NCBI RefSeq assembly: GCF_004010195.1
Contig: NC_057719.1
Span: 15,422,107 to 15,454,317, forward strand
DNA length: 32,211 bases
Source: Chiloscyllium plagiosum
Taxonomy: Eukaryota
Reading direction: 5' to 3'
Shown piece after piece: positions 1-32,211 of this stretch. Positions within the stretch are counted from its first letter, which is position 1. Every line of letters begins with the position of its first letter. The notes below the pieces were generated by a model that was given only the letters and a program-made list of their open reading frames with translations, was not told where the DNA came from and did no database searches. Position numbers and translations under genes: made by a program.

Positions 1-1124
1 CACTGCCTGCCATTCTGAAATGGAGCCGTTTATCACTACTCTTTGTTTCCTGTCAGCCAACCAACTTTCAATTCAAGTTAGTACTTTGCCCCCAATACCA
101 TGCGCCCTAATTTTACTCACTAACCTCCTGTGTGGGACTTTATCAAAAGCTTTCTGAAAGTCCAGGTACACTACATCTACTGGATCTCCCTCGTCCATCT
201 TCAGAGTTACATCCTCAAAACATTCCAGAAGATTAGTCAAGCATGATTTTCCCTTCATAAATCCATGCTGACTCTGACCTATCCTGTTAGTACTATCCAG
301 ATGTGTCATAATTTCATCCTTTTATAATAGACTCCAGCATCTTTCCCAACACTGAGGTCAGACTAACTAGTCTATAACTTCCTGCTTTCTCTCTCCCACC
401 CTTCTATAAAAAGTGGTATAACATTAGCCACCCTCCAATCCGCAGGAACTGATCCCGAATCTATCAAAGTCTGGAAAATAGTCACCAACGCATCCACGAT
501 TTCTCGAGCCACCTCCTTCAGTGCCCTGGGATTTAGACCATCAGGCCCCGGGGACTTATCAACCTTCAGACCTAACAGTCTCTCCAACACCAATTCCTGG
601 CAAATATAAATTCGCTTAAGTTCACGTCCTTCAGCCACTGTTACCTCAGGGAGATTGCTTGTGTCTTCCCCAGTGAACACAGATCTGAAGTACCAATTCA
701 ATTCTTCTGCCATTTCTTTGTTCCCCGTAATCCCCTGTTTCTGTCTTCAAGGGCCCAATTTTAGTCTTAACCATTTTTTTGCCTTGCACATACTTAAAAA
801 AGCTTTTACTATCCTCCTTTATATTTTTGGCCAGTTTACCTTCGTACCTCATTTTTTCTCTGCGTATTTCCTTCTTAGTAATCCTCTGTTGTTCTTTAAA
901 AGCTTTCCAGTCCTCCATTTTCCCCCTTTTCTTTGCTATGTTATACTTTTTCTCTTTTAACTTTATATGTTTCTTAACTTCCCTCGTCAGCCACGGCATC
1001 TCATGCCTCCTCCTAGGATCTTTCTTCCTTTTTGGAATGAACAGATCCTGCATCATACACAGAAATATCTGCCGTTGTTCCTCCACTGTCATCCCTGCTA
1101 AGGTATTGCACCATTGAACTTTGG
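1..1124 (-). mobile_element. CR1 LINE ORF2 fragment (RT region), 5'-truncated, continues beyond the window start
   Basis: Frameshifted ORFs give KSPGPDGL, WRVANVIPLF, QHGFMKGKSCLTNL and VYLDFQKAFDKVPH. Confidence 0.93.
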
Positions 1125-2788
1125 ATGTTTTCTCTTCAAGGACAATCTAGTTAACTATTTAAAGATTTGGTGCCATTCATTTAAAACAAAGATGAGGTGA
1201 AATTTAGAGAGATTAAGTGGAATTCTAAATCTTTTGAACTTTCTCTCTGAAAATGTGGAAGCATGGTTTTGTAATATTTTTTATGGCAGAACTGGTTGTA
1301 CTCTTGATAAGAAAGAGGGTGAAACATTATTGGGGTGGATAGTAATGTGGATTTGAATCTCAAAGTCTACTTCTGTTCCCTGTTTGTACAAGGACGTGCA
1401 GATGTATAGTAGCACTAGCTTTTGCACAAATACTGTCTAAGGTGTTCTGACTTGGAATTGTATTGTCAGCCATCGTTGTTCTTGTGTCAAACCTATATTT
1501 CATAGCTGCAACACTTCAAAGTAACAGGGTTTTAGCAATACACGATCCTATATTTCAACTTAATCATGGCTGTTAGTTAGACACCATAACCAGATACCTT
1601 ACGGTCACTGACCCCAAGATTATATTTTATTATTTAGAAGCTCATTTGGCTTATTTTAGTTCATCCGTTCAAAAACATTGTAAATTCTTACTACCCTCCC
1701 TTCTCATCCCAAACCCACACCACTTTCGTATGTAATGGATTCTTGAAGTCCAGATTTTCAACTCGGCTCTATCTGGGGGCTCATCCATTTGTTGATTGTT
1801 GTTTGTGCACAGAAAAAATCAAGACAGGATTCTGAATTTGAACTTTACTGGCATGAACTCATGTTCCCAGTTTTAACTTTTTCATACTGTTAGCTTCCAC
1901 ACATTATCAACTTTAATTGTTGAAGTGCCAAAGAAGTTTCTCCAGTCCAATAGAACCTTAATTTTAACACTGAATTATCTAACAAAGGTGTTTGGATACA
2001 AATGGAGATGTGAGTGCAAGATTTTACTTTCCTTTTCATTTCCCAAGTTTCCTGAAACCAGTTATGTTGCCACCTTAGATCCTCTGCTTCCTCAATAACC
2101 GAGATTAAACCTGTAAATCTCCTAGTCTAAGTTTGCCTCTTTATACGCTATGTATGCACAGTTATCATGACTGCATATTTGTTTTTTCCATAATTGGGAA
2201 CAGCTTTAAATATCAATATTCACGTTTGCTAAAAGTTTGCTAAAGAGTAAAGAGAGTGGATTTTTGCAGATCTGTTCGAATGGAGAGATATTCAAAATTT
2301 TGTCTAAAGTTTTAAAAATTATTTTCTATTCACTAATACTATTTCGTATCAAAGAGATACAAAGATCTACTAAAGATTCTGAAGTTTTATGGAGGAAATA
2401 GGAGTTTAACAAATCTGTCTGCTTCCCAAAGATATTTCAACTAAGTTTCATCCAAAGATTTTTTGGTTAAATTGATAAGCTTTAAATGTTTTTAAAGGGA
2501 TAGTATTTGCATCTCACTGGCGCTCCATTTCTGCAGTGCAGTGATAGCATGTGAGTTTTCACATTAATGTATTAAAAAAAAATTACAGGTAACTAGTTAT
2601 TTGTATCAGATACAGTTTGGGAAGCATTGACATCTTCCTTAATTTTAGTTTTTCAATAGAATTGCATACATTCCATGTCAATAAAGTTATAAGCGCATGG
2701 CTGTGATTCAAGAATTTGTAGTTATGTTTAAATGTACCTTGCAAAACACTGACTTTATTATCCTTTCATATTTTGGATGCTCTTTTAG

Positions 2789-2974
2789 CCTACTATCCAA
2801 CCTCCAGAGAATCCAGAGGAAGCAGAAAGATTGAAAATGTTGCAGGCAGCTGCAGCTCAATGGCAGCAACAGCGCATAGAATATCAGCAGCAGAACATGA
2901 TGCAACAACATAATCAACTACAGCAACTCCTGCAACAGTACCAACAGTTGATGCAGCAAATACAGCACATACAG
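2789..2974 (+). CDS. ylpm1: YLPM1 internal exon A (Gln-rich; PTIQPPENPEEAERLKMLQAAAAQWQ...QQIQHIQ)
   Basis: Acceptor tcttttAG at 2787-2788; 186 nt, phase 0-0. Translation matches the recalled human segment EDPEEDARLKQLQAAAAHWQ...PPHIQ. Donor is non-canonical CAG|GCTAGT; an alternative in-frame GT lies at 2996. Confidence 0.88.
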
Positions 2975-3102
2975 GCTAGTGCCATCAAGTTACATGTTTG
3001 TGTTATATACTTTTGCATGGAAATGCCAAGAGGTTTGTTTTTTAAACCTCTACTGTTTAAGCATTCATAACAATATTTCGGCCATACAATATAATAAAAG
3101 AA

Positions 3103-3374
3103 ATAGAATGCCTATAGTGCAGAAAGATGCAATTCAGCTCATCAAGTCTGCACTGACCCCCCACCCAGACTCACCCTATCCCCATAACCTGACATTTACC
3201 ACAGCTCATCACCTAGCCCGCACATCCCTGGACACGATGGGACAATTTAGCAAGGCCATTCCACCTAACCTGCACATCTTTGGACTATGGGAAGAAACCA
3301 GATTACCCAACGTGCAAACTCCACACAGAGAGCTACGCAAGGCTGGAATTGAACCCAGGTTTCTGGTGCTGTGA
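3103..3374 (-). mobile_element. HE1-like tRNA-derived V-SINE, partial
   Basis: B box GGTTCAATTCC on the minus strand at 3345-3355, V-domain TGTGTGGAGTTTGCAC, and a CR1-like tail. Aligns by eye to 10933-11256. Confidence 0.82.
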
Positions 3375-3409
3375 TGTTTTGATTCTGAGAATATAGAAAT
3401 ATTAGTTGT

Positions 3410-4390
3410 TCCTGAAGTATCACTCCCAAAACTATGCACAATACTTTGTGCCCTTATAAATGAAGTTTAGAATAACGTATGCCTTTTTAACAACTGTCTA
3501 TCTGTCCCTGGTACAGGTAGTGTCTCTTTCCAACACCTAAGTCTCTCTCCTCCTATGTGTCCTTTAGAATAGTACCCTTCAGTTTATAATGTCTGTCTGT
3601 GCTTTTTATACCAAAGTGTATCACCTTCCAATTATTAGCATTGAAGTTTGATCTGTTTTCAATCAGCTGTTCCACCAATGCATTATATCCTTTTGAAATT
3701 CTACACTGTCATCCCCACAATGAACAGTTCTTCCACATTTTGCAAACTTTTAAATTACATGCTGCACACCAAGTTCTAGATCGCACATTTATCAGTAAAG
3801 GTCCCCATATCGACTCCTGGGGAGTGCCACTACAGAACTTCTCCCAGCTCAAAAACAAGACATCAGTTTTTTTTTATTTCAGTCCAGTTGGCCTAGCCTT
3901 ATTTTTGCCCTGTTGAACACCACTCTCCATCAGTTGATTAGTCATATTCTGGAATGACCCACCCTCCTTCAAAGACCAAATCTAGCAGTGCCACTATTGT
4001 TGTTGGGCTGGACATATATTACTGTTGGAATTTCTCCTGAACACAATCTAGGAAAGCTTGCCTTTTGCCGCCCTTTACACTACCCAGTGATATCGAAGTA
4101 ATTAAAGAATTCTATTGCACATCTCTGTATTTTCCTAGGAGATTTGTTTCTCCAAATCCTTCCCACTAGTTGATGGTCTCTAGATTACACTGAATAATAT
4201 AATTGCACCTTTGTTTCTTTAAGTTTATTCAAATCGGTTCTTGAACCCCCTAAAACATTGTTTCTGTCCAGTACTGCAGTGCAGTCCTTAACCAAAAACA
4301 CCACTCCACCTCCTCCTATTCCTTTCTTATTTTTTCAGAACAACATGTAACCATGAATATTTTACACCCAGATTTGCCATGCCGTATGCC
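3410..4390 (-). mobile_element. Old, heavily decayed CR1 fragments
   Basis: Residual RT motif (reverse complement of ctcctggggagtgccact, SGxPQxS-like), a CR1 C-terminal-like segment near 3410-3500, and endonuclease-like remnants at 4030-4390. Confidence 0.5.
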
Positions 4391-4499
4391 AGGTCTCAGA
4401 GAGATTTTGGAAGTGGCCACTCCCACAGTTCTGGATTGTACAGACAGAGGGAGATTGTAAGACATTCAGCACCAAGGAAGTAGTGCAGGAGCTTCTGAG

Positions 4500-5386
4500 A
4501 GCACCATGTGCTTGAATGAGTATCCTGTTTTTCATACTCATGCAGGAAATGGTTTTTGTGGGAAGTACACCCAAGTCAAGTGATCCGTGATGCCATAAGT
4601 GGCTCAGCTGTATGATGAGTACAAGGAACGTCTGCAAATAATGTTGCTAGGGAAGATTCAGTAGCTGGGAAACCTAAAGGCATTCCAGGTCTCGTAGATT
4701 TATTTCCAGGATGATACATTTTCTTCTTGCTGCCTCAGTCAAGAATGTCACTCAAGGAGTTGACAGTACCCTGAGATGGGGAGGTGAATAGCTGTAAGCC
4801 ATGATCTACATCATTATTTTTGAGAAAGGTATAAAGAAAGATGCAGTCATATAGGCTCTTAGTTGACTGATTGGAATTTTTTCCATATTTAACTTTAAAG
4901 TGTGACCTCAATGGTGGTAATCTGAAGATTCCACTTGGTACCAGTTGACATATGATGTGGATTAGGGGCAGTGGAACAGAAGGGAAAGCATTAAATTGCT
5001 GGGCATTGTGACCAGTTGCGATGGAATCTGTAAATATTCATTGTACTCCGCTTGGATAGAGGATTGGGTGATTGGCAGCAGGCAGAGAATAGGGATAAAG
5101 GGGCCTTTTTGTTCAGGATGGCAGTCTGTGACGAGTGCAGTTGCACAGAGGTCAGTGTTGACACCACAGATATTCAAGCTGTACATTAATGATCTGCATA
5201 AAGGAATTGAGGGCATCCTTACTAAGTTTGCAGATGGCAAAGAGGTAGACAGCGGGACAGGTAGTGTTGAGGAGGAGGGGAGGCTGCAGAATGACTCAGA
5301 CTGGCTAGGAGAGTGAGCAAAGAAATGGCAAATGGAATGCGCTCTGGAAAAGTGTGTGGTTATGCACATTGTTAGGAAGAATAGAG
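4500..5386 (+). mobile_element. Sense CR1 fragment, left part (decayed ORF1-like remnant, then RT)
   Basis: ORF 4996-5316 reads WIEDW...GWQSVTSAVAQRSVL...YINDL...LTKFADG. The left boundary is uncertain. Confidence 0.75.
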
Positions 5387-8300
5387 TTAAACGGCACGGA
5401 AAGAGACCCTTGGTTCAACTCTACATGCCGACCAAGTTTTCCAAACTAAATTATCCCATTTGCCTGCACTTTGCCTATATTCTTCTAAACCTTTCTTATT
5501 CATGTCCAAATGTCTCTTAAATGTTGTAACAAAATCTATCACTTAGTCTGATGGTTCATTCCACGTATGAACCATCATCAGTGTGAAAAAGTAGCCCTGC
5601 AGCTCCCTTTTTAAATGTTTCTCCTCTCATCTTAAAATTAAGCCTTCTAGTTTTGAATTCCCAAACCCTAGAGAAAAGACATTTGCTATTCACCTTATCT
5701 ATGTCCCTCATGATGCTAAAAACCTCTGTCAGGTCACCCCTCAATGTCCTACACTCCAGTGAAAAAATCTTATCTAGACTCTCCATATAACGTAAACCCT
5801 CCAGCTCCAGTAGCATCCTTGTAAATCTTTTCTGCATCTCTCCAATTGAATTTTCCTTCGCATAGCAACCAAAACTGTATACAGTACTTCAAAAGTGGCC
5901 TCACAAGTATCATGTACAAACGCAACATCATGTACTAACTGTTAAACTCAATGTTCTGAGCAATGAAGGCAAATGTTCCAAATGCCTCCTTTATCACTGT
6001 GTCTGCTCGTGACACAACTTTCAATGAACAATGTACCTGAACCGCTAGGTCTCTCTTCTGCAACACTCCCCAGTGCCCGATCATATTCTGTGCAGGTCCT
6101 GTTCTTGTTTGTCTTACCAAAATGCAACACCTTGCATTTATCTAAATTAAACTCCATCTGCCACTCCTTGAGACATTGGCTCTATTGGTCAAAATCTCTG
6201 TAATCAGATATACTGTATATTCCTCACTGTCTACTGTACCACCAATTTTGGTGTCATCCGCAAATTTACTAAACATGCTTCCTGTACTCTCATCCAAATT
6301 AGTCATGTAAATGACAAACAACAGTGGAGCCAGCACCCTTCCTTGCGGAACACTGCTGGTCACAGGCCTCCAGTCTGAAAAATAATGCTCCACCACCACC
6401 AACAACTGTCTCCCATCTGCAAGCCAATTTTGTATCCAGTTGGCAAGCTCTCTCTAAATCCCATGTAATCAAACTTTACTAATCAGTCTACTATGTCTTA
6501 TTAAAGTAATTCCCTCTCTAATGGCACTGTGGGTCAACACACAGCAGGTGGACTGGAGCAGTTCAAGAAGCAGCTCACTACCATCTTCTCAAGGTCAACT
6601 AGGGATAGGCAATAAATGCTGGCCAGCCAACAGTGCCCACATCCCAAATGAATAAATTTAAAAATAAAAGGTCCATGTAGACAATGTCTACCACTCTGCC
6701 CTTATCAATTTTCTTGGTCAGATCCTCAATAAAAGTCAATCAAGTTGGTGAGACACGATCTCCCATGCACAAAGCCATGCTAACTATCCCTAATCAGTCT
6801 TTGTCTCTCCAAATGCATGTAAATTCTGTCTCTCAGAATCCCATCCAACTTAGTCACCACTGATGTCAGACTCACTGGTGTACAGTTCTTAGACTTTGTT
6901 TGCAACCTTTCTTAAATAAAGGCACAACTTTAGCCTCTAGTCTGCTGTCACCTCACCCATAGCTATAAATGGTACAAATATCTCTGATTGAGGCCTTGCA
7001 ATTTTTTCCCAGCTTCCCACAATGTCCTAGCATACACTAGATCAGGTCCTGGAGATTTATCTGCCTTTATCCTTTTTAAGACCTCCAACACTAACTCATT
7101 TGTTATGCAGACTGTTTTGAAGACATCAGTATTTATTTCTCTCAGTACTTTTTCCACAGTAAGTACTGAAGCAAAACATTTGTTCAGTATGTCTCCTATC
7201 TCTTGTGGTTCCAAACATAGATGACCTCTTTGAGCTTTCAGGTGCCCATTCTCTCCCCACTTGCTCTTTTTCCCTTGCTCTATTTGTAAAATCTCTTCAG
7301 ATTATCTTTTACCATATCTGCCAAAGCAATCTCATATCCCCTTTCTTGCCCTCCTGATTTCCCTCTTAAGAATGACCCTATTGCCTGTATACTCTACAAG
7401 AGATTTAGTTGATCCCTGTTGTCTGTACCTGATGTGCTTTTCCAGTGCCACACTTTTTGACTCTGCTCTCCAGCATCTGCAGTCCTCACTTTCTCCACTT
7501 GCCATAGCCTCAATATGTCTATTCATCCATTGTTCCCTACTCCTACCAGTTTTATCCTTCACTCTAACAGGAACATGCTCCCTCTGAACTCCTGTTATCT
7601 CACTTTTGAAAGTCTCCCACTTGCCAGTTGTCCCTTACCTGCAAACAGTCTATCCCTATTGGCCTTACCCCAATTTAGAATTTTAATTTTTATACAAGGC
7701 TTCCATAATTATTTTGAAACTAATAGAATTATGATTACTGGTCCCAAAGTGCTCCCCAACTAATACTTCAGTCACTTGCCCTATATTACCACACTCTTGA
7801 CTCTTATTTCCCAAGAAATGATCAAGTTTTGCTCCTTCTGTAATAGATATATCTGTATATTGGTAAAAAGATTTTCTTGAACGCATTTAACAAATTTCTC
7901 CCCATTTGAGCCTTTAATACTATGGCAGCCCCACTTTGTTTTTGAAAAGTTAAAATCTCCTGCTATTACAACCATGTTAATATTACACATATCTAAGATC
8001 TTGTTACGTATTTGCTGCTCAGTTTCCTGCTGACTTTGGGGGGGTTCCTATAGTACAATCCCATTAAAGTAATCATCCCCTTCTTATTTTTTAAGTTCCA
8101 CCCATATTACTTCACTGGACAGTCCCCCAAGAATATTCTTTCTCAGTGCAGCAGTATGCTTTCTCTAATCAAAAGCACCACTCTCCCTTCTCTCTTGCCT
8201 CCCTTTCTATTGTATAATATCTAAACCCCAGATTATTGAGCTGCCAGTCCTGACCCTCGCTAGGCCATGTTCCACTAATAGGTACAATATCCCGGTCCCA

Positions 8301-8560
8301 TGTTCCCATACTTGTCCTGAGTTTATCTGCTTTACCTGTCAGGCCATTTGCAATAAAATAAATGTAGTTTAATTTTTCAGTTACTTCATTCTCTTACATG
8401 CTATTGCTTGCCTTGCGTGATTAACTTTCTGTCTTTAACTTCCGAACCATCCTTAGCTTTCTCTCCATTCTCACCTCTGCTTAGGAACCCCCATCCTAAC
8501 TCCATATTTGTTTTAGGGCTCCCGAGTAAAACTAGTAAATCTCCCTGTCAGGACTTTAGT
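5381..8560 (-). mobile_element. Antisense CR1 LINE (~3.2 kb; ORF1 C-terminus, decayed ORF2, 3' UTR) nested in the sense CR1
   Basis: Motifs VIAGDFN, FGTSNHNSI, KSPGPD, VTSSVPQGRVLAPLLFVIY, KFADDTK and MEFNLDKCKVLHFG occur in order; the 3' tail is at 5381. Confidence 0.92.
6507..6665 (+). mobile_element. 3' tail fragment of a CR1-group LINE (tail shared with Deu-SINEs)
   Basis: Reads ...cttctcaaggtcaactagggataggcaataaatgctggccagcc...cccacatcccaaatgaataaa; the same tail ends the SINE at 30638-30950. Confidence 0.75.
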
Positions 8561-8747
8561 AGCATAGACAATTTCTAAATGCAAAAAAGCTTCAGAAATC
8601 TGAGGCACATAGGGACTTGGGATTCTAGTTCAGGTTCAGTTGGAAAATGCAATATTAGTATTCATTCCAAGAGGCTCAAAAGATCGAGATGTACTGCTGA
8701 GGCTCTGGTCAGGCTCTATTTGGAGTATTGTGAGCATTTTTGGGTCC
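8561..8747 (+). mobile_element. Sense CR1 fragment, right part
   Basis: Resumes CR1 ORF2 where 5386 stops and encodes ALVRLYLEYCEHFW (LEYCxQFW motif). Confidence 0.8.
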
Positions 8748-9077
8748 ATTGTCCAGCAGGGCAGATGTGTCAGCAAGTTGCTGAAAAGTGCAGAAATATT
8801 AAGAGTTTTCAACATAAAGGTGTACAGAAAATATTTGTTTTCTATAATATTCTGATGAGTTTCAGGGAAATTCAGATTTGCTGATATATTGGTCAGTAAA
8901 GTTGTCTCACGGGTGATCAGTATTCGGTTTCCAGACTAATCTTCACATATGTTTTTAAATTGGGGGGAGGGGGGAGCTAGTTTTTGAATTAATTAGAAAT
9001 GAAGAAACTTTATAGGCTGTTTATGAAATACTAAATATGAAGTTGGGACTAAATGTAATGGGTTTCTTTTTCTTCAG

Positions 9078-9985
9078 TCACTGCCTCTGGAGATGCAGAT
9101 GAGGCACTTAGAAATGCAGCAGCAACAGTTTATTCCTCTGTATCAAGAATGGCAGCGACAGTTCCAGATCTGGAAGGCACAGCTCCAAGCATATCCGAAT
9201 AAAGATCAGCTCCAACAGTATGAAACTCAGTGGAACCAGTGGCAAGAGCAAATGATATCAACAAATCATCATTTCCAGGAAAGAATGGATGCTCTCAGAA
9301 ATGTTCAACAGCAGTACATGAACAGTCAATCCCAGAGTTATTTGGGAAATACATCAAGCAGTCTGATGTCTCAGGCTGCACCAATGCCACCCATGGGATT
9401 GCCTCCGACACCACCAATTGCTGGTTCTTCTGTAGTTTCAACACAAGGAACAGCAACCTCACCAGCAGACCCAGCTTCTTCAGAACCAGAAAGCTCACCT
9501 GTTTCCAGGGCACTTCCGGTGGTGTCTCAGGCCCCACCATCATTATCTCAAACTCCTTTGCCAGTGACTCAGGCACCTCCACCAATGACAATGGTACCCC
9601 CACCAATAACTGTGCCACCTCCACCATTGACTATGCCACCTCCGCTTATGAATATACCTCCTCCACCAATAAATCTGGCCCCTCCGCCGGTCTCTCTGGC
9701 CCCTCCGCCGGTCTCTCTGGCCCCTCCGCCGGTCTCTCTGGCCCCTCCACTGGTGACTCAGGCCCCACTGCCAGTTTCCCAAGGTCTGCCATCAGCATAT
9801 CAGGCTGCTACCCCAGTTTCTCAGAACGCTACAGCTATCACAGAACAGAAGAGACCTTTAATTCCTGCACCACATGCTGAAGTAAAAGCATCATCTTCAA
9901 GTTCAAATATTCATAATAGTCGATTTGCGACATCTGGGATTAAGTCATCTGAGCTATTGCAAACTGGAGACCACAGGATGTCAAG
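9078..9985 (+). CDS. ylpm1: YLPM1 internal exon B (SLPLEMQMRHLEMQQQQF...YPNKDQLQQYETQW..., then Pro-rich)
   Basis: Acceptor tttcttttt cttcAG at 9076-9077, donor AG|GTAATT after 9985; 908 nt, phase 0-2. Strong match to recalled human MQLRHYEMQQQQFQHLYQEWEREFQLWEEQLHSYPHKDQLQEYEKQW. Confidence 0.95.
9501..9836 (+). repeat. Coding 21-bp (7-aa) repeat, 16 units, consensus VSxAPPP
   Basis: Heptads run from VSRALPV to VSQNATA (336 nt = 16x21), with a near-perfect core (tctggcccctccgccggtctc)x3 at about 9674-9750. Confidence 0.85.
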
Positions 9986-10932
9986 GTAATTATAAGTCCA
10001 TACAAATGTCTGTACAAACTAAGAGTCTTTATTCAATCAGGTGTAGTGCTTATGTTTGGCTTTGTCCAGTTCCTAGATTGACACAGTTACAAGCTAATAA
10101 ATCAATTTTCCTCTACTCTTAATGCTTGGTTTTGTTTCTGCTGATGAAATCAGTGACCTACTGAAGGTGTATGCCAGTTGTGATCTGTACATTGCTGCAG
10201 TTCATTGGATTTAAGAGCTGTGAATGTGTATTAAGTTTCCACTGTAATTAACTTTGTGACCTTTGCTGTGGGTCAGAATGAAAACCAGGTCTATCCTTAA
10301 TTATTGTGACTAAATGCATCTTTCATTATTCTCTGTTTTTCATGTTAGAGTTGAGTTCTGGACAAATGTCTACCTTGAGACCTTAAAGTGGCAAGTGTAG
10401 CTTTTTGAGGGACAGATAACTAACCAACATTGAATATAACCTAGTTTTTATTATATTTGCAAATGAATTGTCAATATGACCATTAAATTATAAAATTCTG
10501 GTTTTAATTCCTTTATTAAATCTTGTTTGCGTTTATGAAAAGCAGGTTCTTTTGGTTCAGTAAATTTATTTTGGGGAGATTATTTTGGAGATGTTGCCTT
10601 ATATTTTACAATTTGTAATAGGGAGGGCCAAAAACATCAATGTCCTCCTTTAAAAAGAAAATGTTTAGAATGGTGCATACTAAAGCTGTAGCCTGTGTTT
10701 CAAGCAGTGCAGTAAAGATTTTTATACTAAATATATTCCAGTGAATCAAAATAAGCTATTTATTAATGAATCAGCTGAAAAATGAACTGAAAAATAACTT
10801 TTAAACTAACTGTCTAGCATGCTGTGAAGTATCAAAATTAAATGATAGATGAGCTAGGATTAGTTAAATACTGTGTGTGACTTGTGAGCAGAATTTGATG
10901 TATTTTTTCCCACAAAAAGCAAAATAGACATT

Positions 10933-11256
10933 GACATAGACATAGAATCCCTACAGTGTGGAAGCAGGCCCTTCAGCCCAAGTCCACAACAACCTTCCAA
11001 AGAGTAACCAACCAGAGCCATTCCCCTACTATCCCATGTTTAACCCTGACTAATGCACCTAATCTGCACATCCCTGAACACACTGAGCAATTTAGCAAGG
11101 CCAATTCATCTAGCCTGCATGTATTTGGATTGGATGGTGGGAGGAAATCCACAGGGAGAATGTACAAACTCCACATAGTCGCCCGAGGCAGGAATCGAAC
11201 CTGGGTCCCTGGCACTGTGAGGCAGCAGTGCTAGCCACTGAGCCACTGTGCTGCCC
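10933..11256 (-). mobile_element. Near full-length HE1-like V-SINE
   Basis: Minus strand has 5' GGGCAGCACAG, A box TGGCTCAGTGG (11235-11245), B box GGTTCGATTCC (11191-11201), a V-domain remnant and tail CCACACTGTAGGGATTCTATGTCTATGTC. Confidence 0.9.
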
Positions 11257-11346
11257 AGACTTCATTGGTATTTGCCAGGAAATTGTTAAAAACAAACATG
11301 AGTTTAAATCATTTGTTAAAGTATTTTATATTTGGAACCCCTCCAG

Positions 11347-14300
11347 GTTCGATGGACCACATGGCAGAGGAATGCAAAAATTTGAAGGACCAGGAGCAAA
11401 GGGAAGTTTTCATTCACGTTTTGATTTAAGGTGCTCTCGATTTCAAGGCCACCAATTTGAAGTATCCCAGACAAGATTCGAAGGACAGGCTTCAGGCCAG
11501 CATGTTGAGGGTGAGACTGCAAACCAGCACACTGAGAATAAGCCTGCAGTTCCAGTTGTTGAGAGTGAACTTGTAAGTCAGTTTGTCAAGGATTCAGCTA
11601 TGGGTCAGCAAGTTGATGATGAAGTCCCGAGTCACCACCATGAAGCTGAGGCTTTGAGTCTGGTTCCCAGTCTTGAAAAGCAGCCTCCTGGTAATCGTTT
11701 TGAAAAGCAGCCTCCAGGCAATCGTTTTGAAAAGCAGCCTCCTGGCAGTTGCATTGAGAAACAGAGTTCTGGTACTCCCATTGAAAATAAGGCTCCCAAT
11801 AATCGATTTGAGAAACTCGATCCTGGTGATCTTACTGAGAAAGAGGGTCAAGAGAAGGAGGGCCTGAGCAGTCGCATTGAGAAGCAGTGCCCTGGTACTG
11901 GCCCTGAGAAGGAGGGTCCCGGCAATCGCCCTGAGAAGGAGGGTCCCAGCAGCCATCTTGAGAAGGGGAATCCCAGCAGCCACCTTGAGAAGGGGGTGGA
12001 CAGTCAAGTTGAGAAGGAAGGCCTGGGTCCAGGTGGTCATGTCAAAACGCAGGACCTGGCAACTTGTGTTGAGAAACAAGATAGTCGCTTTGAGGAGCAG
12101 ATGCCTGGTATTCGCCTAGATGAACAGGGTTCAGATAATTCCCTTACGAAGCAGAGTCCCAGTAATTGCTGTGAGGTGCAGAGCCATAGCAACAGTAATC
12201 ACACTGAAAACCAGGATGCAGATAGCTGCTTCGAGAAGCAGGTTACTGGTATTGGTGTTGAGCCACAAGGATCAGTTAATCGTTTTGATAAACCGAGTCC
12301 AAGTAATCGCATTGAGGCCCAGGATGGTCTCATTGACTCGCAAGACCTCAGCAATCGTTTTGTGAGCCAGGGACGAGCAAATCAAAATGAAGATCAGATT
12401 CTTGAAGGCCTGGACAGCAATCGCACTGATGGCCCAGGGAGCAATCGTTCTGATGGCCCGGGCAGCAATCGCTGTGATGGCCCTGGGAGCAATCGCTTTG
12501 ACGGCCGGGGGAGCAATCGCTTTGACGGCCCGGGGAGTAAGCGCTTTGACGGCCCAGGCAGCAATCGCTTTGACGGCCCGGGGAGTAAGCGCTTTGACGG
12601 CCCGGGGAGCAATCGCTTTGACGGCCCGGGGAGCAATCGCTTTGCCGGCCCGGGGAACAATCGCTTTGACGGCCCGGGGAGCAATCGCTTTGACGGCCCG
12701 GGGAGCAATCGCTTTGACGGCCCGGGGAGCAATCGCTTTGACGGCCCGGGGAGCAATCGCTTTGACGACCCGGGGAACAATCGCTTTGACGGCCCGGGGA
12801 ACAATCGCTTTGACGGCCCGGGGAACAATCGCTTTGACGACCCGGGGAACAGTCGCTTTGACGGCCCGGGGAGCAATCGTTTTGACGGCCCGGGGAGCAA
12901 TCGCTTTGACGGCCCGGGGAGCAATCGCTTTGACGGCCCGGGGAGCAATCGCTTTGCCGGCCCGGGGAACAATCGCTTTGACGGCCCGGGGAGCAATCGC
13001 TTTGACGGCCCGGGGAGCAATCGCTTTGACGGCCCGGGGAGCAATCGCTTTGACGGCCCGGGGAGCAATCGCTTTGACGGCCCGGGGAGCAATCGCTTTG
13101 ACGGCCCGGGGAGCAATCGCTTTGACGGCCCGGGGAGCAACCGCTTTGACGGCCAGGGGAGCAACCGCTTTGACGGCCAGGGGAGCAACCGCTTTGACGG
13201 CCAGGGGAGCAATCGCTTTGACGGCCCGGGGAGCAAACGCTTTGATGGCCAAGGGAGCAGTCGCTTTGATAGTGCAGGGCACAGGGGTCACTTTGAGGGC
13301 CCAGGCCCAGGAGGTTGTTTTGACGGTCCAGGCCCCGAGGGTCACTTTGAGGGGCCTAGACCTGGGGTGCCCTTTGATGGTCCAGGATCCAGGGGCCGCT
13401 TTGAGGGGCCTGGGCTGGGGAATCGCTTTGAGAGCCAGGGATCCAGGAATCACTTTGAGGGTCAGGGTCCCGAGAGATACTTTGAGGGCCAGGGACCTGG
13501 GAATCGCTTTGGGGGCCAGGGTCCCAGGGATCGGTTTGGGGGGCAGGGACCGGGAGGCTGCTTTGAAGGCCAGGGCCCTGGGGGTCGCTTTGGGAGCCAG
13601 GGTCCCGGAGATCACTTTGGGGGCCAGGGTCCCGGAGATCGCTTTGGGGGCCAGGGACCCGGAGATCGCTTTGGGGGCCAGGGACCAGGAGGCTGCTTTG
13701 AGGGTCAGGACCCTGGGGGTCACTTTGAGGGCCATGGTCCTGGAGGCCAGTTTGAGGGCCCAGGCCGTGGGGGTCGTTTTGAGGGCCCAGGCCGCGGGGG
13801 TCGTTTTGAGGGCCCAGGTCGCGGGGGCCGCTTTGACAGCCCTGGCCGCGGGGGTCGCTTTGAGGGCCAGGGAGCATTCAAGGGTCGCTTTGATGGCCAG
13901 GGGGCCTCTGGGGGTCGCTTTGACAGTCATGGGGGCCCTGGAGATCATTTTGAGGGTCAGGGACCTGGAGGCAATTTTGAGGGTCAGGGCCCAGTTGATG
14001 CTTTTGAAGGCCAGGGACCTGGGGGTCGTTTTGAGGGCCAGAGCCGGGGAGGTCGCTTTGATGGCCAGGGCCGGGGAGGTCGCTTTGATGGCCAGGGCCG
14101 AGGGGGTCATATTGAGGGCCGGGGCCGCGGGGGTCGCTTTGAGGGCCAGGGCCGAGGGGGTCGTTATGAAGGCCCTGGCCGGGGAGGTCGCTTTGATGGC
14201 CAGGGCCGGGGGGGTCGCTTTGATGGCCAAGGCCGGGGAGGTCGCTTTGAGGGTCAGGGCCGGGGAGGTCATTTTGAGGGCAGGGGTTCAAGTGTTCATT

Positions 14301-16149
14301 TTGAAGGCCAAGGTCCTGGAGGGCATTTTGAGGGGCCAAGTCAGGGAAGACACTTTGAAGAACAGGGTCAAATGACCCGTTTTGAAGGCCAGGAACGTGG
14401 CGGTCGCTTTGATAACCTGCATCCAACGGCTCATTTTGAAGAGCACTCAGCTAGTCATGGGCAACATGTTGATGGTTATAAAACAACATCGCATTTTGAC
14501 AGCCAGGGACAGTCTTTTGAAGGTCCTGGTGCTTCTGAGTGGTTTGAGCATTCAGGTCAAGGGCAGCACATTGAAAGCCAGGGACAAGGGCAACGTCTTG
14601 AAGCCTCTGGTGCAAAGTTTCATAGTTCACGGTTTGACAGCCCAAAGGGACCAAGATTAACTGGGCCCCGTGGGCATTTCCCCACTGGACCATGTGTATC
14701 TGGTTCAAGACCCAAAGGCCTTCAAGTCAGAACTGAACAAATGGGACAAAGTTTAAAAGGGCCCCAGTCTTCTCATCCATCATTAGAACAAGGTGAGGAT
14801 CAAACAAAACGAGCTGGAGTCCAGGAGCAAGAGACAGTAGCTGTATGCAAAGATGTAAAACAAAATGCTGATAAAGTATCACCAGCTTCAGTGGAACATA
14901 AAGATGAAAAAAATCTTTCCCATACACCATTGGCTGCTACAAGTCATAAAAATTCAGATTCATCTGGAACTAAAGATTTGACACAAAGTGTTGATTCATC
15001 TAAATCACATGAAATTCAGAAGAAAGCAGACAATTCTGAGTTAGCAACTTCTTCAGTTATTGTCACTCAGGACCAAAAAGATCCAGTTGTGCAAAATGTA
15101 CCTAAAACACTGCCTTCCAATTCATCAGCTGCCGCAAAGGCTGTATCTGAGAAATCAGAGCCCAAAAATGTAGATACCAACAAAAGGTTTGAATCTGTAC
15201 CATTGCATCCAAATAATGATCGAGCAAAAGGCCTAGAGCATCGGCAACACATTGGCAAAGATTATTCCTCTATCCGTAAAAATGATGTTGACAGTAATAA
15301 AGATGTTCCAGAAATAAGACCATTGCTACATCACAGGATAGACATTCAGGGACATTGGCATCAGGAGGAAGGTAGATCTTTGGATGATCATTTCTCTGGA
15401 CCAAGGGGAGGTCCAGCTTTTGAAAGAGAGAGAACTCTATCTTGGGAAAGGGGAAATTGGACTGACACTGGCTCAGATTTTTGGGATGAAAGAGATCCAT
15501 TTAGAAGAGAGGAGTGCTCACTTCTTCGGCGACCACCTCTGCCTCATGAAATTTTAGACAGAAGGGAAATTCGAGCTCCACATCAAATTGAAGGGTTTGA
15601 CAGAGGCTTTGACAGAGAATTTGACAGGAGTGGAAGGTCACGTGAACATGGTTTTAACAGAGACAATGAACATGATAGAGAATACTTCCACAGACGAGAA
15701 GAATGGGACCTTCGTGGTTCTGGAAGGGACTTTTCTCCTTTACACCCACGGCCAGATAGATGGAGAGAGGAGCAGTGGAGGGATGAAAAGGAACGGAGCT
15801 ACCATCATGACCAAGAACGGGAAATGTGGGGTCAGGACTATGCAGAGAGGCCAGACTGGAGAAGGGATGAACGTGATTTTCCTCCAGAAAGGCTTGGATG
15901 GCAGAGAGAACAGATGGATGAAAGAAGATATCCAGACACAGACAACAGGCGGTTACCTTTTGACAGTTTGCGTGAGATGCCATCACAGACTGGTCCTGTT
16001 CGTGCACCTGTTCTACCTGAACAGCCACCAGTGCCTTTCTCTGAAAAACCTATGGTAGACCAAACACCCGGCGGACAAAATATTGTTGCATTGTCAGAAA
16101 GAGAACATGAAATCATCTTAAAAGCAGCGCAAGAATTAAAATTATTACG
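11347..16149 (+). CDS. ylpm1: YLPM1 giant internal exon C (RFDGP... repeats ... LSEREHEIILKAAQELKLLR)
   Basis: Acceptor ctccAG at 11345-11346; the split codon AG+G gives Arg then FDGP, as in human PRGPRFDGP. Donor CG|GTAAGT after 16149; 4,803 nt, phase 2-2. Ends in the conserved HEIILKAAQELK motif. Confidence 0.95.
11675..12400 (+). repeat. Degenerate coding ~27-bp (9-aa) repeat, EKQPPGNRF / EKEGPSSHL type
   Basis: EKQPPGNRF x2, EKQPPGSCI, EKEGPGNRP, EKEGPSSHL, EKGNPSSHL and further decayed units are visible in the translation. Confidence 0.75.
12407..13270 (+). repeat. Coding 24-bp minisatellite, 36 units of ggcccggggagcaatcgctttgac (GPGSNRFD)
   Basis: 864 nt = 36x24, counted in both DNA and protein. 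Core units are near-identical; edge units are degenerate. Confidence 0.97.
13271..14440 (+). repeat. Coding 27-bp repeat, 43 units of GQG(P/R)GGRF(E/D) (40 nonamers and 3 decamers; 14 RGG)
   Basis: 1,170 nt = 40x27 + 3x30; units run from SAGHRGHFE to NLHPTAHFE. Confidence 0.92.
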
Positions 16150-16650
16150 GTAAGTGACTTATTTTTGTATCGCCAATAGATTTCTCGAGAATATTGTTAT
16201 ATAATGTCGTCAGGTAATAGAAACCTTTGAGAAAAGGTCATGCTCTTAGCCCGTTCCCCATCACAACTGAGACAATGTAGTTCCGAGCCACTATGGTTTT
16301 AATCCATTTTAATACTCCTGAGTGAATGAGTGAGGGAAGAAGAAAGCTCTTGTTAGTAAATGTGCAGATGTGAAGATCTATTAATATACTCCATGTTTGC
16401 TGTTATTGTAATTAATTAGCCTCGTGATGTTTACTGTACTTCCTATGCTTACACATTGAGAGAATACTTGATAACTAATTTGGTAACCACATTCCAGCAA
16501 AAATAGCATCTTGAGAAGACAGAAAATCTTGGGTGGGGAACATACATTGGTTAAGAGAATTACTTAACAAACAAGTAATCAAGTTCTCATCTTGTCTTCT
16601 ACCAAATCAATTTTTGAGCTGTTTTCTGTAATTTCATAAATTCACCTAAA

Positions 16651-18250
16651 GTCATAGAGGTATACAGATTGCAAACGCACCCTTCAGTCCAACTCGTCCA
16701 TGCCAACCAGATATCCAAAATTAATCTAGTCCCATTTGCCATTACTTGGCCCATATCCCTCTTAATCCTTCCTATTCATATACCAATTCAGGTGCCTTTT
16801 ATGTGTTGTCATTGTACCAGCCTCCACCAATTCCTCTGGCAGCTCTTTCCATAAGCATACCACCCTCTGCATGAAAAAGTTGCCCCTTAGGTCTCTTTTA
16901 TATCTTTCCCCTCTCACCTTAAACCTCTGCCCCCTAGTTCTGGACTCACGCACCCCAGCGAAAATACTTTGTCTATTTACTCTATCCATGCCCCTCATGA
17001 TTTTATAAACTCTATAAGGTCACCCTTCAGCCTAGGATGCTCCAGGAAAAACAGCCCCAGTCTATCTAGTCTCTCCCTATAGGTGAAATCCTCCAACCCT
17101 GGCAAAATCCTTGTAAATCGATTCAAGTTTCACAACATTCGTCCGATAGGAAGGAGACCAGAATTGCACACAGTATTTTAAAATTGGCCAAATCAATGTC
17201 CTGTACAGCCTCGACATGACCTCCCAACTGGTATACTCAATGCACTGACCAATAATGGAAAGCATACCACATGCCACCTTCACTATCCTATCTACCTGCA
17301 ACTCCACTTACGAGGAACTCTGAACTTGCACTCCAAGGTCTCTTTGTTCAGCAATACTCCCTAGGACCTTACCATTAAGTGTATAAGTCCTGCTCTGACT
17401 TGTCTTTCCAAAATGCAGCACCTCACATTTATCTAAATTAAACTCCGTCTGCCATTCCTCGGCTCATTGGCCCATTGAATCAAGATCCCATTGTACTCTG
17501 AGGTTACCTCCTTCGCTGTCCACTCATCTGCAAACTTACGAACTATACCGCCTATGTTCACATCCAAATAATTTATAAATGACAATGAATCCAGCACTAA
17601 TCCTTGTGGCACACCACTGGTAATAGACCTCCAGTCTGAAAAGCAACCCTCCACCACCATCTTTTGTCTTCTACCTTCGAGCCAGTTCTGTATCCAAATG
17701 GATAGTTCTCCCTGTATTCCGTGAGATCGAACCTTGCTAGCCAGTCTCCCATGGTGAACCTCGTGGAACGCCTTACGTCTTCAAGATCACACACCACTCT
17801 GCCCTGATCAATCATCTTCATTACACCTTCAAAAAACTCAATCATGATCAAACCATCTTCAAAAAACTCAGTTAGTGAGACATGATTTCCGCCCCACAAA
17901 GCCTTGTTGACTATCCCTAAACAGTCCTTGCCTTTCCAAATACATGTAAATCCTGTCCCTCAGGATTCCTTCCAACAGTTTGCCATCACCAATAATATGC
18001 TCACTGGTCTATAGTTTCTTGGCTTTTCCTTACTACCTTTCTTAAATAGTGGCACCACGTTAGCCAACGTCCAGTTTTCGGGCACCTCACCTGTGGCTAT
18101 CGATGGTACACAAAACTCAGCAAAGGGCCCAGCAATCATTTCCCTAGTTTCCCATACATTTCTGGGGAACACCTGATGTGTCCTGTGGATGTATCCATCT
18201 TTGTGTTTTAAGGCATCCAGCCCCACCACCTCTGTAATTTTTCAAGATGT
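16651..18250 (-). mobile_element. CR1 LINE, 5'-truncated (RT to 3' UTR)
   Basis: ORFs give ANVVPLFKKGSKEKPRNYRPVS, ITSGVPQGLVL, LKYCVQFWSP and DLRGNFFMQRVV. The 3' tail is of the same family as that at 5381. Confidence 0.92.
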
Positions 18251-18781
18251 GGAGCAATATCAAATATTGTTTTCAAGTTGAAGTTAATTATTTAAATTGT
18301 TTATTTTGTTCATTATTTTAGTCGTTCCCCCAAATAATTTCCCTTTGTAGTTTAGGGTTTGTTTCAACACAAACTAGTACAAGGAAAATCTGATACTTTG
18401 AGTAATCAAAATAAATTTTTAAAAGATGTTTTATGATGCAAGACACTAAACTTTATTTACTTAGAGCTTTTTATCAAGTGCAACATTAGCATTGTTCTTT
18501 TGTTACTGGAGTAGAAGCCTGTACTGATGATCTGGGGATATTTGAATGGCTCCAGTGGTTGGAAAATTTTAACTGAATGAATTAAATAATGTACATAAAG
18601 CTAGTATCAGCAATATGACCACACAATTACCTGATGAATATAAAATGTGACTGATTCATGAATGTCTTTTCGAAAAAGAAATCTGTTGTTAGGCATGGCT
18701 CATATGTGACTCCAGCTCCATATCAATTTTGTTGACTCTAAACTGTCTTTGAAAATGGTCCAACAAGCCACGAAGTTATAT

Positions 18782-18970
18782 CAGGAGAATCGACGTTTCG
18801 GGCATAAGCCCTTCTTCAGGAAGAAGGGCTTATGAAGGGCTTCTGAAGAAGGGCTTATGCCCGAAACGTCGATTTTCCTGTTCCCTGGATGCTTCCTGAC
18901 CTGCTGCGCTGTTCCAGCAACACATTTTCAGCTCTGATCTCCAGCATCTGCAGACCTCACTTTCTCCATT
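18782..18970 (+). mobile_element. Penelope-like terminal-repeat fragment with 5' inversion and minimal hammerhead motif
   Basis: 40-bp inverted repeat (18782-18821 / 18841-18880) and direct repeat aagttatatca at 18773-18783 and 18971-18981. Core is CTGAAGA-A-GGGCttatGCCC-GAAACGTC. Confidence 0.82.
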
Positions 18971-19223
18971 AAGTTATATCAAGCTACTTTGAAAAGTTAT
19001 TTAAGATGATAAAACTGGACAGGTCACCTAACATTATCCTAAGTGTCAGACAAACAGCACCCATCTTCAGTTAATCCTACAAAGCTCCCCTCATAACATG
19101 TTGGAATTTGTGCCAACATTGGCAGATGAGTCCAGCAGCAACCTGATGAAGATTCTAAGAGTTTGACTTTCAGCTATCTTTTAGACCCTAACATTATCAT
19201 TTCCTGGAATGTGCTATCCCAAT

Positions 19224-19387
19224 GTTAGGTGAATTGGCCATGTTAAATTGCCCGTAGTGTTAGGTGGATTAGTCAGGGGTAAATGTAGGGGAGTGGGTCG
19301 GGGTGGGTTACTCTTCGGAGGGTCAGTGTGGACTTGTTGGGCCGAAGGGCCTGGTTCCACACTGTAGGGAATCTAATCTAATCTAAT
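19224..19387 (+). mobile_element. HE1-like V-SINE 3' half, sense orientation
   Basis: Reverse-complement match to 10940-11115; ends ccacactgtaggg followed by (aatct)n. Confidence 0.85.
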
Positions 19388-21082
19388 GGCAGGTGGCTGC
19401 TGAGGATTATGCTCTTGAGAGGGAGTGACCCTGGGAGTCCTCAACATAGACGTCATGCAGTACAGAGTCAATGGCAGCAGTCCAACTTTGAGAAAGGAAA
19501 TGTCTTATTCGTTATCACCAACTGCACTCCCCATTAAGTGCAGAGTCAGTATAGTCCTCTACTCCAAATCATTTAGTAGAACCACTGAAGGTGGCAAGAG
19601 CACTGAATATGCTCTAAGTGTAGGCGTCAATGCCCAACCCCAAGAATAAGCTCTTTAGCTTTACTACTGGCCAAGATGGCCTAATCATGAAAGGTATAGT
19701 TGCCAGACTTACCCTGCGGCAATGGCTTATAGAATAAATAATTACAAGGGGAAAGGTTTACTTGACCCCAGTCTTGCTGATCTGTCACAGATATTATTAT
19801 TTCAATGCTAGTAGAAGTGACCACTTCAAGTTTCTTGTGATATGTAATATCTCACCGTTTTAGTCTAAAACTACCACTACACAACATGAAGTACGTTCAG
19901 AATAGGCCTAGCAGTTCGATGCGGTGCTATGAGGTCATGAGAATTGTGCACCTCCAGAATCTAACCTCATTCCCAGGCAAGACCGTCATTCTGCCATTAC
20001 CATGGCTCCCAAAGATGGTCCCTAGTTATTCAGATATGTTAGCATACCAGCAACAATACAATACTTACGAAAAGATGAGGTGTCATCCTGGTGGAACTGA
20101 CAACATACGACCATGTGTAAACAAGTAATGAATGCTAAGCAAGCCCATTATCAGATTGAAGATCTCCATTCATGTTGCATCCAGTTATGACTGGTGATGG
20201 TGGACAATTAAATAACTGACAGGAGGAAAAGGCTCTATAAATGCTCACATCTCAATAATGGCAGAGTCTAGTCCATAACTCAGAAATGCTGAGTAGATGA
20301 TCCAGTTCTGCCTGCTCCAAAGGTAATCAGGATCACTCATGCCCACCTTCAGCTGATTCACTTCACTTGTGATAGTGAGAAATGATTGAATACATTAAGC
20401 ACAGGAAAGCCATTTGATCCTAACAGCATCCTGCCACAATATTCCAATGCCTACCCATGGTTCTTTACCCTAATTAAACTGTACATTATGGGTACAACAT
20501 TGGCATCTCTCTGACAAAGTGAAAAATATTGGTTTAGGCCTTGCCAACAAAAAGCAGAACATATTCATTCTGGTTGATTACCACCACACCGATCAGTAGT
20601 CCATCTCAAAGTGAGCAACATGATGGCTGTTGTCATCAAAAGTATTTTAAATGACAATTATTCACCAGCAATTTATGTACTGCTACTCAGTTTACCTTCT
20701 GACTGGACCACTTAGCTCCAATCCACAGGTGTAAACATGAACAAAATCACTAAATTCTAGAGGTAGCATCAAGATTGCATATGACTAAATGTGGCAAATT
20801 TGAAGTCAGTGGCAATTGGAGGGATGGCTATCTAGCACATAGGAAAATGTAGTTATTTGAGGCCAATCATCTCAGTTACAGGGTGCTTTTCCAGATAGTC
20901 TCTGAGTAGTATCACAGGCCCAGTCACCTTCAACTGCTTCATAAATGTTCATCCTTCCATCATACGGTTAGATGTTGAGATTGTTTAACACAGTTCAGTT
21001 GAATTCCCAGCGCCTCAGATATTGGAGCAGGCATGCATAAGTACAGCAACATCCAGTTTTGGGCTAATGAATGGCAAATCAA

Positions 21083-21630
21083 ATTGAATTGAATTAGTAT
21101 TATTGTCACAGGTACTAAAATGTGTACAGTGAAAAGTTTATAAGTTGCCACTCACAATGTCATCTTAGGTACAAAGGTACTGAGGTGCAATCCTTAATTA
21201 CAGAACAAAAAAATGAAAACAAAAGTTACATTACAGCTATGCACACAAATAACTAAAGGCCAGAAAAATAAGAAGCAAAGTTAAAAAGACAAATATCACT
21301 GTCTCTCTCCAAAGGCTGTCCGCAGCAGATTAACTTGGGGGCCACCACGACCGTACTAGGCCACTGGCCATTGGTCACTGGTGTCCCCATTTCGGGTTTC
21401 TGCTGCCATGCTCCATTGCCGCTGCTCCTGCATCAGGCCACTGATGCCACCCTCTGCACTAGGCTGCTGATCATTTGTGACCCCACTTCGGGTTGCTGTT
21501 GTCCCTTCTTGGAGTCCTGGTTGCTTCAGATGCTGGGGTCTTCACCAACCCTGTTTCAGAGGCCAAGGCTGGGTATCTGAAGCCAAGAGAAGGGAGGAAA
21601 GTACTCTGCTACCACCTTACCTGAAGTTCA
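21083..21630 (-). mobile_element. Unclassified non-autonomous retroelement (~550 bp)
   Basis: Interrupts the LINE RT after WANEWQ. Minus-strand tail is gtgacaataatact(aattc)n, the body is GC-rich, and there is a possible aaatcaa duplication (21076-21082 / 21633-21639). Confidence 0.5.
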
Positions 21631-21790
21631 ATAAATCAATCAATCACTAACTCCAGCTGAAGAGAGTCTAACTACATCCCCTTGACATTTAACATCATTG
21701 CAGTTATTGAGTTAAAGGGGAAATTCCTTGGTATCCACTGTTGTACAAAAAGTTACCTAGAGCAGGCACACACCAACGACGTAATGGATT

Positions 21791-22000
21791 GCACCATATT
21801 GAATTGACAGATTCAGACAGATTTAAAAGATCTTGGTCAACAAGGTAGATTTTGAGGAATGCTTTCAGGAAAGGCAGAGTAATTTAGCATGTTAATTCTA
21901 AACACTCACACGCAGGTAGCTGAAAGTGTAGCTACCAGTAATGGAGCTATAGAAATAAGGATAAGCAGAGGATAGCATTATAGGAACACAGAGGCCTGAG
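21791..22000. repeat. Local duplicate of 23043-23060 joined to 24036-24225
   Basis: An exact 18-mer gcaccatattgaattgac is followed by about 190 bp of colinear direct repeat beginning attcagacag. Confidence 0.85.
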
Positions 22001-22906
22001 CTTGAGACTGCACACTCACTCTCAGTATCAACAAGGCTCATCAGGAGTCTGACACAGTGTTCCGCACTTTGCTGGATAAGTGCAGGTTCAATAACATTTC
22101 CAAAACGTGACATCATTCAGGAGAGAACAGCTTGATTCATATCTCACCTATTGTCATAAATGCTCACTACCCTCAGCCCTGCCAATAGTGTATTGAATAC
22201 CATTTAGGAAATGCAGTGTAACAATTCACTGAGGCTTCTGATGACATCTTCTGAATCCAAATCTTCTGCCTAAAACGGCAGCATTCCCACAGGGACACCA
22301 TGAACATGGATTTTACCCTGAATTTGCTACTTTTAAAAATCAGGTTTCTAGCAGCTTGACAAAGAAGTTATATAAACAGAATGCTTAGAAACTAGGAAGA
22401 CTGAGGTTTATTTGAATAGGTGGATAGAGAGAGTTTTGAAGGGAAGAGAAAGATATGAGTTGAAAGACAGGAAAAGAGCAGTGCCTAAGCTACTAAAGAC
22501 TGAAAACTAACAAGTATTTACCCTCTTTTGTATTCCACTTTATTTGTCTTTGATTTTTTCAAACAATTGATTGGATATTTGAACTTCCCTTAAACAGTAA
22601 CATGACTTGTATCATGAACATTGAAAGTAAGATAATCTCAGACCAGATGCATCTAAGAGAAAAATTGTGAGGAAATGTATTCAGCAATCAAAAGATATGT
22701 TTATCTGCTGTTCTTAGTGTACCTGAAACTGTGTAGGTGTTTTCATACAATCATGTTGCATGGACATTCTCGTATTCAAGGATCAAGCATTGAGTTAGTC
22801 ATACTGGATTATGATCATCTATTTTTGCAGATTCTGTCAGTAATATCATTGCTTCCTTCACCAGATTTATGCATTGTTTTAACTTTAGTTGCTTGTGACA
22901 TTTCAG

Positions 22907-23021
22907 TGAGCTACAGGAGATTGAGCGAGTACCTCTTCTACCTAGCAAAACAGATTCAGCAGGAATTACTCCTGTAATTCAAGATTATCAGAATAGTAAA
23001 ACTGGTCAAGACTTCTATAAG
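22907..23021 (+). CDS. ylpm1: YLPM1 internal exon D (R-ELQEIERVPLLPSKTDSAGITPVIQDYQNSKTGQDFYK)
   Basis: Acceptor tttcAG at 22905-22906, strong donor AAG|GTAAGA. 115 nt, phase 2-0, stop-free, and it bridges the phase-2 end of exon C to the phase-0 start of exon E. Little sequence similarity to the human segment. Confidence 0.75.
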
Positions 23022-23694
23022 GTAAGAAACTAGAACTAGATAGCACCATATTGAATTGACTAAACAAATAAGTTTTTCTGCACCATATTGGGAAATTGAG
23101 TTGTGTTAATTTTGTCATCTTCAGTAACCACGCAGATACTGTTCATAGACAGCTACACAAGTCTATCTTTGAAGTGCAGATTATATTCTATATATTGTGA
23201 CGCATTCTATGTTCTCTTTATACCTTGGTGATCTCTTTTCATGACTATGAAAGACTTGATGATCTCTTAGCATGCTGTTCTATATTCATTTATCCAATGA
23301 AAAATGAAGGGTCAATCATTTTGAATTCATCAGCCTTGGTAACAATGGTGGGTTCCTAGACCTGAAGGATGTTAATAAACTAACTGAACTTCCACAATTA
23401 TCTGATAGCTTTTGTGTCAACATTTTTTTGGTGCCATGCTATAAACAACCAAAATCAACAGCAAATTTAGCAGTAGAATTTGATCAAATAATTTGGTAGC
23501 TGCCAATTCAGTAACAGTCTTGAACGATAACCTCTCCACTGTTTTCCTACTTTGTATCATAGCAAGACAGTTTATATGATCTACCTTGGTCAAGGGTCTG
23601 TAAGCAATGTATTCTATTATGTGATTCTGATATTAGAAATGATGAGCGATTGTCCTCTGTCCGCCTTGTCACCTTCTGCTTATTGCTGTTGTAG

Positions 23695-23920
23695 GATATG
23701 TCAAGTAATGAAAGTTCTTTACTTGGCCCTGTGCCACCTGAAAATCCCATCCAGTCCGAACGTTGGGACACAGATACATTCCATGGTTTGTGGGACTCAG
23801 GAACTGAACCCAAAAATCCTGACTCCAATTATGCTTACAGTGAAGCTTCATCAGTCTCTACCACTCCACTGAACAAACAACCACCTATTCAGAAAACTGT
23901 TGATTATGGACATGGGCGTG
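23695..23920 (+). CDS. ylpm1: YLPM1 internal exon E (DMSSNES...ERWDTDTFHGLWD...KQPPIQKTVDYGHGR)
   Basis: Acceptor ctgttgtAG at 23693-23694, donor G|GTAAGT after 23920; 226 nt, phase 0-1. Matches human ERWDEDSFYGLWD and KPPPVQQTVDYGHGR. Confidence 0.92.
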
Positions 23921-24035
23921 GTAAGTGTAAAATCAACATCAGCATTTACTACGGGTCTAAAATATTGTTAAAAGTCAGAACATGCTTCACAGGAGTGAAT
24001 TTGAGATTAAGTTTGTCACGAAGCTTGCTTGTGTT

Positions 24036-24490
24036 ATTCAGACAGGTTTAAAGATCTTGGTCAACAAAGTAGATTTTGAGAAATGTTTTCAGAAAAGGCA
24101 GAGAGATTTAGCATGGGAATTCTAAAGACTCTCACTCGGGCAGCTGAAAGTGTGGCTACGAGTAGTGGAGCTATAAAAATAAGGATAAGCAGAGGATAAC
24201 ATTGAAGGAGCATAGAGGCCTGAGGTTCTAAGATTAAAACAGGTTATAGAGATTGAGAGGACTAATGCCGTGGAGAGATTGGAAATTGAGGCTAAAAAGT
24301 TTCAAGTTCAGCTGCTGCAAGACTGGGTGCCAGTGCAGAATCAGTAAATACAAGCACAATCAAAACGCAGATATAGGTTTGAATGAGGATACCAGCAGTA
24401 GAGTTTTTAATGAGGTTACATTGGGTGTATTATGAGAGGCCAGCTAGGAGAGCATTGGAATTGTTGAGCCAAGAAATAACAAATGCTTCC
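24036..24490 (-). mobile_element. L2 LINE 3' ORF2 fragment
   Basis: Minus strand near 24447-24486 reads AFVISWLNNSNALL, a decayed form of the L2 motif AFVTSRLDYSNALL. Confidence 0.7.
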
Positions 24491-24722
24491 AGATCAAAGC
24501 TTGGATGCACGAGGAGGAGATTATCTGCCTGTTACCTGATATCTTCACACGAGATTTGCTCAGGGAAGTGAGGGATGTTTTTTCTTCCCTTTTCAAAAGT
24601 TTATGTCACACTCCATTCATGAGTGAAATAATAGATGGGTGCTGATTTAGTAGTTGCTTGAAGTGGTTTGATTGAGTTTATGCTTGTTGTACCTTCTGGT
24701 TTCTGTTTGATAGCAATTACTA

Positions 24723-24868
24723 CAGAACAACCTTGGTTTTCTGAACGTTAATTATTCAACTTTTGGATTATCCGAATAGGATCTTAAGGTCCTGTAAAAA
24801 CGTTATCCAAACAATCAGTTATCCAAATACTCCCCATCCATCTCGTTTGGATAATCTAGGTTGTCCTG
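24723..24868. mobile_element. Tc1/mariner (Tigger/pogo-like) MITE, 146 bp
   Basis: TA on both flanks; 25-bp TIRs cagaacaaccttggttttctgaacg vs caggacaacctagattatccaaacg (19/25 identical). Confidence 0.8.
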
Positions 24869-25344
24869 TATTTTTATTGAATATGTTAGATTGGAAGCTG
24901 GCACATTGCAATTACTCAAGTTAGTTGGTAACTACCACTTTAGAAATGCTACATTGGAGCTGTCCATGTCATCTTTTGCTTGCAACTTCAATATAGTTTA
25001 TGTTAGATTTGGGTAATTTGTAAAATAAGCAAAGCAGTTCCAGCACTTTTCTGGTTTTCATAATGGTGCTTTTACCTCAGGTGTATTCTGTGGAATGTTA
25101 TAAATCTGACCTGATTATTCAGTTAATGTTTTGAGTTCGATGTGATTACTGAAGGGGATTGCAAAATGGTGTTTTTTAATATTTTTTGCACAAACAGGGC
25201 TGCCCTGGCAGACCAAGCATTTCAACCTGTTCCTGACCTCAAACTTTTTTTCCTATCTTCATTCTGCTTTTCCACCCACCTTATTTAGTCTCTTTTCACT
25301 TGGATTTGTTATTCTTCTGATGCTTTGTTGATTCCACAATAAGT

Positions 25345-25535
25345 TTTCTGGCCCTAGCTATCGCCTTTTCACTATAGATGTGCACATCCTCTATACCTCG
25401 AGCTCCATCAAGATGGTCTTAAGGCTCTCCATTCACTACTTCCTTGAAAAGGAAGCCTTGAACAATCTCCCATCAACCACCAACGTCACTCGCCTGACTG
25501 AGCTCATTGTCACTTTGAACAGTCTTGTTAATTCT
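25345..25535 (+). mobile_element. Penelope-like RT fragment
   Basis: Encodes FTIDVHILYTS (PLE RT motif DVxxLYT), then decayed DGLKAL and RLTELIVTLN. Confidence 0.65.
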
Positions 25536-25539
25536 TCAA

Positions 25540-26390
25540 ATGATTAATGAAGTTAGGAAGATATGGCCTTCCTTAAACAAAATCAAGCTAACAATCCTTG
25601 ATTAATCCATGCCTTTCTAAGTGATATTCATTCTGCCTTTTCGAATTAAATCTAATAACGTGTCTACCACATAGTCAGACTATGACCATTAATCATTTAG
25701 CCTATATCTCATACCCTTTCTAAGTAATTCCATGACATGTGCCATGTTTGCATGGGACCTGTTGACATTTCAACTATTTGTGGGTGAGTTTAAAGCTTTC
25801 TGTTAAAGGTAGGAATAAAGTCAGCTGAGATTTAAGCTCACATTCTCCTTTTTATATAATAGGCTCTTCAAATAATTGAACCATTGTGCCTAAGTATGGT
25901 GACTGTTTCACACAGACTCCTTTATAGCAAGATTATTTATTAACCTTTTCTTTTTGCACAATACAGAATCCAAAGTAACTTAATCCATAGTTGGGTCCTC
26001 AACACATTGCCCCAGAAGCAAAAACTGAAGTTATTGGAAAAGCTCTGCAACTATAGCAGAATCTGTGAAGAGAAATCAGAGTTAATATTTAGCGTCTGAG
26101 GAAGGGTCACTGGACCTGAAACATTAACTCTGATTTCTCTTCACAAGTGCTGCCAGACCTGCTGAGCATTTCCTGCAACATCTCTTTTTGTTTCTGATTT
26201 ACAGCATCCACAGTTCTTTCGGTTTTTACATTGCTCCAGAAACCCTCGTGCGCTTCAGGAATTCATCCTTCACGGCATGTGTGCTGATTTGGTTAACTTA
26301 GTCTTTGCAAATTGAAGTCAGTCGTTACAACTGTCTTAACAGTGATTGCATACAATACCAATTTCCTGATTTGTATTAATCATGGCTTTC
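25540..26390 (-). mobile_element. Old decayed CR1 fragments hosting a Penelope insert
   Basis: Residual matches to CR1 RT (ttccttaaacaaaatcaagctaac) and endonuclease regions (gttgggtcctcaacacattg; aaattgaagtca, DFN-like on minus). Confidence 0.45.
26018..26227 (+). mobile_element. Second Penelope-like hairpin fragment with a degenerate hammerhead motif
   Basis: Perfect 23-bp inverted repeat 26064-26086 / 26123-26145 around CTGAGGA-AG-GGTCactgGACC-TGAAACATT. TSD acattgc(c/t)ccagaa at 26004-26017 and 26228-26241. Confidence 0.78.
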
Positions 26391-26635
26391 TGATCTACTT
26401 TTAGTGTGCTATTAGTTAGAATAAAGTTTTTTTAAACTGTTTTCCACCTCCCCCCGCCCCACAAAAAAAACAAAAAGCCAAACATTGGCACTATAATGTG
26501 AGATGGTGCAGATATATGGAGACCTATGCAATGGAAAGTTACAAAATTCTTGGTTCAAAATTTGGTCCTATAGATTTCATTTACTAAGAGTTTATTTTTA
26601 AGCGAAGTTTTTAAAATGTGGTATTTTATTTTCAG

Positions 26636-26725
26636 AGGTTGGAGGTGGAAGAATTGAACAGATCCCTTATGGAGAACGCGTTTCACTTGGCCCTGAGCCA
26701 ATACGAGAACGGATGTATGATAAAG
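26636..26725 (+). CDS. ylpm1: YLPM1 internal exon F (EVGGGRIEQIPYGERVSLGPEPIRERMYDK)
   Basis: Acceptor ttttattttcAG, donor AAG|GTAATA; 90 nt, phase 1-1. Matches human KVEQIPYGERITLRPDP. Confidence 0.93.
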
Positions 26726-26744
26726 GTAATACAAATTATAAATT

Positions 26745-29185
26745 TATAAGATACAGGAGCTGAATTAAGCCGTCTGGATCATCAGTCTGCTCCACCATTC
26801 AATCATGGCTGATATGCTCCTCACTCCCATTCCCTGCCTTCTCTCATATCCCTTCAACCCATTGCCAATTAAAAATCAGTCTTAACTCCTTCTTAAATGT
26901 ACTCACTGTCCCAGCATCTACCACACTATAGATTTGCAAATTTCACAGAATTTATAAACCTTTTGGAGAAGTAGTTTCTCTTAAACTCTGTTTTAAATTT
27001 GCTACCCCTTATCCTAAGACTATCCTGTCATCCTAGAATGCCCCACAAGAGGAAGCATCTGCTCCATGTTTATTTTATCCACACCTTTTATCATCTTGAA
27101 TACCTCACTGTGATCTCCCTTTACTCTCTAGAATTTAGAAGAATATAGGCCTAAACTGTTCAATCTCTCTTCATACAACAAACCCCTCAGCTCTGGGATT
27201 AATCTACTGAATCTCTTCTGAACTGCCTCCAGTGCCACTACATTATCTCTCAAATAAGGGGACCAAAACTGTGCATAATACTCCAGATGCAGTCTCACCA
27301 TTGCCTTGTGTGGTGGCAACAATACTTCCTTACCTTTATATTCTATTCCTTTAGCTATAAAAGTGAATATTTCATTCAATTTCTTTATTATCTGCAGTGT
27401 CTGCATGTGAGTTTTCTGTGACTCATGAACGAGCACACCAAGATGCCTCTGCACTCTAGTACCCCGAAGTCTGTCCCAATTTAGGTAACAGGTCGCCTTC
27501 TCATTTTTCCAACCAAAATACATGATCTCTCACTTCTCCACCTTAAACTCCATCTGACATATTTTGGCCCACTCTCCTAACCTATCTATCTCCTTTTGTA
27601 ATTTCTTATTTCCTCATTGCAATTTACCATTCCAGCCTATTTTTTTGTCATCTGCAAAATTGGCTTTAGAGCCTTTTCTCCCTGTATCTAAGTCGTTAAC
27701 ATAGTGTCACAAAGCTGGTCCTTTTTTCTAAAGCTGGTCCTTTTCTCAAGGATACTGTGTTCTTGGTTTTTCTCAGAGGGGTCATAAGTAGTCTGGGCTC
27801 CGAAACTGCTGGGTTCAGTACAGAGATGAAAGGCTTTTTTGTTTATATGTAAATAGATGAGTCTTTAAACCAAAGCATTTGTGCTTTTAGAAGCAAACTG
27901 TATAAGTCAAGGAGGCATGGCCAGCTCTCCAGCTGAGCAGTTCAGTCCAGAACTAGTTAGGGAGTTCAGCTGTGAAGCTTGTGGGAACAGGCTGCTAGAC
28001 TGTCTCTCCTTCTACCCTTCAAACGTCGACCTGTAAGCCTTTGTTTCATTTTTACTGTGTTTAAGGGGGTTTGTTTATTGAGACTGTTGTGCATAATCGG
28101 GACAGCTTAATAAAGTCGAGTTTGGATAGACTGTTCTGTAGCTGTTCTTTATTCTGTTCTTTGTGTTTCATTCTGTAATTTTGTGAATACATTTTTGTCT
28201 GTTTTAAAACCTGCTAGTCAACCTAGCTAACTTACTCCAGGTAATTTTCACTGTATACTCACCGAAACAAATTGTAAAGTTATGGTCTGGGCCACCTGCT
28301 TAAGAATGTTTTGAGTGGTCTGGCCTAGTCCATAACAGTAAATTGTAAATAGCTGGGGCCCAAGGACCAAACCCTGTGGCACCCCACTAGTTTTTTCTTG
28401 CCATCCAGAAAAATACCCGTTTATTCCAGCTCTCTGTCTTCTGTCCATCAGCCACTCATCAATCTAGGCTAATAAATTACCCTTATTCTCGTATGATCTA
28501 ACATTGTGAATTAATTTTTTGTGTGGCCCCTTATCAGACATCTTCTGGAAGTTCAGATATGTTTCATCTACAGGACCCATTATCCACTTTGCTTGTTGCA
28601 TTTTCGAAGAACTCCAACAAATTAGCCAAACGTGATTTGCCCTTCGTAAAACCATGTTGACTCTGATGGATAGCGTTTTGACTTTCCAAATGTCATGATA
28701 TTGCTTCCTTGATCATTGATTCTAACACTTTCCCAACACAGATGTTTAACTGGTCTGTAATTTCCCACATATTGCCTCCCTTCCTTTTTGAATAAGGGTG
28801 TTATGTTAATAGTTTTGAAATCCACTGGAATTTCTCCGCTGTCCAGGGAATTTTGGAATATTTTAACCAATGGATTCACTATCTCCGCTGCCACTTCCTT
28901 TAATATCCTACAATGTAGGCCATCAGGCCCAGGGTACTTGTCTGCCCTCAATCCTAATGCTATTCTGAGTACCTTTTCCCTATCGATGTTGATTGTTCTA
29001 AGTTCTACCCTTTCTATTGCCTGTGACTTACCTGTTCCAATTGGAATGGGACTATTGTCTTCCACCATGAAAACTGAGGCACAGTATTGATTTAGCATCT
29101 CTACCATTTTAGTGTTGCCCATTATTAACTCTCTGGTTTCATATCCAAGGGACCAACATTCACCTCAGCAACTCTTCCCTTTTAT
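26745..29185 (-). mobile_element. CR1 LINE, 5'-truncated, split by a solo LTR
   Basis: ORFs give KYPGPDGLH, NITPLFKKEG..GNYRPV, TSGVPQGLVLGPQLFTIY and LEYYAQFWSPYL; 3' UTR tail at about 26745. Confidence 0.9.
27705..28337. mobile_element. Solo LTR (633 bp, Gypsy-like)
   Basis: TGT...ACA termini (tgtcac / ataaca), non-coding, and it splits the CR1 RT cleanly. The 4-bp TSD is only degenerate (atag/gtaa). Confidence 0.72.
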
Positions 29186-30125
29186 ATATATCTTAGAAGC
29201 AATTATGTTGTACCTCTCATGACTTCGTCTCAAAGCATTTTACAAGTAATGAAATACAAGAGTAATTATCCATTCTAATTTAGTTATTACGTTTTTCAAT
29301 GTAATTTCATTTGAAAAGTTTCATTTTGAAAAAGAATTACTCAGATGAATCGGTTTATTTGGGTACATTTAGAGTTATGTTAAGTTTTCCTTTTCATTTA
29401 ATTCTGAAAAATCTTATTTTTTAAGAGTGATATTAACTTTTGGGAATGTTGGATGAAAATAAAACGGAATTGAGTTTTTTTTTGTAGTCTTGTGTGTTAT
29501 CCTTCAATGTCATAATGCCTGTGGCTGTTTAAAATGTTGTCTAGCATAGTTCAAGCTACAATATTAACCAGTAGCACTTTGGATCCTAATATTCAACTAT
29601 TTAGTGATTGGTACCAGACAAGAGCAAACAAAATAGAAATGGTGCCCTTGTAATGTGACTGTTTCTTCACTGATGATAACAGGCCAGGATGCATTTGTTT
29701 CCCAGTATTTGAGTACTGATTGCATGCTTATGTGTGCGCAACTCCAGTTTGTTGGCTCGAAAAGAAAGCTCTGAGAAGCCCTGTAAGCAAATAGATTTTC
29801 AAAACTTATAACCTTTTCACTGACTGTGTGGAAGGGATACTCTGATGAAGTCGTAACTAATCGTAATAATTACTCACAAATTTCTTCCATTTCAAATAGT
29901 CAGGATCATGATAACATTTGCTGACAGTTTTATCGTTATCATAACTACAAGCAGTGATCAACTAATGATTGTCTCCTTTCATGCAGTCAAGCTTGCTAAA
30001 TCTTACCATTTGTCCTGATGATGTCATCAGTCACCAATTATGACTAAAAATAACTTGAGGAATTCACTAAAAATAAATGGATCAAATGGTCTATAGATTT
30101 CACAGAGTGATATTCTCCCATTTAG

Positions 30126-30297
30126 ATTCTCTTGGTCCTCGAGATCGTTATGGGGAACGAGATCAATTTTTGGAAAGAAGAGATTCATTCTTGGATCGGA
30201 GAGACTATGATAGAGAGCGTGACCTATACAGGGACAGGTCAATGGGAGATTATGAGAGGGAAGGATTTGAGCGTGAGCGATTTGGGCGTGAGGATAG
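30126..30297 (+). CDS. ylpm1: YLPM1 internal exon G (Arg/Asp/Glu-rich; DSLGPRDRYGERD...RFGREDR)
   Basis: Acceptor ctcccatttAG at 30124-30125, donor AG|GTAAGC after 30297; 172 nt, phase 1-2. Composition matches human RDRYDRERD...RPRDDR. Confidence 0.9.
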
Positions 30298-30439
30298 GTA
30301 AGCATTGGACCTGAATTAAAATATCATAATGTAAACTAAAGATTAATGTGATGAGGAAGTATTTGTGATTTGTAGCAAGTGAGTTTGCAGGAACATCCAA
30401 GATGCGACACCAAACCTCCCAAATCTTGTTCAAACAGCT

Positions 30440-30983
30440 GTAAAGGTAATGTCACCATAGTTCTAGTGGACCATAAAGCTAGTCCTAATGGACTATAAAG
30501 TTGACTTGTGATTTAACTTGGATTTCATAACACCTGTGGCAACAGAAGAAGTGGAGAAGGTGGGTCCTTCATGGTAACCTCAGCTGTTGTAGGAATTGAA
30601 CCCACATTGTTGGCATCACTCTGCACTGCAAACCAGCAGGAGATGCATTGACCTAGTGGTATTATGGCTAGGCTATAACTCTAGAGGTAATGTCCTGAGA
30701 ACACACGTCCAGATGATAGAATTTGAAATCATTTTTAAAAATCTAGAATTAAAGGTCTAATATTCATGAACCCATTGTCAATTTTCAGAAAAACCCATCT
30801 GGTTTACTAATATCTTTTGAGGAAAGAAACTGTCATCCTTAGCTGCTCTGGTCTAAGTGTGATTCCAGACCCACAGTAATGTGGACTTCTGGACAGTTAG
30901 GGAAGGGCAATAATTGCAGGCCTAACCCACATTCTGTGAATAAATTTTATGAAGAATAGCCATCCAGCCTGAGCAAACTTGAC
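30440..30983 (-). mobile_element. tRNA-derived SINE (antisense), split by a Deu-SINE
   Basis: Minus-strand B box GGTTCAATTCC at 30592-30602; the head with a degenerate A box resumes at 30961-30983. Confidence 0.65.
30638..30950 (+). mobile_element. SacSINE1-like Deu-SINE
   Basis: A-box-like tgacctagtgg, Deu block aaaacccatctggtttactaat...gtgtgattccagacccacagtaatgtgg, and a tail matching 6596-6660. Confidence 0.75.
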
Positions 30984-31286
30984 ATCCTCAGATAGCTGAA
31001 GGCCATGCACCTATAATGCACTATTTAACCATATCATTTCTGTGTACAATGTATCATTAATATATGTTCATCTTTATTGATTGTGAATAATAACACCTAT
31101 AGTTTAGTTTTTTAAGTGGTATTTTGTTGGCATCTATCAAACCAATCAACTGACTCAGAGAGGATATGCTTTTTGGTTCCCATTCTGTCAAGAAGCCTGA
31201 GTCTGTTTTGTTCTTTAAATTAAGGAAGATTCTTTCCTCTGTAAATGTCAGAAGTAAACTTTTATGTGTGTGGGTTTCACTTGCAG

Positions 31287-31435
31287 AATGTCTCATGGCC
31301 CACCCACTCGTTCAAGTGGATATCACAACTATCCAGACAGTAAGGATCACTTCAATCGAGGGGGATTTGACAGACCACAGTTTGATCGCTTATCTGATCG
31401 ACCACCATTTGATCACCCACCTGGTGGTTTTGGAG
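31287..31435 (+). CDS. ylpm1: YLPM1 internal exon H (RMSHGPP...RGGFDRPQFDRLSDRPPFDHPPGGFG)
   Basis: Acceptor tttcacttgcAG at 31285-31286, donor GAG|GTATTT after 31435; 149 nt, phase 2-1. Matches human RGGFDRPSYDRKSDRPVYEGPSMFGG. Confidence 0.9.
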
Positions 31436-31920
31436 GTATTTGAATTTGTGTCATTCACACAGTTATTTATATGCCAGCCAGATTACTTGTTGATGGTTTT
31501 GCCAAATTTGGTCATCACAGCATTGAAATGAGTATTGGCATCTTGGAACAGGTAATTGTGATGGTATTTATATACAAGCTACATCAAATTATTGTTCAAT
31601 ATCACCATTGCTAGCAGTCTCTGAGAATCAGAGGCTGGTAAATTGAACTGAGTAGCATGATTGGAAATTTGAATATTGTGGGTAGATTGAATTACGCTGG
31701 AGGTTCCTATGCGTTGGGATCAAAGAAGTTATCTTGACAAAATTCTGAAGGCAAGTCTTCATCTGCTATAAACGTGGCATCTGCAACTTCAGTGTAAATC
31801 TGTTGGGGTATTACTGATTTTTAGTCTTGGTTGAAGATTAATTTCTCTTTCTTATGGTCCTCTGTTGAGGTGAAATGTAAAAATAGCACATATTTTTATT
31901 TATAACCGACTGTATTTTAG

Positions 31921-32211
31921 AGATCCAAAAGACATAGGAGCGGAAGTAAGGCCATTCGGCCCATCGAGTCCACTCCGCCATTCAATCATGGCTGATGGGC
32001 CTTTCAACTCCACTTACCTGCATTCTCCCCGTAGCCCTTAATTCCTTGTGACATCAAGAATTTATCAATTTCTGCCTTGAAGACATTTAGCGTCCCAGCC
32101 TCCACTGCACTCTGTGACAATGAATTCCACAGGCCCACCACTCTCTGGCTGAAGAAATGACTCCGCATTTCTGTTCTGAATTTACCCCCTCTAATTCTAA
32201 GGCTGTGTCCA
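31921..32211 (-). mobile_element. CR1 LINE 3' end, continues beyond the window
   Basis: Typical CR1 3' UTR ggccattcggcccatcgagtc...ccattcaatcatggctgat and the ORF2 C-terminus (FFSQRVVGLWNSL on minus). Confidence 0.88.

Follow-up and report, generated by a model that had tools for sequence, protein, structure and literature searches.

The giant YLPM1 exon of Chiloscyllium plagiosum: a probably old nonamer array next to a probably young octamer array in a putative Arg/Phe multivalent module

A single exon that encodes about 1,100 residues of Gly/Arg/Phe-rich repeats raises the question to which gene these repeats belong, whether they are present in mRNA, how old they are and what they may do for the protein. 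All coordinates given here are positions in the window, i.e. the whole 32,211-nt stretch of Chiloscyllium plagiosum NC_057719.1 (15,422,107 to 15,454,317) that was analysed. On similarity grounds the host gene of the repeats is YLPM1 (ZAP3), as the first-pass annotation had named it. In protein searches and tblastn the named best matches of the window protein were ylpm1 of four cartilaginous fish, Hemitrygon, Amblyraja, Rhinoraja and Callorhinchus. The ray YLPM1 (P0001) was found by tblastn in eight collinear pieces on the + strand (residues 250-2234), and the similarity to named YLPM1 proteins, used here as the mark of an orthologue, is collinear over eight exons. The codons of the eight exons supported by tblastn add up to about 2,224, which fits the earlier count of about 2,216. 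The window stops at the equivalent of ray residue 2234, short of the C-terminal P-loop kinase-like domain (Pfam AAA_33/KTI12; residues 2283-2418 of the ray protein). The gene itself is ordinary, and an Rfam scan of the window gave no match.

All repeat tiers are contained within one giant central exon (11347-16149, + strand; P0001 residues 658-1988 by tblastn), the bounds of which were read from the sequence as an AG at 11345-11346 and a GT at 16150-16151. The 4,803 nt between them agree with the 4.8 kb proposed before, and the exon forms part of an open frame of 1,679 codons from stop to stop (11114-16153, + strand). The upstream exon (9072-9985, + strand; P0001 residues 310-648 by tblastn) encodes a Q-rich stretch and then a Pro-rich heptad run, with 21-nt repeats at 9574-9766 (Tandem Repeats Finder), and is followed by a donor GT at 9986-9987. 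The Arg codon of the first RFDG is composed of its last two bases and the G at 11347. The translated exon start (11347-11671, + strand) comprises about seven irregular RF(D/E)/KFEG units and a hydrophilic spacer; such units are common to every jawed-vertebrate orthologue looked at, and the RFDGPxGRG start also occurs in rays, birds, alligator, gar and bowfin. Behind the repeats a decayed array tail (14438-14638, + strand; register parse) ends at a conserved RFD-S/G-PKGPR anchor, which is common to window, batoids and chimaera. The non-repeat part of the exon (14639-16149, + strand), with the conserved ALSEREHEIILKAAQELK motif at its end, is 60-66% identical to batoids and 49% to chimaera in alignment A1. 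The exon end ALS-E/Q-R-E/Q-HEIILKAAQELK at 16080-16149 has invariant columns in this alignment and was likewise found in the orthologues examined. The next exon (22907-23021, + strand), preceded by an AG at 22905-22906, was also found by tblastn.

Between the anchors shared with other cartilaginous fish the window encodes 1,095 aa with 92 aromatic-acid units. RF[DE] occurs 58 times in frame (57-58), with a spacing of 8 residues and then of 9. Tier 1 (11672-12406, + strand; Tandem Repeats Finder and register) consists of three clean EKQPPGNRF nonamers and then decayed units, in total 245 aa with a net charge of -14. Tandem Repeats Finder reported a period of 27 with 2.8 copies and 93% matches at 11673-11747 and two weaker 27-nt rows at 11852-11997. 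The decayed EKQPPGNRF array proposed in the first-pass annotation thus stands as a looser stretch, but only its first three units are clean and the rest to 12406 is degenerate, with scattered NRF and EK/EQ words. A similar EKQ...NRF-poor stretch exists in all three batoids. Tier 2 (12407-13270, + strand; in-frame parse) is composed of 36 24-nt units encoding GPGSNRFD (Tandem Repeats Finder at 12402-13269: period 24, 36.2 copies, 93% matches, zero indels). The exact octamer is encoded by 17 of the 36 units; the core units are identical in DNA and the edge units most diverged. Tier 2 showed no period of a higher order, just a slight bump at 13 units. Tier 3 (13271-14437, + strand; register parse) contains 43 units of the (E/D)G(Q/P)G(P/R)GG(R/H)F type, namely 39 nonamers, three decamers and one octamer, and four further decayed units reach to about 14572 (Tandem Repeats Finder at 13260-14280: period 27, 37.5 copies, 73% matches). 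Both unit numbers, 36 and 43 in an intact frame, are as first described. The composition is 25% G, 10% R, 9% P and 9% F at a net charge of about 0, and ILVM account for less than 2% of tiers 2 and 3. Since the Gly/Arg/Phe/acid repeats, about 1,100 residues long, are nearly free of aliphatic residues, the domain is very probably intrinsically disordered.

Presence in mRNA was examined with read contigs over 13000-23100, i.e. the end of tier 2, the whole of tier 3 and the downstream splice, the RNA nature of which was judged from spliced contigs and empty intron bins and not from run records. In contigs of all four runs a GT..AG joint connects 16149 with 22907 (shown as 16148->22906, 'cut +1'), and one contig per run extends from the non-repeat exon part across the splice into the next exon. 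Depth in the non-repeat intron bins was 0 for runs X1 and X15 and ranged from 0 to 1.3 for X6. Because spliced contigs occur together with near-empty intron bins, the contigs behave as mRNA. RNA-type contigs from three organisms (runs X1, X15 and X6) tile 13197-16148; in all three organisms they overlap across tier 3, and they extend into the 3' end of tier 2 as far as 13197/13207. This places tier 3 and the last part of tier 2 in mRNA. For tier 1 and the tier 2 core with its identical units (about 12658-13000), the support for presence in mRNA comes from an exon-word share of 0.90 in run X1 and from one-sided contigs.

The age of the array was approached with 120 listed YLPM1 proteins, comprising three batoids, a chimaera and 116 non-chondrichthyan proteins, with no shark-labelled entry. 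Between the shared anchors the stingray has 841 aa and 70 units, the two skates 735 aa with 61 units and 700 aa with 53 units, and the chimaera 370 aa with 36 units. At least ten RF(D/E) are found in 48 of the 120 proteins. Teleosts have a median of 12.5 and RFD arrays of up to 26, and the counts are 1-4 in mammals and 4-5 in sauropsids, in line with the few motifs assumed earlier for the human side. GRGGRF occurs nine times in the window, five, three and three times in the batoids and not at all in the other 116 proteins. The tier 2 words GSNRF and SNRFD are absent from all 120 listed proteins, a set without a shark-labelled orthologue; single look-alike units (GPGVSNRFE, GPGSRFE) are carried by batoids at the matching place. 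Measured against this reference set, the octamer block appears to be the only lineage-specific, recent expansion.

It is very improbable that assembly has miscounted the copies of the perfect 24-nt core, or that the repeats are removed by splicing (exitron) and untranslated. Short-read contigs do break at the identical units of the tier 2 core, and since six of six reading frames are open across the repeats, openness alone is weak proof of coding there. However, the frame runs on into conserved YLPM1 sequence at both ends of the array, whose length is thus divisible by three. Contigs from all four runs span 13000-13336 and run into the array, and organism C carries diverged octamers of its own on a diverged 162-nt contig at 13003-13154. 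Furthermore, none of the joints listed, with 561 further ones beyond the listing, lies inside the examined 13000-16148, which agrees with the first-pass interpretation, the modal tier 2 unit is devoid of any GT dinucleotide, and the batoid gene models include their YLPM1 arrays. The earlier reading, in which the whole three-tier domain of about 920 aa is an innovation of this lineage that arose from a handful of ancestral motifs and converged with PCF11, is improbable as well. It would be consistent with the 1-5 RF(D/E) of tetrapod YLPM1, with the largest count being that of the window (57-58 versus no more than 31 in any of the 120 proteins listed) and with the PCF11 orthologue P0134 (41 RF[DE]), which was matched by the window repeats at E 3e-25. 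Against it, tiers 1 and 3 are common to batoids in the same order, at 64-77% of the window's length between identical anchors, and the chimaera as well as 44 of the 116 non-chondrichthyan proteins have at least ten RF(D/E). Given the arrays of batoids, chimaera (36 units) and teleosts, comparable arrays do occur elsewhere, and the assumption that other orthologues lack them has to be given up for cartilaginous fish and in part for ray-finned fish (up to 26). Lineage specificity can be kept for the octamer block (0 of 120 proteins) but not for tiers 1 and 3, which batoids share with 53-70 units. A shark-specific invention of the whole domain should not be carried forward.

Unlikely, too, is a neutral runaway expansion, according to which the arrays, chiefly tier 2, are products of slippage that a disordered linker tolerates, serving for spacing only and drifting in size. 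The DNA of tier 2 is near-homogeneous, with 13 of 36 units equal to the modal unit and a mean identity of 90%; tier 2 is so young that selection is unreadable from it, and this tier may be neutral. In addition, other lineages have arrays of a very different kind in this exon, such as RPEGVQQDRWG about 27 times in Bombina, DRRFPPDLE about 30 times in the coelacanth, GRGMGRMDG in birds and GGPPPLPGQPRA in Xenopus, so that the sequence itself is not conserved across vertebrates. Sections of PMC6581911 likewise describe a disordered region completely changed between fly and human, the fly counterpart having a quite different repeat. What speaks against neutrality comes mainly from tier 3. Compared with organism C, a relative diverged by 2-4%, this tier is collinear without gaps or indels over about 1.1 kb at a synonymous divergence of about 8%; the 37 listed changes divide into 22 synonymous and 15 non-synonymous ones, a pN/pS of about 0.22 from an incomplete variant list (15 changes listed in 13210-13660 versus 20 counted in the contig). 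Although the mean DNA identity between units is 67%, R, F, G and the acid stay in place in 21-37 of 39 units, Gly with mixed codons. The Phe codon is TTT in 37 of 37 repeat units, which could reflect ongoing homogenisation rather than pure protein-level constraint. Finally, the arrays that occupy this exon in other lineages once more combine Arg with one aromatic and one acidic residue (RW..E, RRF..D), which suggests that the composition of the array is constrained.

The probable reading, in our judgement, is that the giant YLPM1 exon carries a coding array of old nonamers and young octamers that forms a putative Arg/Phe multivalent module. Its starting point would have been the short RF(D/E)G run at the exon start, common to jawed vertebrates, and this motif family would have been enlarged via tandem duplication of 24- and 27-nt units, by replication slippage or unequal exchange. 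The nonamer array of tier 3 and the decayed tier 1 would go back to an expansion early in cartilaginous fish and the 36-unit octamer block to a recent, lineage-restricted one; tier 3 would now be retained through purifying selection on the protein. The product may be a multivalent array in which Arg and Phe recur at regular intervals within a flexible Gly/Pro spacer and the arginines are probably methylated. It might bind RNA and/or readers of RG/methyl-arginine and could aid partitioning into nuclear RNA-processing bodies. By analogy of composition only, its role may be the same general one as that of the Arg-rich disordered region of human YLPM1. According to parts of PMC6581911, that region binds RNA in a PNK assay, the portion tested being an RE/RD/RG stretch and not an RF(D/E) array. 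In PMC7069091, YLPM1 and PCF11 both appear on a list of proteins that carry over 10 methylated arginines, and YLPM1 is also named among those with at least five clustered ones.

This module offers a natural size series of a single disordered repeat domain, from 36 units in the chimaera via 53-61 in skates and 70 in the stingray to 92 in the window, and within one exon an old array under purifying selection adjoins a very young one. It is therefore a good test bed for the way in which the number of repeats in Arg/Phe "sticker" domains is set. A wider proposal is doubtful, namely that nuclear RNA-processing proteins have repeatedly and independently evolved RF(D/E)-Gly/Pro arrays as a docking module with one shared reader, which was replaced in tetrapod YLPM1 by other Arg-aromatic-acid arrays. 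Three hosts of RF(D/E) arrays were seen, YLPM1 (fishes), PCF11 (vertebrates) and P0127; if the proposal were true, no natural example would exceed elasmobranch YLPM1 with its roughly 92 units, and the partner shared by such arrays might be a reader of methyl-arginine or of Arg-Phe.

Look-alikes were found in a protein search with tiers 2 and 3, which gave 613 matches at E<=0.001; most of the 20 examined among the 150 listed are unrelated low-complexity repeats. Informative among these, besides PCF11 P0134, are the chimaera YLPM1 (P0004), P0124, which has no Pfam family, and the CID and CCCH zinc-finger protein P0127 with 16 GPPPSRFD units. The Pfam model of the PCF11 repeats, PF20844, matched neither the whole giant exon nor tiers 1-3; the first 47 exon residues reached 13.9 bits (E 0.067), below the gathering cut-off of 43 bits, and PCF11 P0134 as positive control 106 bits. 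CID, Clp1-binding and zinc-finger Pfam domains were not detected in the giant exon, nor were CID and Clp1-interaction domains in full-length YLPM1 of batoids and chimaera. In the literature on YLPM1, supplements aside, no description of RF(D/E) arrays was found.

Among the known systems the YLPM1 proteins of Hemitrygon akajei, Amblyraja radiata and Rhinoraja longicauda (P0001-P0003, predicted) are closest to the window. Gene and giant exon are alike, and the parts follow in the same order: RFDGPxGRG start, EKQ-type decayed stretch, nonamer array, anchor and conserved tail. They share the GxGxGGRF(E/D) nonamers with a GQGRGGRF run and the RFDGPKGPR anchor, but have 53-70 units instead of 92 and no GPGSNRFD block, and Hemitrygon has its own homogenised GPGPGGRFD run. 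Teleost YLPM1 (e.g. Genypterus P0065 with QPGQRFDGPPRFD double units) agrees with the window in gene, exon start and RF(D) register, with RFD arrays of up to 26 consecutive units. In contrast, its spacer is proline-rich instead of glycine-rich, its period is 6-7 (13 as pair), and its arrays expanded straight from the exon-start units and are free of RGG.

Outside YLPM1, PCF11 carries FEGP/RFEGP repeats with a unit of about 13 residues (sections of Schafer et al. 2018, PMC6239180), which supports the analogy drawn by the first-pass annotation. The same sections report that the arginines of these repeats are dimethylated and the repeats required for cleavage in vitro, and state that similar repeats were not found in other proteins. 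This statement needs qualifying in view of the look-alikes in fish YLPM1 and in the CID-CCCH protein, which could help to identify the binding partner of the PCF11 repeats. The PCF11 repeats (PF20844) resemble those of the window as tandem RF(D/E)G units with a Gly/Pro spacer in a nuclear RNA-processing protein; their unit of about 13 aa differs from those of 8 (tier 2) and 9 (tiers 1 and 3), and methylated arginines are a feature of the PCF11 repeats themselves and, for YLPM1, come from human data.

Tier 3 contains 36% Gly, 14 RGG, 18 RG and 32 GR (tier 2: 0 RGG and 1 RG). An RGG/RG box, reportedly after Thandapani et al. in 2013, is a cluster of RGG/RG motifs with 0-4 residues between them. 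By this spacing rule no di- or tri-RGG was found in the tiers, because the RGG motifs of tier 3 stand 9 residues apart (11 pairs exactly so from start to start, none in tier 2). Tier 3 is like the RGG/RG-box regions of RNA-binding proteins in its RGG/RG/GR content, interspersed Phe and Gly-richness, but unlike them its units each bear an acidic residue, at a net charge of 0.

The repeats lie in a forward-strand open frame of 1,679 codons (11114-16153) with 58 RF[DE] motifs. Most of it is a giant YLPM1 exon of 4,803 nt (11347-16149, + strand), which has an AG acceptor (11345-6) before it and a GT donor (16150-1) after it; the preceding exon stops at 9985, and the Arg of the first RFDG is split across the intron, its codon taking the last two bases of that exon. 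Used as a protein query, the frame's non-repeat end retrieved five proteins, each annotated as YLPM1, at identities of 70 % (stingray), 67-68 % (two skates), 54 % (chimaera) and 34 % (a bird). Across the non-repeat part the window is 60-66 % identical to the batoids (stingray and skates) and 49 % to the chimaera, and the batoids are 74-91 % identical to each other; these values place the window's source among elasmobranchs but apart from the batoids compared, probably in a shark. In addition, tblastn with the stingray protein placed eight collinear + strand exons in the window (stingray residues 250-2234), together about 2,224 codons, close to the 2,216 or so counted in the first-pass annotation.

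Three tiers are distinguished within the exon, all on the + strand, and frame translation, Tandem Repeats Finder and an in-frame parse bear out the unit counts and coordinates first assigned to them. Tier 1 (11672-12406) begins with three clean EKQPPGNRF units and is decayed thereafter; Tandem Repeats Finder reports here a short clean 27-nt array (11673-11747) and two weak 27-nt rows (11852-11997). Tier 2 (12407-13270) parses into 36 octamers, 17 of them exactly GPGSNRFD, and is seen in the DNA as a 24-nt repeat spanning 12402-13269 (36.2 copies, 93 % matches, 0 indels); 13 of its 36 units match the modal unit exactly, and the first and last units diverge most. Tier 3 (13271-14437) consists of 43 units (39 nonamers, three decamers and one octamer), after which four decayed units follow; the 27-nt array at 13260-14280 has 37.5 copies and 73 % matches. 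G+C content is 0.58-0.65 across 12001-14000 versus 0.33-0.48 in most of the window. Eight of the nine G-quadruplex-like motifs on the window's + strand (four G3+ runs, loops <=12) fall at 13392-14286 in tier 3, and just one is found there with loops <=7.

Several other repeats surround the domain. The upstream exon at 9574-9766 carries 21-nt repeats encoding Pro-rich heptads of the APPPVSL type (4-5 copies, matches up to 93 %). Similar translated words (..NVQTPH..) occur at 11114-11260, in the frame 5' of the acceptor, and at 3209-3374 in an earlier intron, which suggests, from sequence likeness, copies of one short interspersed element. Decayed LINE pieces lie on the minus strand in YLPM1 introns at 73-321, 6142-6453 and 7781-8047, with matches to RVT_1 (reverse transcriptase; 30.8 and 31.6 bits) and Exo_endo_phos_2 (endonuclease; 32 bits). 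Intron stretches within 16370-19400 reach a contig depth of 10^3 to 10^6 in every sequencing run and are therefore very abundant interspersed repeats; furthermore, 17341-17659 repeats 6050-6398 at 74-76 % identity.

Read-derived contigs from four runs and three coded organisms (A, B and C) were placed on 13000-23100. Runs X1, X15 and X6 behave as RNA, since depth in non-repeat intron bins is 0 in X1 and X15 and 0 to 1.3 in X6; X18 thinly covers the intron as well. Each of the four runs has one contig that is spliced, with GT..AG borders, from the end of the giant exon onto the exon after it (16149->22907, printed as 16148->22906 with 'cut +1'). Because overlapping contigs tile from 13197/13207 (organisms A and B) or 13210 (organism C) to 16148 and splice onward, tier 3 and the last tier-2 units are present in spliced mRNA. 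Splicing-out of the repeats, named earlier as the outcome that would count against the domain, was looked for over 13000-16148, and no internal joint appeared among the 15 joints listed (561 more were beyond the listing), a stretch which covers tier 3 and the last tier-2 units. For the identical tier-2 core and all of tier 1, mRNA support consists of a single figure, the share of exon words found in X1 (0.90). At 13433 the window has A (Ser, in the unit ESQGSRNHF) and all four runs from the three organisms have G (Gly, the consensus residue); the window's base reflects a private allele or else a mistake in the assembly.

Organism C, a relative at 2-4 % divergence from the window, aligns collinearly through tier 3 with no gap. 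Over 13246-14350, 37 listed changes comprise 22 synonymous and 15 non-synonymous ones (pS 0.078, pN 0.017, pN/pS 0.22), from a list which is incomplete, the first contig having 15 changes listed against 20 counted. Tier-3 units share a mean DNA identity of 67 %; among 39 of them Phe is retained in 37, position 8 is R or H in 31, and each of the four Gly positions is kept in 25-34, with mixed Gly codons and Phe always TTT. Tier 2, at 90 % mean unit identity, is too uniform for selection to be read.

The conserved C-terminal region, used as query, retrieved 291 YLPM1 proteins; 120 of these, none labelled as shark, were listed and compared. Measured between the common anchors RFDGPxG and RFD(G/S)PKG, the domain spans 1,095 aa with 92 aromatic-acid units in the window, 841 aa (70) in the stingray, 735 aa (61) in Rhinoraja, 700 aa (53) in Amblyraja and 370 aa (36) in the chimaera. 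RF[DE] counts, taken over the whole protein except for the window (exon only), are 57 in the window, 21-31 in batoids, 19 in the chimaera, a median of 12.5 (maximum 26) in 72 teleosts, 1-8 in other ray-finned fish, 4-5 in sauropsids, 1-3 in frogs, 2 in the coelacanth and 1-4 in mammals, the last agreeing with the few motifs ascribed to human YLPM1 in the first-pass annotation. Among the 120 listed, 48 proteins have at least 10, six at least 20 and one at least 30. The RF(D/E) array is thus an old fish feature, largest in the window. The first-pass annotation had taken the whole domain as lineage-specific. This holds for the 36-unit octamer block, whose words GSNRF and SNRFD occur in none of the 120 listed proteins (none shark-labelled) and in whose place batoids have single look-alike units (GPGVSNRFE, GPGSRFE), but not for the rest: batoids have the same order of parts, the GQGRGGRF(E/D) run included, and the chimaera has 36 aromatic-acid units.

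The giant exon is a hot spot of array turnover. The same exon carries RPEGVQQDRWG about 27 times plus ERRGGLLAAPA in Bombina, GGPPPLPGQPRA in Xenopus, about 30 DRRFPPDLE units near the exon end in the coelacanth, and GRGMGRMDG and SRER runs in birds. Frog YLPM1 reaches 2,443-3,065 aa owing to its own tandem arrays in this exon (frog and coelacanth entries P0048, P0040, P0007).

The 922-residue domain contains 25 % G, 10 % R, 9 % P and 9 % F at a net charge near 0, and I, L, V and M together make up less than 2 % of tiers 2 and 3; tier 3 has 14 RGG and 32 GR motifs and tier 2 none. According to published work, an Arg-rich disordered region of human YLPM1 binds RNA (PMC6581911), YLPM1 and PCF11 both appear in a list of proteins carrying >10 methylated arginines and in a list of those where five or more form a cluster (PMC7069091), and the FEGP repeats of PCF11 are dimethylated and essential to cleavage in vitro (PMC6239180). 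Because of this composition and these reports, we favour a putative disordered, multivalent, methylatable Arg/Phe module which would bind RNA or readers.

A phmmer search with tiers 2 and 3 against 1.84 billion representatives gave 613 matches at E<=0.001, of which 150 were listed and 20 of those examined. Most of the 20 are unrelated low-complexity proteins; three are informative. Pfam identifies P0134, which has 41 RF[DE], as a PCF11 orthologue, and in P0127 16 GPPPSRFD units occur together with a CID domain and a CCCH finger. P0124 (1,125 aa), in which no Pfam family was found, has about 25 GRGGRFDS-type nonamers before a Q/N/Y/T-rich tail and is the closest look-alike of tier 3 outside YLPM1 among the matches listed (55 % across the matched stretch). 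The analogy to PCF11 drawn at first reading stands as resemblance, tiers 2 and 3 having found the PCF11 orthologue, but not as membership in PF20844, the Pfam model of the PCF11 RFEGP repeats: tiers 1-3 gave no match to it, and the exon start alone scores, reaching 13.9 bits where the cut-off is 43. The domain is an expanded example, within the known gene YLPM1, of an already known type of repeat domain, and by analogy may work like the PCF11 repeats.
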